From NCBI GenBank assembly GCA_048500275.1, contig JASNYI010000002.1, positions 144,784 through 208,783 on the forward strand: a stretch of 64,000 nucleotides of DNA. Reading direction: 5' to 3'. The DNA is from Thermoanaerobaculia bacterium. Lineage in GTDB: Bacteria; Acidobacteriota; Thermoanaerobaculia; UBA5066. Positions 1 to 64,000 of this stretch are shown here, piece by piece; positions within the stretch are counted from its first letter, which is position 1, and each line of letters starts with the position of its first letter. Made by a program: the position numbers and the translations under genes. The notes beneath the pieces are model-generated. The model was not told where the DNA came from, searched no databases, and was given only the letters and a program-made list of their open reading frames with translations.

Positions 1-2071
1 GCCGGCCGCGCCGGTCGACGGCGCGCGCCTCGAGGACGTAGTCCCCCGGAGGGAGCCGCTCCCACCGGGGCGACCGGGCCGTGCGCGGACGAGAGAAGGT
101 CGTCTCGAGGGGTGCGAGCCGCCAGGAGAAGCGCACGCCCCGCGGGTCGGTGAAGTCGATCGCGGCGAGCTCGAACTCGGCGCCCCTGCCGTCCGGCGTT
201 CGCGCCGCACGCTCGACGGCGAGGATCGGCGGCGGCGGGGCGGGCTCGTCTGCCGAGGGGTCGTATCGGACGAGAGCCCCGACGAGGCCGAACCAGAGTC
301 GCCCCCGGGCGTCGAGGAGCGCGGAGCGGACGATTCCCTCCTGCGCGGGGAGGCCGTCGGCGAGGCCGTAGCCACGGCCCGGCCTTCCGTCGGGAGTCAC
401 GACGACGATCCCGCGGTCGGTCGACAGCCAGACGTTCCCCGCCGGGTCGCCGAGGAGGGCGTCGACCGAGTCGTCGGGCAGCCCGGCGGCGGAGTCGTAG
501 AAGCGGACCTCCCCGGTCCTTCCGAAGCGGACCGCGCCATGGATCGACGCGGCCCAGACGGCGCCATCGGCCGCGCGGGTGAGGTCCCAGGGAGGCTCGC
601 CCCGGAAGTGGGACGAGGTCAGCCCGATGAGCCGCGCCTTGCCGGTGACGGTGTCGAGCTCGTAGACGGCTCCGCGGGACGCGAAGAGCAGCCCGCCCGC
701 GGGGTCGGAAGCGATCGCGTCGACCGGCACCGTGCCGAGCGGCGGCGGGAGCGGCCGGACGAAGCTCCCCCCCCGAACGGCGAGAAGGCCGCCCGTCGTG
801 CCGAGCCACGACTCCTCCTCGGCGAGGGCGAGGCCGGTGACGGAGAGGCCGGCCGGTGCCGGCAGGACCCGAAACGGCGCTCCGTCGCGCTCGCGCCGGA
901 CGAGGCCTCCCGCGAAGGTCGCGTCGAGGCGCCCCCCGCGGGTGATCGTCAGGTCCCGGAAGCGGTCGGTGCGGGGGAGGCCCTGCGCCGGCCCGAATTG
1001 CTCGAATCGGCCGCCGGAGAGCCGGGCGAGCTCGCCGCGGGCCGTCGTGATCCAGAGGGTCCCGTCTGGCGCCTCGGCGATCCGGAGCGCGATCAGCTCG
1101 CGCAGCCCGGATTCGGGCCCCACGAAGGAGAATCGGGACGGGGCGAAGCGGTAGAGGCCCGAGCCGTCGCCCCCCATCCAGACGTCGCCGCCGCCGCCGT
1201 CGAGGAAGGAGACGACACGCAAGGCCGGAAGGCCGTCTTCGGGTCCGAGCTCTACTGAGCCGGCCGCGGAGTCGAGCCGGACGGCCCCGGCGGAGGTCCC
1301 GACCCAGATGCGCCTGCGGGCGTCGCAGAGGACCGCGGCGATCCTCTCCGCCGGCAGGGCAGCCTGCGCGATGCGCGCCGGACCGGACGGGGGGACCACG
1401 AGGAGCCCCTCTTCGGTCCCGCAGAAGAGCCCTCCTGAGGGAGTCGGGGCCAGGGCGGTCACCGCGGCCGTCACTCCCTCGACCCGCGCGGCGTGGTCCG
1501 CGCCCTCCGCGAGCCGGTAGAGGCCGTCGCGTGCGCCGATCCAGACCCCTCCGGCGTCGGCGGCGACGACGGTCGCTGGCGCGCGGCTCACTTTGCGGCG
1601 GCGGATCTCCCTTCCGGTCGCCTCGAAGCGGGAGAGGCCGCCTGGCCCCGCGGCCCAGACGGCGCCGTCCGGAGAGACTGTCAGGTCGGTGAACGCGTCC
1701 GGGGAGGCGACGACGAGCGAGCCCTCGCGCGTGCGCACCACGAGGCGCCCGACGGCGACCCAGAGGTTCCCGCGCGGGTCGACCGCGAGGTCGGACACGA
1801 CGCGGTCGGTCAGCCCGAACAGCTCGGCGGCCGGACGGAACTCGGCGCCGTCGAACCGCGCCAGACCGCCGTTTCGCGTTCCCACCCAGAGGAAGCCGCT
1901 CGCGTCGCGGGCGAGCGCGGTCACCTGCGACTGCGGCAGACCGTCCCGGTCGTCCCACCGCGCCACGCCGAGACGCTGTCCCATCGCGCTCGGGGCCGCG
2001 AGCGCGAAGACCACCGCCGCGAGGAGCGCTCGAACCCTCCGCGGGGCCGTAGAACGGCTCTTCTCGTTCAG
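1..2071 (-). CDS. Two-component-regulator beta-propeller + Y_Y_Y domain sensor protein (partial; C-terminus beyond window start)
   Basis: Not in the ORF track because it runs off the edge. Manual translation of the minus strand gives a signal-like stretch ([17 protein letters not shown]), then [33 protein letters not shown] propeller repeats, and [14 protein letters not shown] (Y_Y_Y) at nt ~58-2. Start codon uncertain (CTG 2071 or nearby). Confidence 0.85.
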
Positions 2072-2144
2072 GGCGGGTAGAATTATGGCCGTTCGAAGAC
2101 GAACGTCCACTCACATTGAGCAACCCGATCTCAGGAGGATCCCG

Positions 2145-5153
<3,009 letters not shown>

Positions 5154-5213
5154 CCCGCGCGACCGGGGCCGGCGACGGCCCGCTCCCCCGGTCGGTCCGG
5201 AACGAATGAGACG

Positions 5214-5250
5214 CCCGCGGCGGTCGAGAGGCCGCCGCGGGCCTTCTTGT
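5214..5250 (+). terminator. Intrinsic terminator after ppdK
   Basis: 12-bp stem CCCGCGGCGGTC / GGCCGCCGCGGG (one G-U pair), GAGA tetraloop, followed by CCTTCTTGT. Confidence 0.7.
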
Positions 5251-5256
5251 CGGCGC

Positions 5257-5563
5257 GGGGGCCGCTGGAAAGCCTGTCGGATCGCTGGCCTCGTGACTGG
5301 CAGAAACCTTGCGAAGACTCCGGCAAGGAGGATTCGAATCGCCAGAGGCGAGCGAAGAGCAAGTAAACCCACGATGAAGAAGTCGACGGCGGGTCGAGGG
5401 CCCGGTACCGGTTCCCCGCCGGGTCAGGCCCACGAAGCCAGCTGGTGCTCGGGAAGATGGCCCGCCACGAGGAGCCGTACCCCGGCCAGCGGGCCCCCGG
5501 AAGCCCTCCCCGCCGTCGCACCCCGGGAGGCGGCGCCACCCCCGCGCCGCCTCCCGATTTTTC
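5257..5563 (+). ncRNA. Candidate structured non-coding RNA (family unassigned)
   Basis: No credible ORF. End pairing 5257-5268 with 5486-5498 and inner helix 5284-5295 with 5431-5442. Lies between two plus-strand terminator-like hairpins. Confidence 0.35.
5524..5563 (+). terminator. Intrinsic terminator (plus strand)
   Basis: 13-bp stem CGGGAGGCGGCGC / GCGCCGCCTCCCG followed by ATTTTTCT. Confidence 0.75.
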
Positions 5564-5613
5564 TCGGTCCGGAAGCGCAGGAGCGGATCCGGATGTCGGG
5601 GGCCGCCGTGTCC

Positions 5614-5653
5614 GGAAAGGAAAGCTCGCGGCGGCCGGCTGGCCGCCGCGAGC
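5614..5653 (-). terminator. Intrinsic terminator of the 5693-6649 gene
   Basis: 13-bp perfect stem GCTCGCGGCGGCC / GGCCGCCGCGAGC with a 4-nt loop, followed on the minus strand by TTTCCTTTCC. Confidence 0.75.
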
Positions 5654-5692
5654 CCTTCCCGGGGGTGGCAGGGACGGGGGGAACGAGGGGGG

Positions 5693-6649
5693 TCAGTCCG
5701 GGATCATGACGACGAGGTACCGGCTGTCGCGCCAGAAGGCGCCGTGGTCGGTCACCTGGAGCGTCGACATGTTCGGTCCGCCGGAGACGATCCGGTAGCT
5801 CTCCTCCGGATGCCCGGGAAGGACTTTCACCTTGTCCGCGGGCGCCGGGATCGCGAGCTGGGCCTCCACCGTCGTGTCGATCTCGCGGAAGACCCCGGGG
5901 TCGTATCTCCCCGTCTCCTGCCAGGCGCCGCCGAGGCCGAGGATCGAGCCCTTCTTCTCGACGAGGCCCTTGTCCTTCAGCACCTTCTTTCCGGCCACCG
6001 CGACGAAGGCCCTGTTGATCTCCTTCGTCTTCGCCTCGATGACGCCGTCCCTCTCCTGGATCAGCGTGTCCTTGGCGAGGAGGAAGCCCTCCTGCACCCG
6101 GACCTTCTCGTCGAGGTCGACGACCGTTTTCTGGAGGGTCGCGATCGTCGTGTCCTTCTCTTCCAGCGACCGCTTCAGCTCGTCCACGAGCTTCTGGAGG
6201 GAGGCCACTCTCTGGCCGCTCGCCCGCCGCTCCTTCTCGAGGCGCGCGAGCTTGCCGAGGTTCTCGCGGATGGCGGTCCGAATCGTCCCGAGCTCGTCGG
6301 CGAGGATCTCGCGCGTCGAGACCCGGGTCTGCCCTTCGCGGGTGACGTCGAGCGTCCGCTTCAGGATCTTGAGCTCCTGGCCGCGGATCTCCTCGAGCCC
6401 GGCCTGGACTTCCGCGATCGTCGCGGCGGCCTCCGCGTCGGCGGTCTCGGCCGCCTGCAGCTGCTGCGTGAGCCGGGCGTTCTCCTCGGTCAGGATCTGG
6501 TTGCGCTCGTCGAGAGCCTGGTTCGCGGAATCCGAACGGCTTCCCAGGTCCTTCCCGGAGCAGCCGCCGAGAGAGAGGACGACCGCGAGGAGCGGGGCGA
6601 GAGCGAGGGGAAGGGGGGAGCGTCTGTCGTCAGCTGATTTGATCCTCAT
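5693..6649 (-). CDS. Coiled-coil lipoprotein resembling the Cbp1-type (Bacteroidota) adhesin family
   Basis: AGGAGG RBS, ATG 6649, lipobox LSLGGC, long heptad coiled coil, C-terminal domain AFVAVAGKKVLKDKGLVEKKG...GHPEESY...FWRDSRYLVV. Family assignment from remembered similarity. Confidence 0.8.
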   Translation of the reverse strand: MRIKSADDRRSPLPLALAPLLAVVLSLGGCSGKDLGSRSDSANQALDERNQILTEENARLTQQLQAAETADAEAAATIAEVQAGLEEIRGQELKILKRTLDVTREGQTRVSTREILADELGTIRTAIRENLGKLARLEKERRASGQRVASLQKLVDELKRSLEEKDTTIATLQKTVVDLDEKVRVQEGFLLAKDTLIQERDGVIEAKTKEINRAFVAVAGKKVLKDKGLVEKKGSILGLGGAWQETGRYDPGVFREIDTTVEAQLAIPAPADKVKVLPGHPEESYRIVSGGPNMSTLQVTDHGAFWRDSRYLVVMIPD

Positions 6650-6674
6650 GGGGACCTCCTCGCGATCTCGCCTT

Positions 6675-6689
6675 TCAAGACGCGGGCCA
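6675..6689 (-). promoter_or_regulatory. Possible sigma-54 promoter (-24/-12) for the lipoprotein gene
   Basis: Minus strand TGGC-CCGCGTC-TTGA: correct N7 spacing but GA instead of GC at -12; 25 bp upstream of the ATG. Confidence 0.4.
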
Positions 6690-6797
6690 GGGGCCGGGGC
6701 GGAAAGTGCGACGGCCGGAAGACCAGCGACTCGAACGGCTTGCGCGCAGCGCGTCCGGCCCTCGCGCGGCCGGGCTCGCTCCGTGAGGGCCGGGTGA

Positions 6798-6812
6798 CGG
6801 AAAGACTTTCCG
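6798..6812. promoter_or_regulatory. Palindromic candidate enhancer (bEBP upstream activating sequence)
   Basis: Perfect inverted repeat CGGAAAG-A-CTTTCCG; further CGGAAAG half-sites at 6700-6706 and 6818-6824. Confidence 0.45.
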
Positions 6813-6931
6813 AGCGGCGGAAAGGAAGGCCCGTGCGTCTGCCCGCGCGGCCGGCCGGCGAACCGCCCCGGCGGTCCGGACGCCTCGCGGGAAGCACCCC
6901 TCCGGCTTGCTCGGGCTGATAACGTCGGGCC

Positions 6932-7530
6932 GTGCTCCCGCTGCCGCCGGCCCTCGCGGTCCTGCGCCACGCGCTGGCCGACCCGCTCTCCGCGGCGACG
7001 GCGAAGGTCGAGGTCCTCTCCGCCCGCCTTCGCCGGGAGCTTCCCGCGCTCGCGGCGAGGGCAGAGGACCTGGGCGCCGACCTCGCCACGGCCGGGCGTC
7101 TCCTCGACCTCCTCGCCGCCCTCGCCGACATCTCGGAGGAGTCGCCCGAGCCGACGCCGTTCAGGCGCCTCGTCGCCCCCTTCGGAGCGGTGACGGAGGC
7201 CGCGGCCGGGACGGCCGTCGTCCTGGTCCGCCCGGCGTCGGCCGCGGACGCGATCCGTCGCGTCGTCGCGTATGGCACCTTGCGGGGAGGCGCCCCATCC
7301 GTCGTGGCGCGGAGCGGGGCCGGCGACGTCGAGGTCGTCGTCGAGGGGCTCGGACCTGCGCCCGAGGTGCCCCTCGACCGGCTCCTGGTCCTCCCGAGAG
7401 AGGTGCCGGAGGCCGACGAGCTCTTCGTCGCTCACGCGGCGGCCTTGGCCGACGGAGGCTCGCTGAGGCTCTCGGCGCGGGACGCCTTCCTCGAAGCGGT
7501 CCTCTCCTGGCCCGCCCCGGTTGAGACGCC

Positions 7531-7534
<4 letters not shown>
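6932..7534 (+). CDS. Degenerate histidine-kinase-like protein (DHp + ATP-binding-defective CA domain); ChpT-like phosphotransferase candidate
   Basis: H-box-like LRHALADPLSA is retained; segments in the N, G1 and G2 box positions lack the conserved Asn/Asp/Gly. Its stop overlaps the ATG of the response regulator. Confidence 0.6.
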
Positions 7535-8887
<1,353 letters not shown>

Positions 8888-8910
<23 letters not shown>

Positions 8911-10690
8911 CGGCAGCGAGGAGCTCGGAGACCTTCCCCGCGGCGACCGGCTTGACGAGGTGGTGGTCGATTCCGGCGGCGAGGGCGCGGGCGCGCTCCT
9001 CGCGGCCCGCCCAGCCCGAGAGGGCGACGAGCAGGGTTCCCTCGAGCGCGGCCTCGGCCCTGAGGCGGCGCGCGACCTCGTAGCCGTCGAACCCGGGAAG
9101 GCCGAGGTCGAGGACGACCGCGTCGGGCCGGAGGCGCAGTGCGGCCTCGACGCCCGAGGGGCCGTCCGCTTCGACGTGGACCTCGTGTCCGAAGAGGGCC
9201 AGCGCCTCGGCGAGGGCGCGGGCGCCGTCGACGTTGTCCTCGACGACGAGCACGTGGCGCGGTGTCACCTCCGGCGCGGGCTCGTCCCGGCCGGCCGGAG
9301 CGGGCCGCGGCGCCGTCGCCCGCGGGAGGCGGAGCGTGAAGGTGCTCCCTCGCCCCGGACCCGGGCTCGAGGCCGCCAGGCTCCCGCCGTGAAGCTGCGC
9401 GAGACGTCGGGAGAGGGCCAGTCCGACTCCCAGGCCCTCGTCGGAGCCGGATCTCCCGGCTCCCTGTTCGAACATGCCGAAGACCCTCTCGAGGTCCTCG
9501 GGCGCCAGCCCGATCCCGTCGTCGGTCACCCGGACGACGGCCTCCACCTCGTCGGCGGCGACCGCGAGCTCGATCCGCCCGCCCTCGGGCGCGTACCTCG
9601 ACGCGTTCGTGAGGAGGTTCGTGAGGACCTGCGCGAGGCGGACCGGGTCTCCCTCCACGAGGATTCCCTCCTCGGGCAGACGCACAGAGAGCGCGCTCCG
9701 CCTCGCGTCGAGCACGGGGCGGGTCGCCTCCAGGGCCGCCTCGACGACGTCGGTCAGAGCCACGGCCTCCTTGCGCAGGACGACCCTGTTGCTCGTCACC
9801 CGAGAGAGGTCGAGCAGGTCGTCGACGAGCCGCGTCAGGTGCGAGAGCTGGCGCGCCAGGATCGACCGGGACAGGGCGCGCCGCCCGGGGGTCCTCTCGT
9901 CCGGGGCGGCCTCGGTCGCGCCGAGCAGGTCCACGGCGTTCCTCATCGCCGCGAGAGGGTTTCGGAGCTCGTGCGCGAGCGAGGCGAGAAACTCGTCCTT
10001 CCGCCGGTCGGCTTCGCGCAGCGATTCGTTCGCCTTCTCGAGCGCGGCGGCGGTCTCGGCGTCGGCCTCGAGCCCCCGGCGCAGGAGGAGGAACGCCACG
10101 ACGACGAGGCAGAGGCCGAGGAGCGTCGAGACGATCGCGGAGAAGACGGCCGTGAACCGCCGGCGGGCCGCCCGCACCTCCCGGGAAGAGAGGACCCGGC
10201 GCTCCGCGTCCTCGACCGCGTTCAGGGCCTCGCGTGTCGACGGCACTTCGGAGGCCCCGGAAGGCCCGGGCGGAACGAGGTCCGCCGTGCCGGTCGGTCC
10301 CGATCCCGCCCGCCGCGCTTCCTCGGTCAGCGCTGCCAGCTCGCGCCTCGCCGCCAGCCCCAGTCCGGCGAGCCGTTCCACCTGCGCCGGAGCGTCGTGC
10401 AAGAGGTCGCCGAGACGGTCGAGCCGGACCCCGAGGACGGTCCTGGCCGCCTCGAGCGCCGCGAGGGAGCTCCGGCCCTCCGTCAGGAGATACGTGCGCT
10501 GGGCCGCCTCGGCGTTCCTCAGCGTCCCGTCGAGGCGCGCCAGCTCCGAGAGGACCTGGTGCGAACGGGTCACGTCGCGCTGCACGGCGACGAGGCCGTG
10601 GAGGTTGCCGAACGTCAGGACGGCGTTGGCCGCGAGTGCCGCGACCGCGACGCCGAGGACCGCCCGCTCCTTGCCTGCGAGAACGCTCAC
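8888..10690 (-). CDS. Hybrid sensor histidine kinase (TM-CHASE3-like-TM-HisKA-HATPase-REC)
   Basis: FLASLAHELRNPL, QVLTNLLTNASRY, DDGIG, GLGVGL, C-terminal REC (VVEDNVD, DLGLPGFDG). GTG 10690 is the likely start. Confidence 0.92.
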
Positions 10691-10725
10691 GGAAAGATCT
10701 TCTCGCGAGACGGAGGATTTTTCCG
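10690..10725. promoter_or_regulatory. Tandem candidate enhancer sites upstream of the sigma-54 promoter at 10789
   Basis: CGGAAAGATCTTCTC (10690-10704) and CGGAGGATTTTTCCG (10711-10725), 21 bp apart, resembling the 6798 palindrome. Confidence 0.4.
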
Positions 10726-10788
10726 GGGATCTCCCGCCCGCGTGGCGGCGGAAGACCGTGGAAAGGCCACCGCGAGCGCCACCGGGGC

Positions 10789-10804
10789 TGGCCGACGCCT
10801 TGCT
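10789..10804 (+). promoter_or_regulatory. Sigma-54 promoter (-24/-12)
   Basis: TGGC-CGACGCC-TTGCT with exact N7 spacing, upstream of the 10879 gene and next to a bEBP gene. Confidence 0.65.
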
Positions 10805-10878
10805 AATCCCTGCGCGGACCGGCGGTGGCCGGAGGCCCGGCAGCGGGGATCGACCGCCGGGATCGCAGGAGGTTCGAA

Positions 10879-11385
10879 ATGGGTTCGATCGACGCCCGGA
10901 ACGAGAGCCCGACACCCCTCGAAGCCGGGGCCCTGCTCGCCCTCCTCAGGTCGGAGCTGTCGGCGTGCGCGGCGTACCGCGTGGTCGTCCACGCGGTCGA
11001 GCGGGGCGAGGAATTCCCGGCGGTCTCCCTTCGGTGCCTCCTCAGGAGCCACCGGCGGTTCGCGGCCGAGCTGCGCGACGTGCTCCAGCGCCGGTCGGTG
11101 GATCCCTCCGGGATCGAAGGCGTGGCCGACGAGTGGACCGAGGTGCACGACGGGATCGCCGGTCTCCCGGGCCGGACGGACGGACCCTCGATCTTCCGCG
11201 CCCTCCGGGCAGGGGAGCGGGCGGCGCTCGCGAAGGCCCGGGCCGCGATCGAGGTCGTCGACGAACCCTCCGCCGCGTTCGTGCAACACCGGTTCGTCCC
11301 GGGCCTCGAAGAGCACCTCGAGCTGCTCGAGACGCTGGCGGGGTTCCAGGACTGGCTCGCGCGCCCCGAGCCGCAGCTCGCCTGA
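10879..11385 (+). CDS. Ferritin-like four-helix protein (DUF2383/PA2169-like)
   Basis: AGGAGG 10867-10872, ATG 10879. LLRSELSACAAY...HRRFAAELRDVLQRR...ALRAGERAALA helix pattern. Confidence 0.7.
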   Translation: MGSIDARNESPTPLEAGALLALLRSELSACAAYRVVVHAVERGEEFPAVSLRCLLRSHRRFAAELRDVLQRRSVDPSGIEGVADEWTEVHDGIAGLPGRTDGPSIFRALRAGERAALAKARAAIEVVDEPSAAFVQHRFVPGLEEHLELLETLAGFQDWLARPEPQLA

Positions 11386-11425
11386 CGGTCGCCGTCCTCG
11401 CTCCCCGTGCCGTACGGGAACCGGC

Positions 11426-11779
11426 CTACCTCCGTGGACGGGGTTCCGGCGCGCGCGAGATCGACAGGGATCGCCTGCCGTCGACGGCGCGAGCCTCGAC
11501 GACGCGGACCCTCGTGCCGACGTCGAGGCCCCCGGCGACCCTCGTCTCGCAGTCCCTCTCGTCGAGCCGGAAGGTGACCTCCCGCCCGTCGTCCGTCGCG
11601 ACCGAGAGAGCCTGCCCGGCCGTGTGCTCCGTGACGCGTCCCTCGAGCACCTTCTCGACTCTCTGCCGGGCGGGAGGACCCTGGGGTGGGACACCGGGCG
11701 CCGGGGCGGCCGCGAGGCCGATTCCGATCGCCAGGGCCGCGACGGGGAGGATCGAGGGGGGCGATGCGAAGCGTCTCAT
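11426..11779 (-). CDS. Small exported protein, possible OB-fold (DUF5666-like)
   Basis: GGAGGTG RBS, signal peptide (VAALAIGIGLAAAPA), beta-rich LEGRVTEHTAG...VTFRLD...LDVGTRVRV. Confidence 0.65.
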   Translation of the reverse strand: MRRFASPPSILPVAALAIGIGLAAAPAPGVPPQGPPARQRVEKVLEGRVTEHTAGQALSVATDDGREVTFRLDERDCETRVAGGLDVGTRVRVVEARAVDGRRSLSISRAPEPRPRR

Positions 11780-11852
11780 CGGGGCACCTCCCGCGGACCG
11801 TCGCCGGCGCACGGGGCTGCCCGATGCGCCGCGGCTGCGGCTGCGGAGAGAT

Positions 11853-11868
11853 AGCAAGCGGTGTGCCC
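11853..11868 (-). promoter_or_regulatory. Sigma-54 promoter (-24/-12)
   Basis: Minus strand GGGCAC-ACCGC-TTGCT versus consensus TGGCAC-N5-TTGCW; upstream of the 11779 start. Confidence 0.7.
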
Positions 11869-11929
11869 GGGGAGCGGCAGCGAGGACCACTCCGGCGGCC
11901 GGTGAGAGCGGCCGCTTCTTTCGCCGCCG

Positions 11930-12856
11930 TCAGGCCGGTTTCCCGGGCGAGCCGGGATCGTGCCAGGCGACCGGGTCCTCGATCGGCTCGAGGTGTGTCA
12001 GGACGGACGCGCGCGGCAGGATCGCCCTCACCTCCCGCTCGAGTTCCTCGCAGAGGTCGTGTCCGCGCTGGACGGTCCAGTCGCCGGGGACGAGGACGTG
12101 CATGTCGACGAACCGGACCGGGCCGGACTGCCGCGTCCTCACCGCGTGGAGGGCGATGCCCTGCGCCCGGTAGCGGGCGAGAAGGGCCCCGAGCGAGGCC
12201 TGCTCCCCTTCCGGGATCGTCCTGTCGAGGAGGCCCTGCGCCGTCTCGACGAGAATCCTCCCCGCCATCCAGACGATGTTCGTCGCCACGCCGAGGGCGA
12301 CGATCGGGTCGAGGATGTGCCAGCCCGTCAGCTCGACGAGGGCGACGCCCGCGAGGACGCCGGCCGACGTCCAGACGTCGGTCATCAGGTGGTGGGCGTC
12401 GGAGCGGAGCGCGATCGAGTCGAGCCGCCGGCCGGCCCGGAAGAGGACGAAGGCGACGCCGCCGTTGACCGCGGCGGCCGCCGTCGAGACGCCGATGCCG
12501 AGCCAGGCCTGCTCGATGGGGCGCGGGTCTGCGATCCGCTCCCAGGCGGTGACCGCGATGGCGACGGAGGCGCCGAGGATCGCGAGCCCCTCGAACGCCG
12601 ATGCGAGGTACTCCGCCTTCGCGTGGCCGAACTGGTGGTCCGCGTCGGGGGGCTCGGCGGCCACGCGCAGCGCCCAAAGGGCGACGACGGCGGCGAGGAG
12701 GTTGACGACCGACTCGACGGCGTCGGAGAGGAGGCCGACGGAGCCGGTGAGGTGCCACGCGACGGTCTTCAGGGCGATCGTGGCGAGCGCCGCACCGATG
12801 GAGAGGATCGCGTAGCGCTGGGCGCCGCCGCCGGGAGCGTGCGGGTGACCGCTCAC
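11930..12856 (-). CDS. Cation diffusion facilitator family transporter (FieF-like)
   Basis: SVGLLSDAVES, PPDADHQFGHAKAEY, DAHHLMTDVWTS, C-terminal HLEP. Confidence 0.93.
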   Translation of the reverse strand: MSGHPHAPGGGAQRYAILSIGAALATIALKTVAWHLTGSVGLLSDAVESVVNLLAAVVALWALRVAAEPPDADHQFGHAKAEYLASAFEGLAILGASVAIAVTAWERIADPRPIEQAWLGIGVSTAAAAVNGGVAFVLFRAGRRLDSIALRSDAHHLMTDVWTSAGVLAGVALVELTGWHILDPIVALGVATNIVWMAGRILVETAQGLLDRTIPEGEQASLGALLARYRAQGIALHAVRTRQSGPVRFVDMHVLVPGDWTVQRGHDLCEELEREVRAILPRASVLTHLEPIEDPVAWHDPGSPGKPA

Positions 12857-13731
12857 GCCGGAAGCCTACGCCTTTCGCGGGGTCTGAGAACGATCAGCCC
12901 CACGCCCGCGAGGAGGATCGCTGCGCCGAGGAGGAACGGCGGGCGGAGCGTCGCCCCCTCGAAGAGCCAGGCCCAGAGGTTCGCGAGGGGCGGGTTGAGG
13001 AAGATGAAAGCGGCGGCCTCGCCCGCCGGGAGCCGCTTGAGCGCCCAGAGGAACGACACCCAGGCGAGGAGCGTGCAGGGGATCGCGAGGTAGAGGGCCG
13101 AGCCGAGCGCTGCCGGGACGTCGAGAAGGACCCGGGTCGTGGACGGCCGCGCGAAGGCGAGGAGCGGCAGGCTGCCCACGAAGAGGAGGGCGTACGACGT
13201 GTCGACGGGGTCTGCCCCCTCCGGGAGCTTCCGGCCGATGACCGTGTAGAACGCCCAGGAGAGCGGGGCCAGGGCGAGAAGGAGGGCGCTCGACAGGTAG
13301 GGCCAGTCGACGGCCTTGTCGGTGCCGAACCGGATGACGACGAAGACGCCGGTCATCGCGAGGACGAGGCCCGCCTGGTGGCGCCTGCCGAAGGGCTCGC
13401 CGAGGACGATCCGGGCGAGGACGGCCGTGAAGACGGGGTTGAGGGCGATGATGAGCGCGGCCGTCCCGGTCGGGACGGTCTTCAGCCCGTGGAAGAAGAA
13501 GACGTTGTAGACGGGGACGCTCAGGAGTCCCATCGCGACGACCTTCGGCCACGCCTCGCGGGGGAGCCGGATCGGCCGCCGGAAGAGGAGGAACGCCCCG
13601 GCGCCGAGGAAGACCGGGACGAACCGCGCGGCCAGCGCCTCGGTGAGCCCCAGGTGCTCCCTGAGGACCGCGGCCGCAAGGAACGAGAACGACCACGTCA
13701 GGATCGTCAGGACGAGGACGAGGTGCGCCAA
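12853..13731 (-). CDS. DMT/EamA family transporter
   Basis: About 10 TM helices in two EamA repeats (LTWSFSF, TAALIIALNPVFTAVLA, LNPPLA). Start estimated at TTG 13731. Confidence 0.85.
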   Translation of the reverse strand: MAHLVLVLTILTWSFSFLAAAVLREHLGLTEALAARFVPVFLGAGAFLLFRRPIRLPREAWPKVVAMGLLSVPVYNVFFFHGLKTVPTGTAALIIALNPVFTAVLARIVLGEPFGRRHQAGLVLAMTGVFVVIRFGTDKAVDWPYLSSALLLALAPLSWAFYTVIGRKLPEGADPVDTSYALLFVGSLPLLAFARPSTTRVLLDVPAALGSALYLAIPCTLLAWVSFLWALKRLPAGEAAAFIFLNPPLANLWAWLFEGATLRPPFLLGAAILLAGVGLIVLRPRERRRLPA

Positions 13732-13793
13732 AGGCTGAGAAGTATGGCACGCGCGAACGACCGGCGGGTCGCGCTTCCTTCGCTGAACTCCCG

Positions 13794-16700
13794 TCAGGGC
13801 GAGGGAGAGACGGCGGCGCGGCGAAGGAAGACGAGGGTGAGGTCGTCCTCGCGGGGCCGTCCGCCGCGCCACTCCTCTTCGCGGCGGGTGATCGACTCCA
13901 GCGCCCCCTCCGGCTCGAGGCGCGCGGCCGAGAGAAACGCCTCCCGCGCACGTTCGTAGCCGAAGGGTTCTCCGCCGCTTCCGGGGCTCTCGGCGAGGCC
14001 GTCGGAGGAGAGGAGGACCGCGTCTCCCGGGCCGAGACGGAACGAGGTGGAGCCGTGCGGGGTCTCCACGAGCGCGCCCAGCGGCGCCCCCGGGACGAGG
14101 ATCTCCTCGACGGTGTCCGTCGCCGCGCGGTAGAGGAACGCGGGCGGAATGCCCGCCGAGGCGAGGGTCGCCTCCTCGCCCCTGACCACGAGGACCGCGA
14201 GCGCCATATGGAGGCGGGGAAGCCCGAGGTCGCGCAGGACTCGGCCGGCGCGGTCGAGGAACGACGCGAGGTCGTCGGGGAAGGGGTCGCCGCGGAAGAG
14301 GCCCTTCATGACCGAGACCACGGTCCCTGCCCGCACACCGTGCCCCGTGGCGTCTCCGATGACGAGGGCGAGCGCTCCGTCCGGCCCGACCGCCCAGTCC
14401 CACGTGTCGCCCCCGACCTCCGTCGCGGTCCTCGCGATCGCGGCCACCGAGAGCCCCGGGACGCTCGGTGTCGTACGGGGAAGGAGCGAGAGCTGCATCG
14501 CCCGCGCCTCCTCCAGCTCGGCCGACTTCCGGGTCGCCTCCGCCTGCACGGCGCGGGCCTGCGCCTCGGCGGCCACGGCCCGCAGCTCGGCCTCGACGAG
14601 CTGGCTCCGCTCGCGCTCCTTTCCGAGGACGCGCCGCTTCTCGAGGCGGGAAACGACCACCCCTCCCGTCGCGAGGAGCAGGAGCCAGACCCCCGTCGCC
14701 CCGGGGGACTTCCACCACGGAGGCTTCACCACGATCCGTACCGAGGCCCCCTCGTCGTTCCAGACCCCGTCCTTGTTGGCGGCCCTCACGCGGAAGACGT
14801 ACCGCCCCGGAGGGACCGACGTGTAGTCGGCGCGGCGCCTCGTCCCCCCGTCCACCCAGCGCTCGTCGAGGCCTTCGAGCTTCCACGCGTACCGGTTCTT
14901 GGCGGCGGACCGGAAGGAGAGGGCTGCGAACTCGATGCTGAAAAAGCCCTCCCGCGGACCCACGGTGACCGGGCCCCCGCGCAGCCACTCCGACGGCGGC
15001 ACGGGCTGGCCGAGCCTTGCGAAGGAGAGGATCGCGACCGGCGGGGCGTACGGATCGTCGCGGACCTCCGACGGCCTCACGCCGGTTACGCCCTGGATCC
15101 CTCCGAACCACAGCGTCCCGGAGGGGCCGCGGTGGAAGGCGCCGCCGTTGAACTCGTCGCTCTGGAGGCCGTCGCGCGCGTCGTAGACGTGGAAGCCGGC
15201 GCTCTGCCCGTCCGCCGAGGAAACGGCGCGGACGAGGCCGCGGTTCGTCGAGACCCAGACCGCGCCCGCCCCGTCCGGGAGGATCGAGTAGACGGTCTCG
15301 TTCGGCAGGCCATCGGCCGCCCGGAAACGCCGCGCTTCGCCGGTGGTCGGGTCGAGGCGCACGAGCCCGCGCGGCGTGCCCGCCCAGAGGACTCCCGCGG
15401 GCGACTCACAGAGCCCGTAGACGCGTGCGATGCCCGCGGTCTCGGGGCGCGAGGGGTCGTCGAGGAAGCGGCGGAAGCGCCCGGACGCGGGGTCGAAGAG
15501 GTTGATTCCGCGGTCGGTGCCGACCCAGAGGCTCCCGGTCGGCCCCTCGTGGAGGGCGCGGACGACGTCGTGCGACAGGGAGGCGGGGTCTTCGGGGTCG
15601 TTGCGGTAGCACTTCGCCGTGCCGGCGGCCCGGTCGAAACGGCAGAGGCCGCCGCCGGCCGTCCCGATCCAGAGCTCGCCGCCGCGGCCGAGCGCAAGGA
15701 CGCGCAGGTTGTCCGACGAGAGCGCTCCCGGCTCGCCGGGCGCGGCGCGAAAGACCCGGATCGAGCCGCTCTGCGGGTCGACGCGGTTCAGCCCGCCGCC
15801 GAGGGTGGCCGCCCAGACGATCCCGGCCTCGTCCACGACGGCGTTCCAGACGTCGTCGGACGAGAGACCGCCGGGCCCCCCCGCCCGGAAGGCGCGCACC
15901 CGCCCCGTAGCCGTGTCGAGCCCGTTCAGGCCGCCGCCCGCGAGGCCGATCCAGAGCGTACCGTCCGGGCCTTCGTGGACTCCCCGGGCGATCCGCGCCG
16001 TCAGGCCGTCCCTCCGGCCCGGGTCGTAACGCCACGTCGGAAACGGCGTCGGGACGAGGTCGAGGACGGCGAGCCCCGCTCCGTCGAGCCCGATCCAGAG
16101 GAGACCCGAGCGGTCGGAGAAGAGCGCCGTCGTCCGGTCGGACGGGAGGCTCGAGGACTCGTCGGGCCTGTTGCGAAACGCGGTGAAGGAGCCCGTCCGG
16201 GGGTCGTGGCAGACGAGCCCGCTCTCGGTCGCGATCCAGATCCGGCCGTCGCCGTCCTCGGCCAGCCTCCTCGCCTGCCGCGCGGGGAACGAGGCGGGGT
16301 CCTCCGGGTCGTTGCGGTAGACCTTCACCTCTCCCGTCGCCGGGTCGAGGCGAGCCAGGGCGTTCGCTCCGGCCCAGACGCGCCCCCTGCGGTCGACGAG
16401 GAGCCCCGTGACGAAGACGTTCGCCGCGACCTCGGGGCTGGCCGGGTCGCGGTCGTACCTCTCTAGGACCCGGGCGCTTTCGGGGTCGATCTTCAGGAGG
16501 CCCTCGCCGAACGTCCCCGCCCAGATCGCGCCTGAGGGGTCCTCGGCGAGCGCGCCGACGACCCGTTGCGGGAAGCGGCCGGGGTCGGACGGGTCACTGC
16601 GGAAGACGCGGAACGAGTCGCTTCCCGGATCGAGCCGGGCGAGCCCCCCTCCGCCGGCGCCGATCCACAGGCGGCCGGCGCGGTCCTCGAGGAGAGCGGC

Positions 16701-17111
16701 CACCGGGCCGGCCGGGAGACCCCCGGAACGGCCGGGCTCGGGCAGGTACCGCTTGAATTTCAGCGTGTTCTGGTCGAGGCGCGCGATCCCACGGTCCACG
16801 GTCCCGAACCAGACGACGTCCCCGCGCCCCGGCGCGATCGAGACGACGCCGTTGTCCGGGAGGCTTTCGGGATCGAGGGGGTCGTTGCGGAAGACGGTGA
16901 AGCCGTACCCGTCGTAACGGTTCAGGCCGTCCTCCGTCGCGATCCAGAGGAACCCGCGCCCGTCCTGCGCGATCGCGCGGACCGCCGCCTGGGAGAGACC
17001 CTGCTCGAGCGACAGCGCCCGAAACCTCGGCGGAGGCGCGAGCGGCGCTCCGAAGCCCCTCGGGGAGAGGAGCGCGAGGAGGACGGCCGCGAGGAAACCA
17101 GGTCGATTCAT
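13794..17111 (-). CDS. Beta-propeller + Y_Y_Y sensor with TM and PP2C/SpoIIE phosphatase output
   Basis: Signal peptide, LSLEQGLSQAAVRAIAQDGRGFLWIATEDGLNRYDG repeats, YTSVPPGRYVFRVRAAN, TM, then EVGGDTWD, VIGDATGHG, LSSDGL, REDDLTLV. Confidence 0.93.
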   Translation of the reverse strand: MNRPGFLAAVLLALLSPRGFGAPLAPPPRFRALSLEQGLSQAAVRAIAQDGRGFLWIATEDGLNRYDGYGFTVFRNDPLDPESLPDNGVVSIAPGRGDVVWFGTVDRGIARLDQNTLKFKRYLPEPGRSGGLPAGPVAALLEDRAGRLWIGAGGGGLARLDPGSDSFRVFRSDPSDPGRFPQRVVGALAEDPSGAIWAGTFGEGLLKIDPESARVLERYDRDPASPEVAANVFVTGLLVDRRGRVWAGANALARLDPATGEVKVYRNDPEDPASFPARQARRLAEDGDGRIWIATESGLVCHDPRTGSFTAFRNRPDESSSLPSDRTTALFSDRSGLLWIGLDGAGLAVLDLVPTPFPTWRYDPGRRDGLTARIARGVHEGPDGTLWIGLAGGGLNGLDTATGRVRAFRAGGPGGLSSDDVWNAVVDEAGIVWAATLGGGLNRVDPQSGSIRVFRAAPGEPGALSSDNLRVLALGRGGELWIGTAGGGLCRFDRAAGTAKCYRNDPEDPASLSHDVVRALHEGPTGSLWVGTDRGINLFDPASGRFRRFLDDPSRPETAGIARVYGLCESPAGVLWAGTPRGLVRLDPTTGEARRFRAADGLPNETVYSILPDGAGAVWVSTNRGLVRAVSSADGQSAGFHVYDARDGLQSDEFNGGAFHRGPSGTLWFGGIQGVTGVRPSEVRDDPYAPPVAILSFARLGQPVPPSEWLRGGPVTVGPREGFFSIEFAALSFRSAAKNRYAWKLEGLDERWVDGGTRRRADYTSVPPGRYVFRVRAANKDGVWNDEGASVRIVVKPPWWKSPGATGVWLLLLATGGVVVSRLEKRRVLGKERERSQLVEAELRAVAAEAQARAVQAEATRKSAELEEARAMQLSLLPRTTPSVPGLSVAAIARTATEVGGDTWDWAVGPDGALALVIGDATGHGVRAGTVVSVMKGLFRGDPFPDDLASFLDRAGRVLRDLGLPRLHMALAVLVVRGEEATLASAGIPPAFLYRAATDTVEEILVPGAPLGALVETPHGSTSFRLGPGDAVLLSSDGLAESPGSGGEPFGYERAREAFLSAARLEPEGALESITRREEEWRGGRPREDDLTLVFLRRAAVSPSP

Positions 17112-17213
17112 CGTCGTTCGCGTACGCCGCAGGCACGGGGCCGCCGGGGCCGCATGCCCGCTGATACGGACGGGAGAGCGCCAGGGTTCGAGGGGCGCCG
17201 ATAATGCGCCCCC

Positions 17214-18083
17214 GTGCGCGAGATGGCCCTCTCCGCGTTCTTCTTCGCCGTCATGGCGGCGGGGGCGAAGCTCCTCGGGGGACGAATCCCCCCGCAGGAG
17301 GTGATCCTCGTCCGGGGCGTCTTGAACGCGCTCTTCATGCTCTGGCTCCTCCGGAGGCGCGGCCTCTCCTGGCGACCGAAGCGGCCGGGGCTCCTCGTGC
17401 TGCGCGGCGCGCTCGGCCACTTCGCCCTCTCGTGCTACTTCTGGTCCGTGGCCAGCCAGCCGCTCGCCACCGCCGTCCTCCTCCAGCAGGTCCACCCCGT
17501 CTTCACGGCGGTCCTCGCCGCCTGGTTCCTCAAGGAGAAACCGGGGAAGCGCTTCGTCCCGGCGTTCCTCCTCGCGGCCTCGGGCGTCGCGATGCTCGTG
17601 CCGTGGGCGGGCGCGGCCGGGGCGCCCCGACCCCTGGCGCCGCTCCTGGTGGGGCTTCTCGGGGCCCTCCTGTCGGCGGCGGCCTACGTCACGGTGCGGG
17701 ACGCCTCGCGGACCGAGCACGAGGAGACGATCGTCCTCTGGTTCCCGCTCACGTCGGTCCCCCTCGCCGTGGTCGGGACCCTCGTCGAGGGGCCCGTCGT
17801 CCCGACGCCTGCCGACTGGGGCTGGCTCGTCTTCATCGCCGCCGCGGGCCAGCTCGGCCAGCTCTTCCTGACGCGCGGCCTCGCCCGGGTGCCGGCCGGC
17901 CGCGCCACGCTCGCCAACCCCCTCACCATCGCCTTCGGCGCCGTCCTCGGCTGGATCGCCTTCGGCGAGCCGCTGACCCTCGCGACGCTCGCGGGCGGTG
18001 CGGCGATCGTCGCCGCGGTCCTCCTCGCGGGCGGCGGCCGGGCGTCGCGCCGCGAGGCGCGCGAGGGGCCTGCGCCGTCCTGA
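17214..18083 (+). CDS. DMT/EamA family transporter
   Basis: Hydrophobic two-repeat DMT pattern (LLVLRGALG, ATAVLLQQVHPVFT, GQLFLTRGL). Confidence 0.88.
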   Translation: MREMALSAFFFAVMAAGAKLLGGRIPPQEVILVRGVLNALFMLWLLRRRGLSWRPKRPGLLVLRGALGHFALSCYFWSVASQPLATAVLLQQVHPVFTAVLAAWFLKEKPGKRFVPAFLLAASGVAMLVPWAGAAGAPRPLAPLLVGLLGALLSAAAYVTVRDASRTEHEETIVLWFPLTSVPLAVVGTLVEGPVVPTPADWGWLVFIAAAGQLGQLFLTRGLARVPAGRATLANPLTIAFGAVLGWIAFGEPLTLATLAGGAAIVAAVLLAGGGRASRREAREGPAPS

Positions 18084-18147
18084 GCGCGGCACCTGACCCT
18101 GTCCCCGGCCGGCCGGCGCCTGCCTGCGCGGGACTACACTCGCCCGG

Positions 18148-18768
18148 ATGGGAAACGTCCGCCGGCTCACGGGCTTCCTCGCGTTCGTCGTCCTCCTCCT
18201 CGTCGCCGCGGTCTTCGCGATGGCCGCCCTCCGGGTCAGCTTCTCCGGCACCGAGGCCGAGACCTCCGCGGCGCGAATGGCCGCCGAGGCGGCGGGCGTC
18301 CCGATGGCGTCCTGGAAGACTCTCGCCGTCGTCTCCTCGGGAAGCGTCGGCGCCCCCGTCGAGAAGGTCTGGGAGCGCTTCTCGCGCATCGAGGAGTGGC
18401 CGCGCTGGTCTCCTCTCCACCGGGGGGCGCGCTGGAAGGGCGAGCCCGGGTTCCGCGTGGCCGGGGGCTTCGAGCAGGTCCTCGCGCTGGGGTTCCCTCT
18501 CGGGACGATCCGCTCGGAGGAGTTCGTCACGAGGCTCACGCCCGGCCGGGAAGTGATGTGGTGCAAGTCCGAGGGGGGCGTCACCTCGTGTCACGTCTGG
18601 CGCTTCACGCCGGTCACGCCGGAGAGGACTTTCGTCGTCAACGCCGAGGTCTTCCACGGGGCGCCGGTCGGGCTCCTCGCCCCGCTCGTCCAGTCGCGCT
18701 GGAGCCGCCTCTTCCAGCAGGGCGTCTCGGGGCTCGGGCGGTACGTGGAAGACCCCTCTACTCCCTGA
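18148..18768 (+). CDS. SRPBCC (START/polyketide cyclase) superfamily protein with N-terminal TM
   Basis: SVGAPVEKVWERFSRIEEWPRWSP signature and a C-terminal long helix. Confidence 0.8.
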   Translation: MGNVRRLTGFLAFVVLLLVAAVFAMAALRVSFSGTEAETSAARMAAEAAGVPMASWKTLAVVSSGSVGAPVEKVWERFSRIEEWPRWSPLHRGARWKGEPGFRVAGGFEQVLALGFPLGTIRSEEFVTRLTPGREVMWCKSEGGVTSCHVWRFTPVTPERTFVVNAEVFHGAPVGLLAPLVQSRWSRLFQQGVSGLGRYVEDPSTP

Positions 18769-20638
18769 CGGCCTCCTTCAGGTACTTCACGAACCACCGC
18801 GTCACCTCCACGGTCGACCGGACGCGGTTCGGGAGCTTCCTCCAGCCGTGCCCCTCGTCGGGGAAGAGGACGTACTCCACCGGGACGTTGCGCCCCTTCA
18901 GGTGCTCGACGACCTGCTCGGCCTCGACGACGGGGCAGTTCGTGTCGTTGGCGCCGTGGAGGACGAGGGTCGGCGCCTTCACGCGGTCGAGGCGGTGGAT
19001 CGGCGACAGCGCAGCGAGCATCTCGGCCTGCGTGTCGGGGTCGCCGTACTCGGTCTTCGAGATGGCCGCCATCCAGGGCTCGGTGTGCCGGAAGAAGGTC
19101 GCGAAGTTCACGATGCCGAAGAGGTTCGCGCCCGCGGCGAAGAGGTCGGGGTACTCGGTGAGGCCGGCCATCGTCATGTAGCCGCCGTAGGAGCCGCCCA
19201 TGATGCCGATCCGCTTCGGGTCGGCGATCCCGGCCTTCACGACGTAGTCGACACAGGCGGCGATGTCCTCGACCGCGCCCCGGCGGAGCGGGCCGTTGTC
19301 GAGGTTCACGAAGCGCTTGCCGAATCCGGAGGAGCCCCGGACGTTCGGGGCGAGGACGGAGATCCCCTGCGAGACGAGGGCCTGGTAGTCGGCGCGGAAC
19401 GCCGGGCGCTCCTGCGCCTCGGGGCCGCCGTGGAACGAGAGGACGACGGGGCCCGGGCCGGAGGCTCCGGCGGGGCGGTAGAGCCAGCCCGAGAGGGGAA
19501 GGCCGTCGCGCGCCGGGAACTTCACGAGCGTCGGCTTCACGAGCGAGGAGAGGTCGATCCCGGCGTGCGGGCTCCTCGTCAGGGGACGGAGGGTGTTCTT
19601 CGCCCGGTCGAGGATCCAGACGTCCATCGGCGCCGTGGAACCGGAGAGGACCATCGCGAGCTTCGTCCCGTCGGGCGAGAAGGCGAGGCCGGCGGCGATC
19701 TCGGACGGGAGGGCGGGGCCGGGGCGGCTCCGGCCGGTGGCGAGGTCGACGAAGGCGAGCTCGCTCTTTCCCGCGACGTTCCAGACGAGGGCGGCGACGA
19801 GCCCCGCCTCGTCCACCTCGAAGCCGGAAAGCTCCGCGTCGGCCCTCTCGGCCACGATCTCGACGGGGCCGGGCCGGCCATTGCCGGCGAGGCGGATTCG
19901 GGCGAACGCCGCGAGGTCGCGGCCGGCGTTCGTGGAGAGCCAGATCGTCCTTCCGTCGGGCGAGAAGACGCCGCCGCCGAAGCTGGCCGGCCTCTCGTGC
20001 GGGGTGAGGAGGAGCTCCGCGCCTGTCTCGAGGTCGACGAGGAGGAGGTCGTTGTCGCCCCGCTGCGCGAGGCGCGAGAGCACCGCGAAGCGGCCGTCGC
20101 AGGAGACGTCGGTGTAGGTGTGGCTGCCGGGGGCGTTCGTCCTCGCCGTGGGCTCCAGCGTGAGCGGGTCGAGGAGGTAGGCGTCGATGGACGAGCCCGT
20201 CCTCTCGTTCGAGGCCAGGAGGAGGCGGGATGCGTCGCGGGTAAACCCGGAGAGGCGGTTCGTCTCGCGGCCGCCGGCCGTCACCAGGCGAAGGCCGGTG
20301 CCGTCGGGCCGCGCCACCCAGACCTGCTCGTTCATGCCGCCCCCGGGGGCGACGGTGAAGGCGAGGAGCGCCCCGGCGGGCGACCAGCGGACCTGGCCGA
20401 CGGGTTCCTCGAGCGGCGTCACCAGCTCCGGGAAGCCGCCGGTGGCGGGGACGGTCCAGACCTGCGGCAGGCCGGAGAGGTTCGAGACGAACGCGACCCG
20501 GGCGCCGTCGGGCGAGAAGCTGGGCGACCAGGCGCCGCCGACGCGCGCCATCGTCGCGACGCGCGTCTCGAGCTCGTCGGCCCCGGCGGAGGCCGCGAGA
20601 AGCGCGGCGAGGAGGGTCGAAAGGACGGTCGGTCGCAT
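18758..20638 (-). CDS. S9 family serine peptidase (prolyl oligopeptidase / acylaminoacyl peptidase-like)
   Basis: Signal peptide, PD40-like propeller, FHGGPE, nucleophile GGSYGG, HGANDTNC, DEGHG. Confidence 0.93.
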   Translation of the reverse strand: MRPTVLSTLLAALLAASAGADELETRVATMARVGGAWSPSFSPDGARVAFVSNLSGLPQVWTVPATGGFPELVTPLEEPVGQVRWSPAGALLAFTVAPGGGMNEQVWVARPDGTGLRLVTAGGRETNRLSGFTRDASRLLLASNERTGSSIDAYLLDPLTLEPTARTNAPGSHTYTDVSCDGRFAVLSRLAQRGDNDLLLVDLETGAELLLTPHERPASFGGGVFSPDGRTIWLSTNAGRDLAAFARIRLAGNGRPGPVEIVAERADAELSGFEVDEAGLVAALVWNVAGKSELAFVDLATGRSRPGPALPSEIAAGLAFSPDGTKLAMVLSGSTAPMDVWILDRAKNTLRPLTRSPHAGIDLSSLVKPTLVKFPARDGLPLSGWLYRPAGASGPGPVVLSFHGGPEAQERPAFRADYQALVSQGISVLAPNVRGSSGFGKRFVNLDNGPLRRGAVEDIAACVDYVVKAGIADPKRIGIMGGSYGGYMTMAGLTEYPDLFAAGANLFGIVNFATFFRHTEPWMAAISKTEYGDPDTQAEMLAALSPIHRLDRVKAPTLVLHGANDTNCPVVEAEQVVEHLKGRNVPVEYVLFPDEGHGWRKLPNRVRSTVEVTRWFVKYLKEAVRE

Positions 20639-20710
20639 GCTCACCTCGTCAGGACGAATCCGGGCCGATCCGGCACTCGCGTGGGATCATCTCCCGGGGA
20701 AGCGAATCCG

Positions 20711-21721
20711 ATGCCTCATGCCCGCCCCGTCGTCGCCGTCACCCTCGGAGACCCCGCCTCCGTCGGGCCGGAGGTCGTCGTGAAGGCCCTCGCCGAGGGC
20801 GGTCTTCACGAGGGCGCCGTCCCCGTCGTCGTCGGCGACTCGCGCTTCGTGCGGCGGGCGGTCGGGACGACCGGCGCGGCGCTCGACGTCGTGCCGATCG
20901 GCCGCCCCGCCGACGCGACCGGCGTGCCGGGGCGGGTCGAGGTCGTCGAGGTCCCCGCGTACGGCTTCGACGGGATCGAGTGGGGGAAGGTGCAGGCGCC
21001 CGCCGGACGCGCGGCGTTCGAGGCGATCCGGGTGGCCGTCGACCTCGCCCTCGCCCGCGAGGTCGACGCGGTGGCGACGGCCCCGGTCAACAAGGAGGCC
21101 TTTCGCGCGGCCGGGGTGACGCAGATCGGCCACACCGAGATCTTCGGCGAGCTGACCGGGACGCCCGACCCGCTCACGCTCTTCGAGGTGAGGTCGCTCC
21201 GGATCTTCTTCCTCACGCGGCACCTCCCGCTCGCCGAGGCCATCCGGCGCGTCACGGCGGAGCGGACGCTCGACGCCCTGCGGCGCGCCGCGGCGTCGCT
21301 CGTCACGCTCGGCGTCCCCGCCCCGCGCCTCGCCGTCGCCGCGCTCAACCCGCACGGGGGCGAGCACGGTCTCTTCGGCGACGAGGAGGGGCGCGAGCTC
21401 GTCCCGGCCGTCGCCCGGGCGCGCGAGGAGGGGATCGACGCGCACGGGCCGCTCCCGGCCGACTCCGTCTTCTGGCACGCGGCCGCGGGGCGCTTCGACG
21501 CCGTCCTCTCCCTCTACCACGACCAGGGGCACGTGGCCGCGAAGATGTACGACTTCGAGCGGACCGTCTCGATCACCTGCGGCCTGCCGTTCCTGCGCAC
21601 CTCGGTCGATCACGGCACGGCGTTCGACCTCGCGGGGACGGGCCGCGCGAGCGCGGTGAGCATGGTGGAGGCCGTGAAGGCCGCGGCGCGGTACGCGTTC
21701 GCCGTGAGGCCGCGCGCCTGA
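20711..21721 (+). CDS. pdxA: 4-hydroxythreonine-4-phosphate dehydrogenase family protein (PdxA/PdxA2)
   Basis: TLGDPASVGPE, TAPVNKEA, GHTE, ALNPHGGE, LYHDQGH, RTSVDHGTAFD. Confidence 0.92.
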   Translation: MPHARPVVAVTLGDPASVGPEVVVKALAEGGLHEGAVPVVVGDSRFVRRAVGTTGAALDVVPIGRPADATGVPGRVEVVEVPAYGFDGIEWGKVQAPAGRAAFEAIRVAVDLALAREVDAVATAPVNKEAFRAAGVTQIGHTEIFGELTGTPDPLTLFEVRSLRIFFLTRHLPLAEAIRRVTAERTLDALRRAAASLVTLGVPAPRLAVAALNPHGGEHGLFGDEEGRELVPAVARAREEGIDAHGPLPADSVFWHAAAGRFDAVLSLYHDQGHVAAKMYDFERTVSITCGLPFLRTSVDHGTAFDLAGTGRASAVSMVEAVKAAARYAFAVRPRA

Positions 21722-21722
21722 C

Positions 21723-22343
21723 TCAGGCCCCGCGCTCGAGCGCCGCGACGCGGTGCGCGAGGGCGGGAGAGGCGTGGAGCCAGAGGCCGAGCGGGACGAG
21801 CCCGGCCCGGCGAAAGGCCGCGCGGTACCAGCGCGCCGGCCTCGGCCGGAATCCCTCCACGTCGCCCTCGAAGTCGTCCTCCGAGGTGAAGGCCTCGAGC
21901 CAGAGGAGACCCCTCGCGAGGGAGACCATCGTCGCGAGCCCCCGCTTGAGGTCGGCGTCGCCGACGTAGTGAAAGACGTCGGAGCAGACGACGAGGTCGT
22001 AAGGGCCGCGGAGTGGAAGGAAGTCGAGGTCGGCGAGGCCGCCGTGAAGGACGCCCCGGCTTCTCCCGTACTTCTCTGCAGCCCACGCGCTCGGGTCGAC
22101 GCCGGTGTAGCGGAGCCTCGGGCGGTGCGCGAGGAGCGCCGCCCGCCAGGGCGCCTCGCCGCAGCCGACGTCGAGGGCGTTTCCCACCGGGCGCTCGAGG
22201 AGGTACTCCGCGGCGGCGAGGGCGAGGGCGGCCCTCCGGCGCACGAGGGCCCGGGCGGTGACGCGCGACCGCGGGTCGTGGTACCAGCGGGCGTAATAGG
22301 CGGCGTCGTAGAGCTTGGGGGGGGCGTTCTCGCGGCGGGGCAT
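21723..22343 (-). CDS. Class I SAM-dependent methyltransferase
   Basis: ALDVGCGEA motif I, YTGVDPS, YDLVVCSDVFHY. Confidence 0.88.
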   Translation of the reverse strand: MPRRENAPPKLYDAAYYARWYHDPRSRVTARALVRRRAALALAAAEYLLERPVGNALDVGCGEAPWRAALLAHRPRLRYTGVDPSAWAAEKYGRSRGVLHGGLADLDFLPLRGPYDLVVCSDVFHYVGDADLKRGLATMVSLARGLLWLEAFTSEDDFEGDVEGFRPRPARWYRAAFRRAGLVPLGLWLHASPALAHRVAALERGA

Positions 22344-22543
22344 GGCGCCATTCTGGGCGATGCCTCGTGCGGCGGCTCGCCCCGGTGCGGCGAGGCGAGG
22401 GCGCGCCGCGGGCGGGGCAGCCTCCGGGGGGCGGTACGGATGGCTCGCGTGCGCGCCGTCACGCGGGCGTCCGGCGGCACGAGAGTAGACTCCGCGGTCG
22501 TTCCGCCCCGTCACTCACCGCGCCACCCGAGAAAGGAGATCCC

Positions 22544-23338
22544 GTGAAGCAGACCCTCCGCCTCTCCCTCGCCGCCCTCCTCCTCCTCCCGCTCGCCGCC
22601 GCCGCCCAGTGGGAAGGCGCCCTCGAGATGAAGATCAGCGGCAAGGACGTTTCCGGCACGTCGAAGGCGCTCGTCGGCAAGGCCGGCGCCCGGATGCAGA
22701 TGGAGATGACGAACCCGCAGCTGAAGCAGGCGGGCCAGGGCTCCATGAAGATGACGATCCTCTCTCGCGCCGCCGAGCCCGACGTCTCCTACCTCATCAA
22801 CGACGCGCAGAAGAGCTACGCGCGGATCGACCTCAAGGAGATGGAGGAGATGATCCCGAAGTCCGAGCGCGAGAAGAAGTGGACCGTGAAGCGCCTGGGG
22901 TCCGACAAGGTCGCCGGCTACGGCTGCGAGCGGGCGCTCCTCGCCCAGGAGGGGTCCGACACCGAGCAGGAGGTCTGCGTCTCGAAGGAGATCTTCGGCT
23001 CCGCGGGCCTCTTCAGCGCCGGCCGGCGCGACCCCTCCTCGCAGGGTCTCGAGAAGGCGCTGAAGGCCAACGGGCTCGACGGAATGCCGATCCGGATGAT
23101 CGTCCGCCAGAAGGGAAAGGCCGACGCGCAGATGACGATGGAGCTGGTGAGCGCCGAGAAGCGGAGCCTTCCGGCCTCGACGTTCCAGGTCCCGCCGGGC
23201 TACACGGAGACGAGCATGATGGGGACGATGATGTCCCCCGAGCAGCAGAAGCAGATGGACGACGCCATGAAGAACCTCTCTCCCGAGCAGCGCAAGATGA
23301 TCGAGGAGATGATGAAGAAGAAGGGGGGGAGCCGGTAG
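22544..23338 (+). CDS. Exported DUF4412-like protein
   Basis: AAGGAG RBS, GTG 22544, signal peptide, KVAGYGCE and LPASTFQVPPGY motifs. Confidence 0.8.
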   Translation: MKQTLRLSLAALLLLPLAAAAQWEGALEMKISGKDVSGTSKALVGKAGARMQMEMTNPQLKQAGQGSMKMTILSRAAEPDVSYLINDAQKSYARIDLKEMEEMIPKSEREKKWTVKRLGSDKVAGYGCERALLAQEGSDTEQEVCVSKEIFGSAGLFSAGRRDPSSQGLEKALKANGLDGMPIRMIVRQKGKADAQMTMELVSAEKRSLPASTFQVPPGYTETSMMGTMMSPEQQKQMDDAMKNLSPEQRKMIEEMMKKKGGSR

Positions 23339-23378
23339 GCTCGCCGGTCCTTACGGCGGCGGCCGCGTTTCGGGGCGG

Positions 23379-24749
23379 TCAGATCTCCCGCAGCACCGCC
23401 TTGGCGATGAGGAGGTAGATCGCGAGGCCGGTCGCGTCGACGAGCGTCGTGATGAGGGGCGCCGAGGCGACCGTCGGGTCGAAGTCGAGCTTCTCGGCCA
23501 GGAGCGGGACGAGGGCGGCGATCGCGTTCGCCCAGATGCAGACCGCGAGGATCGTGAGGCCGACCGTCAGCGCGAGGTGGGGCCCGACGCCCCAGAGCGT
23601 GACGCGCCCCACCGCGATGACGCAGAGGATGCCGCCCAGGATCAGCCCCGCGCTCATCTCCCGGAGCGAGACGCGCAGGGCGTCCTTCACTTTCACCTGC
23701 TTCAGGGCGAGGGCGCGGATGATCGTCGAGACCGTCTGGCTCCCGGCGTTGCCGCCCGTGCCGATGATGAGCGGGATGAAGAAGGAGAGTGCGACGACCT
23801 TCGAGAGCTCCCCCTCGAAGTGCTTCAGGACGCTCCCCGTCAGCGTGCCGGCGAGGAAGAGGAGGAGGAGCCAGCCGAGCCGGCTCTTGACGACCCGCCA
23901 GATCGGCGCGCCGAAGTACTCGAACTCGTGCCTCTCGTCGGGGTCGCTGGGCGCGGCGACGGCGCCCATCGCGAGCGCGGCCTCGGTCTCCTGCGCGACG
24001 AGGACGTCGACGACGTCGTCGACGGTCACGATGCCGAGGGCGCGTCCCTCCTCGCTCACGACGGGCATCGCGTTGAAGCCGTACTTGGCGACGAGGCGGG
24101 CGACCTCCTCCTGCGGCGTGTCGGGCGCCACCGAGATGACGTCGTGGGTCATCAGCTCCCACACCTTCCGTCCGGGGTCCGAGGGAAGGAGCTTGCGGAG
24201 CGACATGACGCCGACGAGCCGCCCCTTGTCGTCCAGCGCGTAGAGGTCGGCGACCGTGGCGACCTCGGGGTCGATCTTCCGGAGGTGAGCCATCGTCTCG
24301 GCGACGGTCCAGTCGGGCGCCACCTTCACGAACCGGTCGGTCATGAGCCGACCCGCGGTCCCCGGCTCCCAGGCCAGGAGGCCCCGCGCGGCCTGGGCGT
24401 CCTTCGCCGACATCCTGTTGAGCACCGGGAGGCGCCGCTCCTCGGGGAGAAACGAGAGGAGGCGGGCCGCGTCGTCGGGCTCGAGGGTGTCGAGCGCCGC
24501 GGCGATCATCGCGGGGGGGAGGCGCGTGAGCGCCATTCGCAGGACCCCGCCGCCGATGTAGGAGAGGACTCCGCCGAGCTGCTCCTCGTGCAGCTGCTCG
24601 AGGACCGGGATCCGGTCCTCGCGCGGGATCGCCGCGAGGAGGTCGGCGACGTCGGCCGGGTGGAAGTCCCGGAGGCCCTCGCGGAGCGCCGCCGGATCGT
24701 CTCGGACGATCTCGAGGACGTCGGGGCCGAGGAGCTCGCCGATGCGCAT
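23379..24749 (-). CDS. mgtE: Magnesium transporter MgtE
   Basis: HPADVAD N-domain, TAGRLMT + CBS pair, RLGWL, IIGTGGNAGSQ, DPTVASAPLITTLVDATG. Confidence 0.96.
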   Translation of the reverse strand: MRIGELLGPDVLEIVRDDPAALREGLRDFHPADVADLLAAIPREDRIPVLEQLHEEQLGGVLSYIGGGVLRMALTRLPPAMIAAALDTLEPDDAARLLSFLPEERRLPVLNRMSAKDAQAARGLLAWEPGTAGRLMTDRFVKVAPDWTVAETMAHLRKIDPEVATVADLYALDDKGRLVGVMSLRKLLPSDPGRKVWELMTHDVISVAPDTPQEEVARLVAKYGFNAMPVVSEEGRALGIVTVDDVVDVLVAQETEAALAMGAVAAPSDPDERHEFEYFGAPIWRVVKSRLGWLLLLFLAGTLTGSVLKHFEGELSKVVALSFFIPLIIGTGGNAGSQTVSTIIRALALKQVKVKDALRVSLREMSAGLILGGILCVIAVGRVTLWGVGPHLALTVGLTILAVCIWANAIAALVPLLAEKLDFDPTVASAPLITTLVDATGLAIYLLIAKAVLREI

Positions 24750-24792
24750 GCCGGGGGAGTGTAGTCCGGCTTCGTGAAGCTCCGGGGCCGGA

Positions 24793-26178
24793 TCAGGCCA
24801 CGTCGACCTCGGCTCGGCGAAGGGACCGGAGGACGAGGCGCGGCGGTCCGACCCGGAGAGGGGCGTCGAAGAGGAGCGCCCTCAACCGGCCGACGGCGGC
24901 ACGAGCAACGGTCTCCGGGCGGAGGGCCCCGAGGAGCACGTGCCGGACGAGGACGGCCGCTTCGACGGGCCCGAAGGCTCCGACGAGCCGGGTCTCGGGA
25001 AAGCCGGCCTCCGGGCGTGCGGGCCCCTCGTGGAGCGGGAGTGTCGCGGCGGGGAGCGACGGCAGAGCCTGCGTGCCGCTCCTCTCGAGTCCTCGGTCCG
25101 CCGCGAGGAACGCCGGAACGTCCAGCGGTGCGACCTCGTCCACGGCGGTCGGACCCGCTTCGCCGCAACGGGAACGGACGGCCGCGACGGTCGCGAGCTC
25201 GCGGCCGTCGCGCGGGTCCTCGAGGACGAACGGGAACCTCCACACCGGGACGAGGACCCGTCCTCGAGGGGACCCGGGGAGCTCGGCGTCGTAGGGAACC
25301 CGGAGGAGCCGTCGGCCGGAAACGACCCAGGCGCGGCGACAGGCCGGGCAGATCCTGAGCTGGCCCTCGCGATCGAGTGGAAACGGGGAGGCGCACTCGG
25401 GGCAGCGCATGGGCCTGAAGGCCGGTTGCGGCGCGACGGGCAGGTCCCGATCGGCAAGCTCCGACAGGAGGGCCTCCAGGGCGGCTCGCGAGAGGAGCGC
25501 GATGGCCTGGCGCGCGCCGTCGTCGACGACGACGCCGGCGCGGGAGAGGCCCGACGACACCGAGACGAGGCGGCAGGGGCGCAGGACGAGGACCCGGGTG
25601 AGCGGAAACGCGACGGCGCGACGGGCGAGAGGCGGCGCGACGCCGGCGTGCGCCGCCTCGTGCTGCGTCCCGTCGGCTTCCCAGACGGTCTCTCCTGCGT
25701 CGAACGGGGGAGCCAGGACCGTGCGGCGCGAGACGACGGAGAGGAACCGGGCGTCGACCTCGGCGATCGGGGGCGCCGAGGGCAGGCCCAGGGAATCCCG
25801 GAGCGCCGTCCGCGCCACCTCGGCGCGCCGGGAGGTGACGCTGGCTGCGGGATGACCGTCGGCGCCGCGGACGACGGCCGCTTCGTGGACCCTCGCGACG
25901 AGGACTCGGACGGGCGCCACGAAGGGGTGAACCGACTCCACGACCGGGTCGGGGCCGATCCGGCCGCGGCGGCGCATCTCGTCCGCGAGGGCGGCGCGGG
26001 CGAGCGCGCACGCGTCTTCCTCCGAGGTGCGGCTCGAGATCTCGGCGACGGTCGTACCGGCGCCGCGCAGGATGAGGTGGGCGCTCCCGCAGCTGTCGCA
26101 ACGGACGGCCGTGCCGGCGGCGTCGAGGCCGAGCGCCGCGCCGCACGCCGGGCAGGAGACGCCGAGACGGACGGCCAC
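24793..26178 (-). CDS. Hypothetical protein with two zinc-ribbon modules
   Basis: CPACG...CDSCG at the N-terminus and CPECA...CPACR mid-protein. GTG 26178 lies just after the kinase stop. Confidence 0.7.
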   Translation of the reverse strand: MAVRLGVSCPACGAALGLDAAGTAVRCDSCGSAHLILRGAGTTVAEISSRTSEEDACALARAALADEMRRRGRIGPDPVVESVHPFVAPVRVLVARVHEAAVVRGADGHPAASVTSRRAEVARTALRDSLGLPSAPPIAEVDARFLSVVSRRTVLAPPFDAGETVWEADGTQHEAAHAGVAPPLARRAVAFPLTRVLVLRPCRLVSVSSGLSRAGVVVDDGARQAIALLSRAALEALLSELADRDLPVAPQPAFRPMRCPECASPFPLDREGQLRICPACRRAWVVSGRRLLRVPYDAELPGSPRGRVLVPVWRFPFVLEDPRDGRELATVAAVRSRCGEAGPTAVDEVAPLDVPAFLAADRGLERSGTQALPSLPAATLPLHEGPARPEAGFPETRLVGAFGPVEAAVLVRHVLLGALRPETVARAAVGRLRALLFDAPLRVGPPRLVLRSLRRAEVDVA

Positions 26179-26183
26179 GGGCG

Positions 26184-27509
26184 TCAGGCCCTCGGAACGG
26201 CGCGGGTCTCGGCCGACCCCCGTGCTCCCGCGGCCGGGCGGGCGACGAGGGCCGTCACCTGGCCGAGAACGTACGGGTCGTCGATCGGAATCCGCCGGAG
26301 CCGGTGGAACCAACGCATCAGGCGCAGGAAGTCCCGATCGACCTTCGCGGCCTTGGCGGTCTGGAGGAGGAGCGCCGGGTCGTCGGGCTCCAGCCGGAGC
26401 CGTGCCTCGAGGTCGGCCGTGCGGCTCCGGGCGGCACCGCGCTCGACACGGTACCCGGAGGCCCCGAGAGCCTCTCTGTAGAGCGTTCGGGCGTCGGTTC
26501 CCTTCGGGTCGTGCGACACCGCGAGGACGGCGGACCAGAGGAGGACCTCGGGCGATGCGGCCCCGGAAGCCGCGAGCCCCTTCGCCCGTGCCAGGCTCTC
26601 CGTCGCGAGCCGGACCGACCGCGCGGCCAGCCAGGGGCCGGGCCCGGAGATGAAGGACCGGAAGAGGCCCGCCGCGTCCGCGGCGCCCATCGCGGCCAGC
26701 TCCGCCTCGGCCGCCTTCGCCGCCGCCGCCGCGCTCGCGAACCTCGCGTCCGGGCGCTTGCGGAGGAGCTTCTCGCAGAAGGCCTCGACGCCCGCGGGGA
26801 TCGACGGGTCGTGGAGGAAGAGGGACGGGGGCTCCTCGTCGACGATCCGCCGGAGCGTCGTCGCCGGGTTGTCGGTGAGAAAGGGATTCGAGCCGCTCAG
26901 CGCCTCGTGGAGCATCACCCCGACGGAGAAGAGGTCGGAACGTGCGTCGAGGCGGGTGGCGGTCGCCTGCTCGGGCGACATGTACGCCGGCGTTCCGATG
27001 ACGCTGCCGGTCTGGGTGAGCCGCGTCATCTGGCTCGTCTTCGAGATGCCGAAGTCGGCGACCTTGACCGCGCCCGCCCTCGTCACCATCACGTTCTGCG
27101 GCTTGACGTCGCGGTGGACGATCCCCCGCTCGTGGGCGCAGCCGAGCCCCTTCAGCGTCTCGGCCGCGACGAAGAGCGCGAGCTCGGGCGGGAGCCTGGG
27201 GAGGTTGTCGAGGACGGTCCGGACGGTCCCGCCGTCGATGAGCTCCATCGAGAGGAAGAGCTCCGCCCCTTCGCCGAACTCGAAGAGCTCGAGGACGTTC
27301 GGGTGCTTCAGCTGCGAGTGGAGCCGCACCTCGTGGACGAACCGGCTCCGGAACTCCGGGTCGTCGGCCACCTCGGGGAGGATCCGCTTCAGCGCCACCG
27401 GTCGACCCGAGCGCGTGTCGACGGCGGCGAAGACGGCCGCCATTCCGCCCTTCGCCAGAAGCCGCTTCACCTCGTAGCCGGGGAGGGCGGGGAGCGCTCC
27501 CGCGCTCAC
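26184..27509 (-). CDS. Hanks-type Ser/Thr protein kinase with helical (TPR-like) C-terminus, no TM
   Basis: LAKGGMAAVF, VALKRI, HRDVKPQN, DFG, GTPAYMSPEQ, DLFSVG. The GTG start overlaps the upstream stop. Confidence 0.93.
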   Translation of the reverse strand: MSAGALPALPGYEVKRLLAKGGMAAVFAAVDTRSGRPVALKRILPEVADDPEFRSRFVHEVRLHSQLKHPNVLELFEFGEGAELFLSMELIDGGTVRTVLDNLPRLPPELALFVAAETLKGLGCAHERGIVHRDVKPQNVMVTRAGAVKVADFGISKTSQMTRLTQTGSVIGTPAYMSPEQATATRLDARSDLFSVGVMLHEALSGSNPFLTDNPATTLRRIVDEEPPSLFLHDPSIPAGVEAFCEKLLRKRPDARFASAAAAAKAAEAELAAMGAADAAGLFRSFISGPGPWLAARSVRLATESLARAKGLAASGAASPEVLLWSAVLAVSHDPKGTDARTLYREALGASGYRVERGAARSRTADLEARLRLEPDDPALLLQTAKAAKVDRDFLRLMRWFHRLRRIPIDDPYVLGQVTALVARPAAGARGSAETRAVPRA

Positions 27510-28204
27510 GGTCCTTCCTTCCCGGTCCAGACTACGTCGTCCTCGTCGCCGGGCGTGCCGTTCGGTCCCGGGGAGCGGATCTCGCACTCCTCGAAGAGGG
27601 GCGTGCCGTCCTCGGACGGGTGGGGGCGGGGCTTCTTCGCCACGTACGCGATGGGGTTCCCCCAGCCGTCGGTGAAGAGGTGCTTCGGGGCGGGTCCGAT
27701 GCGACGCTCCACGGCCGCGAAGTCGGCGGGAAAGCCCCCGCTCTCGATGCCGTAGATCTCGACGACCTTCTTCAGCTGCCGGATGTGGTCGGCCGTCGTC
27801 GCTCGCCGCTGGGCCCGGAAGAAGATGGAGAAGGAGACGAGGGCCGGGACGACGAGGAGGAGGATCGCCCACACCCAGCCGGGCATTCGGACCGAAGAGG
27901 CGGTGTTCCGCGCCGCCCAGGTCGCGCGCGCCGCGGCCGATGGAGATGTCCTCGAATCGTGACCGCACTCGGGACAGGTCGTGACGCCGGCCGCGCGGAG
28001 CGTCGTCGCGCCGCAGAGCGCACAGGTGACCGGCAGGGGCCTCGGCGCTCCCCTCGCGGGCTCCTTCCGGAGCGGGGCGCGACAGAACTCGCACGCGGCG
28101 GCGCCGGGCGTGTTGGGCCAGCCGCAGCTCCCGCAGGGGCGGGCCGACGGGGCAGCCCCGGTGTTGGCCGGGGCGGGTGCCGGGGGGTGGCCCGGGACGG
28201 ACAT
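27506..28204 (-). CDS. Double zinc-ribbon + TM + GspG (type II secretion pseudopilin G)-like domain protein
   Basis: CGSC/CEFC and CALC/CPEC pairs, TM WVWAILLLVVPALVSFSIFF, then IRQLKKVVEIYGIESGGFP...DGWGNPIAY...IRSPGPNGTPGDEDD. GGAGG RBS upstream. Confidence 0.75.
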   Translation of the reverse strand: MSVPGHPPAPAPANTGAAPSARPCGSCGWPNTPGAAACEFCRAPLRKEPARGAPRPLPVTCALCGATTLRAAGVTTCPECGHDSRTSPSAAARATWAARNTASSVRMPGWVWAILLLVVPALVSFSIFFRAQRRATTADHIRQLKKVVEIYGIESGGFPADFAAVERRIGPAPKHLFTDGWGNPIAYVAKKPRPHPSEDGTPLFEECEIRSPGPNGTPGDEDDVVWTGKEGP

Positions 28205-28242
28205 CGGCGACCTCCGCCTCTTCTGACGGCCGGAATTGTAGG

Positions 28243-28638
28243 ATGACCTCCGTGAAGGTCCGCGCGGTTTGTCCCGCCTGCGGCCGCCCCGCCTCGTCGC
28301 CCGGCCGCTCCGAGTGCCTCTACTGCGGCGCACCGCTGACGGCGGTCGTCACCGGAACCGTCTCGGCGGCCGGGAGCGGGAAGCCGGTGACGGTGGCGCC
28401 GGAGAATCTCAGGAGCCCCGGTCCCGTATCGCTGGCGACCCCGGTACCCCCCCCGGCCGCGAAGCCGGCCTGGATGAGATACGAGGCCGAGGAGCGGCCC
28501 GTTGCCCGCTTCTTCGAGAGCGGCTGGGTCCGCTTCTTCCTCGTCGTCGCGTTCGTCCTCGCGGGCATCCTGGCCATCGCGAAGCTCATCGACGACCACA
28601 GGCCGCCGGGGTTCGTGCAGGATCCCGTGGAGCGGTGA
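28243..28638 (+). CDS. Zinc-ribbon + Pro-rich linker + C-terminal TM small protein
   Basis: CPACG...CLYCG and TM FFLVVAFVLAGILAIA. Start ATG 28243 or GTG 28252. Confidence 0.7.
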   Translation: MTSVKVRAVCPACGRPASSPGRSECLYCGAPLTAVVTGTVSAAGSGKPVTVAPENLRSPGPVSLATPVPPPAAKPAWMRYEAEERPVARFFESGWVRFFLVVAFVLAGILAIAKLIDDHRPPGFVQDPVER

Positions 28639-28756
28639 CCGGCGGCGACGCGCTGCGCCCTGTCTCGGGCTCTGCGGTCCCCGGCGTCCGGGTCGGCTCG
28701 CAGTGCCCCGGATGAGGACGGAGGGGCGGCCGCCCCTCCGTCCCCCGGTCCTCTTC

Positions 28757-30685
28757 TCAGGCCGTCGCTTCCGCGACCTGCTCCTTTCGCCCGGTCATCA
28801 GCGAGACGACGACGAGGACGAGGAACCCGAGCGGGATCGTGACGATGGCCGGCTGGCTGAACGGCACGAGCGCCCCCGCCGGGTCGAGCCCGTAGACGTC
28901 CTTGAACGCCTGAGCGCTCAGGAGGATCCAGGCGAGCGACGAGACCATGCCGACGAGGATGGCGGCCGTGATTCCCTGCTTGGTCGTCCGCTTCCAGAAG
29001 AGGAGCATGACGAGCGACGGCAGGTTGGCCGAGGCCGCGATGTTGAACGCCCAGCCGACGAGGAAGTTGACGTTCATCTTCGCGAAGAGGATGCCGAGGA
29101 CGATGGCCAGCGCCCCGACGCACATCGCAGCGACCTTGGCCGAGCGGACCTTTCGCGCGTCGTCCATCTTCATCTTGAGGAAGTTCGTCATCAGGTCGTG
29201 CGCCACGGCGCCGCTGGCGGCCATGATCAGTCCCGAGACGGTGCCGAGGACGGTCGTGAACGCCACGGCGGAGATGACCGCGAAGAGGAGCTCGTTGAAG
29301 CTCCGGGCCAGGAGGGGGGCCGCCATGTTCGAGTCGGTGACGTCGAGGGTCCCGGAGGTCATGGCGCCGAGCCCGAGATAGAGCGTGAGGACGTAGAAGA
29401 ATCCGATCGCCGCGATCCCGACGACCGTGCTCTTGCGGGCGCTGGCCTGGTCCTTGACGGTGTAGTAGCGGATCAGGATGTGCGGCAGGGAGGCCGTGCC
29501 GCAGAAGAGGGCGAGCATGAGAGAGAGGAAGTCGAGCTTGTCGCCGAGCTTCTCGCTGCGCACCTTGCGGAAGGTCGGGCTCGAACCGGGGGTCATGAAG
29601 TCCCGACCCTCGGTCGGCTTCTGGAAGTAGACCGTCGTCGCGCCCCCGCCCGGCTCGGCGATCTTTTCGCTGCCCCAGAGGACGATCTCGCTGTCCTGCA
29701 TGGTCTGGAGGAACGAGATCGGACCAAGCGGTCCGGTCTCGGTCGCGCCGCCCGGCAGGCGCGAGGCGTGCCCGACCGGGATCAGGTCGCCCTCGCCGGG
29801 GCCCTTCCCCTGGGGGCGTCCGTTCGCGAGCCGGCGGCCGTTCGGAAGGACGGTCAGCGTCTGGGCCACGTCGAGGGCCCCGCCTTCGGACCGGCGCCAG
29901 ACCGTCACGAGCCCCGTCGCCTCGTCGCGCACGCGGACGTACGGCTTCCCAACCCAACCACCCTCCTCGGGGAGGACCGTGACCCCGGGGGCGCCGGTCA
30001 CCTCGGCCGCGGGCACGCCCCGCCGGAGCGAAGCGGCCCCGTTGGCGTCGTCCCCGGCGTCGGGCGTCCGGATGCCGCGGTAGAGGATCATCAGCGTCAT
30101 CAGGAAGCAGAGGGCCACGAGGGCCGAGCCCTTGATGAACTGGACCCACGTCGTCGAGACCATGCCGGCGGTCGTCACGATCAGCGTGACGACGCAGCCG
30201 ACGATCAGGACGCCGACCCAGTGCGGGAAGCCGAGCAGGGGCGTGACGAGGGCGCCCGCGCCGACCATCTGCGGGATCAGGTAGAAGCAGCTCACGACGA
30301 GCGTGCTGATGGCGGCCGCCAGCTTGATGCCGCGCGAGTTGAACTTGTTGTCGAGGGCGTCGGCGAAGGTGTAGCGGCCGAGGCGCTTCATCGGCTCGGC
30401 GACGATGAAGAGAGCCACGATCCAGCCGGCGAGGTAGCCGATGGAGTAGAGGAACCCGTCGTAGCCGAAAAACGCGATCATCCCGCAGATGCCGAGGAAC
30501 GACGCGGCCGAGAGGTAGTCCCCGGCGAAGGCGATGCCGTTGACGGCCCAGTGGATCCCGCCCCCGGCCGCGAAGTAGCCCTGGGCCGACTTCGCCTTCC
30601 CGCCGAGGTAGAAGCTGATCGCCAGCACGGCGCCTGCGAAGAGGAGGAAGACCCCGATCGCGACGGCCGAGGAGGCGTGGATCAC
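28757..30685 (-). CDS. actP: Cation/acetate symporter (SSS family) with enlarged extracytoplasmic loop
   Basis: NGIAFAGDYLSAASFLG, GYDGFLYSIG, YLIPQMVGAG, GTASLPHILIRYYTV. Start overlaps the DUF485 stop. Confidence 0.93.
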   Translation of the reverse strand: MIHASSAVAIGVFLLFAGAVLAISFYLGGKAKSAQGYFAAGGGIHWAVNGIAFAGDYLSAASFLGICGMIAFFGYDGFLYSIGYLAGWIVALFIVAEPMKRLGRYTFADALDNKFNSRGIKLAAAISTLVVSCFYLIPQMVGAGALVTPLLGFPHWVGVLIVGCVVTLIVTTAGMVSTTWVQFIKGSALVALCFLMTLMILYRGIRTPDAGDDANGAASLRRGVPAAEVTGAPGVTVLPEEGGWVGKPYVRVRDEATGLVTVWRRSEGGALDVAQTLTVLPNGRRLANGRPQGKGPGEGDLIPVGHASRLPGGATETGPLGPISFLQTMQDSEIVLWGSEKIAEPGGGATTVYFQKPTEGRDFMTPGSSPTFRKVRSEKLGDKLDFLSLMLALFCGTASLPHILIRYYTVKDQASARKSTVVGIAAIGFFYVLTLYLGLGAMTSGTLDVTDSNMAAPLLARSFNELLFAVISAVAFTTVLGTVSGLIMAASGAVAHDLMTNFLKMKMDDARKVRSAKVAAMCVGALAIVLGILFAKMNVNFLVGWAFNIAASANLPSLVMLLFWKRTTKQGITAAILVGMVSSLAWILLSAQAFKDVYGLDPAGALVPFSQPAIVTIPLGFLVLVVVSLMTGRKEQVAEATA

Positions 30686-30966
30686 GACGCCCCTCCCGTG
30701 GTCGACTTGCGGCTGATCACCAGATAGAGGAGCGCCAGGACGAGAGCCGCAACGATCAGCGCGAAACCGTAGGAGACCGAGAGGTTCACACCTCCGAGGA
30801 ACGGCCGGCCCATGACCTCCGGCCGGAAGGCCGAGAGGGCCATGAAGCCCCCGTAGAAGAGGACATAGACCGCGAAGAGCCCCACGCCCAGCCGCGAGTT
30901 GTAGGCGACGACGTGAGCCTCTTCCTGCTCCGCCGCACCGGTTGCCTTGAAGTCGAGTCCGCCCAT
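30682..30966 (-). CDS. DUF485 (YjcH-like) small membrane partner of ActP
   Basis: Two TM helices (LGVGLFAVYVLFYGGFMAL; GVNLSVSYGFALIV), directly upstream of actP. Confidence 0.85.
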   Translation of the reverse strand: MGGLDFKATGAAEQEEAHVVAYNSRLGVGLFAVYVLFYGGFMALSAFRPEVMGRPFLGGVNLSVSYGFALIVAALVLALLYLVISRKSTTGGAS

Positions 30967-31023
30967 GGTCCCTCCCCCGTTCGCTCTCCGGACGTCGCAC
31001 GTCCGCCTCGTGAGCAGCGAGGC

Positions 31024-31053
31024 AGCGTATCCGCGCGGCGCGCGAGCTGTCAA
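31024..31053 (-). promoter_or_regulatory. Sigma-70-type promoter for DUF485-actP
   Basis: TTGACA (31053-31048), 18-nt spacer, TACGCT (31029-31024). Confidence 0.55.
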
Positions 31054-31169
31054 CGAACGAGATGTCCAGATACGTGCGATCTCGACGTCCGAACAGGACT
31101 GGACCGGGGCTGATGGCCCGGTCCGGCCCGTCGGGGGAGGGAGCGGGGCCGCGGCGGGCCCCGAACGCG

Positions 31170-34100
31170 TCAGCCCGTCCCGCCGAGGAGCTCGAAGCGC
31201 GTCCGGCTCTGCACCGCCTCGATGGCGGCGAAGCCCTGCTTGAGGAGCGTGAGCTCGGTGGCGGAGAGGCGGGCGAGCGGGACCAGGTTGTCGGGCGCCT
31301 GGCCCGCAAGTACCTGCGACACCTGGTGGCGCAGCCTGAGGCGCATCATCAGGTCGAAGGCCGCGACGACGTCGTCACAGGTGGCGGCCGGGAGCGCCTC
31401 GAGGCCGACGAGCCCCTTCAGCCGCCCGGTGGTGCTGCTCTCGGCGAGACCGTGCCGGAGCGCGAAGACGCGGGCGAAGGTCGCGATGGGGAGCGCGGCG
31501 TCCTTGAGGTCGAGGCGGCCGGCGTGCTCCCCTCCCGCGCCGCCCGGCAGGATCCTCCCGAAGAGGCGCACCGGCGGGCGGAACTCCAGGGAGCTCTGCG
31601 CGAGGCGCGGCAGGAAGTCGGGGGCGGCGCCGACCGTCGCGTGGATGTCCCGACGCAGGTCCGTCACCAGGGCGCCGTTGCCGGTCACCGCCCGGAGGTC
31701 GAAGAAGATGCTCAGCTCGACGAGCTGCCTGGGGGTCGATTCGCGGATCCAGCGCCGGAAGGTCTCCTTCCAGGCGTCGAGCGAGAGGCACCAGGCCGGG
31801 TTGCTGGCCATGACGTCGCCGCGGCAAGCCCGGTAGCCGGCCTGGTCCAGCCAGCCGCACGCGAGCCGGCCGAGGCGGGTGAAGTAGCCCCTCAGGGCGT
31901 CCTCGTCGGCTCCCTCCGGCGGGGCGAAGACGATGGCGTTGTCCTGGTCGGTCGCGAGCGTCTGCTCGTGACGGGCCTGGCTCCCCATGGCGAAGAAGGC
32001 GAAGTCGCACGGGGGCGGGCCGAGCTCGGTCGTGGCGAGGGCGACGAGCCGCTCGCCGGCGGCGTCGGAGACCGAGGCGATCATCCGCGTGAGGTGCCGC
32101 GGCAGGGCGTCGCAGCGCAGGAGCGTCGCCACGAGGCCCGCCGTCCGCCGGCAGAGGCGCACGACCTCCTCGACCGTCCCGGCGCGGGCGATCTCCCGGG
32201 CCAGGACGAGCGCCCCGTAGCTCTGGAACTGCAGCAGCGTCGCGACGTCGACGGCGCCGACGACCTGCCCCTCGGCGTCCTCTACCACGAGGTGGCGGAC
32301 GCGGTGCTCCTCCATCGCCTGGAGGGCCTCGTACACCGGGGCGTCGTCGAGGAGGGTGTGGAGCGGTGCGGACATGACGCGGCGCACGGGCGCCCGGGCG
32401 TCGCCGAGAGCGGCGGAGAGGCCGCGCCGGATCTCCCGGTCGGTCACGAGGCCCAGCGGCTCGCCCTTCTCGGACTGGACGACGACGGCGGTCGTCGAGG
32501 CGGGGGAGAGCATCTCGGCCGCCGCGACGACCGTCGTGTCGGGGAGGCAGAACGCCACCGGGTGGACGACCTCCCGCACGGGCTCGGAGAGGAACGAGAG
32601 CGAGCTGCGCAGCCGTTCGAGCATCGCGTCCCTCTCGGCGTCCTGCCGGGTCCGCGCCGTCACGTCCTGAAGGACGGCGTCGACGAAGGCGGGCTCTCCG
32701 GCCTCGTCCCGGGCGAGAGAGGCCGTGAGTGCGAGCGCCCTGGCCTCGCCGTCCAGCGTCGCGACGTAGAGGGTGCGGCGCGCCACCTCTTCCGCGAGGA
32801 GCTCCTCGCGGAGCGTGTCGAGGTCGCGGTCGTCGGTCAGGAGGTCGGCCAGGGCGGGCGGGTCGTCGCCGGCCGCGCCCCGAAGCGAGCCCAGGATCGC
32901 GGCGGCCGCCGGGTTCGCTTCGACGATCGCGCCGCGCCGCGCGAACCGGGCCCGGAGAAGACCCATCGGGACGCCGCGGGCGACGGGCCCGAGGTCGGAG
33001 GCGTCCGGGGCGCCGGCCCGCCCGCGCGGGGAGCCCGCCGACACCTCGCGCGCGTTCAGGATGAAGCCACGTTCTCCGGCGAAGGTGATCGCCGAGACCG
33101 AAAGGACGCACTCGACGAGCCGGCCGTCCCGGCTCCGGAGGGCGCCGTCCACGCTCCCGGCGACGTCCTCGCCGTCGTTCACGCGCGCCACGGCCGACCA
33201 GACCCTCTCGTTCCCCGACCCGGAGGGGAGGAGGTCCTCGAGGTCGTAGAGCTCGAGCTCCGCGGCCGAGTAGCCGAGGAGGCGCAGGAGGACGGGGTTG
33301 GCGTACCGGAGCCGCCCGTCGAGGACGAGGAGCGTCCCTTCCGTGGCGGCCTCGACGAGCGACCGGTAGCGTCGCGTCGACCTCCTCAGCCCGTCCTCGG
33401 CGCGCGAGCGTTCCCGCTCGAGGGCGAGCCCTTCCCGCATGACCCAGCCGAGGAGGAGCGCGAGGAGCGCGGCGATGCCGAGGGCCACCCGGTACCCGTT
33501 CCGCTCGATCCTCGCGATCTCGGCCTTCACGTCGTCGAGGTAGAGGCCCGTCCCGATGACCCATCCCCACGGCGCGAAGCCCCGGACGTAGGACTCCTTC
33601 GGAGCCATCCGCCCCGGGTCGTCCTTCCACTGCCAGACGTACTCGATGGTGCCCTCGCCCTGCCGGCGGACGAGCTGCGCGAACTCGACGAAGATGCGTA
33701 CGCCCCGCGGGTCGCGAAATTCGGAGACGTCCTGCCCTTCGAGGTCCCGGCGCCAGGGGTGCATGACGATGCGCGGGTGCATGTCCTGCAGCCAGAAGTA
33801 GTCCTTTCCCTCGCGGCCGTAGCGCAGGGCTGAGATCCGGGCGCGGGCCAGCTCCTGCGCCTGGGCACGGTCGTAGCGCCCTTCCCGCTCCCCGGCCTCG
33901 ATCTCGGCGAGGAGGCTGAAGGCCGAGGCGACGAGCTCGCGGATCGTCTCCCGCTTGCGGTCGAGGAGAGAGCGCTCGAACGACGGGAGGAGGAAACCGA
34001 AGATGGCCGCGACGAAGAGCGCCAGGGCGAGGAGCGATGGCAGGAGGATGTGGAGGGCGAAGTGGCGCCGCATCGACCGGCGTGTCGTCGATTCGGCGGG

Positions 34101-34868
34101 TCCGGCCTCGTCCGGGGTGCCCGGGGCCTTCGGACCGGGGACCCTGAGCAGGCTCCGGAAGTCCTTCCAGGCGTCCACCGGCACCTCGACGCCGAGCCTC
34201 TCGTTCTCCTCGGGGCCGTGGACGTCCGACCCGGCGCTCACCGCCAGTCCGAGCTCGCGGGCGAGACCGGCGAGCTCGGACTGGCGGGACCCGGAGTAGC
34301 CGGAGTAGCGGGCCTCGAGGCCGTCGAGGCCGAGCTCTTTCAGGCGCACCAGGAGCGGGCGGAGGCTCTCGACGTCGGGACGGACCGTGAAGGGGTGCGC
34401 CAGGAAGACCCGTCCCCCGGCGTCGTGGAGGAGGCGGATCGCCGCCTCGGCGGAGATCCGTCCGCTCGCGGCTCCGCCGGGGCGCTCTGCGCCTCCCGTC
34501 GCGGGACGGTCGAGACGGCGCAGGGCGTCGGCGAGGCTCCCGTTCTCGGGCTCGGCGCTCGGCGGGTGCCTGCCCCACGTTTCGACGATGCCGGGATCCG
34601 CCGGGTCGAAACCCCAGGAGAGCAGGTGGATCTCCTCCTCGCCGAAGGAGACCGTCGCCTCGAGCCCGGGGACGAAGGCGACGCCGCGGCGCGCGAGCGC
34701 CTCGCGGAACGCGGGGAGCCCCTCCACGGTGTCGTGGTCGGTCAGCGACGCGACGACGACCCCCGAGTCGGCCAGCTGGTCGGCCAGCGCCTCGGGCCCG
34801 AGGGCGCCGTCGCTGGCGGTCGAGTGGCAGTGCAGCTCGACGCGGATCGTGGCCCGGTCCGTCGTCAT
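31170..34868 (-). CDS. PHP phosphoesterase - TM - sCache_2 - TM - PAS - PAS - CBS pair - DUF294 nucleotidyltransferase - DUF294_C fusion protein
   Basis: PHP: ELHCHSTASDG, LTDHDT, GLEA, IHLL, LAHP, GSDVHG. Cache: ALRYGREGKDYFW...VMHP...WGWVIGTGLYLDD. Two PAS-like segments, a CBS pair, and NTase MGSQARHEQTLATDQDN. One uninterrupted 1232-aa ORF. Confidence 0.9.
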   Translation of the reverse strand: MTTDRATIRVELHCHSTASDGALGPEALADQLADSGVVVASLTDHDTVEGLPAFREALARRGVAFVPGLEATVSFGEEEIHLLSWGFDPADPGIVETWGRHPPSAEPENGSLADALRRLDRPATGGAERPGGAASGRISAEAAIRLLHDAGGRVFLAHPFTVRPDVESLRPLLVRLKELGLDGLEARYSGYSGSRQSELAGLARELGLAVSAGSDVHGPEENERLGVEVPVDAWKDFRSLLRVPGPKAPGTPDEAGPAESTTRRSMRRHFALHILLPSLLALALFVAAIFGFLLPSFERSLLDRKRETIRELVASAFSLLAEIEAGEREGRYDRAQAQELARARISALRYGREGKDYFWLQDMHPRIVMHPWRRDLEGQDVSEFRDPRGVRIFVEFAQLVRRQGEGTIEYVWQWKDDPGRMAPKESYVRGFAPWGWVIGTGLYLDDVKAEIARIERNGYRVALGIAALLALLLGWVMREGLALERERSRAEDGLRRSTRRYRSLVEAATEGTLLVLDGRLRYANPVLLRLLGYSAAELELYDLEDLLPSGSGNERVWSAVARVNDGEDVAGSVDGALRSRDGRLVECVLSVSAITFAGERGFILNAREVSAGSPRGRAGAPDASDLGPVARGVPMGLLRARFARRGAIVEANPAAAAILGSLRGAAGDDPPALADLLTDDRDLDTLREELLAEEVARRTLYVATLDGEARALALTASLARDEAGEPAFVDAVLQDVTARTRQDAERDAMLERLRSSLSFLSEPVREVVHPVAFCLPDTTVVAAAEMLSPASTTAVVVQSEKGEPLGLVTDREIRRGLSAALGDARAPVRRVMSAPLHTLLDDAPVYEALQAMEEHRVRHLVVEDAEGQVVGAVDVATLLQFQSYGALVLAREIARAGTVEEVVRLCRRTAGLVATLLRCDALPRHLTRMIASVSDAAGERLVALATTELGPPPCDFAFFAMGSQARHEQTLATDQDNAIVFAPPEGADEDALRGYFTRLGRLACGWLDQAGYRACRGDVMASNPAWCLSLDAWKETFRRWIRESTPRQLVELSIFFDLRAVTGNGALVTDLRRDIHATVGAAPDFLPRLAQSSLEFRPPVRLFGRILPGGAGGEHAGRLDLKDAALPIATFARVFALRHGLAESSTTGRLKGLVGLEALPAATCDDVVAAFDLMMRLRLRHQVSQVLAGQAPDNLVPLARLSATELTLLKQGFAAIEAVQSRTRFELLGGTG

Positions 34869-35158
34869 CTCCCGGCGGCCCTCCCGATTCGTCCCGGTCT
34901 CACCGTCCGACTCCTCTCACGTCCCGGTCGTCGCGAGCGGAACGGACAACTGTACTGCGAACGGGGGCCGGCGTCGCGGAGATGCGCCCACGGCCGGGCC
35001 CCGGTCCCGGCGACGGGCCCGGGGCACCGACGGCTCTGCGCTCTCCCGGAGCGGCGGGCCTAGAATGGCCGGGACGCGGCTTGTGCGAGGCGGGACGCGG
35101 GGATCGCGACCGTCGCCCCTTCGGACGCGGAGGCAGGGATGACCGAACGGAGGAGGAC

Positions 35159-36619
35159 GTGACGGCCCACGGCGGGACGGTCCTCGTCGTCGACGACGAC
35201 CCCGTGAACCGGGCGATCCTCGTCGGGAGCCTCGAGGCCCAGGGGTACGCCGCCGGAGTCGCCTCCGACGGGCGCGAAGCGCTCCGGGAGCTTCGACTCG
35301 GCGGGTACGACGTCGTCCTCCTCGACCTCGTCATGCCGGTGATGGACGGTTTCGAGGTCCTCCGGACGATGAAGGAGGACGAGAGGCTGCGCTCGCTCCC
35401 CGTCATCGTCGTCTCGGCGCTCGAGGAGATGGAGAGCGTCGTCCGCTGTATCGAGATGGGGGCGGCCGACTTCCTCGCCAAGCCCTTCGACCCGGTCCTG
35501 CTCCGGGCGCGGCTGAAGTCGTCGCTCGCGGCCAAGCGGCTCGACGACGTCCTCCTCGCGCACGTGGCCGAGATCGAGGGGCTGGCCGAGCAGCTGAAGG
35601 TGAGGAACCGCTTCATCCAGGAGACGTTCGGCCGCTACCTCTCCGACGCCGTGGTGGCGGAGATCCTGGAGTCGCCGGACGGACTCAGGCTCGGCGGCGA
35701 GAAGCGGACCGTGACCATGCTCATGTCCGACCTCCGGGGCTTCTCGGCGATGGCCGAGCGGCTCGCGCCGGAGCAGGTCGTGAGGGTCATCAACAACTAC
35801 CTCGGGACGATGGCCGACGTCATCCTCGAGCACGACGGCACGATCGACGAGTTCATCGGCGACTCGGTCCTCGGGTTCTTCGGGGCTCCCGTGGCGCGGG
35901 CCGACGACCCGCGCCGGGCCGTCTCCTGCGCCCTCGCGATGCAGAAGGGGATGGAGCGCGTGAACCGCCGCAACCGCGAAGAGGGCCTGCCCGCCGTGGA
36001 GATGGGGATCGCCGTCCACACGGGCGAGGTCGTCGTCGGGAACATCGGCTCGGAGAAGCGGGCCAAGTACGGCGCTGTGGGGAGCCACGTGAACCTGACG
36101 GCGCGCATCGAGGGCTACACCTGCGGCGGGCAGGTCCTGATCTCCGAGCGGACCCTGCGCGAGGCGGGGGTGGGCCTCGTCACCGGGGGCTCGCTCTCCG
36201 TCCGGGCCAAGGGCTTCCCCGAGCCGGTCCGCGTGCACGACCTGCTGGGCCTCGAGGAGGCCCCCCACCTCCACCTCGGGCGCCGGGGCGAGACCCTCTG
36301 GCCCGTCGACCCGCCCCTCGGCGTCGTCTTCACCGTCCTCGAGGGGAAGCGCGTGGGCCGCGACGAGGAGCCGGCCGAGATCGTCGCCCTCTCGGCGCAC
36401 GGAGCCGTGCTCCGGACCACGATGACGATAGAGGCGCTCTCCAACCTGAAGCTGAGGGTGGCCAGCCCGGAGGGACTCCTCCCGGGCGACCTCTACGCGA
36501 AGGTGCTCCTGCCCGCGGAAGGCGCCGCCGGCGTGACCCGCCTCCGATTCACCTCCGTCCCCGCCGAGCTCGAGCCCCTCTTTTCGAGGTTGGGGTCAGG
36601 TCTTGATTTTCTATTGTAG
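35159..36619 (+). CDS. Response-regulated class III nucleotide cyclase (REC + Cya2-like catalytic domain + PilZ-like C-terminus); guanylyl-cyclase-type residues
   Basis: GGAGGAGG RBS, GTG 35159, intact REC. Catalytic motifs [40 protein letters not shown]. Confidence 0.9.
36592..36615 (-). repeat. 24-bp end motif, copy 1 (left end, inverted relative to copies 2 and 3)
   Basis: GGGGTCAGGTCTTGATTTTCTATT is the reverse complement of AATAGAAAATCAAGACCTGACCCC. Confidence 0.9.
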
Positions 36620-36628
36620 AATCCCGGC

Positions 36629-37576
36629 ATGGCACGACCGCTGAGGCTCGAGCACCCCGGGGCCCTCTGGCACGTCACCGCGCGCGGCAACGAGCGGGGC
36701 GACGTCTTTCGCGACGACGCCGACCGGCGCGAGTTCCTCACCGTCCTCGGGAGGACGGTGACGATCTACGGCTGGCGCCTTCACGCGTACGTCCTGATGG
36801 GAAACCACTACCACCTCCTCGTCGAGACGCCCGAGCCGACGCTCTCTCGCGGGATGCGCGACCTGAACGGCGTCACGACGCAGCGCTTCAACCGGCGCCA
36901 CGGCCGCGCCGGTCACCTCTTCGAGGGGCGCTTCAAGGCGATCCTCGTCGAGAGAGAAGCGCACCTGCTCGAGGTCCTGCGCTACGTCGTCCTGAACCCC
37001 GTGCGGATCGGGCTCGTACGCTCGCCGGCGGCCTGGCCCTGGTCGAGCTACAAGGCGACGGCGGGCCTCGTCGAGGCCCCCGAGTGGCTCGAGACGGAGT
37101 GGACGCTCGAGCAGTTCGGCCGGCGGCCGGCGGAGGCGCGGCGCCGGTTCGCCGCCTTCGTGGCCGACGGGAAGGGCGCGGCGGGGTACGAGCCGTGGAG
37201 CCAGCTCCGCGGGCAGGTGTTCCTCGGCTCCGAAGGGTTCGCGCGGGAGGTGAGCCGGAAGGCGGGCCGGAAGGCGGCGCCGAAGGAGGTCCCGCGGGCC
37301 CAGCGCGAACCGGTGACGCGGGCGCCGGAAGACGTCGCGGCGGCCTTCGCGGCGGCCCGGAGGTGTTCCGTCGAGGAGCTCGTGGCAGCACCGCGCAAGC
37401 GGCTGGTCGACCGGGCGCTGCTCGCCTGGGCGCTCCGCTGCCGAGCCCGGGCCCCGCTCGCCGCGATCGCCGGGATCCTCGACGTCGGCATCGCGCAGGC
37501 CTCGGTCCTCGTCCGCCGGGGCGAGACCCTCTCGGCGGAGGACCCGAAGCTCGCGGCGGTGGTGGAGAAGCTCTGA
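36629..37576 (+). CDS. HUH endonuclease / Y1 transposase (TnpA IS200/RAYT-related) with C-terminal HTH extension
   Basis: MARPLR...[13 protein letters not shown] motif [22 protein letters not shown], catalytic Tyr in [16 protein letters not shown]-terminal HTH-like segment. Confidence 0.92.
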
Positions 37577-38139
37577 TGACCCCGGACCGCCGGCCCCCGG
37601 CTGCCAGCAGTGGCCCGGTCGGCGAGCGCGGCCTCGTCGTCGTCCGGGGGGACATCACGCTCGAGGCGGTCGACGCCATCGTGAACGCCGCGAACCCCTC
37701 GCTCCTCGGGGGCGGGGGCGTCGACGGGGCGATCCACCGCGCCGCCGGGCCGGAGCTTCTCGAGGAGTGCCGCGGTCTCGGCGGATGCCCGCCGGGCGAG
37801 GCACGGATGACGAAGGGCTACAGCCTCCCGGCGCGGCACGTGATCCACACGGTCGGTCCGGTCTGGGAACGCGGCACGGCCGGGGAGGACGAGACCCTCG
37901 CGAGCTGCTACCGCGAGTCGCTCCGGCTCGCGGAGGAGGCGGGGCTCTCGAGCGTGGCCTTCCCGTCGATCTCGACCGGCATCTACGGATTCCCCGTCGA
38001 GCGGGCGGCCCGCGTCGCCGTCCGTGAGGTCCGCACCTTTCTCGCCGTGGCGAGGAGCGTCCACCTCGTGAAGATCGTGACGTTCAGCGCGCACGACCTC
38101 GAGGTCTACGGCGCCGCGGCCGCCCGGTCTTCGCTGTAA
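37576..38139 (+). CDS. Macrodomain O-acetyl-ADP-ribose deacetylase / ADP-ribosyl hydrolase (YmdB-like)
   Basis: [60 protein letters not shown] overlap with the transposase stop. Confidence 0.93.
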
Positions 38140-38161
38140 TGGAAAATCAAGACCTGACCCC
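38138..38161 (+). repeat. 24-bp end motif, copy 2
   Basis: AATGGAAAATCAAGACCTGACCCC, 23/24 identical to copies 1 and 3. The single difference creates the ATG at 38139. Confidence 0.9.
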
Positions 38162-38807
38162 GTTCCTCGTCGCCGGGGCGAGCGGGCTCGTGGGGCGGGC
38201 GCTCGTGGGGCGGATGCTCGCGGACGATGGGGGGCCGCCCGTCGTGGCCGTCGTGCGGCGGCCCCTGGGCTTTGCCGAGCCCCGGCTGTCCGAGGTCGTG
38301 GCCGACTTCGGGCGGCTGGATGCGGCTCGGGTGCCGCGCGCGCGCACGGCCTTCTGCGCGCTCGGGACGACGATGGCGAAGGCCGGGTCGGAGGCGGCGT
38401 TCCGGGCGGTCGACCTCGACGCCGTCGTCGCGTTCGCACGGCTCGCGCAACGCGCCGGGGCGGCCCGCTTCCTCCTCGTCAGCTCGCTCGGCGCCGACCC
38501 GCGCTCGCGCGTCTTCTACAGCCGGGTGAAGGGCGAGGCCGAGGAGGCGGTGAAGTCCGTCGGGTTCGAGGGCGTCGCGCTCTTCCGGCCGTCGCTGCTC
38601 CTCGGGGAGCGCGAGGAGAGCCGTCCGGCCGAGAGGGCCGCTGCGCTCGCGTCGGGCCTCTTCTCCTGGACGATGGCCGGGCCGCTCGCGCGCTGGAAGC
38701 CGGTCGAAGCGTCCGCGGTCGCCGCGGCGATGCTCGCGGTGTCCGGCGGGGTGCTCGAGGGCGTGCGCGTCGTCGAGAACGACGAGATCCACCGGCTCTC
38801 GGCGTAG
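38139..38807 (+). CDS. NAD(P)-binding oxidoreductase / epimerase (YraR/TIP30-like)
   Basis: Rossmann motif VAGASGLVG, AFCALGTTMAKAGS, VSSLGAD, YSRVKGEAE, RPSLLLG. TAATG overlap with the macrodomain stop. Confidence 0.9.
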   Translation: MENQDLTPFLVAGASGLVGRALVGRMLADDGGPPVVAVVRRPLGFAEPRLSEVVADFGRLDAARVPRARTAFCALGTTMAKAGSEAAFRAVDLDAVVAFARLAQRAGAARFLLVSSLGADPRSRVFYSRVKGEAEEAVKSVGFEGVALFRPSLLLGEREESRPAERAAALASGLFSWTMAGPLARWKPVEASAVAAAMLAVSGGVLEGVRVVENDEIHRLSA

Positions 38808-38823
38808 GCAGGGGCCGCTGTAG

Positions 38824-38847
38824 AATAGAAAATCAAGACCTGACCCC
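38824..38847 (+). repeat. 24-bp end motif, copy 3
   Basis: AATAGAAAATCAAGACCTGACCCC, a 24/24 inverted match to copy 1. Confidence 0.9.
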
Positions 38848-38882
38848 AGCCCTTGGCTAGAATGTGCGTCAGGGAGATACGT

Positions 38883-39644
38883 ATGTCGAGCGACACCCCG
38901 GGATACCCTCCGGCTCCGCCCGCGCCTCCTCTGCCGCCCCCGCCTCCGCCCGCGGGGGGCGGATGGGTCCCGCCGCCCTACGGCGGCACGCCGGCGGAGG
39001 GGCTCCCGTGGGAGCGCCGCGCCGAGCTGGGCTTCCTGAACGCCTTCGTCGAGACGATCAAGCTCTTCGTCACGAACCCGGCCGAGGCCTGGAGGGTGAC
39101 GAAGGAGAAGGGCGACTACGCCGAGCCGCTCATCTTCGCGATCCTCGTCTCGTGGATCGGCATCGCCGTCTCGAGCGTCTGGAACGGCCTCTTCGGCCAG
39201 GCCTGGACGGCGTTCCTCCCGGCCGAGATGAAGGAGCAGATGGGAGGGGCGTTCGCGACGAACACGGGGATGCTCCTGATCCAGGTCGGCCTCGCCCCGA
39301 TCTTCGTCCTGATCGGCCTCTTCGTCGGCGCGGCGATTTACCACGTGAGCTTCATGGTCGTCGGCGCCACCAAGGACTCGACCTCGGGCTTCGAGGGGAC
39401 GTTCCGGGCCGTCTCGTACGCTTCGGTCTCGAGCCTCGCGAACGTCATTCCGTTCGTCGGGGGCCTCGCCTCGGTCGTCTGGAACCTGATCCTCGTGGTG
39501 ATGGGGGTGGTCCGGCTCCACCGGACGACGCAGGGAAAGGCGATCGCGGGGGTCCTGATCCCGCTCCTCCTCTGCTGCGTCTGCATCGCGGTCGCCGTCG
39601 CCCTGGCCATCGGGGGCCTGGCCGCGGCCTTCGCGAACCGCTGA
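38883..39644 (+). CDS. Yip1 family membrane protein with Pro-rich N-terminus
   Basis: LPWE...AFVETIKLFVTNPAEAW, FEGTFRAVSY, NVIPFVGG; about 5 TM helices. Confidence 0.85.
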   Translation: MSSDTPGYPPAPPAPPLPPPPPPAGGGWVPPPYGGTPAEGLPWERRAELGFLNAFVETIKLFVTNPAEAWRVTKEKGDYAEPLIFAILVSWIGIAVSSVWNGLFGQAWTAFLPAEMKEQMGGAFATNTGMLLIQVGLAPIFVLIGLFVGAAIYHVSFMVVGATKDSTSGFEGTFRAVSYASVSSLANVIPFVGGLASVVWNLILVVMGVVRLHRTTQGKAIAGVLIPLLLCCVCIAVAVALAIGGLAAAFANR

Positions 39645-39648
39645 GGCG

Positions 39649-40080
39649 ATGGGGGAGACCGCCGGAGGGGCTTCCGGCGCCTCGCGGCGTTCTCCCGCCG
39701 TCCAGCTCGGCCTGCTCTGGGGGGCGGCCGCCGTCTCGGCGGCGGCCCTCGCGCTCGCGGCGCCGGGGATCGTCTCCCGGGCCGCTTCGGCCCTCCCGCC
39801 CTGCCCCGTGAAGGCGCTTTCCGGGATCCCGTGCCCGGCGTGCGGGAGCGGGCGGGCGACGTCGGCCCTCGCGAACCTCGACGCCGCGGCGGCCTTCGCC
39901 TCGAACCCACTCTTCACGGCGGCCGCGCTCGCCTTCGGCGCGGGAGGGCTCCTGGCGCTCGGTCTCGCCCTCGCCGGGCGCGGCGTTCCGGAGCCGAGGA
40001 CGCTCCCCGTTGCCGTCCGGGCCGTCCTCGTCCTCGCCGTCGCCGCGAACTGGGTCTGGCTCTTCCTCGATGGGAGATGA
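39649..40080 (+). CDS. DUF2752 family membrane protein
   Basis: CPVKALSGIPCPACGSGRA...AFASNPL signature. Confidence 0.85.
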   Translation: MGETAGGASGASRRSPAVQLGLLWGAAAVSAAALALAAPGIVSRAASALPPCPVKALSGIPCPACGSGRATSALANLDAAAAFASNPLFTAAALAFGAGGLLALGLALAGRGVPEPRTLPVAVRAVLVLAVAANWVWLFLDGR

Positions 40081-40087
40081 TGGCGCC

Positions 40088-40549
40088 GTGAAGCGCGCCG
40101 CCCCCGCCGACCCCGCCGCCGATTTCCGCGACCTGTTCGACGCACTCCTCGAGTTCGTCGCCCGTCACCCGGTCGCGGGCCCGAAGATGTCCGCTCTCGG
40201 CATCTCCGGCCGGGGCGTCTTCCCCGACCTGAAGCTGATCCTGAACCTCGCCCCCGCGAGCGCGAAGCTGAAGGCGCGCGGGACCCACGTGACCTGGAGC
40301 TGGGGAGCGGCGCCGAAGGGCTTCACGGCCCAGGTCCTCGTCTCGTGCCCGGCGGCGCTCGCGAATCGCCTCGCGCAGGGGAAGGAGAACCCGGCGCTCG
40401 CCGTCGACCGGGGCGACCTGACCGTGACGCCGCTCGACCCGTCAGTGGACGAGCGGCGGGTCGTCGACCTTCTTCCGGTCCTCGTCCCCCTCCGGACCGA
40501 GGTCGCCGGCGTCCTCCGGAAAGCCGGCCTCGACCGGCTCGTGCTCTAG
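40088..40549 (+). CDS. Hypothetical protein, possibly SCP2 (sterol carrier)-like
   Basis: Clean codon usage; LANRLAQGKENPALAVDRGDLTV resembles the SCP2 C-terminal motif. Start GTG 40088 or ATG 40070. Confidence 0.55.
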   Translation: MKRAAPADPAADFRDLFDALLEFVARHPVAGPKMSALGISGRGVFPDLKLILNLAPASAKLKARGTHVTWSWGAAPKGFTAQVLVSCPAALANRLAQGKENPALAVDRGDLTVTPLDPSVDERRVVDLLPVLVPLRTEVAGVLRKAGLDRLVL

Positions 40550-41425
40550 CGCGGCCCGCTCCTCGGCCTCGAGAGCGGCGAGGCGCCTCGCCTGCCGGCC
40601 CCGCGCGACACGGATGGCCTGGAGCGCGAGGAGGACGATGACGAGCCAGAGCACCGTCGTCGAGGTGACGACGGGGAGCCACCTCTCGACGCTCCGGCGC
40701 GACTTCCAGAAGCCGGCCGACTCGTCGCGGAAGGCGACGCCCGTGGCGCTGCGGAACGCCTCCTCGAAGGGCTCGCCCGCGGCCATCCGCTTGAGGACCC
40801 TCTGCGGGAAGGCCGAGCCGTGGCGGGCGAGGAGGTCGCCGAAGAACGCGGACGAGAGGGAGTAGGCCCGGTTCGCGTCGCTCCGGCCGCCCTGGAAGAG
40901 CTCGTCCACCTGGGCGAAGCGCAGGCGCGGCCCGGTCAGGACGGCGAGCGCCTCGCGCAGGTCGTCCTCGATCGCGCGCGAGCGGCCCGCGGCCATCGCG
41001 AGCCCCTCGTCGAACCACCGCGGCACCCTCCGCCCGCCCGCGGCCCGGAACGTCAGGACGTGGGCCACCTCGTGCCGCACGACGTCCGGGAGGCCGTCGT
41101 CGGGCCAGCTCGGCGTCCGGGTCGGGATCAGGACGACCGTCCCCGCCGCCGGGTCGGCGTAGGCCACCGCCCACGAGGGGGCGCGGCGGGAGGCGGCGCT
41201 CCCCTCCGGGACCACGAGGACCCTCACGTCCCCCGGCTGCCAGAGCCCCGTCAGCTCCATCGCGGGGAGGAACGCCGTCGGGTCGAGCCGCCCGACCTCC
41301 CTCGCGTAGGCCTGAAGCTCCGGCGGCGCCTCGACGAGGAGGCGGGGCGGGGCCGAAAAGGCGGCGGCGGCCCCGAGGAGGGCCGCCGCGGCGAGGACGA
41401 ACCGAAGACGGCGTAGCGCCGTCAG
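40442..41425 (-). CDS. Peptidase MA-like (HEXXH) exported protein with C-terminal TM and acidic tail
   Basis: Signal-like FVLAAAALLGAAAAFS, VVRHEVAH, VPRWFDEGLAM, AYSLS. Start codon uncertain. Confidence 0.8.
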   Translation of the reverse strand: MTALRRLRFVLAAAALLGAAAAFSAPPRLLVEAPPELQAYAREVGRLDPTAFLPAMELTGLWQPGDVRVLVVPEGSAASRRAPSWAVAYADPAAGTVVLIPTRTPSWPDDGLPDVVRHEVAHVLTFRAAGGRRVPRWFDEGLAMAAGRSRAIEDDLREALAVLTGPRLRFAQVDELFQGGRSDANRAYSLSSAFFGDLLARHGSAFPQRVLKRMAAGEPFEEAFRSATGVAFRDESAGFWKSRRSVERWLPVVTSTTVLWLVIVLLALQAIRVARGRQARRLAALEAEERAALEHEPVEAGFPEDAGDLGPEGDEDRKKVDDPPLVH

Positions 41426-42297
41426 CGCTTCCACTTCTTCAGGATGTCGACGACGTTGTCGCCGATGCGGAGGAGGTTCTCCTTCGACGACCCGCCGATG
41501 TGCGGGGTCATGACGACGTTGGGGGCCGTGAGGAGCGGGCACGACGGGTCCGGCGGGTCGGAGTAGAAGACGTCGGTCGCGTAGGCGCGCACCTTGCCGC
41601 TGTTCAGCGCCTCGGCGAGGTCCTCCTCGACGACGACCTTCCCGCGGGCCGTGTTCACGATGATCACGCCGTCCTTCATCTTCGCGAAGGCGTTGCGGTC
41701 GAGCATCCCCTTCGTCTCGGGCGTGAGCGGCAGGTGGATGGAGATGTAGTCGGAGAGGGCGTAGAGCTCGTCGTCGTCCTCGACCATGTCGGCGAGGGCG
41801 TGGTTGGAGATGTAGTGGTCGTGGGCGACGACCCTCATCCCGAAGGCGATCGCGCGGCGCGCGACCTCGGTGCCGATCAGGCCGGCGCCGAGGAGGCCGA
41901 GCGTCTTGCCGTAGAGCTCGGTCCGCTTCAGCTCCTTCTTCAGGAACTTCCCGTCCTTGATGCCGTTGTGCCCCTCGATGATCCGGTTCGGGACGGTGAG
42001 CATCAGGGCCATCGTCAGCTCGGCGACGGCGACGGAGGAGGCGCGAGGGGTGTTCTTCACCTCGATCCCCTTCGCACGGGCCGCCTCGACGTCGATGTTG
42101 TCGAGGCCGACACCCCCCCGGATGATCAGCTTCAGGTTCGGGGCGCCCTCGAGGTACTCCTTCGTGACCTTCGTCTTCGAGCGGACGAGCAGGACTTCCG
42201 CCTCGGCGGCCTTCGCCGTGTCCGACGTGACCTCTCCGAACGGCGCGAGACGGCCGGGGAGGGAGTCGTCGAAGGCGTCGGCGATCAGGATCTTCAT
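41422..42297 (-). CDS. D-2-hydroxyacid dehydrogenase (3-phosphoglycerate dehydrogenase-like, no ACT domain)
   Basis: RGGVGLDNID, GLLGAGLIG, IVNTARG, TPHIGGS. AGGAGG RBS. Confidence 0.92.
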   Translation of the reverse strand: MKILIADAFDDSLPGRLAPFGEVTSDTAKAAEAEVLLVRSKTKVTKEYLEGAPNLKLIIRGGVGLDNIDVEAARAKGIEVKNTPRASSVAVAELTMALMLTVPNRIIEGHNGIKDGKFLKKELKRTELYGKTLGLLGAGLIGTEVARRAIAFGMRVVAHDHYISNHALADMVEDDDELYALSDYISIHLPLTPETKGMLDRNAFAKMKDGVIIVNTARGKVVVEEDLAEALNSGKVRAYATDVFYSDPPDPSCPLLTAPNVVMTPHIGGSSKENLLRIGDNVVDILKKWKR

Positions 42298-42466
42298 CTC
42301 TTCCTCCTGAAAGTTCGGGCGCGCAGGCGCCCGGTGGGCATTCTAGGCCGGGAAGCGGAGTCGAAGCGGGTCGTCGGAACCGGTTGACGGCGCCCCGCGC
42401 GGATTGGCGGGCCGGGCCTCCCGTGCGGGTCCGCGACCGGGGCGCGCGGGCGCTACGATCCCCGTC

Positions 42467-43651
42467 ATGAATCCTGAGAACGGGTTTCCGGAAGAGCGTC
42501 TCGCCGAGGCCCGCGCCCGGGTCGCCGCCGCCCGCCGGGTCGTCGTGAAGGTCGGGACGAACGTCGTCATGCGCGACGACGGAGCCCTCGCCCTCGGGCG
42601 GATCTACGGACTCATCGAGGCCGTGGCGGGGGAACGGCGGAAGGGGCGCGAGATGGTCGTCGTCTCCTCCGGGGCCGTCGGGCTCGGGGCGCAGCGGCTG
42701 GGCCTCTCCGGGAAGCCGAAGACGCTCGCGGCGAAGCAGGCGTGCGCCGCGATCGGGCAGGGGCGCCTCATGTCGGTCTGGTCGGAGGCGTTCGAGAAGC
42801 TCGGGGTCACGGCGGCGCAGGTCCTGCTGACAGAGGACGACTTCGCGAGCCGCGGGCGATACCTCGCCCTGCGCGCGACCCTCGAGGAGCTCCTCCGGCT
42901 CGGCGCGGTGCCGGTCCTGAACGAGAACGACACCGTCGGGACGGCCGAGCTGGAAACGGCCGCGGGGCACGTCTTCGGCGACAACGACAAGCTCTCGGCG
43001 CTCGTGGCGTCCAAGCTCGGGGCCGACCTCCTCGTCATCCTCTCCGACGTCGACGGCCTCCACACCGCGAACCCCGCCCGGAGCCGCGCGGCCCGGCGAA
43101 TCCCGGTCGTCGCGGAGGTGACGGCCGAGGTTCGCGCCCTCGCCGACGGGGGCGGCGCGCGAGGCCGCGGCGGGATGGCGACGAAGCTCGAGGCCGCCGC
43201 GGTCGCGACCGCCTCCGGCGCCCTCGCCGTCGTCGCGAGCGGACGCAGGCCCGGCGCTCTCGAGGAGGTCCTGTCGGGGGCCGACGCCGGGACGCTCTTC
43301 CTGCCGAAGCGCTCGCTCACCGGCAAGCGCCGCTGGATCGCCTGGGCGGCGCTCCCTTCCGGCGCGATCCGGGTCAACGACGGCGCCCGTGCGGCGCTCG
43401 TCTCCGGAAAGGCGTCGCTCCTCCCGGCCGGCGTCACGGGGCTCGAGGGAGATTTCGAGAAAGGGGACGTGGTGCGAATCCTCGGAAGAGACGGCGCCGA
43501 GATCGCCCGCGGGCAGGTGAATTACGGCCGCGCCGATGCGGAGCGCCTCGTCGGCCGGCGCTCCGGGGAGGCCCGGGGAGGCACGCCGAAGGGCTACGAC
43601 GCCCTCGTGACGCGCAACAACGTCGTCGTGAGGGAGGGGGAGGCCGGATGA
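42467..43651 (+). CDS. proB: Glutamate 5-kinase (with PUA domain)
   Basis: VVKVGTN, VSSGAVGLG, VLNENDTV, FGDNDKLSA, GGMATK, C-terminal PUA domain. Confidence 0.96.
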   Translation: MNPENGFPEERLAEARARVAAARRVVVKVGTNVVMRDDGALALGRIYGLIEAVAGERRKGREMVVVSSGAVGLGAQRLGLSGKPKTLAAKQACAAIGQGRLMSVWSEAFEKLGVTAAQVLLTEDDFASRGRYLALRATLEELLRLGAVPVLNENDTVGTAELETAAGHVFGDNDKLSALVASKLGADLLVILSDVDGLHTANPARSRAARRIPVVAEVTAEVRALADGGGARGRGGMATKLEAAAVATASGALAVVASGRRPGALEEVLSGADAGTLFLPKRSLTGKRRWIAWAALPSGAIRVNDGARAALVSGKASLLPAGVTGLEGDFEKGDVVRILGRDGAEIARGQVNYGRADAERLVGRRSGEARGGTPKGYDALVTRNNVVVREGEAG

Positions 43652-44961
43652 GCGAAGGCGCACGGAGGGTGGCGGAGGCCTCGAAGGCGGCCTCCCGAAT
43701 CCTCGCGAAGGGAACCACGGAGTCGAAAGGGCGCGCGCTCGAGGCGATCGCAGTCCGGCTCGCGACGGACGCCGCCGCGATCCTCGCGGCGAACGCTGAG
43801 GACGTCGCCGACGCCGAGCCGCTCGTGGCGCGCGGCGAGATGGCCGGGGCGCTCCTCTCGCGGCTGAAGCTCGACGCCCAAAAGCTCGCCTCGATGATCG
43901 AAGGGGTTCGCTCGGTGGCGCGGCAGGACGACCCGTCGGGGCGGGTGCTGGCCCGGACGCTCCTCGACGACGGCCTCGTCCTCGAGAAGGTCTCCTGCCC
44001 GCTCGGCGTGATCGCGGCGGTCTTCGAGGCGCGCCCCGACGCGGTGACGCAGATCTCGGCCCTCGCGATCCGGTCCGGGAACGCCGTGATCCTGAAGGGA
44101 GGGCGCGAGGCGGCGCGGACGACGGCGGCGCTCGTCGGCGCGATCCGCGGTGGTCTCGCGGACGCCGGGCTCGCGGAAGACGCCGTGCAGTCGATCCCCG
44201 ACCGCGAGTCGGTCGACGCCCTCCTCGCGCTCGACGACCTCGTCGACCTCGTCGTCCCGCGAGGGTCGAACGCGCTCGTGAAGTCGATCCGGGAGCGGAC
44301 CCGCATCCCCGTCCTCGGCCACGCCGAGGGGGTCTGCCACGTCTGCGTCGACGCCGCGGCCGATCCGGCGATGGCCGTGTCGATCGTCCTCGACGCCAAG
44401 CTCACCTACCCGGCCGCCTGCAACGCGGTCGAGACGGTCCTCGTCCACCAGGCAGCCGTCGCCGACGTCATGCTCCCGCTCCTCGGGACCCTCCTCGAGA
44501 AGGGGGTCGAGGTGCGCGGCTGCGAGGAGACCCGCGCGGCCGCCCACGGCCTCCCGGTCGCCGCGGCGACGGAGGAGGACTGGCGGACGGAGTACGGGGA
44601 GCCCGTCGTCTCGGTGAAGGTCGTCGGGAGCCTCGACGAGGCGATCGCGCACGTGAACCGGTTCGGCTCGGGGCACACGGAGGCGATCATCACGAACGAC
44701 CGGACGGCGGCCGAGCGGTTCCTCGCCGAGGTGGACGCCGCGGGCGTCTTCCACAACGCCTCGACCCGCTTCGCCGACGGGTATCGCTACGGGCTCGGCG
44801 CCGAGGTCGGCATCGCGACCGGCAAGCTCCACGCGCGCGGCCCCGTCGGCCTCGAGGGCCTCGTCACGTACCGCTGGCTCCTTCGGGGGCACGGCCAGGT
44901 CTCGGCGGCCTACGGCCCCGAAGGCCGAGCCTTCCGCCACGAGAAGCTCCCGACGGTCTGA
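43648..44961 (+). CDS. proA: Gamma-glutamyl phosphate reductase
   Basis: PLGVIAAVFEARP, GNAVILKGG, GVCHVCVD, CNAVET, NASTRFADG, GLGAEVGI. ATGA overlap with proB. Confidence 0.96.
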   Translation: MSEGARRVAEASKAASRILAKGTTESKGRALEAIAVRLATDAAAILAANAEDVADAEPLVARGEMAGALLSRLKLDAQKLASMIEGVRSVARQDDPSGRVLARTLLDDGLVLEKVSCPLGVIAAVFEARPDAVTQISALAIRSGNAVILKGGREAARTTAALVGAIRGGLADAGLAEDAVQSIPDRESVDALLALDDLVDLVVPRGSNALVKSIRERTRIPVLGHAEGVCHVCVDAAADPAMAVSIVLDAKLTYPAACNAVETVLVHQAAVADVMLPLLGTLLEKGVEVRGCEETRAAAHGLPVAAATEEDWRTEYGEPVVSVKVVGSLDEAIAHVNRFGSGHTEAIITNDRTAAERFLAEVDAAGVFHNASTRFADGYRYGLGAEVGIATGKLHARGPVGLEGLVTYRWLLRGHGQVSAAYGPEGRAFRHEKLPTV

Positions 44962-45064
44962 GGCCGCATTCAGGGCCCGCTGAGGCCGGAACGGCGGGAA
45001 CCCGCGCCGACCGTTCGCCGTAGAAAGAGAAGCTGGCGCAGAGCGCCACCAGAGGAGAGTCCGC

Positions 45065-46900
45065 ATGAGATCGAATGCCCGCCGGGCGGCCCGAGGGGCC
45101 GCGCTCGCCGTCCTCCTGGTCCTCGCCCCGTTCGCCTCCTCCGCGCCCGCCCCCGCCGCGAAGGCCCCCTCGGCGAAGGCCCCGCTCGCCGGTTTCGACG
45201 CCTGGGTCGAGGCCGAGCGGGCGAAGTGGAACGTCCCCGGCGTCTCCGTGGCCGTCGTGCGCGGCGACGAGGTCCTCCTCGCGAAGGGATTCGGCCTGCG
45301 CGACCGGGAGCAGAAGCTCCCCGCCACCGGGAAGACCGTCTTCGCGATCGGCTCGGCGACGAAGGCCTTCACGACCTTCGCCATGGCGACGCTCGTCGAC
45401 GAGGGCAAGCTCGAATGGCACCGGCCGGTGAGGACCTGGATGCCGGAGTTCGCGCTGAAGGACCCCGTCGCCTCCGAGAGGATGACGCCCGTCGACCTCG
45501 TGACGCACCGCTCCGGGATGCCGCGGCACGACCTCCTCTGGTACAACGCCGAGGCCTCCCGCAAGGAGATGGTCTCGCGCCTGCGCGACCTCGAGCCGAG
45601 CAAGGACTTCCGGACCGACTTCCAGTACAACAACGCGATGTTCCTCACGGCGGGGTACCTCGTCGAGAGGATCACGGGGAAGAGCTGGGAGGACGCGGTG
45701 AAGGAGCGGATCTTCTCGCCCCTCGGGATGACGTCCGCGAACTTCTCCGTCCTCGACAGCCAGAAGGCGCCCGACCACGCGCTTCCCTACGAGGAGCGCG
45801 ACGACACGGTAAAGCGCCTCGAGTTCCGGAACATCACGAACGTCGGCCCCGCGGGCTCCATCAACGCGAGCGTCGAGGACCTCGCCGCGTGGATGCGCGT
45901 CCACCTGAACGGCGGGATGCTGGGCGGGAAGAAGGTCCTCGACGCCTCGACCGTCGCCGACCTCCACACGCCCGTCATGGAGACGGGGCGGAGGATCAGC
46001 CCGCTCGACCCCGACGTGATCCCGGGCGGCTACGCGCTCGGCTGGTTCACCGACACCTACCGCGGGTTCCGGCGCGTCCACCACGGGGGGAACATCGACG
46101 GCTTCTCGGCGCTCGTCGTCCTCGTGCCGCAGCAGAAGGTCGGCGTCGCGGTCCTCGTGAACGCGGACGGCTCCGGCTTCCCGAACGTCGTCGCGAGGCA
46201 CGCCCTCGACCGGCTCCTCGGCCTCCCGCCGAAGGACTGGAGCGCCGAGCGGCTCGCCTGGAAGAAGGAGGGCCGAGACGTCCAGAAGGAAGGGGAGGCG
46301 AAGAAGACCACGGCCCGCAAGGAAGGGACGAAGCCCGCGCACCCGGTGGCGGAGTACGCGGGGGAGTACGAGCACCCCGCCTACGGCGTCCTTCGGGTGA
46401 GCGAGTCGGGCGGGGCGCTCGCGATGACCTACAACGGCATCACGACGCCTCTCGAGCACTGGCACTACGAGGTCTGGAACGGGAAGAAGATCGAGGGCGA
46501 GAAGGCCGACAACACCTTCGAGGACATGCGCCTCCTCTTCCGCACCGGCCTCTCCGGCGAGATCGAGGCCGTCGAGGCCCCCTTCGAGCCTTCCGTCGCG
46601 AACATCCACTTCACTCGAAAGGGGGACGCGAGGCTCGCCGACCCGGCGTACCTCGCCCGGTTCGCCGGGACCTACGTCCTCGGGGTCTCCCGGTTCGTCT
46701 TCTCGGTGAAGGGGAGCGAGCTCGTCCTCGAGGTCAACGGCCAGAAGCAGCCGCAGCTCGTGCCGGACCGCGACGACCGCTTCACGCTGAAGGGCGCGGC
46801 CGGCTTCTCGATCACCTTCGTCTCCGGCGCGGCCGGAAAGGTCACCGAGCTGAAGCTCGTCCAGCCCAACGGCGTCTTCGTCGCGAAACGGGAGGAGTAG
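45065..46900 (+). CDS. Serine hydrolase (beta-lactamase/PBP family) with DUF3471-like C-terminal domains
   Basis: Signal peptide, SxxK (GSATK), YNN, HHGGNIDGF, YAGEYEHPAYG. Confidence 0.9.
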   Translation: MRSNARRAARGAALAVLLVLAPFASSAPAPAAKAPSAKAPLAGFDAWVEAERAKWNVPGVSVAVVRGDEVLLAKGFGLRDREQKLPATGKTVFAIGSATKAFTTFAMATLVDEGKLEWHRPVRTWMPEFALKDPVASERMTPVDLVTHRSGMPRHDLLWYNAEASRKEMVSRLRDLEPSKDFRTDFQYNNAMFLTAGYLVERITGKSWEDAVKERIFSPLGMTSANFSVLDSQKAPDHALPYEERDDTVKRLEFRNITNVGPAGSINASVEDLAAWMRVHLNGGMLGGKKVLDASTVADLHTPVMETGRRISPLDPDVIPGGYALGWFTDTYRGFRRVHHGGNIDGFSALVVLVPQQKVGVAVLVNADGSGFPNVVARHALDRLLGLPPKDWSAERLAWKKEGRDVQKEGEAKKTTARKEGTKPAHPVAEYAGEYEHPAYGVLRVSESGGALAMTYNGITTPLEHWHYEVWNGKKIEGEKADNTFEDMRLLFRTGLSGEIEAVEAPFEPSVANIHFTRKGDARLADPAYLARFAGTYVLGVSRFVFSVKGSELVLEVNGQKQPQLVPDRDDRFTLKGAAGFSITFVSGAAGKVTELKLVQPNGVFVAKREE

Positions 46901-46914
46901 CGCGTTTCCGGGGA

Positions 46915-46943
46915 AGCCGGCGGCCCCGCGCGGGCCGCCGGCT
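46915..46943. terminator. Hairpin between convergent genes
   Basis: 12-bp stem AGCCGGCGGCCC / GGGCCGCCGGCT; U-tract weak. Confidence 0.4.
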
Positions 46944-48292
46944 CACTCCTCCGGAGAGTCCTGGTCCAGCATCCCCGGCGCCAGGTACTTCTTCGTCTCG
47001 GAGGCGAGGAGCCCGCTGAGCGCGAGGAGCGAGACGAGGTTCGGGATCGCCATGAGGCCGTTCGCCACGTCGGCGAAGCTCCAGACGACGGGGAGCGTCG
47101 CGACGGAGCCGAAGAGGACGGCGGCGACCCAGAGGACGCGGTACGGGAGGATGACCTTCGTCCCGAAGAGGTACTCGGCCGCCTTCTCGCCGTAGTACGA
47201 CCAGCCGAGGATCGTCGAGAAGACGAACGTCAGGAGCCCGACCGTCAGGACGGTCGGACCGACGTGCGGGATGTGGCTGAACGCCGTCCGGGTGAGCGCC
47301 GCGCCGGCGAGCCCTTCGTGCCAGTCGCCCGAGTTGACGACGACGAGCCCCGTGATGGCGCAGACGATCACGGTGTCCCAGAACGTGCCGGTCGAGGAGA
47401 CGAGCGCCTGCCGCACCGGGTTCTTCGTCATCGCGGCGGCGGCGACGATCGGCGCGCTGCCGAGGCCCGACTCGTTCGAGAAGAGACCGCGCGCCACGCC
47501 GAACCGGATAGCCTCCTTCATCCCGGCCCCGAGGAAGCCTCCGAGAGCCGCGTGCCCGCTGAAGGCGCTCGAGACGATGAGCCGGAAGGAGGCGGGAAGC
47601 GTCTCCGCGTGCCTGAAGAGGAGGTAGAGGCATCCGACGACGTAGAAGACAGCCATGAACGGGACGAGGAGCTCGCAGACCCGCGCGATCGACCGGATGC
47701 CGCCGAGGATCACGACGGCCGTCAGCGCCGTCATCACCCCGCCGCTCAGCCAGGGCGAGACCCCGAACGTCTCGCTCGCCATCGAGGCGATCGAGTTCGC
47801 CTGGACCATGTTCCCGATCCCGAACGCGGCGACGGCGGTGAGCGCGGCGAAGACGACGCCGAGCCACTTCGCGTTCATTCCCCGCTCGAGGACGTACATC
47901 GGGCCGCCGCACATGGCGCCATTCGCGTCCTTCACCCGGAAGCGGACGGAGAGGAGCGCCTCGGAGTACTTCGTCGCGATTCCGAAGACGCCCGTGAGCC
48001 ACATCCAGAGGACGGCGCCGGGCCCGCCCGCCGCGACCGCGGTGGCGACGCCGACGATGTTCCCGGTCCCGATCGTGGCGGCGAGGGCCGTCGTCAGCGC
48101 CCCGAACTGGCTGACGTCGCCGGCCCCCTCGCTCTTCCGGCTGAAGGAGATCCGGATGGCGGTGAGGAGGTGCCGCTGGGGAAAGCCGAGCCGGAACGTC
48201 AGGAAGACGTGCGTCCCGAAGAGGAGGACGATGAGGGGCCACCCCCAGATGAAGTCGCTGACCCTGCCCAGGACCTGTTCGAGCGCCGCCAT
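46943..48292 (-). CDS. Alanine/glycine:cation symporter (AGCS family)
   Basis: ALAATIGTGNIVGVA, GGPGAVLWMW, GGPMY, RGLFSNESGLGS, WSYYGEK. Confidence 0.95.
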   Translation of the reverse strand: MAALEQVLGRVSDFIWGWPLIVLLFGTHVFLTFRLGFPQRHLLTAIRISFSRKSEGAGDVSQFGALTTALAATIGTGNIVGVATAVAAGGPGAVLWMWLTGVFGIATKYSEALLSVRFRVKDANGAMCGGPMYVLERGMNAKWLGVVFAALTAVAAFGIGNMVQANSIASMASETFGVSPWLSGGVMTALTAVVILGGIRSIARVCELLVPFMAVFYVVGCLYLLFRHAETLPASFRLIVSSAFSGHAALGGFLGAGMKEAIRFGVARGLFSNESGLGSAPIVAAAAMTKNPVRQALVSSTGTFWDTVIVCAITGLVVVNSGDWHEGLAGAALTRTAFSHIPHVGPTVLTVGLLTFVFSTILGWSYYGEKAAEYLFGTKVILPYRVLWVAAVLFGSVATLPVVWSFADVANGLMAIPNLVSLLALSGLLASETKKYLAPGMLDQDSPEE

Positions 48293-48359
48293 GCCACCCT
48301 CCTCCGGAAAGACAGAAGAAACGCGGCCCTCTGCGGGCCGCCCGGGACGATCGCCTCGG

Positions 48360-49799
48360 TCAGCCCGCCTCGAGCCCGCTTCGTCGCGCCATCTCGGAGA
48401 CGGCGGTGAGGGCCGCGTGGCGGTACATGTCCGAGAGCGTCGGGTAGTTGTAGAGCGACTCGGCGATCTCGGGGGCCGTCGCCTGCATCTTCATGTAGGC
48501 CTGCCCGATGTGGACGAGCTCGCTCGCCGAGTGCCCCACCATGTGGACGCCGATGAGACGGCCGGTCCCGGCGTCGAAGAGGAGCTTCAGGAGGCCGTCC
48601 GTGTCGCCGATGATCTGGCCCCTCGGGTTCATCCCGTAGTGCCCCCGGCCGACGACGTAGTCGACCCCCTTCTCCTTCAGTTTCTCCTCGGTCTCCCCGA
48701 CGTAGCTCACCTCGGGGATCGAGTAGACGGCGAACGGGAGGTTCTCCGTGCTCGCGGAAGGGCCGGTGAGGCCGAACGCGTGGCGCATCGCCCGGCGCCC
48801 CTGCTCCATCGACGTGGAAGCGAGGGCGGGATAGCCGATGACGTCGCCCACCGCGTAGATGTGCGGGTGCGAGGTCTGGAGGTCGTCGTTGACCGTCAGG
48901 AGGCCGTACTTGTCGGGGACGAGGCCGATCGTCTCGAGGCCGAGGTCCCGGGTGTTGCCGTCCCGGCCGACGCAGTAGAGGAGGACGTCGGACGTGAGCC
49001 GGCGCCCCTTCTGCGTCTCGACCGACACCCTCGACGGGGAGCCGCGGACCGGCTCGACCCGGGCGTAGCGGTCGTCGTGGAGGATCTCGACGTGCAGCTC
49101 CGCGAGCTCCTGCTCGAGAATGGAGACGATCTCGCGGTCGAGGTAGGGGAGGAGCCGGTCGCGCGTGTCGACGAGCGTCACGTAGACGCCGAGCGCGGCG
49201 AAGATGGAGGCGTACTCGATGCCGATGACCCCGGCCCCGAGGACGGTCATCGTCTTCGGCATGCGCGGCAGCTTCAGGATCGTGTTGCTGTCGAAGACGC
49301 TCTCGGCGTCGAACGGCACGTCGGCGGGGCGGTTCGGGCTCGAGCCGGTGGCGATGACGACGACCTCGCCGCGGATCGTCTCCCTGCGCCGGCCGTCCTT
49401 CCCCTCGACGGCGACGGTGTGCGGGTCGAGGAAGCGGCCGTGGCCGCGGAAGACCTCGATCCGGTATCGGCCGAGCGAGGCGTTGATCATGTCCAGCTCG
49501 CGCTGGACGACGAGCCGCTCGCGGTACATGAAGTCGGCCACCGTGACGTCGTCGGTCACCTCGGTCTGGAAGCCGTGGAGGCGGTGGCGCGTCATCCCGA
49601 GGAAGAAGAGGGCGCTCTCTCGCAGCGTCTTCGAGGGGATCGTCCCCCAGTTGACGCGGGCCCCGCCGACGACGGAGGCCTTCTCGACGAGGGCGACGCG
49701 CTTCCGGGCCTTGGCGGCCTGGATGGCGGCGCGCTCGCCGCCGGGGCCGCCGCCGAGGACGACGACGTCGAAATCGGAGCTCGTGGGAGGTGGAGTCAC
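48360..49799 (-). CDS. sthA: Si-specific soluble NAD(P)+ transhydrogenase
   Basis: GGGPGGERAAIQAAK, GGARVNWGTIPSKTLRE (no redox Cys pair), GAGVIGIEYASIF, YPALASTSMEQGR, NYPTLS. Confidence 0.92.
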   Translation of the reverse strand: MTPPPTSSDFDVVVLGGGPGGERAAIQAAKARKRVALVEKASVVGGARVNWGTIPSKTLRESALFFLGMTRHRLHGFQTEVTDDVTVADFMYRERLVVQRELDMINASLGRYRIEVFRGHGRFLDPHTVAVEGKDGRRRETIRGEVVVIATGSSPNRPADVPFDAESVFDSNTILKLPRMPKTMTVLGAGVIGIEYASIFAALGVYVTLVDTRDRLLPYLDREIVSILEQELAELHVEILHDDRYARVEPVRGSPSRVSVETQKGRRLTSDVLLYCVGRDGNTRDLGLETIGLVPDKYGLLTVNDDLQTSHPHIYAVGDVIGYPALASTSMEQGRRAMRHAFGLTGPSASTENLPFAVYSIPEVSYVGETEEKLKEKGVDYVVGRGHYGMNPRGQIIGDTDGLLKLLFDAGTGRLIGVHMVGHSASELVHIGQAYMKMQATAPEIAESLYNYPTLSDMYRHAALTAVSEMARRSGLEAG

Positions 49800-49896
49800 G
49801 CGCCGGATCGTACTGCACGCGCCCTGCCCCGGCCCCGGGGCGGAGGCCATGCCGGGGGGCTCGCCGGGCGGGGGAGCTGGGGTATCGTCCGGCGCC

Positions 49897-51219
49897 ATGC
49901 CCGACACCGCTCCGGCCGCCGAGACGCGCCCTCTTCCGCCGTCCGCCTACCGCTGGCTCGTCCTCCTCTCGTGCAGCCTCGCGATGTTCGGCAACTACTA
50001 CGTCTTCGACGCCCTCTACCCGGTGACGCCGCTCCTCGAGAAGGCGTTCGGCTTCACGGGGGCCCAGGTCGGACTCCTCGACACGGCCTACAACGTGGCG
50101 GCCCTCCTCACGCTCATCGCGGGGGGAGTCCTGATCGACCGGATCGGCGTCGCCGCCTCGGCCGTCCTCTTCGGGGCGATCGGCGCCGCGGGCAGCGTCG
50201 CGATCGCCGTCCTCCCGGCGCTCCTCCCCGACTCCCCCTGGGTCGGGATGATGCTCGGGCGGTTCCTTCTCGGCGTCGGCTCGGAGTGCTTCATCGTCGC
50301 GGCGACGACGGTCGTCGGGCGCTGGTTCAAGGGAAAGGAGATCTCCTTCGCCCTCGCGCTCCAGCTCCTCGTCGGGAGGCTCGGCTCGTGGACCGCCGAC
50401 AAGTCCCCCGACCTCGCGAAGTCCCTCTTCGACGGCTGGCAGCCGCCCCTCCTCCTCGCGGCCGGCCTCGGCCTCCTCTGGCTCGTCTTCGCCGTCGTCT
50501 ACGCGGGGCTCGAGAAGCGGGCGGCGCGCGTCTACGCGGTGAAGAAGCCGGGCGCGACGGACAAGCTCGTCTGGCGCGACCTCGTCCGGTTCGACCTCGG
50601 CTACTGGTGGGTCGTCGGCCTCTGCGTCGCCTTCTACGCGACGATCTTCCCGTTCCGGACCTTCGCGAACCTCTACTTCATCGAGGCGAAGGGACTCTCG
50701 CCCGAGGACGCCGGGAACCTCAAGTCGATCCTCCCGCTCCTGTCGATGATCGGGATGCCGCTCTTCGGCCTCCTCGTCGACAGGATCGGCAAGCGGGCGC
50801 TCCTGATGGCCGCCGGCTCGGCGCTCCTCGTCCCCCCCTTCTTCCTCCTCGCCTTCTCCTCCGCGCCGCCGACGGTCCTGATGGCGATGCTCGGTCTCGC
50901 CTTCGCGCTCGTCCCGGCCGTCCTCTGGCCCGCCGTCACCTACCTCGTCCCCGAGGAGAGGCTCGGCTCGGCCTACGCCCTCATGACGTTCTGCCAGCAG
51001 GTCGGCTGGGCCGGGATGAGCTGGGGCCTCGGCCTCCTGAAAGACGCCTCGAACGCGAGCGCCGCCCACCCGGCCGGCTGGGCCCCCGTGATGGTCGCGC
51101 TCGGCGCCCTCGCCTCGATCGGCTTCGTCTTCTCCTTCCTCCTCTGGAGAAGCGAGCGGGGGCCGAAAGGGCACGGCCTCGACGCCGTGACGCCGACGAG
51201 GGCGATCGAGCCGGGCTGA
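49897..51219 (+). CDS. MFS transporter (MFSD1-like)
   Basis: YRWLVLLSCSLAMFGNYYVFD, motif A GVLIDRIG, RWFKGKEISFA; 12 TM helices. Confidence 0.9.
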   Translation: MPDTAPAAETRPLPPSAYRWLVLLSCSLAMFGNYYVFDALYPVTPLLEKAFGFTGAQVGLLDTAYNVAALLTLIAGGVLIDRIGVAASAVLFGAIGAAGSVAIAVLPALLPDSPWVGMMLGRFLLGVGSECFIVAATTVVGRWFKGKEISFALALQLLVGRLGSWTADKSPDLAKSLFDGWQPPLLLAAGLGLLWLVFAVVYAGLEKRAARVYAVKKPGATDKLVWRDLVRFDLGYWWVVGLCVAFYATIFPFRTFANLYFIEAKGLSPEDAGNLKSILPLLSMIGMPLFGLLVDRIGKRALLMAAGSALLVPPFFLLAFSSAPPTVLMAMLGLAFALVPAVLWPAVTYLVPEERLGSAYALMTFCQQVGWAGMSWGLGLLKDASNASAAHPAGWAPVMVALGALASIGFVFSFLLWRSERGPKGHGLDAVTPTRAIEPG

Positions 51220-51295
51220 CGCCGCTCCCGCGTCCGGCCGTTCGGGGTCGGCACGCGAACGTCCGCCTGCCCGCCGCGCTGGAGAGGGTGACCCC

Positions 51296-51901
51296 CTACT
51301 CGGCCGGGCCGAGCGCCGCCCGGCCGGCCGAGCGCATCCGGTAGAGGAACCAGAGCGAGCAGCCGAGGAGCACCAGGGCGATCAGGAGGAACGGGGGCGT
51401 CGGCCGGCGCAGGAGGAGAAAGACGGCCGCCGCGGCGGCGAAGATGGCCTTCGTCCGCTCGCGGCCGACGCGCTTGCGGGCGAGCGCCGTCTTCAACTCG
51501 GGGACCCAATCCGCGGCCGCCCAGCAGCCGACGCTCGGGTCGAAGATCTCGGCCCCCTCGCCGATCGTCCCCCGGTCGACGAGGGAGGCGGCCTCCGTGA
51601 CGTCCTCGACGGCGAACTCACGCCCCTTCCAGCGGACCCTCCAGCCGCTCTCCGGGGCGTCCGGATCGCTCTCCTCCTCGGCGACGGCTTCCGGCGTGAA
51701 GGCTCCGCGGGCCTCCCGGATCGTCTCGTAGGCCTCGTGGATGGTCTTCAGCTTCTCCTCGGCCCGCTGTCTGAGCGCAGGGTCGTGGCCGAAGCGGTCC
51801 GGGTGCCAGACCTTCGTCAGGTCGCGGTGGGCCCGTTTCAGCTCGAAATCCGAGCTTCCCGGGTCGACATCGAGAATGCGGTAGGCGTCTTCGAGGTGCA
51901 T
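51296..51901 (-). CDS. J-domain co-chaperone with GYF-like middle region and C-terminal TMs
   Basis: AYRILDV...KVWHPDRF...EEKLKTIHEAYE and a hydrophobic C-terminus. Confidence 0.88.
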   Translation of the reverse strand: MHLEDAYRILDVDPGSSDFELKRAHRDLTKVWHPDRFGHDPALRQRAEEKLKTIHEAYETIREARGAFTPEAVAEEESDPDAPESGWRVRWKGREFAVEDVTEAASLVDRGTIGEGAEIFDPSVGCWAAADWVPELKTALARKRVGRERTKAIFAAAAAVFLLLRRPTPPFLLIALVLLGCSLWFLYRMRSAGRAALGPAE

Positions 51902-52010
51902 GGGCGTCCGGCAGACCTTACGATGCCGGGAATTCGGCCACAACCGGAAACGTTAGCGCTCAGAGGCTCTTTCCAGAACCCCCGACCGCCGGTCCGTGAG
52001 AGGAGATTCG

Positions 52011-52997
52011 ATGGAGACCCAGATCCCGAACGTGCTCAAGTTCAAGCCGCCGAACATCCCCCCCAGCCTCATCCTGAAGGGCGTCGTCGGCGTCGTCGCG
52101 CTCGCCGTCGTCTTTTCGGCCTGGTTCACGATCGAGCCGGAGGAGGCGGGCCTCGTCCTGAGGTTCGGGAAATACGTGAGGACGGTCCCGTCCGGCCTCC
52201 ACCTGAAGCTCCCGAGCCCGATCGAGCAGGTCGTGAAGGTCCCGGTCGAGCGCCAGCTGAAGGAGGAGTTCGGGTTCCGGACGGAGGGCTCGACGGGGCC
52301 GCGCCGGACCTACTCGCAGGAAGACCTCTCCTCCGAGTCGCTCATGCTGACGGGCGACCTGAACGTCGCCGTCGTCGAGTGGACGGCCCAGTACCGGGTC
52401 CGCGACCCCTACAAGTACCTCTTCAAGGTCCGGAGCGTCCAGAAGACGTTCCGCGACATGAACGAGACCGTCATGCGGGAGGTCGTGGGCGACCGGAGCG
52501 TGAACGAGGTCCTGACGGTCGGCCGCCAGGAAATCGCCGCCGAGGTCGAGCAGCGCCTCCAGGCCCTCTGCGACCAGTACGAGAACGGCATCAAGGTGGA
52601 GCAGATCGTCCTGCAGGACGTCAACCCGCCCGACCAGGTCAAGCCCTCCTTCAACGAGGTCAACCAGGCCCAGCAGGAGAGGGAGAAGCTCATCAACCAG
52701 GCCCGCGCCGACTACAACCAGATCATCCCGCGCGCCAGCGGACAGGCCCAGCAGACGATCGAGCAGGCCGAGGGCTTCGCGACCGACCGCGTCAACCGGG
52801 CCCGCGGTGACGCCGAGCTCTTCGTGAAGGTCCACGCGGCCTACCAGCGCGCGCCCGAGGTGACGCGGCGCCGCATGTACCTCGAGACCATGACCGAGAT
52901 CTACCCGAAGGTGAAGAGGAAGGTCGTCCTCGACGAGAAGATGAAGGGGATACTCCCGCTCCTGCCGATGGCCGGCGCCCCGGAGGTGAAGCCGTGA
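52011..52997 (+). CDS. hflK: FtsH protease modulator HflK
   Basis: N-terminal TM + SPFH domain, MLTGDLNV, VNPPDQVKPSFNEV, APEVTRRRMYLETM. Confidence 0.94.
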   Translation: METQIPNVLKFKPPNIPPSLILKGVVGVVALAVVFSAWFTIEPEEAGLVLRFGKYVRTVPSGLHLKLPSPIEQVVKVPVERQLKEEFGFRTEGSTGPRRTYSQEDLSSESLMLTGDLNVAVVEWTAQYRVRDPYKYLFKVRSVQKTFRDMNETVMREVVGDRSVNEVLTVGRQEIAAEVEQRLQALCDQYENGIKVEQIVLQDVNPPDQVKPSFNEVNQAQQEREKLINQARADYNQIIPRASGQAQQTIEQAEGFATDRVNRARGDAELFVKVHAAYQRAPEVTRRRMYLETMTEIYPKVKRKVVLDEKMKGILPLLPMAGAPEVKP

Positions 52998-53932
52998 AGG
53001 AGATCCGGATCACAGTCCTGATCCTGGCCGTCGTCGTCGGGTTCGTCGTCCTGTCGAGCGCGCTCTACACCGTCGGGGAGACCCAGCAGGTCGTCATCAC
53101 GCAGTTCGGCAAGCCGGTCGGCAAGCCGATCACGACACCCGGCCTCAAGCTCAAGATGCCCTTCACCCAGACCGTCCACTCCTTCGAGAAGCGGTTCATG
53201 GAGTGGGACGGCGACCCGAACCAGATCCCGACGAAGGACAAGCGCTTCATCTGGGTCGATTCGTACGCCCGCTGGCGGATCACCGACCCGCTTCTCTTCT
53301 TCCAGCGCCTCCGCGACGAGCGGGGGGCGCAGTCGCGCCTCGACGACATCCTCGACGGCGAGACCCGGAACGTGATCGCCAAGAACGAGCTGATCGACAT
53401 CGTCCGCTCGACGAACCGCCCGTTCGTCGTCGGCGACGACATGGCCGACCTGACCCAGCCGGAGGCCGCCGAGAAGGTCGAGCACGGGCGCGAGAAGCTG
53501 ACCCAGGAGGTCCTCGCGAACGCCCGGCGGCGCACCGGCGACCTCGGCATCGAGATCCTCGACTTCCGCATCAAGCAGATCAACTACGTCGAGGCCGTCC
53601 GCCAGGAGGTCTACGCCCGGATGATCTCCGAGCGCAAGAGGATCGCCGAGCGCTACCGCTCCGAGGGGGCGGGCGAGGCGGCCCGGATCGCGGGCGAGAA
53701 GGAGCGGCAGCTCCGCGTCATCGAGTCCGAGGCGTACCGCAAGGCCCAGGAGATTCGCGGCAAGGCCGACGCCGAGGCCGCCGACATCTACGCCGCTGCC
53801 TACAACCGCGACCCCGACTTCTACCGGTTCCTGAAGTCGATGGGCACCCTCCGGGAGAGCATCGACCCGGAGACGACTCTCATCCTCTCGACCGACAGCG
53901 AGCTCCTCCGCTACCTCGGCTCCGCGAAGTGA
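52994..53932 (+). CDS. hflC: FtsH protease modulator HflC
   Basis: VITQFGKPV, TKDKRFIWVD, RMISERKRIA, YNRDPDFYRF. GTGA overlap with hflK. Confidence 0.95.
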   Translation: MKEIRITVLILAVVVGFVVLSSALYTVGETQQVVITQFGKPVGKPITTPGLKLKMPFTQTVHSFEKRFMEWDGDPNQIPTKDKRFIWVDSYARWRITDPLLFFQRLRDERGAQSRLDDILDGETRNVIAKNELIDIVRSTNRPFVVGDDMADLTQPEAAEKVEHGREKLTQEVLANARRRTGDLGIEILDFRIKQINYVEAVRQEVYARMISERKRIAERYRSEGAGEAARIAGEKERQLRVIESEAYRKAQEIRGKADAEAADIYAAAYNRDPDFYRFLKSMGTLRESIDPETTLILSTDSELLRYLGSAK

Positions 53933-53939
53933 TCCGGAC

Positions 53940-53971
53940 GCCCGCCCCCGCGCTTCGGCGCGGGGGCGGGC
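53940..53971. terminator. Stable hairpin (cUUCGg tetraloop) between convergent hflC and M24 peptidase
   Basis: 14-bp perfect stem GCCCGCCCCCGCGC / GCGCGGGGGCGGGC around a TTCG loop; no U-tract. Confidence 0.5.
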
Positions 53972-54027
53972 GGGCCCCGGGGCGCGCCGGCGGGCAGGCG
54001 CGAGGCGGGGGGGGACAGCAGCCGTCC

Positions 54028-55209
54028 CTACCCGACCAGGGCCAGCTCCGTCTGAGGCTCCGAGAGCCACTCGCACCCGTCCGGGGTGACGAGGACCATC
54101 TCCTCCACGGTGCAGACGCCCCTCCCGGGAACCGTGAGGCGCGGCTCGATCGTGAAGACCATCCCCGGCTCGAGCTTCCGGAAGGGCTTCTGCGCGTACT
54201 TCTCCCAGGCCGGCCCGAGAAGGGCCGTGCCGTCGTGGGCGAAGCGCCCCACCTGGTGGCCGAGGCCGTGCGGGAACTCCTCGAAACCGCGCCCGGCGAG
54301 GACGCGGCGCGCGATCGCGTCGATCTCGTGGCCGAGCGCACCCGGCCGCATGGCCTCCTTGCACTGGCGGATCGCGTCGACGATGGTGGCGAAGCCGTGG
54401 GCGACGTCGGGCGGCGCGGCGGCCTCTCCCTCCTCGAGGACGTAGAACGTCCGCTGCAGGTCCGAGACGTAGCCGTCGACCTTCACGCCGAAGTCCATGT
54501 TCAGGACGTGGCCGCGCTCCACGACCCGGTCCGTCGGCGCGTAGTGGGCCCCCGCGGTGGCCGGGCCCGTGAAGACGCCCGGGCAGATCGACTCGTGCCA
54601 GCTGAAGCCGAGGCCGCGCCGCCGGGTCTCCTCCCGCATGAAGGCGGCGATCTCCTTTTCGGTGAGGCCGGGACGGAGGAAGCCGCCGACGAGGGCGTAG
54701 ATCTCCTCGGTGTGCCGGATCGCCCGGCGGATCGTCTCGACCTCCCAAGCCGTCTTCCGCTCCCTGAGGGAGGAGACGATCGGCTCGGCCGAGACGATGC
54801 GGTCCTCCAGCCCCGCCTCCGCGAGGAGGCGCCGCATCGTCAGGAACATCCCGTGGGTGAGCCCGTCGCAGATCTCGCTCCCCTCCGAGTAGTTGAGGGC
54901 GATGGTCCGCGGGGCGAGCGGCCGGATGAAGTCGAGGAACGGCTCACGGAAGCCCGTGACGAATCCGACGACCTCGTCCCAGGCGCCGAGGTCCTTCACC
55001 GTCGGCACGTCCTGGCTCCCCACGATGGCCCGCGTCGGGCCGCCGCGGCAGACGATGAAGGCCGAGTGCCAGGTCAGGTGGGGCGGGCCGAGGTAGACCA
55101 GCGTCGGGTCGCCGACGATCTCGGTCTCCCTCGTGAACGTGATCCAGCAGTCGACGTCGAGCTCTTCGAGGAGAGCCCTGGCCTGCCGGAGCTTCTCGCG
55201 GATCAACAT
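54028..55209 (-). CDS. M24 family metallopeptidase (Xaa-Pro aminopeptidase-like)
   Basis: MDFGV...YVSDLQRT, HGLGHQVG...HD, FTIEP, EEMV metal ligands. Confidence 0.92.
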   Translation of the reverse strand: MLIREKLRQARALLEELDVDCWITFTRETEIVGDPTLVYLGPPHLTWHSAFIVCRGGPTRAIVGSQDVPTVKDLGAWDEVVGFVTGFREPFLDFIRPLAPRTIALNYSEGSEICDGLTHGMFLTMRRLLAEAGLEDRIVSAEPIVSSLRERKTAWEVETIRRAIRHTEEIYALVGGFLRPGLTEKEIAAFMREETRRRGLGFSWHESICPGVFTGPATAGAHYAPTDRVVERGHVLNMDFGVKVDGYVSDLQRTFYVLEEGEAAAPPDVAHGFATIVDAIRQCKEAMRPGALGHEIDAIARRVLAGRGFEEFPHGLGHQVGRFAHDGTALLGPAWEKYAQKPFRKLEPGMVFTIEPRLTVPGRGVCTVEEMVLVTPDGCEWLSEPQTELALVG

Positions 55210-56618
55210 CACGCACCTCCGGGGTTCGTCGTTTCGGCGGCGGCGGGGCGGAGCCCGGCGCGGAGCCAGCCCCGGGCGAGGAGCAGGGCGATCGGCGTCA
55301 CCATGGCGACGGCCGCGTGGATCAGCCACATCCGTTCGGTGAGGAGGGGGCCCCCGGCGGGGCAGTACCTCGACAGGAACCACCCGGCGTAGAGGCCCGT
55401 CAGGAACTTCGTCAGGAACCACGGGAACTGCCCGATCCCGACGTAGGCGCCCGCTCTCCCGGGCGGCGCCATCTCGGTGACGAGGTGGAAGAAGCGAGGC
55501 TGCCACATCGCCTCGCCGACCGTCATCAGGAGGATGTAGGCGAAGAGGGCCGCGGGCGACGGCCCCAGGACCAGGAGGAAGGCGGGCGCCGCCATGACGA
55601 GCGTCCCCCACTGGATCATGTCGAGCGGGTCCATCTTCGCGGTGAGCGCGGCGACGAGAGGGGCGAGGAGGAAGACGAGGAGGGGGCTGAGGTTCGCGAA
55701 GAGCTCGAACCGGCTGCTGACCCACGGGACGAAGGCGCGGTCGATGTAGAGGGGCAGCGTCAGCCAGCCGTGGGCGAAGAGGGTCTGGACGGGGATGAGG
55801 ACGAAGACGAAGAACGTGAAGCGGGCGTCCCGGAGGGGATGCTCGGCCAGCCAGCGGGAGGTGAAGGGCCGCGGCCGGGGCGCGGCGCTGGCGGCGGCCT
55901 CGAGGGCGGCCGTCTCCGGGCGCCGCGCCCGCGCCTCGTCCACGAGGCGGGGCGTCAGGAGGAGGGCGGTGACCGCGACGGAGGCGAACGTGAGCGCGGC
56001 GTAGAGCGCGAAGACCCCGTGGATCCCGTTCGGCGGGAAGGCGGCGGCCGAGGCCTCGCGCACGAAGGGGGAGAGGAAGCCGGCGAGGAAGGCGCCGAGG
56101 TTGTTGAGGGCGTAGATCACGGCGAACGCCACGGCCGACGACTTCGGGTCGGCGTACTGCTTCACCGCGGAGAAGAGGGCGGGCTGGAACGTCCCGAAGC
56201 CGACGACGACGACGAGGAGCCCGAGGGCGGTGGCGAGGAAGGCGGGCGAGGCGAACCCGGTGCCGGGGAGCTTCCCGGCCGCCGCGAGGAGAACCCTCCC
56301 CACCGCCATCGCGCCGATGGCGAGGAGGAGGACCCTCCGCGTGCCGAACCGGTCGCCCAGCTCGCCGAGGAAGAACATGGCGAAGGTGACGCCCCCGGTG
56401 AAGAGCGAGACGACGAACCCGGCCCGGACGTCGCCGAGTCCGAGGTTCTCCGACAGGGACTTCATGAGGAGTGTCAGGACGCCGAAGTAGGCGATCCCCT
56501 CGAGGAGGTAGGGGACGTTCAGGCCCCAGAGGGCGCGGGGGGAGGCGAGGAAGGCGCGGGCGGTCTTCTTCAGCTCGCCGAGCGCCTTCGCGAGGGGGCG
56601 GGGCGTGGCTCCCGTCAC
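55209..56618 (-). CDS. MFS transporter (peptide/POT-like)
   Basis: YLLEGIAYFG, GELGDRFG, YALNNLGAF; 12 TM helices. Stop overlaps the M24 start. Confidence 0.88.
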   Translation of the reverse strand: MTGATPRPLAKALGELKKTARAFLASPRALWGLNVPYLLEGIAYFGVLTLLMKSLSENLGLGDVRAGFVVSLFTGGVTFAMFFLGELGDRFGTRRVLLLAIGAMAVGRVLLAAAGKLPGTGFASPAFLATALGLLVVVVGFGTFQPALFSAVKQYADPKSSAVAFAVIYALNNLGAFLAGFLSPFVREASAAAFPPNGIHGVFALYAALTFASVAVTALLLTPRLVDEARARRPETAALEAAASAAPRPRPFTSRWLAEHPLRDARFTFFVFVLIPVQTLFAHGWLTLPLYIDRAFVPWVSSRFELFANLSPLLVFLLAPLVAALTAKMDPLDMIQWGTLVMAAPAFLLVLGPSPAALFAYILLMTVGEAMWQPRFFHLVTEMAPPGRAGAYVGIGQFPWFLTKFLTGLYAGWFLSRYCPAGGPLLTERMWLIHAAVAMVTPIALLLARGWLRAGLRPAAAETTNPGGA

Positions 56619-56622
56619 GGGG

Positions 56623-57975
56623 CTAGACCCAGCCCCGCCGCGCGAGGGCGGCCCGGACCCGGGGCGGGTCCCCGCCGGCCTCCTTGCACGCGGCGGTCAC
56701 TGGGGCGTAGCCGTGCTGCCGCGAGAGGCGGGAGAGGGTCGGGACGAGGGTCGAGGCGTGCCGCTCGTTGACGGCGGCGTCGGCCTCGAGGCCCGCGACG
56801 CAGAAGGCCGCGAGGGAGTCGGCCGCGTTGCCGAGGAGGCTCATCGCGTCGAGCGTCTCGAAGAGGACGAGGCTCTCCCAGACGTTCAGGTCGAGCTCGC
56901 CGTGGTCGATCGCGGCCTCGCAGGCCGCCTGCCGGCCGACGGCGGCGAGGGCGAGCTGGATCACGAACTCGGGGATGACGGGGTTGACCTTGCCGGGCAT
57001 GGCCGAGGAGCCGGGCTGGCGGGGCGGGAGACGCAGCTCGCCGAGCCCCCCCTCAGGGCCGGAGGAGAGGAGCCTCAGGTCCTTCGCGATCTTCACGAGG
57101 CCCCGCGCCAGGAGCCCGAGCTGGACGGCGACGTTCACGGCGTCGTCGGGGTTCTGGGCCGCGTCGTAGAGGTCGGGAGCCGCCTCGTACCGCGGGTCTC
57201 CGGTCGCCTCGCAAAGGGCGGGGACGACGGCCTCGCGGTAGGCGGCGGGAACGGCGTCGCCGTCGCCGATGACGGTCCCGCCGAGGTTGACGCGGTGCAG
57301 CCGGTCGACGGCCTCTGCGGCGCGCTCCCGCCCGCGCTCGACGAGGCCCGCCCAGCCGCCGAGGAGCGCCTCCCAGGTCGAGGGGACGGCGTCCTGCAGG
57401 CAGGTGCGGGCGAGGCGCGGTGCTCGGCCCAGCCCGGCCCCCTTCGCCCGGATCGAAGCGGAGAGCCCCGCGAGGGACGAGGAGAGGGGAGCGAAGGCCG
57501 TCACGAGGGCGACGTGGCACGCAGTGGGGTAGACGTCGTTCGTCGACTGGTTCAGGTTGACGTGGTCGTTCGGGTGGACGAGCCGGTACTCGCCGCGCCG
57601 TCCCCCGAGGATCTCCTCGGCGAGGTTGGCGAGGACCTCGTTCGCGTTCATGTTCGCCGAGGTCCCGCCGCCGCCGTGGAGGCGGTGGACCGGAAACTCG
57701 TCGAAGAGCCCTTCGGCAAGGACGCGGCCCGCGGCGGTGGCGATCGCCTCGCCGACGCCGGGCGCGAGGAGCCCGGCGCGGACGTTGGCTTTCGCCGCGG
57801 CCGTCTTGACCGCGAGGAGCGCCGAAACGAGCTCGGGGCAGCTGCCGATCGTCCGCTCGCCCCGGAGCGGGAAGTTCTCCACGGCCCGCCGGGTCTGCGC
57901 CCCGAAAAGCGCCCCGGCGGGTACCTCGACCTTCCCCAGGAGGTCCTCCTCGACTCGAACGCCTCCAGCTGCCAT
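56623..57975 (-). CDS. aspA: Aspartate ammonia-lyase-like enzyme (fumarase/aspartase superfamily)
   Basis: GAQTRRAVENF, GGGTSANMNANEV, HPNDHVNLNQSTNDVYPTA, RTCLQDAVP, GSSAMPGKVNPV. Substrate not certain. Confidence 0.85.
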   Translation of the reverse strand: MAAGGVRVEEDLLGKVEVPAGALFGAQTRRAVENFPLRGERTIGSCPELVSALLAVKTAAAKANVRAGLLAPGVGEAIATAAGRVLAEGLFDEFPVHRLHGGGGTSANMNANEVLANLAEEILGGRRGEYRLVHPNDHVNLNQSTNDVYPTACHVALVTAFAPLSSSLAGLSASIRAKGAGLGRAPRLARTCLQDAVPSTWEALLGGWAGLVERGRERAAEAVDRLHRVNLGGTVIGDGDAVPAAYREAVVPALCEATGDPRYEAAPDLYDAAQNPDDAVNVAVQLGLLARGLVKIAKDLRLLSSGPEGGLGELRLPPRQPGSSAMPGKVNPVIPEFVIQLALAAVGRQAACEAAIDHGELDLNVWESLVLFETLDAMSLLGNAADSLAAFCVAGLEADAAVNERHASTLVPTLSRLSRQHGYAPVTAACKEAGGDPPRVRAALARRGWV

Positions 57976-58035
57976 CGTCCCCGTCCTTTCGCCCCCGGGG
58001 TGCCGCCGGCACGCCCGATGAGGCACAATAGGGGC

Positions 58036-58716
58036 ATGACAATACGCCACCGTATGCAGAGGAGTCCAGCGCCCGGGGGCGAGTCGACCACCCAGCTGAG
58101 CCGGCTCCACTGGACCGAGCTGGGGCTTCACCTCCTCGGCCAGCGGGGCCTCGAGGCCGTCCGTGTCGAGGTCCTCGCGCGCCGGCTCCACGTGACGAAG
58201 GGGAGCTTCTACTGGCACTTCAGGAACCGTCAGGACCTCTTCGACTCCATGGTCGAGCTGTGGGAGGAGGAGACCCGCGCGCTCCTCACCGAAGCCGGAG
58301 AGGCGGAGCCGGGGCTCCCGCGCCTGAACCGGCTTTTCGAGCTGGTGGACCGGCACAAGGGGCGGCGCCCCGACGTGGCCATCTTCTCCTGGGCCCGGCG
58401 CGACGCGAAGGTCGCGGCCCGCGTGGACGCGGTGGAGAGGAAGAGGATCGAGTTCCTGGAGGGGGCCTTCCGTGCGGTGAGGGGGAGCGAGGCCGGCGTG
58501 GCCGAGGACGCGCTCTTCACCTACCTGGCGTTCGTCGGCTGGCTCGACCGGTCGAGCCGCGCTCCGAAGTCGACGCCGGCCTACAGGGAGTTCGCCTCGA
58601 CGATCCTGCGCCGGCTCGTGCCGGGCGCCGGAGCCGCGGCGGCCGCGCCGCCGGGCGCGAGCGAGCCGGTGGCCGGACCCCGCCCGCGCAGGCGGAAGAA
58701 GCCGGCGGCCCCGTAG
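58036..58716 (+). CDS. TetR/AcrR family transcriptional regulator
   Basis: GLEAVRVEVLARRLHVTKGSFYWHF HTH. ATG 58036 (or 58054). Confidence 0.93.
   Translation: MTIRHRMQRSPAPGGESTTQLSRLHWTELGLHLLGQRGLEAVRVEVLARRLHVTKGSFYWHFRNRQDLFDSMVELWEEETRALLTEAGEAEPGLPRLNRLFELVDRHKGRRPDVAIFSWARRDAKVAARVDAVERKRIEFLEGAFRAVRGSEAGVAEDALFTYLAFVGWLDRSSRAPKSTPAYREFASTILRRLVPGAGAAAAAPPGASEPVAGPRPRRRKKPAAP
58042..58055. promoter_or_regulatory. Candidate TetR operator 1 (tetR/aspA divergent region)
   Basis: ATACGCCACCGTAT, 12/14 match to ATACGGTACCGTAT. Confidence 0.6.
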
Positions 58717-58779
58717 CGAACGGACTCCTGGAAGGGTGCGGGAGGAGAGCGCCCGGGTCCCGGGATCCCTTTCGTTCCA

Positions 58780-58825
58780 TACCATACGGTACCGTATTGA
58801 CAGGCCGGCGATCGGGGGCTAGATT
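58780..58825 (+). promoter_or_regulatory. Candidate TetR operator 2 abutting a sigma-70 promoter of the TonB-dependent receptor
   Basis: Palindrome ATACGGTACCGTAT (58784-58797) overlapping TTGACA (58797-58802), 17-nt spacer, TAGATT (58820-58825). Confidence 0.8.
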
Positions 58826-58855
58826 CCCGGTCGGAACGAAACCCAGGAGGCGGAC

Positions 58856-61522
58856 ATGCGCAAGGCCCCCGTGCTTCTCGCCCTCGTCCACGCTTTCGTC
58901 CTCGCTCTCGTCCTCGCGACGCCGGTCGCGCTCGGCGGGACGACCGGCGCCCTCTCGGGCACCGTCGCGGACGCCGAGGGTGTCGCCCTCCCGGGGGTGA
59001 GGGTGACGATCGAATCCCCGGCGCTGATCGGCGGGTGGCGGACGCTGACGACCGGGGCGGACGGCCGGTTCAGCTTTCCGGCGATCGCCCCGGGTGTCTA
59101 CGCGGTGAGGATGGAGCTCCCGGGCTTCGCGACCCAGGAAAAGACCGACGTGCAGGTCCGGCTCGACCGGACCACGACGCTCGTCGTCACGATGCCGGAG
59201 GCGAAGCTCTCCGCCGACGTGACGGTGACCGCCGGGACGCCGCAGGTGGACGCGACGAGGGTCGGGGCCGCCGAGAACTTCACCGACGCCTACATGCAGA
59301 AGGTCTCGGTGGGCTCGGCGAACCGCTCCTACGAGTCGGTCGTCTCCCAGGCCGCCGGGGTCTCGGGAGCGAACGTCCTGGGCTCGACGTCGACCGAGAA
59401 CATCTACCTCGTCGACGGGCTCACGAGCAACGACGCGGCGACCGGAGACCTCGGGACGCGGCTGAACTTCGACGTCATCCAGGAGGTCTCCTTCCAGGCG
59501 ACGGGGTTCGAGGCGGAGTACGGGGGCGCCACCGGGGGGGTTGTGAACCTGATCACGAAGTCGGGCGGGAACTCCTTCTCCGGGAGCTTCGACGTGAGGT
59601 ACCGGGACGAGTCGTTCAACGAGAACGGGGACCACTTCGACCGGGACGCCCAGACCTCGAGCTACTTCGCCCCGGCCGCGACGCTCGGCGGGCCCCTCGT
59701 GCAGGACAGGCTCTGGTTCTTCGCGGGCTACGAGCGGATCGACTCGGAGTCGACGCCGTCGGGGGCCCCGACGACCGCGGCCCGCGTCTCGGACAACTGG
59801 ATGGCGAAGCTGACGTGGCAGCTCTCGCAGTCCTGGCAGCTCGTCGGCAAGGTGACGGGGAACCCGAACGAGATCGACGACGTCGACTCCTCGCCCCTGG
59901 TCCTTCCCGAGGCGACCTCGAGGTTCGAGACGTCGACGAACATCTACCAGGTCGAGAGCCTGGCGACGCTCTCGCCGAGCCTCCTCTGGAACCTGCAGCT
60001 CGGACGGAACCGGCAGACGCTGGACAACGACCCGCAGTCGGGAGACCTCGAGCGGATCTCCCACCTCGACCTGGCGACGCAGGTGCGCTCGAGGAACTAC
60101 TTCAACGCCCAGTACTCGACCCGGGACCGGGTCGAGGGGAAGACGTCCGTGACGTACCTCGTCGACGGCGCGTCCGGCGCCCACGAGCTGAAGGCGGGCG
60201 TCGGCTACGGCGAGACCGAGTTCGAGTTTCGGAGCTTCCTGCCGGGCGGCTACCTGTACGGCGACTTCTTCGGCGGCCCGTACCTCCTCTTCTACGCGCA
60301 GGACCCCGGGACGCAGACCTATCAGGGAGCCGCTTACTCGGCCTACGTCCAGGACGCCTGGACGCTCGGCCGCGGGCTGACCGTGAAGGCGGGCCTTCGC
60401 TGGGACCGGGCGACGTACGACAGCTACACGGGCGAGCGCGTCGCCGACCTCGACCTCCTCCAGCCCCGCGTGGGCGCGGCGTGGGACGCGACCGGCGACG
60501 GAAAGACGGTCGCGCGCGGCTCCTGGGGCCGGTTCATGAACCAGGCGGGCCTCACCCTCCCGTTCCAGAACCTCAAGGGGGTCAGCAGCCTCGGGCGCTA
60601 CGCGTCGTGCCGGGCCTTCATCGGCGACCTCGACACCTGCCGTGCCGTCGCGGCGGCCATCGGCAGCGTCGTGATCGACGACCCCTCGGGGGACTTCGCG
60701 GGTGAGGGCTGGCTTCTCCTTCAGCCCTACGTGCCCGCGAACGACCGGCTCGAGCCCGGGACGCGCGCGACTTACGCGGACTCTTTCCTCGTGGGCGTGG
60801 ACCGCGAGCTCTTCGCCGGGACGACGGTCGGCGTGCAGTACGTCTACAAGGAGACGAAGGACATCATCGACAACACCTGCAACGGGAACTGGCCCGGCCC
60901 GCCTTCGGCAGGGGCGCCGTGCGGCTACCTCGTCGTCGGGAACCTCGAGGGGCTGAGGCGGCTCTGGCGGGGCGCGATCTTCCACGTCGACTCCCGGCCC
61001 GCCCCGGGGGTCCAGCTGAACCTCTCCTACACGTACGGGATCTCGGAAGGGAACGTCGAGGCGACGCAGTACAACGGCCCCGACTTCGACTACTACCCGT
61101 ACCACTTCGTGAATCGCTACGGCTACCTCTCGGACGACCGGCGCCACCGGGTGAAGCTGAACGGGTTCGCGGACCTCCCCTGGGGCTTCACGGCGGGGCT
61201 CTCCGCGACGTGGGAGTCGGCGTTCCGGTGGACTCCCCTCGACGTCACCGACCCGACGCTCCCGTATGACGCGGTCTTCGTCGAACCCCGCGGAAATCGC
61301 GAAGCGGGCAGCTACACCCAGGTCGACCTCCAGCTCGCCAAGGCGTTCCAGCTCGGCCCCGTGCGCCTCTCGGCGATCGGCAGCGTCCTGAACCTGTTCG
61401 GGACCGAGCGGGTCACCGGGGTCTGCGCCTACACCACGGGTTGCGGCGCCGTGCAGCAGGGAGAGGCCCTCTCCTGGCAGCAGCCGCGCCGGTACGAGAT
61501 CGGGTTCCGCGCCGAGTTCTGA
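58856..61522 (+). CDS. TonB-dependent receptor (Oar-like, N-terminal carboxypeptidase-regulatory-like domain)
   Basis: AGGAGG RBS, signal peptide, GTVADAEGVALPGVRVT, AEYGGATGGVVNLITKSG, terminal Phe (GFRAEF). Confidence 0.93.
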   Translation: MRKAPVLLALVHAFVLALVLATPVALGGTTGALSGTVADAEGVALPGVRVTIESPALIGGWRTLTTGADGRFSFPAIAPGVYAVRMELPGFATQEKTDVQVRLDRTTTLVVTMPEAKLSADVTVTAGTPQVDATRVGAAENFTDAYMQKVSVGSANRSYESVVSQAAGVSGANVLGSTSTENIYLVDGLTSNDAATGDLGTRLNFDVIQEVSFQATGFEAEYGGATGGVVNLITKSGGNSFSGSFDVRYRDESFNENGDHFDRDAQTSSYFAPAATLGGPLVQDRLWFFAGYERIDSESTPSGAPTTAARVSDNWMAKLTWQLSQSWQLVGKVTGNPNEIDDVDSSPLVLPEATSRFETSTNIYQVESLATLSPSLLWNLQLGRNRQTLDNDPQSGDLERISHLDLATQVRSRNYFNAQYSTRDRVEGKTSVTYLVDGASGAHELKAGVGYGETEFEFRSFLPGGYLYGDFFGGPYLLFYAQDPGTQTYQGAAYSAYVQDAWTLGRGLTVKAGLRWDRATYDSYTGERVADLDLLQPRVGAAWDATGDGKTVARGSWGRFMNQAGLTLPFQNLKGVSSLGRYASCRAFIGDLDTCRAVAAAIGSVVIDDPSGDFAGEGWLLLQPYVPANDRLEPGTRATYADSFLVGVDRELFAGTTVGVQYVYKETKDIIDNTCNGNWPGPPSAGAPCGYLVVGNLEGLRRLWRGAIFHVDSRPAPGVQLNLSYTYGISEGNVEATQYNGPDFDYYPYHFVNRYGYLSDDRRHRVKLNGFADLPWGFTAGLSATWESAFRWTPLDVTDPTLPYDAVFVEPRGNREAGSYTQVDLQLAKAFQLGPVRLSAIGSVLNLFGTERVTGVCAYTTGCGAVQQGEALSWQQPRRYEIGFRAEF

Positions 61523-61596
61523 CGGGGACCGTCTCGCGGACGGGGCCGGGACGCGGGCACGCCCCGCTTCCCGGTCCCGTTCGTCTTCGGGAGCGC

Positions 61597-62556
61597 CTAC
61601 GCCCAGAGGTCGGTCGAGAGGTACTTGAGGCCGGAGTCGCAGAGGAGGACGGCGACCGTCGCCCCCGGGCAGGTCGTCGCGAGGAGCCGGAGCGCCGCGG
61701 CGACGTTGGCCCCGGACGAGAAGCCGGCGAAGATCCCCTCCTCGCGCGCGAGGCGGCGGGCCGTCGCGACGGCCTCCCGGTCGGAGACGGCGAGGCAGCC
61801 GTCGACGAGGTCCCGGGAGAGGAGCGGAAGCTCCGCCCTCGAGTAGCCCCCTCCCTGGATCCGGTGGCCGGGGTTCGTGACGGGCTTTCCCGCGAGGACG
61901 GCCGCCCCCTCGGGCTCGACGACGAAGCAGAGCGTCGAGGGGTTCGCCGCCTTGAACGCCATCGCGCAGCCGGTGAACGAACCGCCGGTCCCCACGAAGT
62001 CGCAGAAGGCGTCGACGCGGGTGCCGGCCTGGCGGAGGATCTCGGGCCCGGTGTGGAGGAGGTGGGCGCGGACGTTCGCCCGGAGGAGGAACTGGTCGGC
62101 CCTGAAGGCGCCCCGCTCTCGCGTGATGCGCTGCGCCTCGGCCTCCACGAGGTCGAGGTCGCCGCCGGAGACCTGGCCGGGCACGGAGTCGGGAAGCTGG
62201 TCGACGAGGACGACCTCCGCGCCGAGGGCCGACATCATCCGGGCGCGCTCCACGGAGTTTCCCTTCGACATGACGGCGACGAACGGGTACCCCTTCACGC
62301 CGCAGACGATGGCGAGCCCGGTGCCGGTGTTGCCGCTCGTCAGCTCGACGACGGCCTGGCCCGGCCGGAGCGACCCGTCGGCCTCGGCGTCCTCGATCAT
62401 CTGGAGGGCGATCCGGTCCTTCTTCGAGAAGCCGGGGTTCAGGTACTCGAGCTTGGCGAGGATGCGGCCTTCGGCCCCGCGCGTGATCCGCGACAGCTCG
62501 ACGAGCTTCGTCTCGCCGATCGCCTCGACGACGGAGCCGAGGAGGCGGCCGGTCAC
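61597..62556 (-). CDS. PLP-dependent cysteine synthase family enzyme
   Basis: IGETKLV, KLEYLNPGFSKKDRIA, TSGNTG, GTGGSFTG, GFSSGA, CDSGLKYLST. GTGA overlap with the upstream gene. Confidence 0.9.
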   Translation of the reverse strand: MTGRLLGSVVEAIGETKLVELSRITRGAEGRILAKLEYLNPGFSKKDRIALQMIEDAEADGSLRPGQAVVELTSGNTGTGLAIVCGVKGYPFVAVMSKGNSVERARMMSALGAEVVLVDQLPDSVPGQVSGGDLDLVEAEAQRITRERGAFRADQFLLRANVRAHLLHTGPEILRQAGTRVDAFCDFVGTGGSFTGCAMAFKAANPSTLCFVVEPEGAAVLAGKPVTNPGHRIQGGGYSRAELPLLSRDLVDGCLAVSDREAVATARRLAREEGIFAGFSSGANVAAALRLLATTCPGATVAVLLCDSGLKYLSTDLWA

Positions 62557-63512
62557 GAGGCGTCTCCCCGGGGCGTCGCCGCGGGGCGCCCGAGCGCGGG
62601 GCCGGCCGCGACGAGGACGACGAGCGCGGCCGCCAGGACGACGAGCGTCCTCGAGTCGGTCCCGAGGCGCTCGTTGAGCGGGCCGGCGAGCGCCTTGCTC
62701 CAGACGTTCGTGACGCCGTGGACGAGGATCGCGGTGAGGGCGCTTCCTCCCGTGCGCTGGAAGAAGTACGTCATGACGATCGAGAGCGCGAGGCAGAGGA
62801 GGAGGAAGAGCGCCTGGTTGAGGAGGAAGCGGCCGACGGGAAGTCCGGCGAGGAGGCCGACGACCTCGCGGGGCAGGTGCCACGCCCACCATAGAACGGC
62901 GAGGAACGCCGTGGCGGCGAGCGGGGCGCGGCCGCGCGCGAGGAGGAGGGGGAGGGCGAAGCCGCGCCAGCCCAGTTCCTCGAGGAGTCCGCCCTCGTCG
63001 AGGAAGGGCCCGAGGGCGAGAGCGGCCAGGACGGCGAGAGGGGCGCCGCCGAGGGAATCGAGCGCGAAGGCTCGCTGCTCGCTCGTCCCGAGCGCGAAGA
63101 GGCTCCAGAGGTAGCCGGCCGTCCCGAGCGCCGAGAGGCCGAGGAGGAGGGCCCACGCCCGGGCGGCGTCCCTTCGGGGGACGTCGGGCCCGAACGGGGA
63201 AAGCCGGGCGAGGAGCGCCTTCAGCCCCGGCAGGCCCTCCGCGCCGAGCACCACGGCGACGGCCGCGAGGGTCGGCGCGGCCGCGAAGAGAAAGATGAGC
63301 CACGCGAGGGGCTCGCCGAGCGCGAACCGGCCGATGGAGACGACGTTCGGGTAGAGACGGTTCGCCTGGAGAAAGGCCCAGAGGTCCGACAGGAGACCCG
63401 AGGCCCGGAGGGCGAGGCTGGCCGCCATCACGCCGCAGACGACGAGGAGCGCGAGGCCGTAGAAAGCGCCGAGGGGGTGCCGGCGAACGAAGGAGCCGGG
63501 AGATTCGGGCAT
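62553..63512 (-). CDS. CPBP (CAAX/Abi) intramembrane metalloprotease
   Basis: EELGWRGFALP, WWAWHLP, ILVHGVTN. AAGGAGG RBS. Confidence 0.92.
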   Translation of the reverse strand: MPESPGSFVRRHPLGAFYGLALLVVCGVMAASLALRASGLLSDLWAFLQANRLYPNVVSIGRFALGEPLAWLIFLFAAAPTLAAVAVVLGAEGLPGLKALLARLSPFGPDVPRRDAARAWALLLGLSALGTAGYLWSLFALGTSEQRAFALDSLGGAPLAVLAALALGPFLDEGGLLEELGWRGFALPLLLARGRAPLAATAFLAVLWWAWHLPREVVGLLAGLPVGRFLLNQALFLLLCLALSIVMTYFFQRTGGSALTAILVHGVTNVWSKALAGPLNERLGTDSRTLVVLAAALVVLVAAGPALGRPAATPRGDAS

Positions 63513-63544
63513 GACGGAGACCCTCCTTCCGCGGGAGACCTCAT

Positions 63545-63570
63545 GCTACCATACGGTACCGTATGGTAGC
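63545..63570. promoter_or_regulatory. Candidate TetR operator 3: perfect 26-bp palindrome between divergent genes
   Basis: GCTACCATACGGTACCGTATGGTAGC; shares 18 consecutive bp with 58780-58797. Confidence 0.8.
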
Positions 63571-63607
63571 GACGCCCCCCGGGGGCGCGCTCCGAAGGGA
63601 GGCCCGG

Positions 63608-64000
63608 ATGCGCCCGAGACCCTCGCCCGAAACGCCCGCGCCGCGCGCCGCCACGCTCTTCTCCCGGGCGGCCGTCCCCGCTCTGCTCGCGTGGCTCGCG
63701 CTCGCAGCCGCGGCCTGCGCCCGGCCGTCGGGGCCCATGACCGACGAGAGGTTCGCGAAACTGACGGTCGCCTTCCAGAAGGAGCTCGACGCGCTCCGGG
63801 AGAAGGCGGCCTTCCCGGGCGCCGTCGCGGCGATCGAGTGGTCGGACGGGCGCACCGCCGTCGTCGCGACGGGGCTCGCCGACCGCGAGGCCGGGACGCC
63901 GATGCCGAAGGGCGCGCGGCTCCTCGCCGGCAGCGTCGGGAAGAGCTTCGTCGGCGCCGTCGCCCTCGGCCTCGCGCGGGACGGGAGGCTGGAGCTCGAC
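63608..64000 (+). CDS. Serine hydrolase (beta-lactamase family) lipoprotein, partial
   Basis: Not in the ORF track (runs off the edge). GGGAGG RBS, ATG 63608, lipobox LAAAAC, FPGAVAAI, SxxK motif GSVGKSF. Confidence 0.85.
   Translation, partial: MRPRPSPETPAPRAATLFSRAAVPALLAWLALAAAACARPSGPMTDERFAKLTVAFQKELDALREKAAFPGAVAAIEWSDGRTAVVATGLADREAGTPMPKGARLLAGSVGKSFVGAVALGLARDGRLELD

What the first reader, a model, noticed from the sequence alone, without database searches (positions are those of the whole stretch)
6932..7534. ChpT-like pseudokinase that could complete a His-Asp-His-Asp relay to a sigma-54 activator
Seen: a 200-aa protein with no sensor or TM that keeps the H-box His (LRHALADPL). 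Compared with the neighbouring true kinase, the N box (QVLTNLLTN vs AIRRVVAYG), G1 (DDGIG vs EGLGP) and G2 (GLGVGL vs ELFVA) are degenerate. It is translationally coupled to the NtrC-type regulator, and the convergent kinase is a hybrid with a C-terminal REC but no HPt. Established: Caulobacter ChpT is a DHp + dead-CA phosphotransferase downstream of a hybrid kinase. Inference: an analogous relay module feeding a bEBP outside Alphaproteobacteria.
Basis: partly seen in the sequence, partly recalled or inferred. Interest (0 to 1): 0.65.

Follow-up and report, generated by a model that had tools for sequence, protein, structure and literature searches.

The report
Kinase-derived phosphate shuttle feeding a sigma-54 activator
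A small, sensorless relative of bacterial histidine kinases that keeps its phosphorylatable histidine but has lost every ATP-binding motif is always inherited with a hybrid sensor kinase and a sigma-54 activator in one uncultured Acidobacteria family. It most likely carries phosphate between the two, as ChpT does in Caulobacter, but it evolved separately.

Summary
ORF 6932-7534 (+) encodes a real, conserved 200-aa protein, here called X. Its TGA stop overlaps the ATG of a REC-sigma54-HTH activator (ATGA). A convergent CHASE3-HisKA-HATPase_c-REC hybrid kinase lies next to it and has no HPt domain.

- **Fold:** AlphaFold (pLDDT 90) gives a helical hairpin plus an alpha/beta domain. Foldseek matches DHp-CA cores of HisKA kinases (TM up to 0.70).
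- **Motifs:** Across 32 homologues LRHALADPLS is invariant. The N-box Asn, the G1 Asp, the G2 glycines and the acid next to the His are all absent, and the ATP lid is shorter.
- **Family:** No Pfam, NCBIfam or PDB sequence hit, including ChpT's PF10090. A profile reaches HisKA/HATPase_c kinases, so X is a degenerate kinase offshoot.
- **Linkage:** In all 26 related loci with enough flank, X directly precedes the orthologous activator. The orthologous hybrid kinase lies within 7 kb on the opposite strand. All three genes are lost together.
- **HPt census:** The genome has no free-standing HPt.

Best reading (about 0.6): a ChpT-like dimeric His phosphotransferase completing a His-Asp-His-Asp relay. 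Phosphotransfer is inferred, not shown. It is a new variant of a known kind and moderately interesting. All members come from uncultured Thermoanaerobaculia/Holophagales genomes.

The parts
6932..7534 (+). X: a 200-aa sensorless DHp + degenerate CA-like protein, the putative dimeric histidine phosphotransferase.
   Evidence: Translation. 82 homologues. AF2 pLDDT 90 with helices 7-36 and 38-69 plus an alpha/beta domain at 73-194. Foldseek matches to HisKA kinase cores.
6962..6991 (+). H-box codons for L11-R-H13-A-L-A-D-P-L-S20. His13 (6968-6970) is the predicted phospho-acceptor. Pro sits at H+5 as in HisKA and ChpT. H+1 is Ala and H+4 is Asp, instead of the canonical Glu/Asp and Thr/Asn.
   Evidence: All ten residues are invariant in 32 of 32 sequences. 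They align to HELRNPL of the neighbour kinase.
7229..7459 (+). Degenerate ATP-binding region, residues 100-176. It covers the N-box helix equivalent (RVVAYG for NLLTNA), the G1 equivalent (VEGLG for DDGIG), a lid about 8 residues shorter, the G2 equivalent (PEADEL for GLGVGL) and the retained DGG turn.
   Evidence: In the family, the N-box Asn columns read R/S/G and F (28 of 32), and the G1 Asp column reads V/L/I/F/M. The invariant residues are R100, F165, A167, G175 and G176.
7531..7534 (+). ATGA overlap of the X stop with the activator start, indicating translational coupling.
   Evidence: The same 4-nt overlap occurs in L001, L002, L004, L005 and L006.
7531..8910 (+). NtrC-type sigma-54 activator (REC - AAA+ - HTH_8) with an intact receiver: E7-D8-D9, D51, T76, F at K-3, K98. 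It is the predicted terminal acceptor.
8888..10915 (-). Hybrid sensor kinase: TM - CHASE3 - TM - HisKA - HATPase_c - REC, with no HPt. This is the maximal ORF; the true start is probably further in, since the orthologue in L002 is 598 aa. Its REC carries an invariant VALSGW motif and His in place of the Y/F switch residue.

Best explanation
X is a kinase-derived histidine phosphotransferase that works like ChpT or Spo0B. It probably forms a homodimer through its helical hairpin, making a four-helix bundle that exposes His13. The CHASE3 hybrid kinase autophosphorylates and passes the phosphate to its own C-terminal receiver. That receiver docks on X and phosphorylates His13. The receiver of the co-translated sigma-54 activator then takes the phosphate from His13 and switches on sigma-54 promoters. 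The flow is probably reversible, so the kinase could also drain the activator through X. The C-terminal domain keeps the kinase ATP-binding fold as a scaffold and docking surface but no longer binds ATP. Shown here: the fold, the invariant His, family-wide loss of all ATP-binding motifs and of the catalytic acid at H+1, and strict co-inheritance of the three genes. Inferred: dimerisation, phosphorylation of His13, and the direction and partners of transfer.
For: (1) Fold. The AF2 model has pLDDT 90 and pTM 0.84, with a helical hairpin plus an alpha/beta sandwich. Foldseek finds 271 PDB matches at E<=1e-3. The top ones cover both domains of HisKA kinase cores (CpxA 4biv TMq 0.70, KdpD, HK853, WalK, ZraS, RetS).
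(2) Homology. A family profile searched against 1.84 billion proteins reaches proteins with Pfam HisKA (29 of 39) and HATPase_c (20 of 39).
(3) Phospho-acceptor site. L-R-H-A-L-A-D-P-L-S is invariant in 32 of 32 sequences that are otherwise only 33-83% identical.
(4) No kinase chemistry. The N-box Asn, G1 Asp and G2 glycines are absent family-wide, the lid is shortened, and H+1 is an invariant Ala.
(5) Linkage. In the window and all 26 related loci with enough flank, X directly precedes the orthologous activator. The orthologous hybrid kinase (core 47-82% identical, REC 56-78%) lies on the opposite strand 1.3-6 kb downstream in 25 loci and 7 kb upstream in one (L054). Two genomes carry two complete paralogous modules.
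(6) Co-loss. Of 14 X-negative genomes in the same taxonomic family, 9 lack the activator orthologue and 12-13 lack the kinase orthologue. All 5 X-positive controls have both.
(7) Need for a shuttle. The kinase ends in a REC with no HPt. The 5.6-Mb, 97%-complete genome has only three Hpt domains. One is in a CheA and two are fused to other hybrid kinases, so no free HPt was found.
(8) The kinase REC looks like an intermediary receiver. It has an invariant A-L-S-G-W (FATGUY-like) motif and His rather than Y/F at the switch position. PMC9981736 describes such features for CckA-REC and for receiver-only shuttles.
(9) Precedent. ChpT is a dimeric DHp + atypical Bergerat-fold protein with His33 and Pro38 that neither binds ATP nor autophosphorylates (PMC3433190).
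Against: There is no biochemical evidence. X has no sequence match to the ChpT family (PF10090) or to Spo0B families, and ChpT is not among the 50 Foldseek hits shown. The analogy therefore rests on architecture and context, not on membership. Five other hybrid kinases in this genome also lack an HPt, so lacking an HPt does not by itself demand a shuttle. The kinase's own DHp could phosphorylate the activator directly. H+4 is Asp and H+1 is Ala, an H-box variant with no characterised precedent that I know of. The alpha1-helix similarity between the two receivers (rank 1 of 66 in this genome) does not hold in the second subfamily (about 4 of 17 positions by eye), so it is not solid support.
Confidence: 0.6

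Rival explanations
1. X is a dedicated phosphatase or negative modulator of the co-translated activator. It would be a kinase core frozen in a receiver-binding state that removes or blocks phosphate on the activator's REC without His13 ever carrying phosphate. The hybrid kinase or another kinase would phosphorylate the activator directly.
For: Bifunctional HisKA kinases dephosphorylate their regulators through the DHp alone (established knowledge). X keeps the DHp docking helix invariant, is stoichiometrically coupled to the activator, and has no ATP site.
Against: The HisKA phosphatase motif needs Thr/Asn at H+4 and usually Glu/Asp at H+1, but X has invariant Asp and Ala there. This reading does not explain why the hybrid kinase with its REC is co-inherited and co-lost with X, nor why the His is invariant.
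Confidence: 0.15
2. X is a scaffold or heterodimerising regulator of the hybrid kinase. Its DHp would pair with the kinase's DHp, as RetS does with GacS, or hold the activator near the kinase, tuning direct kinase-to-activator transfer without carrying phosphate.
For: Pseudokinases with a DHp-CA fold that regulate other kinases exist; RetS is among the fold matches, and DivL is known from the literature (titles). The three genes are co-inherited.
Against: An invariant H-box of ten residues including His and Pro is more than a scaffold needs. X and the kinase DHp are barely alignable (hhalign probability 0.4%), which argues against heterodimer compatibility.
Confidence: 0.12
3. X is a genuine minimal histidine kinase with an unconventional ATP site and is the cognate NtrB-like partner of the activator. 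The hybrid kinase would be a separate input.
For: X sits exactly where cognate kinases of NtrC-type regulators sit. From memory, and not checkable here, Myxococcus Nla6S is a small cytoplasmic kinase upstream of the activator Nla6. It has an atypical CA domain and was reported to autophosphorylate. Some distant short relatives of X still have N and G2 boxes (P0139, P0142).
Against: Every residue class known to bind Mg-ATP is missing family-wide, the lid is truncated, and the catalytic acid at H+1 is Ala. X has no sensor at all, so nothing would regulate it.
Confidence: 0.07

Closest known systems
ChpT (Caulobacter/Brucella CckA-ChpT-CtrA/CpdR phosphorelay; Pfam PF10090 HPTransfase)
   Same: Both are about 200-250 aa with no sensor and consist of a DHp-like helical hairpin carrying the phospho-His with Pro at H+5. 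Both have a C-terminal Bergerat-like domain with a crippled ATP lid and no ATP-binding motifs. Both sit between a hybrid kinase that ends in a REC without HPt and a terminal response regulator (PMC3433190).
   Different: There is no detectable sequence membership: PF10090 is not hit at E<=1. X derives from HisKA-type kinases. The output is a sigma-54 activator, not an OmpR-type CtrA. X is gene-linked and translationally coupled to its regulator. It occurs in Acidobacteriota, not Alphaproteobacteria. H+1 is Ala.
Spo0B (Bacillus sporulation phosphorelay)
   Same: [quoted passage not shown]
   Different: X shows no sequence match to Spo0B families. Spo0B takes phosphate from a stand-alone receiver (Spo0F), not from a hybrid kinase, and its output regulator is of a different type.
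LuxQ/LuxN-LuxU-LuxO (Vibrio) and ShkA-ShpA-TacA (Caulobacter) phosphorelays
   Same: The logic is the same: hybrid kinase, then a His shuttle, then the REC of a sigma-54 activator. LuxO is among the best NCBIfam matches of the activator. ShkA is described in PMC6969517 and PMC9981736.
   Different: Their shuttles (LuxU, ShpA) are monomeric four-helix-bundle HPt proteins (PF01627). X is a DHp-CA pseudokinase, and no free HPt is detectable in this genome.
Canonical NtrB/NtrC-type HisKA kinase-activator pairs, and Myxococcus Nla6S-Nla6
   Same: The gene order is the same, with a kinase-like gene directly upstream of the activator. X is remotely homologous to HisKA/HATPase_c. Nla6S is a small cytoplasmic protein with an unusual CA domain (from memory).
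   Different: X lacks a sensor, the N/G1/G2 boxes and the H+1 acid. Nla6S was reported as an active kinase. Its sequence could not be compared here.

Membership tests
ChpT family (PF10090 HPTransfase) | Sequence match to the family model | tested here: not met
   hmmscan of X against Pfam at E<=1 returned no family at all. In the window's own genome PF10090 gives only weak cross-hits inside large kinase ORFs, none of them at X.
ChpT family (PF10090 HPTransfase) | N-terminal helical hairpin (DHp-like) plus C-terminal Bergerat-type alpha/beta domain | tested here: met
   The AF2 model has helices 7-36 and 38-69 and an alpha/beta domain at 73-194, with pLDDT 90. Foldseek aligns both domains to kinase cores with TMq up to 0.70. 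ChpT itself is not in the 50 rows shown.
ChpT family (PF10090 HPTransfase) | Conserved phosphorylatable His in helix 1, followed by a kink-inducing Pro | tested here: met
   H13 and P18 are invariant in 32 of 32 sequences. ChpT has His33 and Pro38.
ChpT family (PF10090 HPTransfase) | CA-like domain that cannot bind ATP and does not autophosphorylate | tested here: inconclusive
   At motif level the feature is met: no N-box Asn, no G1 Asp, no G2 glycines, and a shorter lid across the family. ATP binding and autophosphorylation themselves need biochemistry.
ChpT family (PF10090 HPTransfase) | Works between a hybrid kinase REC (no HPt) and a terminal response regulator | tested here: inconclusive
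   Context fits: there is a conserved, co-inherited hybrid kinase without HPt and an adjacent regulator. Transfer itself cannot be tested with these tools.
ChpT family (PF10090 HPTransfase) | Homodimer forming a four-helix bundle | not testable with these tools
   Only single-chain prediction is available.
HisKA-type histidine kinase (PF00512 + PF02518) | Detectable homology to HisKA and HATPase_c | tested here: met
   X alone gives no Pfam hit. The family profile does reach proteins of which 29 of 39 carry HisKA and 20 of 39 carry HATPase_c. The best PDB sequence hit that is a kinase is KdpD, at a weak E of 0.12.
HisKA-type histidine kinase (PF00512 + PF02518) | H-box H-[ED]-x-x-[TN]-P | tested here: not met
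   X has H-A-L-A-D-P: His and Pro are kept, H+1 is Ala and H+4 is Asp, all invariant.
HisKA-type histidine kinase (PF00512 + PF02518) | N, G1, F and G2 boxes for Mg-ATP binding | tested here: not met
   NLLTNA aligns to RVVAYG, DDGIG to VEGLG and GLGVGL to PEADEL, and the family columns are not conserved as Asn/Asp/Gly.
HPt domain (PF01627) | Monomeric four-helix bundle matching the Hpt model | tested here: not met
   No Pfam hit, and the fold is a hairpin plus an alpha/beta domain.
Spo0B (PF14689 / PF14682) | Sequence match to Spo0B models | tested here: not met
   No Pfam family at E<=1.
Nla6S-like kinases (Myxococcus) | Homology to Nla6S and its atypical but active CA domain | not tested
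   The paper is not held and no sequence was available. The named distant relatives of X are all metagenomic or Thermoanaerobaculia.

The most novel reading that the evidence does not exclude
X would be the founding member of a third, independently evolved class of dimeric, kinase-derived histidine phosphotransferases, after Spo0B and ChpT. It would have been born from the NtrB-like partner of a sigma-54 activator. Evolutionary intermediates appear to survive in the same bacterial order: short sensorless HisKA-like proteins, also always directly upstream of an activator, that keep the canonical H-E-x-x-T-P H-box while their ATP-binding boxes decay to different degrees. This would document how a two-step kinase-regulator pair turns into a four-step phosphorelay by recruiting a hybrid kinase.
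Probability: 0.45. Interest if true: 0.6.

Novelty: new variant of a known kind. Interest (0 to 1): 0.45.

Why it matters
Only two kinds of kinase-fold histidine phosphotransferase are known, Spo0B and ChpT, and each is tied to one lineage and one developmental pathway. A third, unrelated in sequence and wired to a sigma-54 activator in Acidobacteria, would show that converting a kinase into a shuttle is a recurrent evolutionary route. Current annotation misses such shuttles: X is "hypothetical protein" in every record that names it. Orphan hybrid kinases without an HPt partner may therefore often have hidden partners of this type. The invariant H-A-L-A-D-P H-box, with no acid at H+1 and Asp at H+4, is also a natural test of which H-box residues are needed for phosphotransfer as opposed to autophosphorylation and phosphatase activity.

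Tried and rejected
- **Direct sequence annotation of X failed.** Pfam, NCBIfam and PDB phmmer gave nothing. A PDB profile search gave only weak or spurious hits, with a calponin-domain protein at E 0.027 and KdpD at E 0.12.
- **hhalign of the family against the neighbour kinase** aligned only the DHp, with negligible probability. The motif mapping relies on MAFFT with bridging relatives.
- **Foldseek against ChpT** was not decisive. Only 50 rows are shown, and all are true kinases.
I could not measure pocket closure or domain packing.
- **Shared receiver alpha1 helices.** In this genome the activator REC ranks first of 66 in alpha1 identity to the kinase REC. The similarity is lost in the second subfamily, so I do not count it.
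- **Palindrome GGAAAGACTTTCC upstream of X as a conserved enhancer.** It is unique in the window but absent from all related loci.
- **Sigma-54 -24/-12 matches.** There are 21 in the window against 22 expected by chance, so the count says nothing. Individual intergenic sites remain candidates only.
- **Nla6S comparison.** The paper is not held.
- **Alternative frames and antisense ORFs over 6932-7534** were rejected as high-GC artefacts.

Full report
**What is there**

The window is about 73% G+C, so long spurious ORFs occur in every frame. The frame 6932-7534 (+) is nevertheless a real gene. It encodes a 200-aa protein, X, with 82 homologues of 196-233 aa in public data. Every record that names them calls them hypothetical. 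A 32-sequence alignment is 33-83% identical to X and has conserved ends. The TGA stop of X overlaps the ATG of the next gene as ATGA at 7531-7534.

The next gene, 7531-8910, is an NtrC-type activator with Response_reg, Sigma54_activat, AAA_lid_14 and HTH_8 domains. Converging on it is a hybrid kinase, 8888-10915 (-), with CHASE3, HisKA, HATPase_c and a C-terminal Response_reg but no Hpt. Upstream and divergent is a Cbp1-family-like lipoprotein gene.

**What X is**

X matches no Pfam or NCBIfam model at E<=1 and no PDB sequence. This includes ChpT's PF10090, the Spo0B families, HisKA, HATPase_c and Hpt.

AlphaFold2 with the family alignment gives a confident model (pLDDT 90, pTM 0.84). It has two long antiparallel helices (7-36 and 38-69) followed by an alpha/beta domain (73-194) whose order of elements matches a kinase CA domain. 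Foldseek against the PDB returns 271 matches at E<=1e-3. The top 50 are all DHp-CA cores of HisKA-type kinases aligned over both domains, including CpxA (TM 0.70), KdpD, HK853, WalK, ZraS, CusS and RetS.

A family profile searched against 1.84 billion representative proteins finds only 72 proteins. Of 39 distant ones, 29 carry Pfam HisKA and 20 carry HATPase_c. X is therefore a divergent offshoot of HisKA kinases, homologous to them in both domains.

**What is kept and what is lost**

Ten consecutive residues, L-R-H-A-L-A-D-P-L-S (11-20), are invariant in 32 of 32 sequences. They align to the H-box HELRNPL of the neighbour kinase. His13 and Pro18 occupy the positions of the phospho-His and the H+5 Pro, the same spacing as ChpT's His33 and Pro38.

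Everything needed for autophosphorylation is gone across the family:

- The two N-box Asn columns read R/S/G and F (28 of 32).
- The adenine-binding G1 Asp column reads V/L/I/F/M.
- The G2 GxGxGL is replaced by P/E-E/G-A-E/D-x-L.
- The lid is about 8 residues shorter.
- Only the structural DGG turn and the helix before it (L164, F165, A167) remain.
- The acid at H+1, the general base for autophosphorylation in HisKA kinases (established knowledge), is an invariant Ala.
- The phosphatase residue at H+4 (Thr/Asn) is an invariant Asp.

X has no residues to spare for a sensor, because His13 lies 12 residues from the start.

**Context and co-inheritance**

I compared the window with 26 related loci that had enough flank. 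They came from two X subfamilies, of about 198 and about 222 aa, which are 36-66% identical to X. In all of them X is followed immediately on the same strand by the orthologous activator (AAA+ region 69-92% identical). The orthologous hybrid kinase (core 47-82% identical, REC 56-78%) lies on the opposite strand 1.3-6 kb downstream in 25 loci and 7 kb upstream in one.

The sensor part of the kinase differs between subfamilies: CHASE3 in one, an N-terminal REC or nothing in the other. The HisKA-HATPase_c-REC part is constant. Two genomes carry both subfamilies, each as a complete triad (L053/L062 and L059/L060).

The family is narrow. It appears in 4 of 401 sampled genomes of the phylum and 67 of 175 in the order, with strong matches only in the window's own taxonomic family. 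All records are MAGs named Thermoanaerobaculia, Holophagales or Acidobacteriota.

Within that taxonomic family the three genes are lost together. Of 14 X-negative genomes, 9 have no activator orthologue (best paralogue <=48% identity, against >=63% in X-positive controls). Twelve or thirteen have no kinase orthologue. The one clear exception has both genes at contig ends, which points to an assembly break. These genomes hold 10-33 activator paralogues each, so the linkage is specific and not a by-product of gene density.

**Is a shuttle needed?**

The window's genome (5.6 Mb, 3 contigs, 97% complete) has X in single copy. It has three Hpt domains: one in a CheA and two at the C-termini of other hybrid kinases. 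My own HMM census finds 59 kinase cores and 8 hybrids with a C-terminal REC, 6 of which lack an Hpt, including this one. No free-standing HPt was detected. This fits X supplying the missing His step for its neighbour. The argument is weakened because five other hybrids are equally orphaned.

The kinase's REC carries an invariant V-A-L-S-G-W motif and His at the Y/F switch position, while the activator's REC has the canonical T...F pair. Bruderlin et al. (PMC9981736) report an FxSGY "FATGUY" motif and a variable switch residue. They describe both as marks of CckA-REC and of receiver-only intermediaries that dock on DHp-type partners. They suggest the aromatic residue may touch the partner's CA domain. 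This is suggestive and not diagnostic.

**Mechanism proposed**

The proposed path is: kinase His, then kinase REC Asp, then X His13, then activator REC Asp51, then sigma-54-dependent transcription. It is probably reversible. This is the logic of CckA-ChpT-CtrA, with a ChpT-like protein in the middle. It is also the logic of LuxQ-LuxU-LuxO and ShkA-ShpA-TacA, except that those use HPt shuttles.

Shown here: the fold, the conserved His, the family-wide loss of ATP-binding and catalytic residues, and the co-inheritance of the triad. Inferred: dimerisation, phosphorylation of His13, and the partners and direction of transfer. I put this at about 0.6.

The rivals are:

- A phosphatase or negative modulator of the activator (0.15). 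The missing T/N at H+4 and the unexplained kinase linkage count against it.
- A scaffold or heterodimerising regulator of the kinase (0.12). The invariant H-box counts against it.
- A true minimal kinase with an odd ATP site, as reported for Myxococcus Nla6S (0.07). That report is from memory, since the paper is not held. The loss of every ATP-binding motif and of the H+1 acid counts against it.

**A wider pattern**

The weaker profile matches in the same order form a second family of short (about 215-235 aa) sensorless HisKA-like proteins. They have a canonical R-H-E-M-A-T-P-L-S H-box, and their N and G2 boxes range from intact (P0139, P0142) to absent (P0113, P0115, P0120). In 10 of 10 loci examined they also sit directly upstream of a REC-sigma54 activator. 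In about half of these loci, REC and kinase-core genes lie divergently next door. Sources name some of them "signal transduction histidine kinase".

This looks like a graded series from kinase to shuttle at the NtrB position. I have not built the phylogeny that would establish the direction of change.

**Comparison and novelty**

X works like ChpT in architecture, motif loss and relay position, but it fails the sequence-membership test for ChpT, Spo0B and HPt. It is best described as an independently derived, HisKA-descended analogue. A relay into a sigma-54 activator is already known; the type of shuttle and its lineage are new. I class it as a new variant of a known kind.

It would interest two-component-system specialists for three reasons. 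It would be a third origin of kinase-fold phosphotransferases, a hidden partner class for orphan hybrid kinases, and an unusual H-A-x-x-D-P H-box. It is unproven and confined to uncultured bacteria, so I score interest at 0.45.

Noticed in passing
L066-L075 (e.g. L066 6995-7657 -, L071 6965-7621 +): A second, more distant family of short sensorless HisKA-like proteins has an RHEMATPLS H-box and variably decayed N/G2 boxes. It lies directly upstream of a REC-sigma54 activator in 10 of 10 loci from the same order. REC and kinase-core genes often lie divergently next door.
   Followed up: partly
window 8891-9265 (-), kinase REC: The hybrid kinase's receiver has an invariant V-A-L-S-G-W (FATGUY-like) motif and His at the aromatic switch position in the window copy and all 25 orthologues recovered. 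The activator's receiver keeps the canonical T/F pair.
   Followed up: partly
window 6799-6811: A perfect palindrome, GGAAAGACTTTCC, lies in the intergenic region upstream of X. It is unique in the window (0.08 expected by chance) but absent from all 74 related loci, so it is not a conserved enhancer.
   Followed up: yes
window 6675-6689 (-), 10789-10803 (+), 11854-11868 (-): Sigma-54-like -24/-12 matches flank the module in intergenic positions. Window-wide, the pattern is no more frequent than chance (21 found, 22 expected), so they remain candidates only.
   Followed up: partly
window 5693-6640 (-): A divergent upstream gene matches the NCBIfam Cbp1-family lipoprotein adhesin model (E 2.4e-37). 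An unannotated gene of 317-318 aa sits in the same position in the closest relatives (L002, L005); I did not compare the sequences.
   Followed up: no
genomes G553, G554, G511, G560: Genomes of this acidobacterial family carry 10-33 NtrC-type sigma-54 activator paralogues each, an unusually large complement.
   Followed up: no
L059/L060 (G549) and L053/L062 (G555): Two genomes hold both X subfamilies, each with its own activator and hybrid kinase. The whole triad was therefore either duplicated or acquired as a unit.
   Followed up: partly
L084 (JBLMYG010000253.1): A 4.2-kb contig carrying an X homologue is titled Acidithiobacillales bacterium, although its genome falls in the window's own acidobacterial family. 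This is probably a mislabelled or contaminated bin.
   Followed up: no
window 8888-8910: The activator and the hybrid kinase converge and their 3' ends overlap by 23 bp. The kinase ORF's annotated 5' end (10915) probably overshoots the true start, since the orthologue in L002 is 598 aa.
   Followed up: no

Follow-up and report, generated by a model that had tools for sequence, protein, structure and literature searches.

The window analyzed here, a stretch of 64,000 nucleotides, carries on its reverse strand a long gene (P0001) followed by genes for a small membrane protein and a sodium:solute symporter (Table 1). Translation of the long reading frame and searches of Pfam and NCBIfam confirmed the original prediction of a single protein with the arrangement PHP-TM-sCache_2-TM-PAS-PAS-CBS-DUF294-DUF294_C, encoded directly upstream of DUF485-actP on the same strand, as well as showing that the locus has neither a cNMP domain nor an exonuclease gene. 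The reading frame starts with ATG, which we regard as sound because the N-terminus lines up with those of homologues. The likely start of DUF485 is the ATG at 30966, with an RBS, and the symporter begins with a GTG at 30685 that shares bases with the stop codon of DUF485 (GTGA). The symporter is 90% identical in genus relatives and has a predicted periplasmic insert of ~180 amino acids, conserved in linked ActPs; its matches to the NCBIfam MctC/ActP models fall under the equivalog cut-offs.

Table 1. Features of the receptor gene and its downstream neighbors.
Feature	Position in window	Strand	Residues	Evidence
Receptor gene (P0001), 1232 aa	31170..34868	(-)		ORF, translation, Pfam, NCBIfam
PHP phosphoesterase domain, YciV/RNase AM/Cv1693 type, predicted cytoplasmic, shortened insertion ("lid")	34152..34847	(-)	8-239	
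PHP-TM1 linker, Pro/Gly/Ala-rich	34065..34151	(-)	240-268	Conservation profile
TM1	33984..34064	(-)	about 269-295	Hydropathy scan, sequence
sCache_2 domain, periplasmic	33501..33983	(-)	296-456	Pfam (303-456), E 5e-36
TM2	33420..33500	(-)	about 457-483	Hydropathy, conservation
PAS domain 1	33039..33374	(-)	499-610	Pfam PAS (500-608), PAS_8, PAS_9; TIGR00229
PAS domain 2	32634..32939	(-)	644-745	Pfam PAS_4 (644-741)
CBS pair	32214..32558	(-)	771-885	Pfam CBS x2 (about 775-881)
DUF294 Pol-beta-type NTase	31731..32147	(-)	908-1046	Pfam, E 4e-43
DUF294_C helical domain (HEPN clan), predicted substrate-binding	31194..31622	(-)	1083-1225	Pfam, E 3e-34
DUF485 (YjcH-like) small membrane protein	30682..30966	(-)		Pfam DUF485
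ActP/MctC-like sodium:solute symporter, 642 aa	28757..30685	(-)		Pfam SSF

A hydropathy scan found two hydrophobic segments, about 270-297 and 458-483, on either side of sCache_2, as noted before. The motif RRSMRR lies just N-terminal of TM1 (positive-inside), and TM2 runs through a conserved helix into PAS1. The CBS pair was matched by CBS-pair structures in a PDB sequence search, and Foldseek matches included AMP/ATP-bound CBS pairs. We read the protein as a membrane receptor with a cytoplasmic nucleotidyltransferase (NTase) and a cytoplasmic phosphoesterase, which probably senses external acetate-like acids.

The full architecture was found in about 110 (>100) full-length protein clusters of 40–93% identity from at least 14 phyla. 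The PHP-fused receptor occurs at 54 genome loci, and two genus relatives have the same fusion, one of them 81% identical over residues 1-1231. With so many independent full-length clusters and loci to vouch for it, the fusion is neither an artefact nor a singleton. The suggested co-occurrence with actP was also seen, DUF485-ActP lying ≤3 kb from the receptor in roughly 45 of the 52 informative loci with fused PHP and in two different gene orders; the genus relatives having the receptor gene also retain this link. No transporter was found nearby in seven PHP-fused loci with full flanks, nor in the P0067 loci. The full arrangement is conserved across many phyla beside DUF485-ActP.

The Pfam match to PHP covers residues 11-82 only, and NCBIfam and PDB sequence searches showed a complete domain in two halves, of the YciV/TrpH type. 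Its top PDB sequence matches were RNase AM (7UG9, E 1e-23) and the 3',5'-nucleoside bisphosphate phosphatase Cv1693 (2YB1, E 2.5e-22). These were also the best matches by fold, since an AF2 model (pLDDT 87.6, with the insertion subdomain at low confidence) gave 7UG9, 9ETK and 2YB1 as its top Foldseek hits, with Pol III PHP domains also among the matches. The PHP barrel is shared, and all nine metal ligands of Cv1693 align with residues here (H13, H15, D20, H45, E70, H81, H158, D215, and H217) that are invariant or ≥90% conserved across 53 homologues, in line with the prediction that the ligands are retained. In contrast to RNase AM and Cv1693, this PHP is joined to a membrane receptor and its insertion is ~40 amino acids shorter, as it also is by comparison with the stand-alone YciV-like protein of its own genome; its score of 115 bits falls well short of the NCBIfam equivalog cut-offs (400 bits). 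No segment of the protein is less conserved than the linker to TM1 (top-residue frequency averaging 0.33, against 0.76 in Cache), and this poor conservation, with the Pro/Gly-rich composition of the linker, suggests that PHP is tethered only, without gating by the sensor. From its conserved residues we predict a catalytically intact YciV-type domain, which a flexible linker holds at the cytoplasmic face of the membrane.

The closest PDB matches of the Cache domain were the acetate-bound Adeh_3718 (4K08, E 1e-34) and PscD (5G4Y, E 2e-32), and it also matched the MctS sensor model NF052443 of NCBIfam (E 3e-23). The ligand-contacting pocket residues of the acetate/propionate sensor PscD have been described (PMC5062169), and seven of seven are kept here (Y357, W359, H370, F393, Y410, W412, and K424) and are invariant in homologue alignment A1. 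The pocket is therefore predicted to be of the C2/C3-carboxylate (acetate/propionate) type, which supports the carboxylate sensing originally proposed for this domain. PscD (5G4Y/5G4Z), McpP and Adeh_3718 likewise have a periplasmic sCache_2 between two TM helices; sCache_2 chemoreceptors, however, end in an MCP signaling domain, whereas the output here is a nucleotidyltransferase and a phosphoesterase. At some related loci an sCache_2 histidine kinase adjoins.

The NTase has the motif G962-S963-x2-R966-x-E968-x5-D974-Q-D976-N, with D1057 further downstream; all of these positions are invariant across 23 homologues and, over 72, ≥90% conserved, confirming the intact GS..R.EQ...DQD motif noted before. 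Its AF2 model (pLDDT 86) had as top Foldseek matches the Legionella DrrA/SidM AMPylation domain in DrrA-Rab8a (6YX5_B, E 2.5e-9) and both domains of GlnE (1V4A and 3K7D), a likeness that is moderate (TM about 0.5–0.66, identity 13–17%). The modeled transferase is most like the protein AMPylators DrrA and GlnE, and by its motif the NTase appears catalytically intact and GlnE/DrrA-like, with a helical substrate-binding domain; the predicted GlnD/GlnE-like writer is supported in this form. We found no biochemical result for any DUF294 protein in the literature.

GlnD (uridylyltransferase/uridylyl-removing) and GlnE (adenylyltransferase/adenylyl-removing) share with the receptor a Pol-beta NTase and a helical domain of the same Pfam clan, DUF294_C being related at this level to their C-terminal domains (PMC3710099). 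In each of them, too, a single chain combines a writer and an eraser with domains that sense small molecules, a parallel to the receptor with its candidate eraser. Unlike them, the receptor has neither an HD domain nor a second NTase, PHP being the candidate eraser, and it is membrane-bound with an extracellular sensor. The GlnD/GlnE targets PII and glutamine synthetase are not those of the receptor, and neither GlnD nor GlnE was found in the genome of the window. DrrA writes and the de-AMPylase SidD erases, with separate folds that are unrelated to each other, as in the candidate pair here, but DrrA is a secreted effector acting on host Rab, has no sensor domains and shares 13% identity.

We surveyed the phosphoesterase partner at 80 genome loci, 54 with fused PHP and 26 without. 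An adjacent DEDDh, Metallophos or GAF-HD gene was found at none of the 54 PHP-fused loci, whilst among the PHP-less loci the neighbor was Metallophos in 18, DEDDh in 2 and GAF-HD in 1. DEDDh is encoded next door in relatives or fused at the same N-terminal position as PHP, and the DEDDh-TM-Cache-...-DUF294 fusion was seen in at least 21 protein clusters. The Metallophos partners are calcineurin-like and resemble YfcE/MJ0936 phosphodiesterases, the DEDDh partners are DnaQ-like and the HD partner is of HD_5 type. On the NTase tree the partner types cluster strongly, with 6 changes as opposed to a shuffled mean of 21.8. PHP thus appears to occupy the place taken in the canonical module by the exonuclease, as had been proposed, and to interchange with DEDDh, Metallophos and HD. 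This exchange, with DEDDh at the N-terminal position of PHP, supports the logic of a writer and an eraser.

The canonical module is the COG2905 type (P. aeruginosa PA3233/PA3232; P. fluorescens Pflu5625), which shares with the receptor the CBS, DUF294 and DUF294_C core, the catalytic motif and the obligatory presence of a phosphoesterase or nuclease partner. It adjoins ActP/DUF485, other sodium:solute symporters or acs, as the receptor adjoins a symporter. It has a cytoplasmic cNMP-binding domain and a separate gene for a DEDDh exonuclease (RNase_T/DnaQ-like), whereas the receptor is transmembrane, with a periplasmic sCache_2 and two PAS domains instead, and with PHP fused N-terminally. The same genome holds, on another contig, a canonical cNMP-CBS-DUF294 and DEDDh exonuclease pair (C1:825059-827658), and a second cNMP-CBS-DUF294 beside acs, also on a contig other than that of the receptor. 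Propionate co-induces PA3232-PA3235 (PMC9765439); the CrbS/R acetate regulon includes Pflu5625, deletion of which gave no acetate growth phenotype (PMC5715377). Cofitness has been reported between a symporter and a neighboring COG2905/RNase T gene (10.1101/072470).

The reading that we favor, with roughly an even chance of being correct, is a ligand-gated membrane NTase with a tethered phosphoesterase that reversibly nucleotidylates a protein. The Cache domain would bind a C2/C3 monocarboxylate (acetate, propionate, pyruvate or glycolate), and the signal would pass from TM2 along the conserved helix to both PAS domains; at the CBS pair it would be combined with a signal from adenine nucleotides. 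The combined signals would set the activity of the NTase, which would move NMP onto a protein. The likeliest target is a protein that forms part of, or regulates, the co-encoded DUF485-ActP-type symporter or solute symporters generally. PHP, nearby yet probably ungated, would hydrolyze the nucleotidyl phosphodiester again, so that the level of modification would track writer activity.

To our knowledge, known members of the DEDDh exonuclease, YciV-type PHP and YfcE-like Metallophos families act on nucleic acids or nucleotides, and we know of no protein de-nucleotidylase among them. The same partner enzymes would also fit a nucleotide-signal synthase/phosphodiesterase pair, or tailing and trimming of RNA 3' ends. 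In the former case, which we consider rather unlikely, DUF294 would make a small signal derived from nucleotides (such as an oligonucleotide, whether linear or cyclic, or a dinucleoside polyphosphate) when external carboxylate is sensed and PHP would degrade it, as DEDDh, Metallophos or HD would in relatives, after the manner of GGDEF/EAL and CD-NTase/nuclease pairs. In every partner fold there are enzymes that break down nucleotides or short oligonucleotides, the substrates of RNase AM and Cv1693 are pAp and 5'-P oligoribonucleotides, and the partners have no sensor domains, as expected of a constitutive degrading enzyme. However, in structure the NTase lies closest to protein AMPylators rather than to cGAS/CD-NTase or poly(A)/CCA enzymes, a GlnD/GlnE-type helical substrate-binding domain is present, and the neighborhood holds a transporter instead of a conserved effector or receptor candidate.

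Among Pol III proofreading exonucleases, PHP and DEDDh stand in for each other. This precedent, the exonuclease-type partners and the speculation of Price et al. that the COG2905/RNase T gene is required to express the adjacent symporter (10.1101/072470) would suit an NTase that extends the 3' end of an RNA, such as the transporter mRNA or a small RNA, with PHP or DEDDh trimming it and so governing expression of the neighboring symporter. We hold this to be improbable, as a membrane anchor and gating by an extracellular ligand better suit control of a membrane protein than of RNA, Metallophos and HD are atypical as 3'-exonucleases, the NTase is nearest to GlnE and DrrA, and the window showed no conserved RNA element. 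Membership in the YciV/TrpH family could also make PHP an ordinary housekeeping pAp/nanoRNA phosphoesterase, fused to the sensor and functionally unconnected to the NTase; we strongly disfavor this, as the genome and nearly all related genomes searched keep a separate stand-alone YciV-like gene, the fusion is conserved over many phyla, and other phosphoesterases appear exactly where PHP is missing. Long spurious reading frames do arise on several frames in high-GC DNA, but an assembly or gene-calling artefact that merged separate PHP and sensor genes is rejected as next to impossible by the clusters, loci and two genus relatives with the same fusion and by domains that all score well over the Pfam cut-off in this frame.

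Reversible nucleotidylation of a protein by the receptor would share its physiological theme, monocarboxylate uptake, with MctS/MctR-MctP and CrbS/CrbR-ActP, the carboxylate-sensing two-component systems that govern monocarboxylate transporters. In those systems control is transcriptional, whereas the receptor has no kinase, receiver or DNA-binding output, and its control would be post-translational or nucleotide-based. The receptor belongs, as a variant, with the known, biochemically uncharacterized module of COG2905/DUF294 plus exonuclease.

The receptor gene encodes a single polypeptide in which a PHP domain, an sCache_2 domain and two PAS domains precede a CBS pair, the DUF294 nucleotidyltransferase (NTase) and DUF294_C. 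Hydrophobic segments bracket the Cache domain, and Arg-rich stretches precede TM1 and follow TM2, which places the PHP domain and everything after TM2 in the cytoplasm and the Cache domain in the periplasm. Pfam, NCBIfam and PDB sequence searches agreed with the original prediction on the ORF, its domains, the NTase motif and the downstream genes wherever these were tested. Two absences noted in that prediction were also confirmed: the receptor had no Pfam match to the cNMP_binding domain of the canonical DUF294 architecture, carrying PHP-TM-sCache_2-TM-PAS-PAS instead, and there was no DEDDh exonuclease gene at the locus.

Features of the receptor gene, its surroundings in the window and the canonical locus on contig C1 of the same genome
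Feature	Position	Strand	Remarks
Receptor ORF	31170-34868	-	1232 residues
PHP	residues 11-82		Pfam
TM1	residues ~270-297		hydrophobic segment
sCache_2	residues 303-456		Pfam
TM2	residues ~458-483		hydrophobic segment
PAS	residues 500-608		Pfam
PAS_4	residues 644-741		Pfam
CBS, two motifs	residues ~775-881		Pfam; directly before NTase
DUF294 (PF03445)	residues 908-1046		Pfam E 4e-43
DUF294_C (PF10335)	residues 1083-1225		Pfam E 3e-34
DUF485 gene	likely start 30966	-	directly 3' of receptor gene
ActP/MctC-like symporter	28757-30685	-	GTG start overlaps DUF485 stop codon
REC-cyclase gene	34982-36619	+	divergent; REC + class III adenylate/guanylate cyclase
Y1_Tnp gene	36629-37576	+	IS200-like Y1 transposase-family protein (Pfam)
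Macro-like ORF	~37560-38139	+	by eye; after Y1_Tnp gene
Canonical acetate locus	C1:816867-830673		ORF reading; order: AcuB-like CBS protein, acetyl-CoA synthetase, cNMP-CBS-DUF294, porin-like protein, VC_2705-type symporter, DEDDh exonuclease overlapping second cNMP-CBS-DUF294, histidine kinase, sigma-54 response regulator

Searching 5.8 billion proteins gave 229 matches to the receptor. Cache and DUF294 were present in all of the best 120, and PHP was present too, full length, in about 110 of them (identity 40-93%). Among species-representative genomes, at least 584 loci carried a receptor relative; the best 80 were examined, and the whole architecture is not necessarily common to all 584. 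Cache-PAS-CBS-DUF294 was found at all 80, with an N-terminal PHP domain at 54 (PHP-fused), the other 26 starting at TM1 (PHP-less). The PHP-fused loci belonged to Armatimonadota, Chloroflexota, Verrucomicrobiota, Lentisphaerota, Sumerlaeota, Acidobacteriota, Methylomirabilota, Gemmatimonadota, Planctomycetota, Kiritimatiellia and Treponema, and the PHP-less loci to Bacteroidota, Ignavibacteriota, Myxococcota/'Deltaproteobacteria', Thermodesulfobacteriota, Elusimicrobiota and Leptospirales. The concern that the fusion might be an assembly artefact or a singleton is answered by the full-length PHP-bearing relatives and the 54 genome loci; judged by sequence, it is neither.

Within the genus the gene was found in 3 of the 17 genomes searched (its own and two relatives), one copy being frameshifted: the orthologue in genus relative G014 (locus L100, G014:C17, 8661-12367) is broken in two by a change of frame around residues 1014-1029, reflecting either pseudogene formation or an error of assembly. 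In the 90% identity cluster of the window protein, one member carries the label Thermoanaerobaculia, a class of Acidobacteriota. When a tree was built from the CBS-NTase part, the window protein was nested in a well-supported PHP-fused clade (SH-aLRT 100) that includes Lentisphaerota, Verrucomicrobiota, Armatimonadota and Chloroflexota sequences, with the two other Acidobacteriota sequences placed away from it. This placement hints at horizontal acquisition of the receptor gene, which we take as a lead only, because of the long branch and the unusual amino-acid composition.

Since the late 1990s the prediction for DUF294/COG2905 proteins has been that they are signal-gated nucleotidyltransferases, and in many bacteria their genes adjoin those of acetate and other solute transporters; to our knowledge the family has no known substrate, product or mechanism that would explain a phenotype. 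We found no biochemical study of any DUF294 protein in the literature. The canonical gene Pflu5625 belongs to the CrbS/R acetate regulon, and its deletion gave no growth defect on acetate (PMC5715377); PA3232-PA3235 were induced about 16-fold on propionate (PMC9765439). DUF4212-type symporters show cofitness with a neighboring 'COG2905 (RNase T domain protein)' gene, a wording that is ambiguous between two genes (Price et al., 10.1101/072470). Reading of translated ORFs revealed a canonical acetate locus in the receptor's own genome, in which one cNMP-CBS-DUF294 gene is paired with an adjoining DEDDh exonuclease gene beside the VC_2705-type symporter and the other lies next to acs; the genome thus holds three DUF294 systems of two kinds. 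The receptor shares with the family the NTase with DUF294_C, the CBS pair and a sodium:solute symporter neighbor, this neighbor being of the DUF485-ActP type, where canonical systems have either ActP/DUF485 or VC_2705/DUF4212. It differs in having a fused PHP domain in the partner role that is otherwise taken by a separate DEDDh gene. As a membrane receptor, it represents a new form of the DUF294 module, which is known but uncharacterised.

The original prediction had noted that PHP appears where the exonuclease is missing, and the PHP-less relatives bear this out. At 18 of the 26 PHP-less loci, a calcineurin-like metallophosphoesterase (Metallophos) gene of about 250 aa lies within the receptor's gene cluster. 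It overlaps the receptor stop codon, lies immediately upstream, is convergent just downstream, or directly follows ActP (locus L068). At one further locus (L061) a DEDDh exonuclease gene precedes the receptor by 19 nt, and in another (L095) a DEDDh domain is fused N-terminally before TM1, in the exact place of PHP in the window protein. This DEDDh fusion is real, since it was found in at least 21 protein clusters (identity 51-72%). At locus L076 a GAF-HD (HD_5) gene (5646-6875) lies 84 nt upstream of a receptor with neither a Metallophos nor a DEDDh neighbor; as a single case, it may represent a fourth partner fold. HD is also the fold with which GlnD removes UMP. No partner was seen at the remaining 5 of the 26, two of which end at a contig edge, and no Metallophos or DEDDh neighbor was seen at any of the 54 PHP-fused loci. 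Partner type required only 6 changes on the tree, against a mean of 21.8 with shuffled labels. Together with the canonical pair of the receptor's own genome, this survey indicates that the DUF294 transferase is accompanied by a phosphodiesterase partner of interchangeable fold. The mutually exclusive replacement of PHP, DEDDh and calcineurin-like enzymes (and once GAF-HD) is strong comparative evidence that the nuclease-like partner is an integral half of the system.

At two loci, L071 (7124-8665) and L075 (10731-12186), the receptor-Metallophos pair is followed directly by an sCache_2-HisKA-HATPase histidine kinase whose Cache domain shares about 58% identity with the one in the adjoining DUF294 receptor, and here the same ligand seems to be read by two different outputs.

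NCBIfam and PDB sequence searches identified the PHP domain as complete and of the YciV/TrpH type, with both halves aligning to RNase AM (7UG9, E 1e-23) and Cv1693 (2YB1, E 2.5e-22), and scoring below the NCBIfam equivalog cut-offs (115 bits vs 400; 94 vs 375). Residues H13, H15, D20, H45, E70, H81, H158, D215 and H217 align to the nine-residue trinuclear metal site of Cv1693 and are conserved in homologues; the Cv1693 ligand numbering of Cummings et al. 2014 matches the alignment with 2YB1. A model of residues 1-245 (pLDDT 87.6) best matched RNase AM, V. cholerae RNase AM and Cv1693, followed by Pol III alpha PHP domains. The insertion subdomain of the fused PHP is about 40 residues shorter than in RNase AM, in Cv1693 and in the stand-alone YciV-like protein of the same genome, and its remainder has low pLDDT at residues 101-138. 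A housekeeping role linked to CoA or pAp was also considered for PHP, given that CoA chemistry yields pAp and that acetate is converted to acetyl-CoA. This was set aside because replacement by DEDDh or Metallophos favours a generic phosphodiesterase role, and because the genome has a separate YciV-like gene. Residues 240-268, which link PHP to TM1, are rich in Pro, Gly and Ala and less conserved than any other stretch of the receptor, unlike the helix after TM2, which is conserved; from this we infer that the sensor signal travels via TM2 to the NTase, PHP being merely tethered.

No part of the receptor is better conserved than the Cache domain. The solved structures nearest to this domain are Adeh_3718, which was crystallised with acetate (E 1e-34), and PscD (E 2e-32), whose ligands are acetate, glycolate, propionate and pyruvate. 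Seven residues contact propionate in PscD: Y90, W92, H103, F126, Y143, W145 and K156 (Brewster et al., PMC5062169). In the PDB-match alignment these correspond to receptor residues Y357, W359, H370, F393, Y410, W412 and K424, all invariant in an alignment with 23 homologues, which strongly suggests that the domain binds a C2/C3 monocarboxylate.

DUF485-ActP lies within 3 kb at about 45 of the 52 PHP-fused loci with usable flanks, and no transporter was found at seven fully flanked ones. The pair is immediately upstream on the same strand at 42 loci and immediately downstream at locus L048, in the window and in the genus relatives; that the linkage is kept despite this change of gene order argues for function, and not for inheritance alone. 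The window symporter fell below the NCBIfam cut-offs for both MctC (413 bits vs 670) and ActP (391 vs 750), the match being split by an insert of about 180 aa (residues ~203-382, between TM6 and TM7), and we read it as a member of a related SSF subfamily with a presumed substrate. Since homologous inserts (27-37% identity) occur in the receptor-linked ActPs of 22 other loci from several phyla, these transporters form a distinct subfamily, with scores under the NCBIfam ActP/MctC cut-offs. The insert, about 100-180 aa across linked ActPs, is predicted to be periplasmic, from TM counting and the positive-inside rule in the window protein.

The divergent REC-cyclase gene was considered as a stand-in for the missing cNMP domain and rejected because it is absent at the equivalent G014 locus and at the other loci; it is probably unrelated to the receptor system. 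Beyond it, the Y1_Tnp gene and the ORF resembling a macro domain lie close to the receptor gene, which is itself patchy in the genus. No RNA families were found by Rfam in the whole window. In a scan of 28500-35200, sigma-70-like sites were not found and the gap from the receptor gene to DUF485 showed no terminator, results of little weight at 73% GC; a TTGACA-17-ATACGC match was seen by eye upstream of DUF485.

The receptor carries an intact NTase motif (G962-S963..R966.E968.....D974.D976, followed farther on by D1057), the residues of which are conserved among homologues. Sequence searches gave no solved structure for the DUF294 part, the matches being to CBS pairs only. An AlphaFold2 model of residues 745-1232 (72 sequences, pLDDT 86, pTM 0.71) was therefore compared by Foldseek: the top match was the AMPylation domain of DrrA with Rab8a (6YX5_B, E 2.5e-9), further matches being the N-terminal domain (1V4A, E 2.8e-9) and adenylylation domain (3K7D, E 2.6e-8) of GlnE, followed by CBS pairs in which adenine nucleotides are bound. 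The Pfam clan of DUF294_C also includes the GlnD and GlnE C-terminal domains (PMC3710099). Going by the fold matches and this clan, the nearest characterised enzymes are all protein nucleotidyltransferases, at a moderate likeness (TM 0.5-0.66, identity 13-17%). No GlnD or GlnE homologue was detected in the genome itself, the sole match to the GlnD_UR_UTase model lying inside a DUF294 paralogue.

The most likely reading, to which we give about an even chance, is a ligand-gated writer that nucleotidylates a protein, with PHP as eraser. An acetate-type ligand outside the cell would act with the PAS and CBS inputs to set the activity of a GlnE/DrrA-like writer; the modified protein would probably be one tied to the DUF485-ActP symporter, and the tethered PHP would take the mark off. 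A pair of nucleotide second-messenger synthase and phosphodiesterase would agree better than writer and eraser with the substrates known for the partner enzyme families, but it fits less well with the NTase's structural relatives and the membrane setting, and we consider it unlikely. Tailing and trimming of RNA 3' ends, which has the same advantage in partner substrates and the same poorer fit to the structural relatives and membrane setting, is quite improbable.

More broadly, we put forward, as a tentative possibility, that these proteins form a widespread, undescribed class of transmembrane receptor, in which an acetate-type ligand gates a GlnE/DrrA-like writer for reversible nucleotidylation of the DUF485-ActP symporter or a partner of it, with erasers drawn from at least three to four unrelated phosphoesterase folds (PHP, DEDDh, calcineurin-like and possibly HD). 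If reversible nucleotidylation is correct, PHP and DnaQ-fold enzymes would be the first protein de-nucleotidylases of their kind, and the DUF294/COG2905 family would gain a function. The membrane variant offers three handles on the DUF294 problem and an unusually testable entry to it: acetate, propionate or pyruvate as the predicted ligand; a writer and an eraser, both predicted, that share one polypeptide and have catalytic residues that can be identified; and DUF485-ActP as the predicted client operon. The outcome would be significant either way: a protein-NMP adduct would mean a new class of receptor output and post-translational control of nutrient uptake in at least 14 phyla, and a free nucleotide would mean a new second-messenger system.

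Follow-up and report, generated by a model that had tools for sequence, protein, structure and literature searches.

Gene content of the locus and placement of the inverted repeats

Within the window, i.e., the whole 64-kb stretch of DNA analyzed, the locus begins with a response-regulator/adenylate-cyclase gene (35165..36619, + strand; Pfam Response_reg and Guanylate_cyc), whose longest open reading frame (ORF) starts at 34982. According to the ORF translation, the terminal nine codons and the TAG stop of this gene (LGSGLDFLL, followed by the stop) are formed by the left-repeat sequence. The translated cyclase of the relative G001, which is devoid of the repeat, terminates with EPLLSP. The left TIR is a 28-nt unit of repeat family 1, GGGGTCAGGTCTTGATTTTCTATTGTAG (36592..36619, + strand), with its GGGG end pointing outward relative to the transposase gene. 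Next come the hexamer TAGAAT, which shares the unit's final three bases, a 6-nt spacer and the ATG of the transposase gene. This gene (TIRYT; 36629..37576, + strand) encodes a protein of 315 aa featuring an HUH core, Tyr119, a WSSY motif and a C-terminal helix-turn-helix (HTH) resembling DnaA domain IV.

The TIRYT stop codon overlaps the start (TGATG) of a macro-domain gene of the O-acetyl-ADP-ribose deacetylase type (37576..38139, + strand; Pfam Macro, E = 3.5e-48; NCBIfam NF001664, 230.8 bits), whose TAA stop is contained in TIR copy 2. The latter copy, a family-1 unit with the sequence GGGGTCAGGTCTTGATTTTCCATTACAG on the minus strand (38134..38161), extends across the junction between the macro-domain gene and an NAD(P)H-binding gene (38139..38807, + strand; NAD_binding_10/atypical SDR, Pfam PF13460, E = 6.5e-9). 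In addition to the macro TAA stop, it provides the ATG and the first eight codons (MENQDLTP) of the NAD-binding gene, and its lone mismatch, a T-to-C change at position 21 of the unit, creates this very ATG. TIR copy 3, GGGGTCAGGTCTTGATTTTCTATTCTAC on the minus strand (38820..38847), occupies the spacer that separates the NAD-binding gene from the gene for a Yip1-domain membrane protein, upstream of an older TAGAAT element; accordingly, the NAD-binding gene sits between two TIR copies in direct orientation. The Yip1 gene (38883..39644, + strand; Pfam Yip1, E = 6.8e-16) is the first one past the repeats and is syntenic in relatives. No match to Rfam families was obtained anywhere in the 64-kb window.

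The initial annotation had delimited the repeats as a 24-nt motif, GGGGTCAGGTCTTGATTTTCTATT, and its positions were reproduced: 36592-36615 (+, 0 mismatches), 38138-38161 (-, 1 mismatch) and 38824-38847 (-, 0 mismatches). The motif is indeed AT-rich, with G or C at 10 of its 24 bases in a genome of 71% GC, and a single unit does not form a hairpin (DNA fold -0.3 kcal/mol, z = -0.27). The description of the ORF's flanks as inverted repeats of the non-hairpin type is correct. The motif had also been stated to occur nowhere else in the window. This holds for the window only, where no further copies were found at ≤3 mismatches (matches in 100 shuffles: 0; chance expectation zero); in the genome, the count amounted to 67 copies of the 20-nt core as opposed to 0 for a reversed-pattern control. 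Likewise, the heptamer CGCTGTA is present before copies 2 and 3 as described (CGCTGTA-ATGGAAAATC and CGCTGTA-GAATAGAAAATC, respectively), but it is 3 nt out of the repeat register and is not conserved in the remaining copies. In the alignment profile of the copies, positions past 28 carry no information.

The TIRYT enzyme and the 28-nt repeat family

The reading of the enclosed ORF as an HUH/Y1 enzyme was borne out by Pfam (Y1_Tnp, E = 8e-11), by NCBIfam (REP_Tyr_transpos, 83.1 with a cut-off of 80) and by its HUH fold. The NHYH motif comprises residues 59-62 and the catalytic Tyr119 lies within YVVLNP. In an alignment of 39 homologous sequences, H60-Y-H62, Y119, N123 and P124 show ≥90% conservation or complete invariance. 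The subclass signature also includes an FQ/WE motif, an SS motif following the Tyr helix and a C-terminal HTH of the Bac_DnaA_C, HTH_23 or HTH_28 kind; the protein displays GHLFEG, for which the family consensus is FQG, together with W138-S139-S-Y. When only the C-terminal 125 aa were searched, Pfam yielded no match, even at E = 10, and the DnaA-like assignment required a family profile run against PDB sequences. This profile matched DnaA domain IV (E = 1.6e-5 to 1e-3, positions ~176-309) and also the TnpA-REP structure 4er8. Moreover, 4er8 was the best structural match of the AF2 model (pLDDT 88), with E = 2.6e-6 and a TM of 0.69 on the target. The enzyme thus resembles E. coli TnpA-REP (4er8) and the IS200/IS605 TnpA proteins of IS608 and ISDra2 in its HUH fold and catalytic residues, and it differs from them in an extra C-terminal region of 170 residues. 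IS200/IS605 elements are multi-copy, possess subterminal hairpins and often carry tnpB, whereas the gene described here is fixed and occurs once in the genome, with hairpin-free ends, without tnpB and with a macro-domain and an SDR-type gene as neighbors. Three other paralogues in the genome are 39-57% identical to it.

The HUH/Tyr core, the subclass signature, the non-hairpin inverted flanks and the low-copy, non-mobile gene indicate that the locus represents a TIRtron encoding a TIRYT, i.e., a TIR-associated tyrosine transposase (Di Nocera, De Gregorio and Rocco 2013, PMC3733652). This class has also been designated TnpA-REP subclass 2.1 (Quentin et al. 2018, PMC6006769), in which the enzyme is placed by motif signature only, and RAYT Group 1 (Bertels et al. 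2017, PMC5581495). The initial annotation had rightly mentioned short inverted flanks for some HTH-extended Y1 subclasses, which correspond to TIRYT/TIRtron (PMC3733652) and subclass 2.1 (PMC6006769). A distinct Acidobacteria group of TIRtrons was described previously (PMC3733652). In these studies, TIRYTs were characterized as 'less productive', and 'no obvious correlation' was noted (PMC3733652, PMC6006769, PMC5581495). According to the literature, dispersed repeats are lacking from this group or associated with it only loosely. REP-like repeats were not found near subclass 2.1 genes by Quentin et al. (PMC6006769), and Bertels and Rainey reported REPIN association for RAYT Groups 2 and 3 only, but not for Group 1 (PMC3116915; bioRxiv 10.1101/2021.07.10.451892).

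Common features with published TIRtrons are a RAYT-like Y1 gene within non-hairpin TIRs whose head, GGGGTCAG, fits the published GGGGWSAS, the motifs NH[YF]H, Y[IV]xLNP and SS, a C-terminal Bac_DnaA_C-like HTH, a low gene copy number and repeats occurring as singles, dimers and groups. In contrast to most TIRtron loci, in which the nearest right repeat is <100 nt away, it is located ~560 nt off in this case, past the translationally coupled macro-domain gene. Furthermore, the repeats of this family are more numerous, and their link to the enzyme is clearer, than in the published accounts, and three cognate enzyme/repeat pairs occur together in this genome. With REPIN-RAYT systems (Groups 2 and 3), the locus shares a Y1 gene that occurs once, is inherited vertically and does not jump, located beside its own dispersed repeat, as well as doublets able to form hairpins, one repeat family per paralogue, a master sequence kept across species and, apparently, a smaller repeat population once the enzyme is lost. 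However, the unit is non-palindromic and does not represent a GTAG-tagged REP hairpin: single units lack a hairpin, and GTAG is confined to the inner edge in a subset of the copies, where its register varies. The enzyme also originates from another RAYT group and bears an added HTH domain. The locus reveals no new kind of element.

As deduced from the information profile, the conserved repeat unit comprises 28 nt, GGGGTCAGGTCTTGATTTTCTATTMTRS, with a weak preference for GAWY immediately outside the GGGG end. Family 1 consists of 67 units in the 5.6-Mb genome, namely 49 singlets and 9 doublets, and this ratio of 49 to 9 is awkward for a hairpin-only substrate. Doublets are arranged head-to-head and form perfect hairpins of ~60 nt (-32 kcal/mol, compared to -0.3 kcal/mol for singlets); several of them have identical inner sequences. 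The units are dispersed in gene-boundary DNA at many unrelated gene junctions, where at least 10 singlets contribute a stop codon and three a candidate start codon. Their orientation relative to neighboring genes is mixed, with ~22 units facing a 3' end and ~16 a 5' end. On the opposite strand, the inner end of the unit reads as a -10-like hexamer (TATAAT, TAGAAT or CAGAAT). A role of the repeats as promoters or terminators was rejected, considering the mixed gene orientation and a consensus scan that matched no sigma-70-type promoter or terminator at the locus. Similarly, the inner TAGAAT/TATAAT was dismissed as target sequence, given that conservation extends to unit position 28 in all copies and that the older TAGAAT upstream of the Yip1 gene persists downstream of the repeat in G000, G010 and G008.

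Two of the paralogues are flanked by repeat families of their own. Paralogue P2 (C1:1074202-1075149) is accompanied by the family GGGGTCAGGTCTACCTTCTACAC (82 units, with seven doublets within ~15 kb of the gene), which has its first 12 nt in common with family 1, and paralogue P3 (C3:1171302-1172213) by the family GTGCCAGGCATGAAATCGTGTATT (44 units). In families 2 and 3, doublets predominate and their arms covary. Thus, three paralogous enzymes pair one-to-one with three repeat families in one genome. Beyond this genome, 47 of 50 distant homologous loci feature an upstream repeat with a GGGGTCA head and an inverted downstream partner, usually ≤100 nt from the gene end.

Synteny of the locus across the genus

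At least 13 species of the genus (12 besides this one) share the gene order cyclase, TIRYT, macro, NAD-binding and Yip1 with an unchanged orientation, and therefore the TIRYT gene does not move. The left TIR is identical in six of seven orthologous loci with an intact gene, the remaining one (G004) showing a 1-base difference, and it is eroded toward GC where the gene is catalytically dead. Copy 2 occupies the same junction in all eight relatives with an intact gene, featuring ATGG or GTGG; where the gene is dead, this place is taken by 27 bases that are either decayed or unrelated. Copy 3 is present at its junction in the intact-gene species and is missing from G013, G003, G002 and G001.

The initial annotation had proposed a unit of 1570 or 2256 bp capturing genes stepwise, i.e., a composite Y1 transposon that grew via ever more distal right ends and thereby acquired the macro-domain gene and then the NAD-binding gene. 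One left and two right ends in inverted orientation do enclose these genes, and the right repeat is mostly ≤100 nt from the gene elsewhere, so that its position past the macro-domain gene is unusual. Moreover, a 5.1-kb block of ordinary genes lies between two direct repeats in G010 at a site where G000 has one repeat. However, the bracketed segment is single-copy in the genome and its location and orientation are constant across the species mentioned above. The alleged ends belong to the 67-copy family found at unrelated gene junctions, and the inner genes do not depend on the bracket. The macro-domain and NAD-binding genes are in place without the right-hand repeats in G013, G003 and G002, and also in G001, where transposase and repeats are both missing. 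Indeed, all five species whose TIRYT gene is dead or deleted retain these two genes and lack the right-hand repeats. The NAD-binding gene is found in every orthologous locus reaching that far, with or without TIRs, and loss of the macro-domain gene in G005, G006 and G014 is a simple internal deletion. Orthologous loci with the same genes but without the repeats, named beforehand as evidence against such a unit, were thus encountered for the right-hand repeats. Judged by synteny, the composite transposon is largely refuted and is considered very unlikely. The macro-domain gene is a host neighbor, and its status as cargo is not demonstrable.

An invertible segment had been suggested as well, in which the Y1 enzyme flips 1.5-2.3 kb between inverted-repeat crossover sites as a switch. 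A recombinase-like gene enclosed by inverted repeats is in line with this suggestion, but the orientation relative to the cyclase and Yip1 genes is the same in all orthologous loci, none of which displays the second orientation. Inversion would also deprive the cyclase gene of the stop codon, and the NAD-binding gene of the start codon, that the repeats encode. Furthermore, HUH Y1 enzymes act as single-strand nucleases, and we know of no invertases among them. An invertible segment is regarded as extremely unlikely. Since the inner genes are independent of repeats and transposase, there is no support for either stepwise cargo capture or inversion. What had been described as 'nested right ends' are two ordinary members of the repeat family lodged in successive gene junctions, and the TIRYT gene is fixed and of a known but little-studied kind, not a gene-capturing transposon. 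Alignments of occupied G010 with empty G000 sites did not permit the definition of insertion boundaries or target duplications, because the intergenic DNA is too diverged at ~80-88% coding identity.

Repeat numbers, enzyme integrity and the proposed activity

In order to relate the repeat family to its putative enzyme, the genus provides a clean natural comparison at one locus. Eight relatives with retained catalytic residues harbor 21-85 near-perfect repeat copies, whereas only 1-4 copies were counted in G002, G003, G011 and G013, whose gene is dead (HUH and Tyr lost), and in G001, whose gene is missing. The dead full-length orthologues of G002, G011 and G013 carry SYE or GFE instead of HYH, H or W instead of Tyr119 and A instead of N123, while their frame is still open and the HTH is conserved. 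Values of dN/dS are 0.14-0.24 for intact and 0.35-0.44 for dead genes. A tree based on six concatenated flanking host proteins splits intact from dead/deleted species with a support of 100/99, although G013 groups with the intact-gene species in the cyclase single-gene tree. Since the dead and deleted species lie on one side of this branch, a single inactivation suffices, and it is on this one evolutionary event, unreplicated, that the association of the repeat family with the enzyme depends.

Repeat sequences were also compared between species. In 19 orthologous repeat pairs of G000 and G010, 2 of the 380 core positions are different, as compared to 11-21% in the flanks, and the inner 8 nt vary species-wide in concert. 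The contrast in copy number between species with an intact and with a dead but HTH-bearing enzyme argues that catalysis probably maintains the repeat family. In G012 and G015, which are more distant members of the genus, 28-42 family-1 copies were detected, and the family therefore likely predates the split between intact and dead lineages. A family-1-flanked TIRYT orthologue was searched for and not found in these two genomes despite their copies; the gene is perhaps missing from the assemblies, or family 1 may be served by a different TIRYT.

Based on these results, it is considered highly probable that TIRYT is a vertically inherited single-copy enzyme flanked by its cognate 28-nt repeat and acting in trans on a non-autonomous family. 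The enzyme would work on the 67-unit family; the TIRYT, macro-domain and NAD-binding genes themselves stay in place. Its HUH/Tyr site would cut and rejoin single-stranded DNA at the GGGG end, and the HTH may read the conserved head GGGGTCAGGTCT. Hairpin doublets are the presumed mobile substrate, in which case singlets would represent half-remnants or half-sites.

Alternatively, the repeats could form a host-domesticated regulon, in which they are non-mobile and serve as protein-binding sites, gene-end/start modules or outward -10 elements, with TIRYT acting mainly as an HTH regulator. The 99.5% conservation of the core at orthologous sites between species, the stop and start codons contributed by singlets, the -10-like inner end and the dead orthologues with open frame, conserved HTH and a dN/dS of ~0.4 are compatible with such a role. 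However, the family is nearly absent where only the catalytic residues were lost and the HTH was kept, and therefore its conservation needs catalysis and not binding alone. The inconsistent orientation to genes and the negative promoter/terminator scan of the locus also speak against a regulon, and the concerted species-wide change of the inner 8 nt points to turnover. A host-domesticated regulon is deemed decidedly improbable.

Returning to the enzyme acting in trans on its repeats, no group of RAYT-like genes is larger or more widespread than the TIRYTs (RAYT Group 1, subclass 2.1), whose function, to our knowledge, nobody has tested. Concrete substrates for biochemistry are available in the 28-nt unit and the 60-nt hairpin, and the locus illustrates how repeats become parts of genes by providing stop and start codons.

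A further reading, rated as rather unlikely, is that the 28-nt units are live single-strand recombination sites, which TIRYT would rewrite in place and sometimes join. In-place rewriting would account for the core identity of 99.5%, for the inner 8 nt changing in concert throughout a species and for symmetric arm changes in orthologous doublets. If true, Group-1 RAYTs would act as remodellers of the chromosome that maintain a set of sites, and the REPIN-RAYT idea would reach the largest RAYT group, so far held not to be repeat-associated. Occasional joining of units, with deletion, insertion or translocation of the intervening DNA, would account for breaks at G010 repeats. Of 28 repeat loci of G010, 14 coincide precisely with points where the homology to G000 breaks or ends; examples are the 5.1-kb block described above and a junction uniting the flanks of two G000 repeats that are 546 kb apart.

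Architecture of the locus and assignment to the TIRYT class

The Y1 transposase gene (36629-37576) follows a response-regulator adenylate cyclase gene (34982/35165-36619) and precedes genes encoding a macro-domain deacetylase (37576-38139, its start overlapping the preceding stop in TGATG), an NAD(P)H-binding protein (38139-38807) and a Yip1 membrane protein (38883-39644). The encoded protein (P1) matched the NCBIfam profile REP_Tyr_transpos with 83.1 bits (cut-off 80). When 39 homologues representing several phyla were aligned, the residues H60-Y61-H62, Y119, N123, P124 and W138-S139 proved invariant or nearly so. The AlphaFold model of P1 (pLDDT 88, pTM 0.82) gave E. coli TnpA-REP with bound REP hairpin (4er8) as top structural match (E = 2.6e-6, TM 0.69 on target), followed by ISDra2 and IS608 TnpA. 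Furthermore, the family profile matched 4er8 across residues 44-143 and DnaA domain IV at residues ~176-309 (1l8q, E = 1.6e-5; 3pvp, E = 6.8e-5; 1j1v, E = 1e-3).

The 24-mer GGGGTCAGGTCTTGATTTTCTATT was located at 36592-36615 on the forward strand (copy 1) and in inverted orientation at 38138-38161 (copy 2, one mismatch) and 38824-38847 (copy 3, exact). No further copies with up to three mismatches were detected within the window, and a match was obtained in 0 of 100 shuffles. A single unit did not fold (-0.3 kcal/mol, z = -0.27). Motif scan and folding thus confirmed the non-hairpin 24-bp inverted repeats reported for three sites in the initial annotation, and its identification of the enzyme as HUH type, flanked by inverted repeats that are not hairpins, was correct. 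The heptamer CGCTGTA, likewise noted there, is present 5' of copies 2 and 3, yet it is offset by 3 nt from the repeat register and does not belong to the conserved unit, as information content falls to zero beyond position 28.

Copies 1 and 2 are part of coding sequences. Copy 1 supplies the cyclase gene with its final nine codons and its stop. Copy 2 holds the TAA stop of the macro gene and also provides the NAD-binding gene with its ATG and initial eight codons; that ATG is generated by the copy 2 mismatch, a T-to-C change in position 21 of the unit. A TAGAAT hexamer recurs 5' of start codons at the locus (window 36617-36631 and 38866-38885), at a distance of 6-9 nt for TIRYT, for macro in the relative G001 (L084) and for Yip1 in G003 (L063), an arrangement that resembles a putative leaderless-type promoter layout in the genus. 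For the window's own Yip1, the distance is 11 nt.

RAYT-like genes with non-palindromic terminal inverted repeats (TIRs) were termed TIRYT, and their loci TIRtrons, by Di Nocera et al. (PMC3733652), who described a GGGGWSAS head common to TIRs, TIR families present singly, as dimers or in groups, and a sharply delimited Acidobacteria group of TIRYT. Quentin et al. (PMC6006769) equated TIRYT with subclass 2.1, i.e., Bertels Group 1, featuring NH[YF]H, Y[IV]xLNP, an SS motif and a C-terminal Bac_DnaA_C/HTH extension, and stated that no REP-like repeats are present near subclass 2.1 genes. Bertels and Rainey limited REPIN association to Groups 2 and 3. In the literature, the term TIRYT was used only in PMC3733652 and PMC6006769. 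The window protein, the GGGGTCAG head and the Acidobacteriota host all match this class, and the locus is of the known TIRtron/TIRYT kind. Comparative data represent a useful addition to this class, for which experimental work is lacking.

Synteny of the locus within the genus

The order cyclase / TIRYT / macro / NAD-binding / Yip1 / ... / PGDH is kept in the genus in a single orientation. Eight relatives (G004, G005, G006, G008, G009, G010, G014, G016) encode a TIRYT that is 81-89% identical to that of the window and has intact catalytic residues. The left repeat, and both right-hand repeats at the same two junctions, were found in all seven intact relatives with the locus covered; G009 was excluded from this comparison, its contig stopping within the TIRYT gene. 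In G005, G006 and G014 (L066, L059, L060), macro was lost through a simple internal deletion that left its last ~20 nt. This deletion puts copy 2 at 25-78 nt from the stop of TIRYT, a spacing typical of TIRtrons.

The orthologues of G002, G003, G011 and G013 are only 61-66% identical and catalytically dead. In the full-length proteins of G002, G011 and G013, HYH is changed to SYE or GFE, Tyr119 to H or W, and N123 to A; their frame is open and the HTH well conserved. Loss of HUH, catalytic Tyr and NP motif was seen at L062 (G013), L067 (G002), L068 (G011) and L063/L069 (G003). The dead proteins may be exapted DNA-binding proteins, or their frame may be retained solely through the translational coupling of macro. 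In dead-gene species, the left repeat has drifted GC-ward, and right-hand repeats are absent where contigs span the junctions (G002, G003, G013). In G001, macro directly follows the cyclase gene, with TIRYT and repeat both absent. A tree of six concatenated flanking proteins split the eight intact from the five dead or deleted species with support of 100/99, G001 being nested among the dead-gene species.

The initial annotation had proposed stepwise gene capture by a mobile unit or, alternatively, an invertible segment. The complete 2256-bp unit occurs once in the source genome (G000). Based on the conserved synteny, this single-copy unit and the dead or deleted loci, among them macro without TIRYT or repeats in G001, stepwise capture is refuted; inversion is unsupported, a single orientation being seen at the orthologous loci compared.

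Genome-wide distribution and maintenance of family 1

In the G000 assembly (5.6 Mb, 71% GC, three contigs; window at C2:144784-208783), the 20-nt core of the repeat flanking P1 (family 1) occurred 67 times, and the reversed-pattern control 0 times. The conserved unit comprises 28 nt, GGGGTCAGGTCTTGATTTTCTATTMTRS, with a weak GAWY preference immediately outside its GGGG end. Family-1 units are located at gene boundaries. At least ten singlets supply the stop codon of a neighbouring gene, either TGA at unit positions 13-15 (...GVRS*) or TAG at positions 26-28, and three supply a candidate start codon.

Genomes of intact-gene relatives contain 21-85 family-1 copies, and dead-gene genomes 1-4, relaxed pattern included. 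Two more distant genus members without the cyclase-Yip1 locus, G012 and G015, carry 28 and 42 copies, respectively; therefore, family 1 is likely older than the intact/dead split. No family-1-flanked TIRYT was detected in these two genomes; either their repeats have been orphaned, another paralogue serves them, or the gene is missing from the assembly.

Thirty repeat sites of the intact-gene relative G010 were mapped to G000, and 20 of them have an orthologous G000 repeat. Across 19 orthologous pairs, the 20-nt core differed at 2 of 380 positions and the flanks by 11-21%. With a divergence of 15%, such a low number of core differences has a probability of ~3e-24. The inner 8 nt differ species-specifically at 25% of positions, being mostly TACTATAG in G010 and TATTCTGx or TATTATAG in G000, and orthologous doublets changed symmetrically in both arms. 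The dN/dS values were 0.14-0.24 for intact TIRYT (0.04-0.19 for the catalytic half) and 0.35-0.44 for dead TIRYT. Since dead proteins keep the HTH while their genomes are nearly empty of repeats, conservation of the repeats seems to need catalytic activity rather than binding alone, as deduced from sequence comparison of one evolutionary event.

Repeats also seem to be enriched at synteny breakpoints. Homology between G010 and G000 broke or ended within ~50 nt of the repeat at 14 of 28 distinct G010 repeat loci (L165-L194), compared with ~9 breaks elsewhere in the same 3-kb loci, which comprise ~60 other intergenic regions; this control is rough because repeats and breakpoints alike favour intergenic DNA. 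At G010:C1:595600-600723 (L168/L169/L195), two direct family-1 repeats enclose 5.1 kb encoding an alpha-amylase-family protein, an alpha/beta hydrolase and a 585-aa ORF. Its counterpart at G000:C3:831714 has a single repeat and lacks the block, reflecting either a deletion between direct repeats in G000 or an insertion at a repeat in G010. At the G010 junction L194, flanks are united that in G000 belong to two repeats 546 kb apart (C3:433158 and C3:979120).

Paralogues, cognate repeat families and proposed mechanism

Four TIRYT paralogues are encoded in G000. Besides P1 with its 67 family-1 units, P2 (C1:1074202-1075149, minus strand, 57% identical) is flanked by family 2, GGGGTCAGGTCTACCTTCTACAC, with 82 units, and P3 (C3:1171302-1172213, minus strand, 39% identical) by family 3, GTGCCAGGCATGAAATCGTGTATT, with 44 units; P4 (C3:968766-969494) is a partial copy with no repeats. 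Families 2 and 3 consist mostly of hairpin doublets whose paired arms covary. Family 1 comprises 49 singlets and nine head-to-head doublets, the latter being perfect 60-63-nt palindromes with a folding energy of -32 kcal/mol.

On the model of TnpA-REP and IS608, the HUH/Tyr site is proposed to cleave single-stranded DNA at the conserved end headed by GGGG and to rejoin it there. Hairpins are the structure recognised by Y1 enzymes, and doublets would represent the mobile form because they provide such a hairpin. Long perfect palindromes are unstable, which is proposed to account for the excess of singlets; alternatively, singlets themselves may serve as substrates.

Among 50 distant homologous loci, 47 showed an upstream GGGGTCA-headed repeat and an inverted partner 3' of the gene, usually 20-100 nt from the gene end. 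The head GGGGTCAGGTCT is common to several phyla and to families 1 and 2, which share their first 12 nt, and the tail is family-specific. This suggests, at the sequence level, separate roles for a shared site of recognition or cleavage and for a region that confers specificity.

Seven family-2 doublets cluster around P2, their cognate gene, at distances of up to ~15 kb (G000:C1:1060953-1079596), suggesting preferential action in cis or local hopping. Moreover, four mixed head-to-head pairs, a family-2 unit facing a family-1 unit over ~10-20 nt, were observed in G000 (C1:1222735-1222799, C2:605589-605653, C2:610874-610938 and C2:614214-614285) and hint at insertion beside existing repeats or at cross-recognition. 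In G025, belonging to the same order and a different family, a 50% identical TIRYT (L072, G025:C1:432469-433501) is tightly flanked by GGGGTCAGGTCT[CG]GATTTTT repeats, a variant with ~18 copies in this genome; conservation of the head and of some of the tail therefore extends outside the genus.

What the first reader, a model, noticed from the sequence alone, without database searches (positions are those of the whole stretch)
54028..64000. A TetR regulon defined by three copies of an ATACGGTACCGTAT operator
Seen: a perfect 26-bp palindrome (63545-63570) between CPBP-cysteine synthase-like and the serine hydrolase; the same 18 bp overlapping the -35 of a near-consensus promoter of the TonB receptor (58780-58802); and a 12/14 variant at the tetR start, adjacent to a TTGTCA hexamer facing the aspA-MFS-M24 operon. 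All five transcription units across ~10 kb therefore share one operator. Established: TetR proteins bind such palindromes and autoregulate. Inference: an inducible uptake and catabolism system for a peptide-like or modified amino-acid compound (outer-membrane receptor, amidase, membrane protease, transporter, aminopeptidase, two eliminating enzymes).
Basis: partly seen in the sequence, partly recalled or inferred. Interest (0 to 1): 0.65.

Follow-up and report, generated by a model that had tools for sequence, protein, structure and literature searches.

The report
TetR repressor with three local operators
Three copies of one short palindrome around a TetR-type repressor gene are almost certainly its binding sites, tying an outer-membrane importer and about nine peptide and aspartate breakdown genes into one small switchable unit: a sound but ordinary gene switch.

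Summary
ATACGGTACCGTAT lies exactly at 58784-58797, fused to a TTGACA-17-TAGATT promoter of the TonB-dependent receptor. It lies again at 63551-63564, the centre of a perfect 26-bp palindrome. A 12/14 variant sits at the tetR start (58042-58055). In the whole 5.6-Mb genome, ATACG-N4-CGTAT with perfect arms occurs only at these three places.

Comparative evidence ties the site to the TetR:
- Orthologous loci at 52-94% TetR identity keep the sites while the flanking DNA diverges.
- 69 of 80 distant relatives across several phyla carry the same motif (consensus CCATACG-N4-CGTATGG) at their own tetR start, a 337-fold enrichment.
- A blind metagenome search with the 18-mer returned 96 loci. 66 encode such a TetR, 61 of them within 160 bp of the motif.

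The regulon runs about 3.9 kb past the window end. It comprises an aspartase-like lyase, an MFS transporter, an M24 peptidase, the receptor, a CPBP protease, a CysK/beta-cyanoalanine-synthase-like enzyme, an S12 D-peptidase-like hydrolase, a CocE/NonD hydrolase and a dipeptide epimerase. The conserved core is lyase, tetR and receptor, plus asparaginase in farther orthologs.

The likely substrate is Asx- or D-residue-containing peptides. That, the ligand and co-derepression are inferred, not shown. This is a new member of a known kind.

The parts
54028..55209 (-). M24 metallopeptidase (Xaa-Pro dipeptidase / aminopeptidase-like), last gene of the left operon
   Evidence: Pfam Peptidase_M24, E 3.6e-45. 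NCBIfam best hits are aminopeptidase PRK09795 and PepQ, all below their cut-offs. The start ATG overlaps the MFS stop by 1 nt (read). The ortholog is 393 aa in L003 and L007.
55209..56618 (-). MFS transporter, middle gene of the left operon
   Evidence: Pfam MFS_1, E 2.8e-23. Weak similarity to dipeptide permease DtpD and to aromatic acid symporters. Lies 4 nt after the lyase stop.
56623..57975 (-). Aspartase-like lyase (aspartase/fumarase superfamily), first gene of the left operon, divergent from tetR
   Evidence: Pfam Lyase_1, E 3.7e-63. NCBIfam aspartate ammonia-lyase PRK12273, 433 bits against a cut-off of 510. In the PDB, aspartases 8rj1/1j3u score 292-294 bits and fumarases about 262. 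Divergent from tetR in every ortholog.
58024..58029 (+). CACAAT, a -10-like hexamer of the tetR promoter, 6 nt before the first ATG
   Evidence: GCACAAT is kept in 7 of the 8 aligned tetR 5' regions; the eighth, L094, has GACAAT at the equivalent place (alignment A3). Its function is inferred.
58042..58055 (.). Operator O1 (ATACGCCACCGTAT, 12 of 14), between two in-frame ATGs (58036, 58054) of tetR and next to TTGTCA (58042-58037, minus strand)
   Evidence: Kept as ATACGCC(A/G)CCGTAT in close orthologs and as (A/G)TACGGnCCCGTAT in orthologs at 54-61%. An autoregulatory site at this position is typical of the subfamily.
58036..58716 (+). tetR (TetR/AcrR-family regulator; 226 aa from ATG 58036 or 220 aa from ATG 58054)
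   Evidence: Pfam TetR_N, E 7.1e-13. The recognition helix VTKGSFYWHF is invariant in 16 relatives. Single copy in the genome and absent from 60 relatives.
58780..58797 (.). Operator O2 (TACCATACGGTACCGTAT; core 58784-58797), overlapping the -35 of the receptor promoter
   Evidence: In alignment A2 of 7 loci (52-94% TetR identity) only the operator, -35, -10, Shine-Dalgarno and start are invariant.
58797..58825 (+). Promoter of the TonB-dependent receptor: TTGACA-17-TAGATT
   Evidence: 10 of 12; shuffles give a mean of 0.0. Conserved in all orthologs.
58856..61522 (+). TonB-dependent outer-membrane receptor with N-terminal CarboxypepD_reg domain
   Evidence: Pfam CarboxypepD_reg, OMP_b-brl_4 and TonB_dep_Rec_b-barrel. 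Orthologs at 52-61% TetR identity also carry such a receptor behind the same operator-promoter.
61597..62556 (-). PLP-dependent CysK-like / beta-cyanoalanine-synthase-like enzyme, second gene of the CPBP operon
   Evidence: Pfam PALP, E 2.9e-66. All NCBIfam cysteine synthase models score below their cut-offs. The best PDB match is beta-cyanoalanine synthase 6pmu at 267 bits, against at most 220 for cysteine synthases. Its GTG start overlaps the CPBP stop by 4 nt.
62553..63512 (-). CPBP (Rce1-like) intramembrane protease homolog, first gene of the operon divergent from the serine hydrolase
   Evidence: Pfam Rce1-like, E 1.9e-11. GGAGGG lies 8 nt before the ATG (read).
63545..63570 (.). Operator O3: perfect 26-bp palindrome (core 63551-63564) in the 95-bp gap between the CPBP and serine-hydrolase genes; each arm holds a -10-like TATGGT
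   Evidence: Kept at the same place in L004 (exact core) and in L137 (ATACGGcACCGTAT). The outer 4 bp of each arm are not kept there, so the functional site is about 18 bp.
63608..64000 (+). S12 beta-lactamase-fold serine hydrolase (D-stereospecific peptidase-like) with an N-terminal signal or lipoprotein-like sequence. It runs on to about 64831. A CocE/NonD S15 hydrolase (about 64846-66654) and a dipeptide-epimerase homolog (about 66651-67916) follow, outside the window.
   Evidence: Pfam Beta-lactamase, E 1.4e-50, for the whole gene in L002. Peptidase_S15 + PepX_C and MR_MLE for the next two genes. PDB matches: DD-carboxypeptidase 9s7k and alkaline D-peptidase 4y7p; cocaine esterase 3ida; L-Ala-D/L-Glu epimerase 1jpm, E 3e-73. 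Same gene order in L004.

Best explanation
The TetR-family protein encoded at 58036-58716 binds an approximately 18-bp palindrome (CCATACG-N4-CGTATGG). I infer that it binds as a dimer and acts as a repressor.

The palindrome occurs three times, and only here, in the genome.
- O2 covers the -35 hexamer of the TonB-dependent receptor promoter and would block RNA polymerase.
- O1 lies just downstream of the -10-like CACAAT of tetR itself, across its start codon. It is about 65 bp from the start of the divergent lyase-MFS-M24 operon. This gives autoregulation and probably control of that operon.
- O3 fills the middle of the 95-bp gap between two divergent operons: CPBP with the CysK-like enzyme, and the S12 hydrolase with the S15 hydrolase and the dipeptide epimerase.

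I infer that a small-molecule ligand releases the repressor and switches on a pathway. The receptor imports a peptide-like compound. Exported serine hydrolases, and possibly the epimerase, process it. The MFS carrier takes the products into the cell. The M24 peptidase and the aspartase-like lyase finish the breakdown to fumarate and ammonia.

Shown by computation: the sites, their uniqueness, their conservation, and the site-TetR association. Inferred: binding, repression, the ligand, and the substrate class (peptides containing Asx and/or D-residues; my odds about 0.4-0.5).
For: 1. Uniqueness. Perfect-arm sites occur 3 times in 5.6 Mb, all within 5.5 kb of the only gene of this TetR subfamily in the genome.

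2. Footprints in orthologs. In seven orthologous receptor promoters (52-94% TetR identity) the invariant columns are the operator, TTGACA, TAGATT, GGAGG and the ATG. O1 is kept at the tetR start in all orthologs. O3 is kept in both other loci that reach that far (L004, L137).

3. Protein to motif. 69 of 80 loci from species-representative genomes carry ATACG-N4-CGTAT within -250..+30 of the tetR start. These have 30-42% identity and include Acidobacteriota, Cyanobacteria, Rhodocyclaceae, Nevskiales-type Gammaproteobacteria, Paenibacillus and Acidimicrobiales. The site density there is 337 times that of the rest of the loci.

4. Motif to protein. The 18-mer alone retrieves 96 metagenome loci. 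66 encode such a TetR, 61 of them within 160 bp. 18 of the other 30 have the motif less than 650 bp from a contig end.

5. Recognition helix. It is invariant across the relatives, matching the invariant operator arms.

6. Operon structure. Genes are tightly packed, with 1-4 nt overlaps or gaps.

7. Function. The core kept at 52-61% identity is lyase, tetR and receptor, with an asparaginase divergent from the receptor across the operator at 54-61%. The enzyme relatives are cited under parts.
Against: - No binding, expression or ligand data exist.
- No sigma-70-like promoter was found at O3 or for the lyase operon, so the mechanism there is inferred from distance only.
- The TTGTCA beside O1 has no -10 partner.
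- O1 differs from the consensus at two central positions and may bind more weakly.
- The only solved homolog matched over most of its length, AibR, matches very weakly (31.5 bits) and binds DNA only with its ligand bound (PMC5389471). The direction of the ligand effect is therefore not certain.
- The enzymes score below the curated cut-offs of their named families, so their specificities are open.
Confidence: 0.85

Rival explanations
1. The TetR controls only itself and the TonB-dependent receptor, and perhaps the lyase. O3 and the genes around it are a recent add-on with little regulatory effect, so the locus is not a five-unit regulon.
For: Only lyase, tetR and receptor are kept in orthologs at 52-61% identity. 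No promoter consensus was found at O3. The cluster is accessory: it is absent from 40-60 relatives.
Against: O3 is an exact consensus site and one of only three in the genome. It sits in a 95-bp divergent gap. It is kept at that place in L004 and L137 while the flanks differ. Each of its arms contains a -10-like TATGGT.
Confidence: 0.12
2. The ligand acts as a co-repressor, as in AibR. The TetR would bind the operators only when loaded with a metabolite (end-product control) and would not be released by the incoming substrate.
For: AibR is the only solved TetR matched over most of the protein's length. It binds its 18-bp operator only with isovaleryl-CoA bound (PMC5389471). Its half-site ACCTACCG resembles ACCATACG by eye.
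Against: The similarity to AibR is very weak (31.5 bits alone, 27 bits with the profile). The controlled genes are for uptake and catabolism, where induction by substrate is the usual logic. Most characterised TetR proteins are released by their ligand (family knowledge).
Confidence: 0.08
3. The system handles free asparagine and aspartate, or a simple derivative such as beta-cyanoalanine, rather than peptides. It would then be a functional analogue of the ansAB/ansR unit of Bacillus subtilis.
For: The farther orthologs pair the TetR with an aspartase-like lyase and an asparaginase. The PLP enzyme is closest to beta-cyanoalanine synthase.
Against: This genome's version has no asparagine-specific gene. 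It has four peptidase-type or ester-hydrolase genes and a dipeptide-epimerase homolog. A TonB-dependent receptor is an unusual route for a free amino acid (general knowledge).
Confidence: 0.25
4. The palindromes are not TetR sites. They would be chance matches, a dispersed repeat, or sites of another DNA-binding protein.
For: None found beyond the absence of direct binding data.
Against: The chance expectation is 0.002-0.76 sites per genome against 2-3 seen, all at one locus. There are only three copies, so this is not a dispersed repeat. There is no Rfam match. The motif and the TetR subfamily co-occur in both search directions across phyla.
Confidence: 0.03

Closest known systems
TetR/AcrR-family local repressors (TetR, AcrR, TtgR, MtrR type)
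   Same: N-terminal TetR_N helix-turn-helix, with a recognition helix (GSFYWHFKNR) like AcrR (GAIYWHFKDK). About 220 aa. Palindromic operator overlapping promoters of adjacent genes and of its own gene.
   Different: There is no detectable similarity outside the DNA-binding domain to any solved member except a very weak match to AibR. The operator sequence CCATACG-N4-CGTATGG was not found in the searchable literature. The targets are a TonB-dependent receptor and peptide/aspartate catabolic genes, not an efflux pump.
AibR of Myxococcus xanthus (PDB 5K7F/5K7H/5K7Z; PMC5389471)
   Same: It is the only solved TetR protein aligned over most of the length (residues 28-219). It has an 18-bp palindromic operator whose half-site ACCTACCG looks like ACCATACG.
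   Different: The match is very weak (E 1.4e-6 alone, 3e-5 with the profile). AibR binds DNA only with isovaleryl-CoA bound, has a 2-bp spacer and controls a biosynthetic operon. Nothing links the present protein to acyl-CoA.
AnsR-ansAB of Bacillus subtilis (repressor divergent from an asparaginase-aspartase operon; from my own knowledge)
   Same: A repressor gene lies divergent from an aspartase-type lyase. In the orthologs at 54-61% identity it is also next to an asparaginase.
   Different: By my recollection AnsR is not a TetR-family protein (I recall an Xre-type repressor). There is no outer-membrane receptor or peptidase set. This is an analogy of wiring, not homology.
FadP, the predicted TetR regulator of beta-oxidation in Burkholderiales (PMC5343134)
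   Same: The Rhodocyclaceae members of the present subfamily sit beside genes that by sequence look like etfBA and acyl-CoA dehydrogenase genes (my reading of the printed sequences). These are core FadP regulon genes according to the supplement of PMC5343134.
   Different: No link could be shown. The FadP motif is not given in the texts held. A Ralstonia megaplasmid has no CATACG-N4-CGTATG site, and its nearest homolog (39%) has no site upstream. The present locus has no beta-oxidation genes.
ykfABCD-type peptidoglycan-peptide recycling genes of Bacillus subtilis (YkfB L-Ala-D/L-Glu epimerase, PDB 1jpm)
   Same: The last gene of the right operon matches YkfB at E 3e-73. It sits with peptidases, one of them of the D-stereospecific S12 type.
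   Different: The partner enzymes differ: there is no LD-carboxypeptidase and no gamma-D-Glu-L-Lys endopeptidase. The epimerase homolog carries a conserved signal-like N-terminus. The substrate is unknown.

Membership tests
TetR/AcrR family of transcription regulators | N-terminal TetR_N helix-turn-helix domain | tested here: met
   Pfam PF00440, E 7.1e-13, residues 24-65. HTH-level matches to AcrR, MtrR and TetR structures.
TetR/AcrR family of transcription regulators | About 200-aa two-domain all-helical protein acting as a dimer | tested here: inconclusive
   The length of 220-226 aa fits. No structure was predicted and no C-terminal domain family was matched.
TetR/AcrR family of transcription regulators | Palindromic operator at its own and adjacent promoters | tested here: met
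   Three sites, unique in the genome and conserved in orthologs.
TetR/AcrR family of transcription regulators | DNA binding changed by a small-molecule ligand | not testable with these tools
   No ligand can be deduced. It needs gel-shift or thermal-shift screens.
TetR subfamily with operator CCATACG-N4-CGTATGG (delimited here, not a named family) | Recognition helix (V/I)(T/S)KGSFYWHF together with an ATACG-N4-CGTAT site at or just upstream of the gene's own start | tested here: met
   KGSFYWHF is invariant in alignment A1; the two residues before it vary (VT, or IS in P0016 and P0019). 69 of 80 genome loci and 61 of 66 metagenome loci show the pairing. The window has O1 at its start.
FadP-type beta-oxidation regulon | Control of etfBA, acyl-CoA dehydrogenase and fad genes at many operons | tested here: not met
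   No such genes lie in or near the locus. There are only three sites in the genome.
Aspartate ammonia-lyase (AspA), for the lyase gene | Score above the curated equivalog cut-off | tested here: not met
   TIGR00839 scores 347 bits against a cut-off of 681; PRK12273 scores 433 against 510. It is closer to aspartases than to fumarases in the PDB. I call it aspartase-like.
Dipeptide epimerase (enolase superfamily), for the MR_MLE gene just outside the window | Full-length similarity to characterised L-Ala-D/L-Glu and dipeptide epimerases | tested here: met
   1jpm at E 3e-73 and 3jva at E 9e-73. Catalytic residues and specificity were not examined.
Cysteine synthase (CysK/CysM), for the PALP gene | Score above the curated equivalog cut-off | tested here: not met
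   Every cysteine synthase model scores below its cut-off, for example PRK10717 at 283 against 387. The best solved relative is beta-cyanoalanine synthase 6pmu.

The most novel reading that the evidence does not exclude
The operator is not a feature of this locus. It belongs to a large, apparently uncharacterised TetR subfamily found in at least six phyla. That subfamily has kept one recognition helix and one 18-bp site (CCATACG-N4-CGTATGG) essentially unchanged while being attached to quite different cargo:
- a TonB receptor with peptide and aspartate catabolic genes here;
- CocE/NonD hydrolases in many soil bacteria;
- etfBA-acyl-CoA dehydrogenase genes in Rhodocyclaceae;
- HlyD-type exporters in cyanobacteria;
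- a miaA-hflX housekeeping neighbourhood in other Acidobacteriota.

The site is often built into promoter hexamers. Its last T can start a TTGACA -35, and its arm reads TATGG(T/A) like a -10. It would thus behave as a portable promoter-operator module. In this genome the module would mark a TonB-dependent route for scavenging D-residue- or Asx-containing peptides, with part of the processing, including a dipeptide epimerase, placed outside the cytoplasm.
Probability: 0.4. Interest if true: 0.55.

Novelty: new member of a known kind. Interest (0 to 1): 0.38.

Why it matters
For this genome, the result marks out a small accessory regulon of about ten genes, the receptor included, and gives a testable handle on an unknown nutrient of an uncultured, probably acidobacterial, organism. 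One protein, one 18-bp site and one strong promoter can all be moved into a laboratory reporter.

More broadly, the pairing of the (V/I)(T/S)KGSFYWHF recognition helix with CCATACG-N4-CGTATGG lets the autoregulatory and target sites of hundreds of unannotated 'AcrR family' genes in many phyla be predicted from sequence. The kind of switch itself is ordinary.

Tried and rejected
- Orthologs in relatives. I searched 60 genomes of the same genus, family and order for the TetR and 40 for the lyase. None has an ortholog: the TetR has no hit at E<1e-10 and the lyase reaches at most 47% identity. Footprinting had to use metagenome contigs.
- Other cluster genes in the distant loci. tblastn of the window's cluster proteins against the 80 distant TetR loci found none. 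The regulon content is specific to the ortholog group.
- A wider regulon in this genome. There are no further perfect-arm sites, and the 15 one-mismatch sites are no more than chance and lack the CC/GG flanks.
- FadP link. Kazakov 2009 is not held, and the held papers give no motif. The Ralstonia megaplasmid and the Accumulibacter genome have no strict site, and Solimonas has two. The Ralstonia homolog has no site upstream, while an Azospirillum homolog has one. The link is not supported.
- Literature search for the 14-mers and 10-mers: the four 14-mers were not found in any paper, and the 10-mer hits were in papers unrelated to this operator.
- Promoter consensus at O3 and for the lyase operon: none found.
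- Rfam: no RNA family in 53900-64000.
- The 26-bp length of O3 as a sign of a larger site: rejected, because the outer 4 bp of each arm are not kept in L004 or L137.
- Structure prediction of the TetR: not run, because it would not identify the ligand.

Full report
**Observation**

The region was read directly. The 14-mer ATACGGTACCGTAT occurs exactly at 58784-58797 and 63551-63564. A two-mismatch version, ATACGCCACCGTAT, occurs at 58042-58055. The second exact copy is the centre of the perfect 26-bp palindrome GCTACCATACGGTACCGTATGGTAGC (63545-63570). The two exact copies share 18 bp, TACCATACGGTACCGTAT (family D8).

The promoter scan finds one sigma-70-like site in 57850-58900: TTGACA (58797-58802), 17 nt, TAGATT (58820-58825), 10 of 12. 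Its first T is the last base of the operator. The TTGTCA on the minus strand beside the variant site exists (58042-58037), but I found no -10 partner for it.

**Is it more than chance?**

- In the window, three matches at up to 3 mismatches compare with 0.13 expected.
- The whole assembly (5.6 Mb, 3 contigs, 71% G+C; window = C2:144784-208783) has only these three matches at up to 2 mismatches.
- With the genome's base composition the exact 14-mer is expected 0.002 times and is seen twice.
- The arms ATACG-N4-CGTAT are expected 0.76 times and are seen three times, all within 5.5 kb.
- Sites with one arm mismatch are not enriched: 15 seen against about 33 expected for up to one arm mismatch.

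The motif therefore defines a strictly local set of sites.

**Genes**

Left, minus strand, tightly packed:
- an aspartase-like lyase (56623-57975), closer to aspartases than to fumarases but below the curated aspartase cut-offs;
- an MFS transporter (55209-56618);
- an M24 peptidase (54028-55209).

Divergent from these is tetR, with two in-frame ATGs at 58036 and 58054 and an end at 58716. After a weak hairpin comes a TonB-dependent receptor with a CarboxypepD_reg domain (58856-61522).

Convergent on the receptor is an operon of a CPBP/Rce1-like membrane protease (62553-63512) and a PLP enzyme (61597-62556). The best solved relative of the PLP enzyme is beta-cyanoalanine synthase rather than cysteine synthase.

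Divergent from that operon, across the 95-bp gap holding the palindrome, is an operon that leaves the window:
- an S12 beta-lactamase-fold hydrolase most like DD-carboxypeptidases and alkaline D-peptidase (from 63608);
- a CocE/NonD S15 hydrolase with a twin-arginine-type signal;
- a close homolog of L-Ala-D/L-Glu epimerase with a conserved signal-like N-terminus.

The unit ends about 3.9 kb beyond the window.

**Conservation in orthologs**

The TetR has no relative at E<1e-10 in 60 genomes of the same genus, family or order. The lyase has no ortholog in 40 of them, reaching at most 47% identity. The cluster is therefore accessory.

Metagenome contigs supplied orthologs. At 83-94% TetR identity (L003, L004, L007, L137) the gene order is the same, and every site that a contig reaches is present. 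O3 is found in both contigs that extend that far, once with a central T-to-C change.

At 52-61% identity (L008-L011, L094/L095) the kept core is lyase, tetR and receptor. In the loci at 54-61% identity (L008-L011) an asparaginase gene lies divergent from the receptor across the operator.

In an alignment of the seven receptor promoters, the invariant columns are the operator, TTGACA, TAGATT, GGAGG and the ATG; almost everything else varies. At the tetR start, a -10-like CACAAT and the operator arms are the kept blocks.

**The operator belongs to a subfamily**

A pattern scan of species-representative genomes with an alignment of the TetR (recognition helix VTKGSFYWHF in most of the 16 aligned relatives, KGSFYWHF invariant) returned at least 591 relatives. 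The best 80, at 30-42% identity, come from Acidobacteriota, Cyanobacteria, Rhodocyclaceae and other Proteobacteria, Paenibacillus, Gemmatimonadota, Acidimicrobiales and others.

In 69 of the 80, ATACG-N4-CGTAT (at most one arm mismatch) lies within -250..+30 of the tetR start. The density there is 337 times that of the remaining megabase of flanking DNA. The logo is CCATACG(G/C)TA(C/G)CGTATGG. Forty loci have two sites, typically 20-24, 30-37 or 45-53 bp apart.

The reverse test was blind to proteins. The 18-mer alone retrieves 96 metagenome loci. 66 encode such a TetR, 61 of them with the motif within 160 bp of the start of the match. 18 of the remaining 30 have the motif less than 650 bp from a contig end.

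The neighbours differ between clades. They include:
- housekeeping genes (miaA, hflX) in other Acidobacteriota;
- genes that by sequence look like etfBA and acyl-CoA dehydrogenase genes in Rhodocyclaceae;
- HlyD-type exporter genes in cyanobacteria;
- a CocE/NonD hydrolase directly downstream in 17 soil contigs.

This two-way association is the strongest available argument that this TetR reads this palindrome.

**Mechanism**

- O2 overlaps the -35 hexamer, the classical position for steric repression.
- O1 lies 13 nt downstream of the -10-like CACAAT and across the tetR start. That fits autorepression, perhaps on a leaderless transcript beginning at the first ATG.
- The lyase start is only 60 bp from that first ATG (about 65 bp from O1), so its promoter must overlap this region, although no consensus promoter is visible.
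- O3 is centred 45 bp and 50 bp from the two flanking start codons. Each arm contains TATGGT, a -10-like hexamer.

Binding, repression and induction are inferences from family behaviour.

The only solved TetR protein aligned over most of the length is AibR. The match is very weak, and AibR binds DNA only when its ligand is bound (PMC5389471). I therefore keep a co-repressor mode as a minor rival.

**Function**

The enzyme set points to a peptide-like nutrient:
- an outer-membrane importer;
- two exported serine hydrolases, one of the D-stereospecific type;
- a dipeptide-epimerase homolog;
- an inner-membrane carrier;
- a dipeptidase-type M24 enzyme;
- an aspartase-like lyase.

The asparaginase and lyase in farther orthologs point to aspartyl or asparaginyl content. 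Peptidoglycan-derived or other D-residue-containing peptides are one candidate, but this is a guess (odds 0.4-0.5 for 'Asx- and/or D-residue peptides'). The role of the CPBP and CysK-like pair is unknown.

**Comparison with known systems, and novelty**

The protein is a TetR/AcrR-family member by its DNA-binding domain. No named subfamily, solved close homolog or published operator was found. A link to FadP was considered and is not supported. The wiring resembles ansR-ansAB of Bacillus subtilis only by analogy.

The finding is a new member of a known kind of switch. The cross-phylum constancy of the operator is the less ordinary part.

**Limits**

It was not verified here.

Noticed in passing
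just outside the window: L002 3435-4700 (about window 66651-67916); also L004 12123-13358: The L-Ala-D/L-Glu-epimerase homolog has an N-terminal extension of about 60 residues that is conserved in the ortholog. It looks like a Tat or Sec signal (VTRGAFLR..AG..GAGLLRPAGLLAAEE, with only one Arg in the motif). An exported dipeptide epimerase would be unusual.
   Followed up: partly
window 61597-62556 (-): The 'cysteine synthase-like' enzyme scores below every curated CysK/CysM cut-off. It is closest to beta-cyanoalanine synthase structures (6pmu, 267 bits against at most 220 for CysK). It is translationally coupled (4-nt overlap) to a CPBP membrane protease homolog, an unexplained pairing.
   Followed up: partly
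window 58024-58056: The tetR operator is bracketed by two in-frame ATGs (58036, 58054), with a -10-like CACAAT 6 nt before the first. The same arrangement, ATG-(TCA/ACA/ACC)-ATACG-N4-CGT-ATG, recurs in many distant subfamily members. This suggests a leaderless transcript and an operator inside the first codons. On the other strand it reads CGTATTGACA, that is, the operator fused to a -35 box.
   Followed up: partly
L106, L115, L124, L130, L136, L138, L142, L164, L166, L168, L171, L174, L178, L185, L187, L195, L199: In 17 soil and peat metagenome contigs a TetR of the same subfamily (33-48% identity, mostly 34-38%) carries the identical 18-mer at its start. A CocE/NonD (S15) hydrolase gene follows on the same strand wherever both positions were compared. 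This family recurs among the cargo and is also present in the window's regulon.
   Followed up: partly
L031, L036, L041, L044, L052, L056, L062, L069 and other Rhodocyclaceae loci: Two or three tandem paralogous TetR genes of this subfamily lie beside genes that by sequence look like etfBA and a long acyl-CoA dehydrogenase gene. Pairs of operators lie 20-24 bp apart upstream. These may be beta-oxidation regulators; any relation to FadP is unresolved.
   Followed up: partly
window 54028-64000 and G000 as a whole: The whole tetR cluster is absent from species-representative genomes of the same genus: no TetR in 16 same-genus and 44 further relatives, and no lyase ortholog in 16 same-genus and 24 further relatives. 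Versions at 83-94% identity exist in several metagenomes. It is an accessory, patchily distributed cluster. The left flank (Band_7 genes) is syntenic in L003.
   Followed up: partly
L096 1760-2040: A relative at 42-48% identity (beside arginase and MarC genes) lacks ATACG-N4-CGTAT. It has separated CCATAC and GTATGG elements in an AT-rich gap, possibly a diverged operator layout.
   Followed up: no
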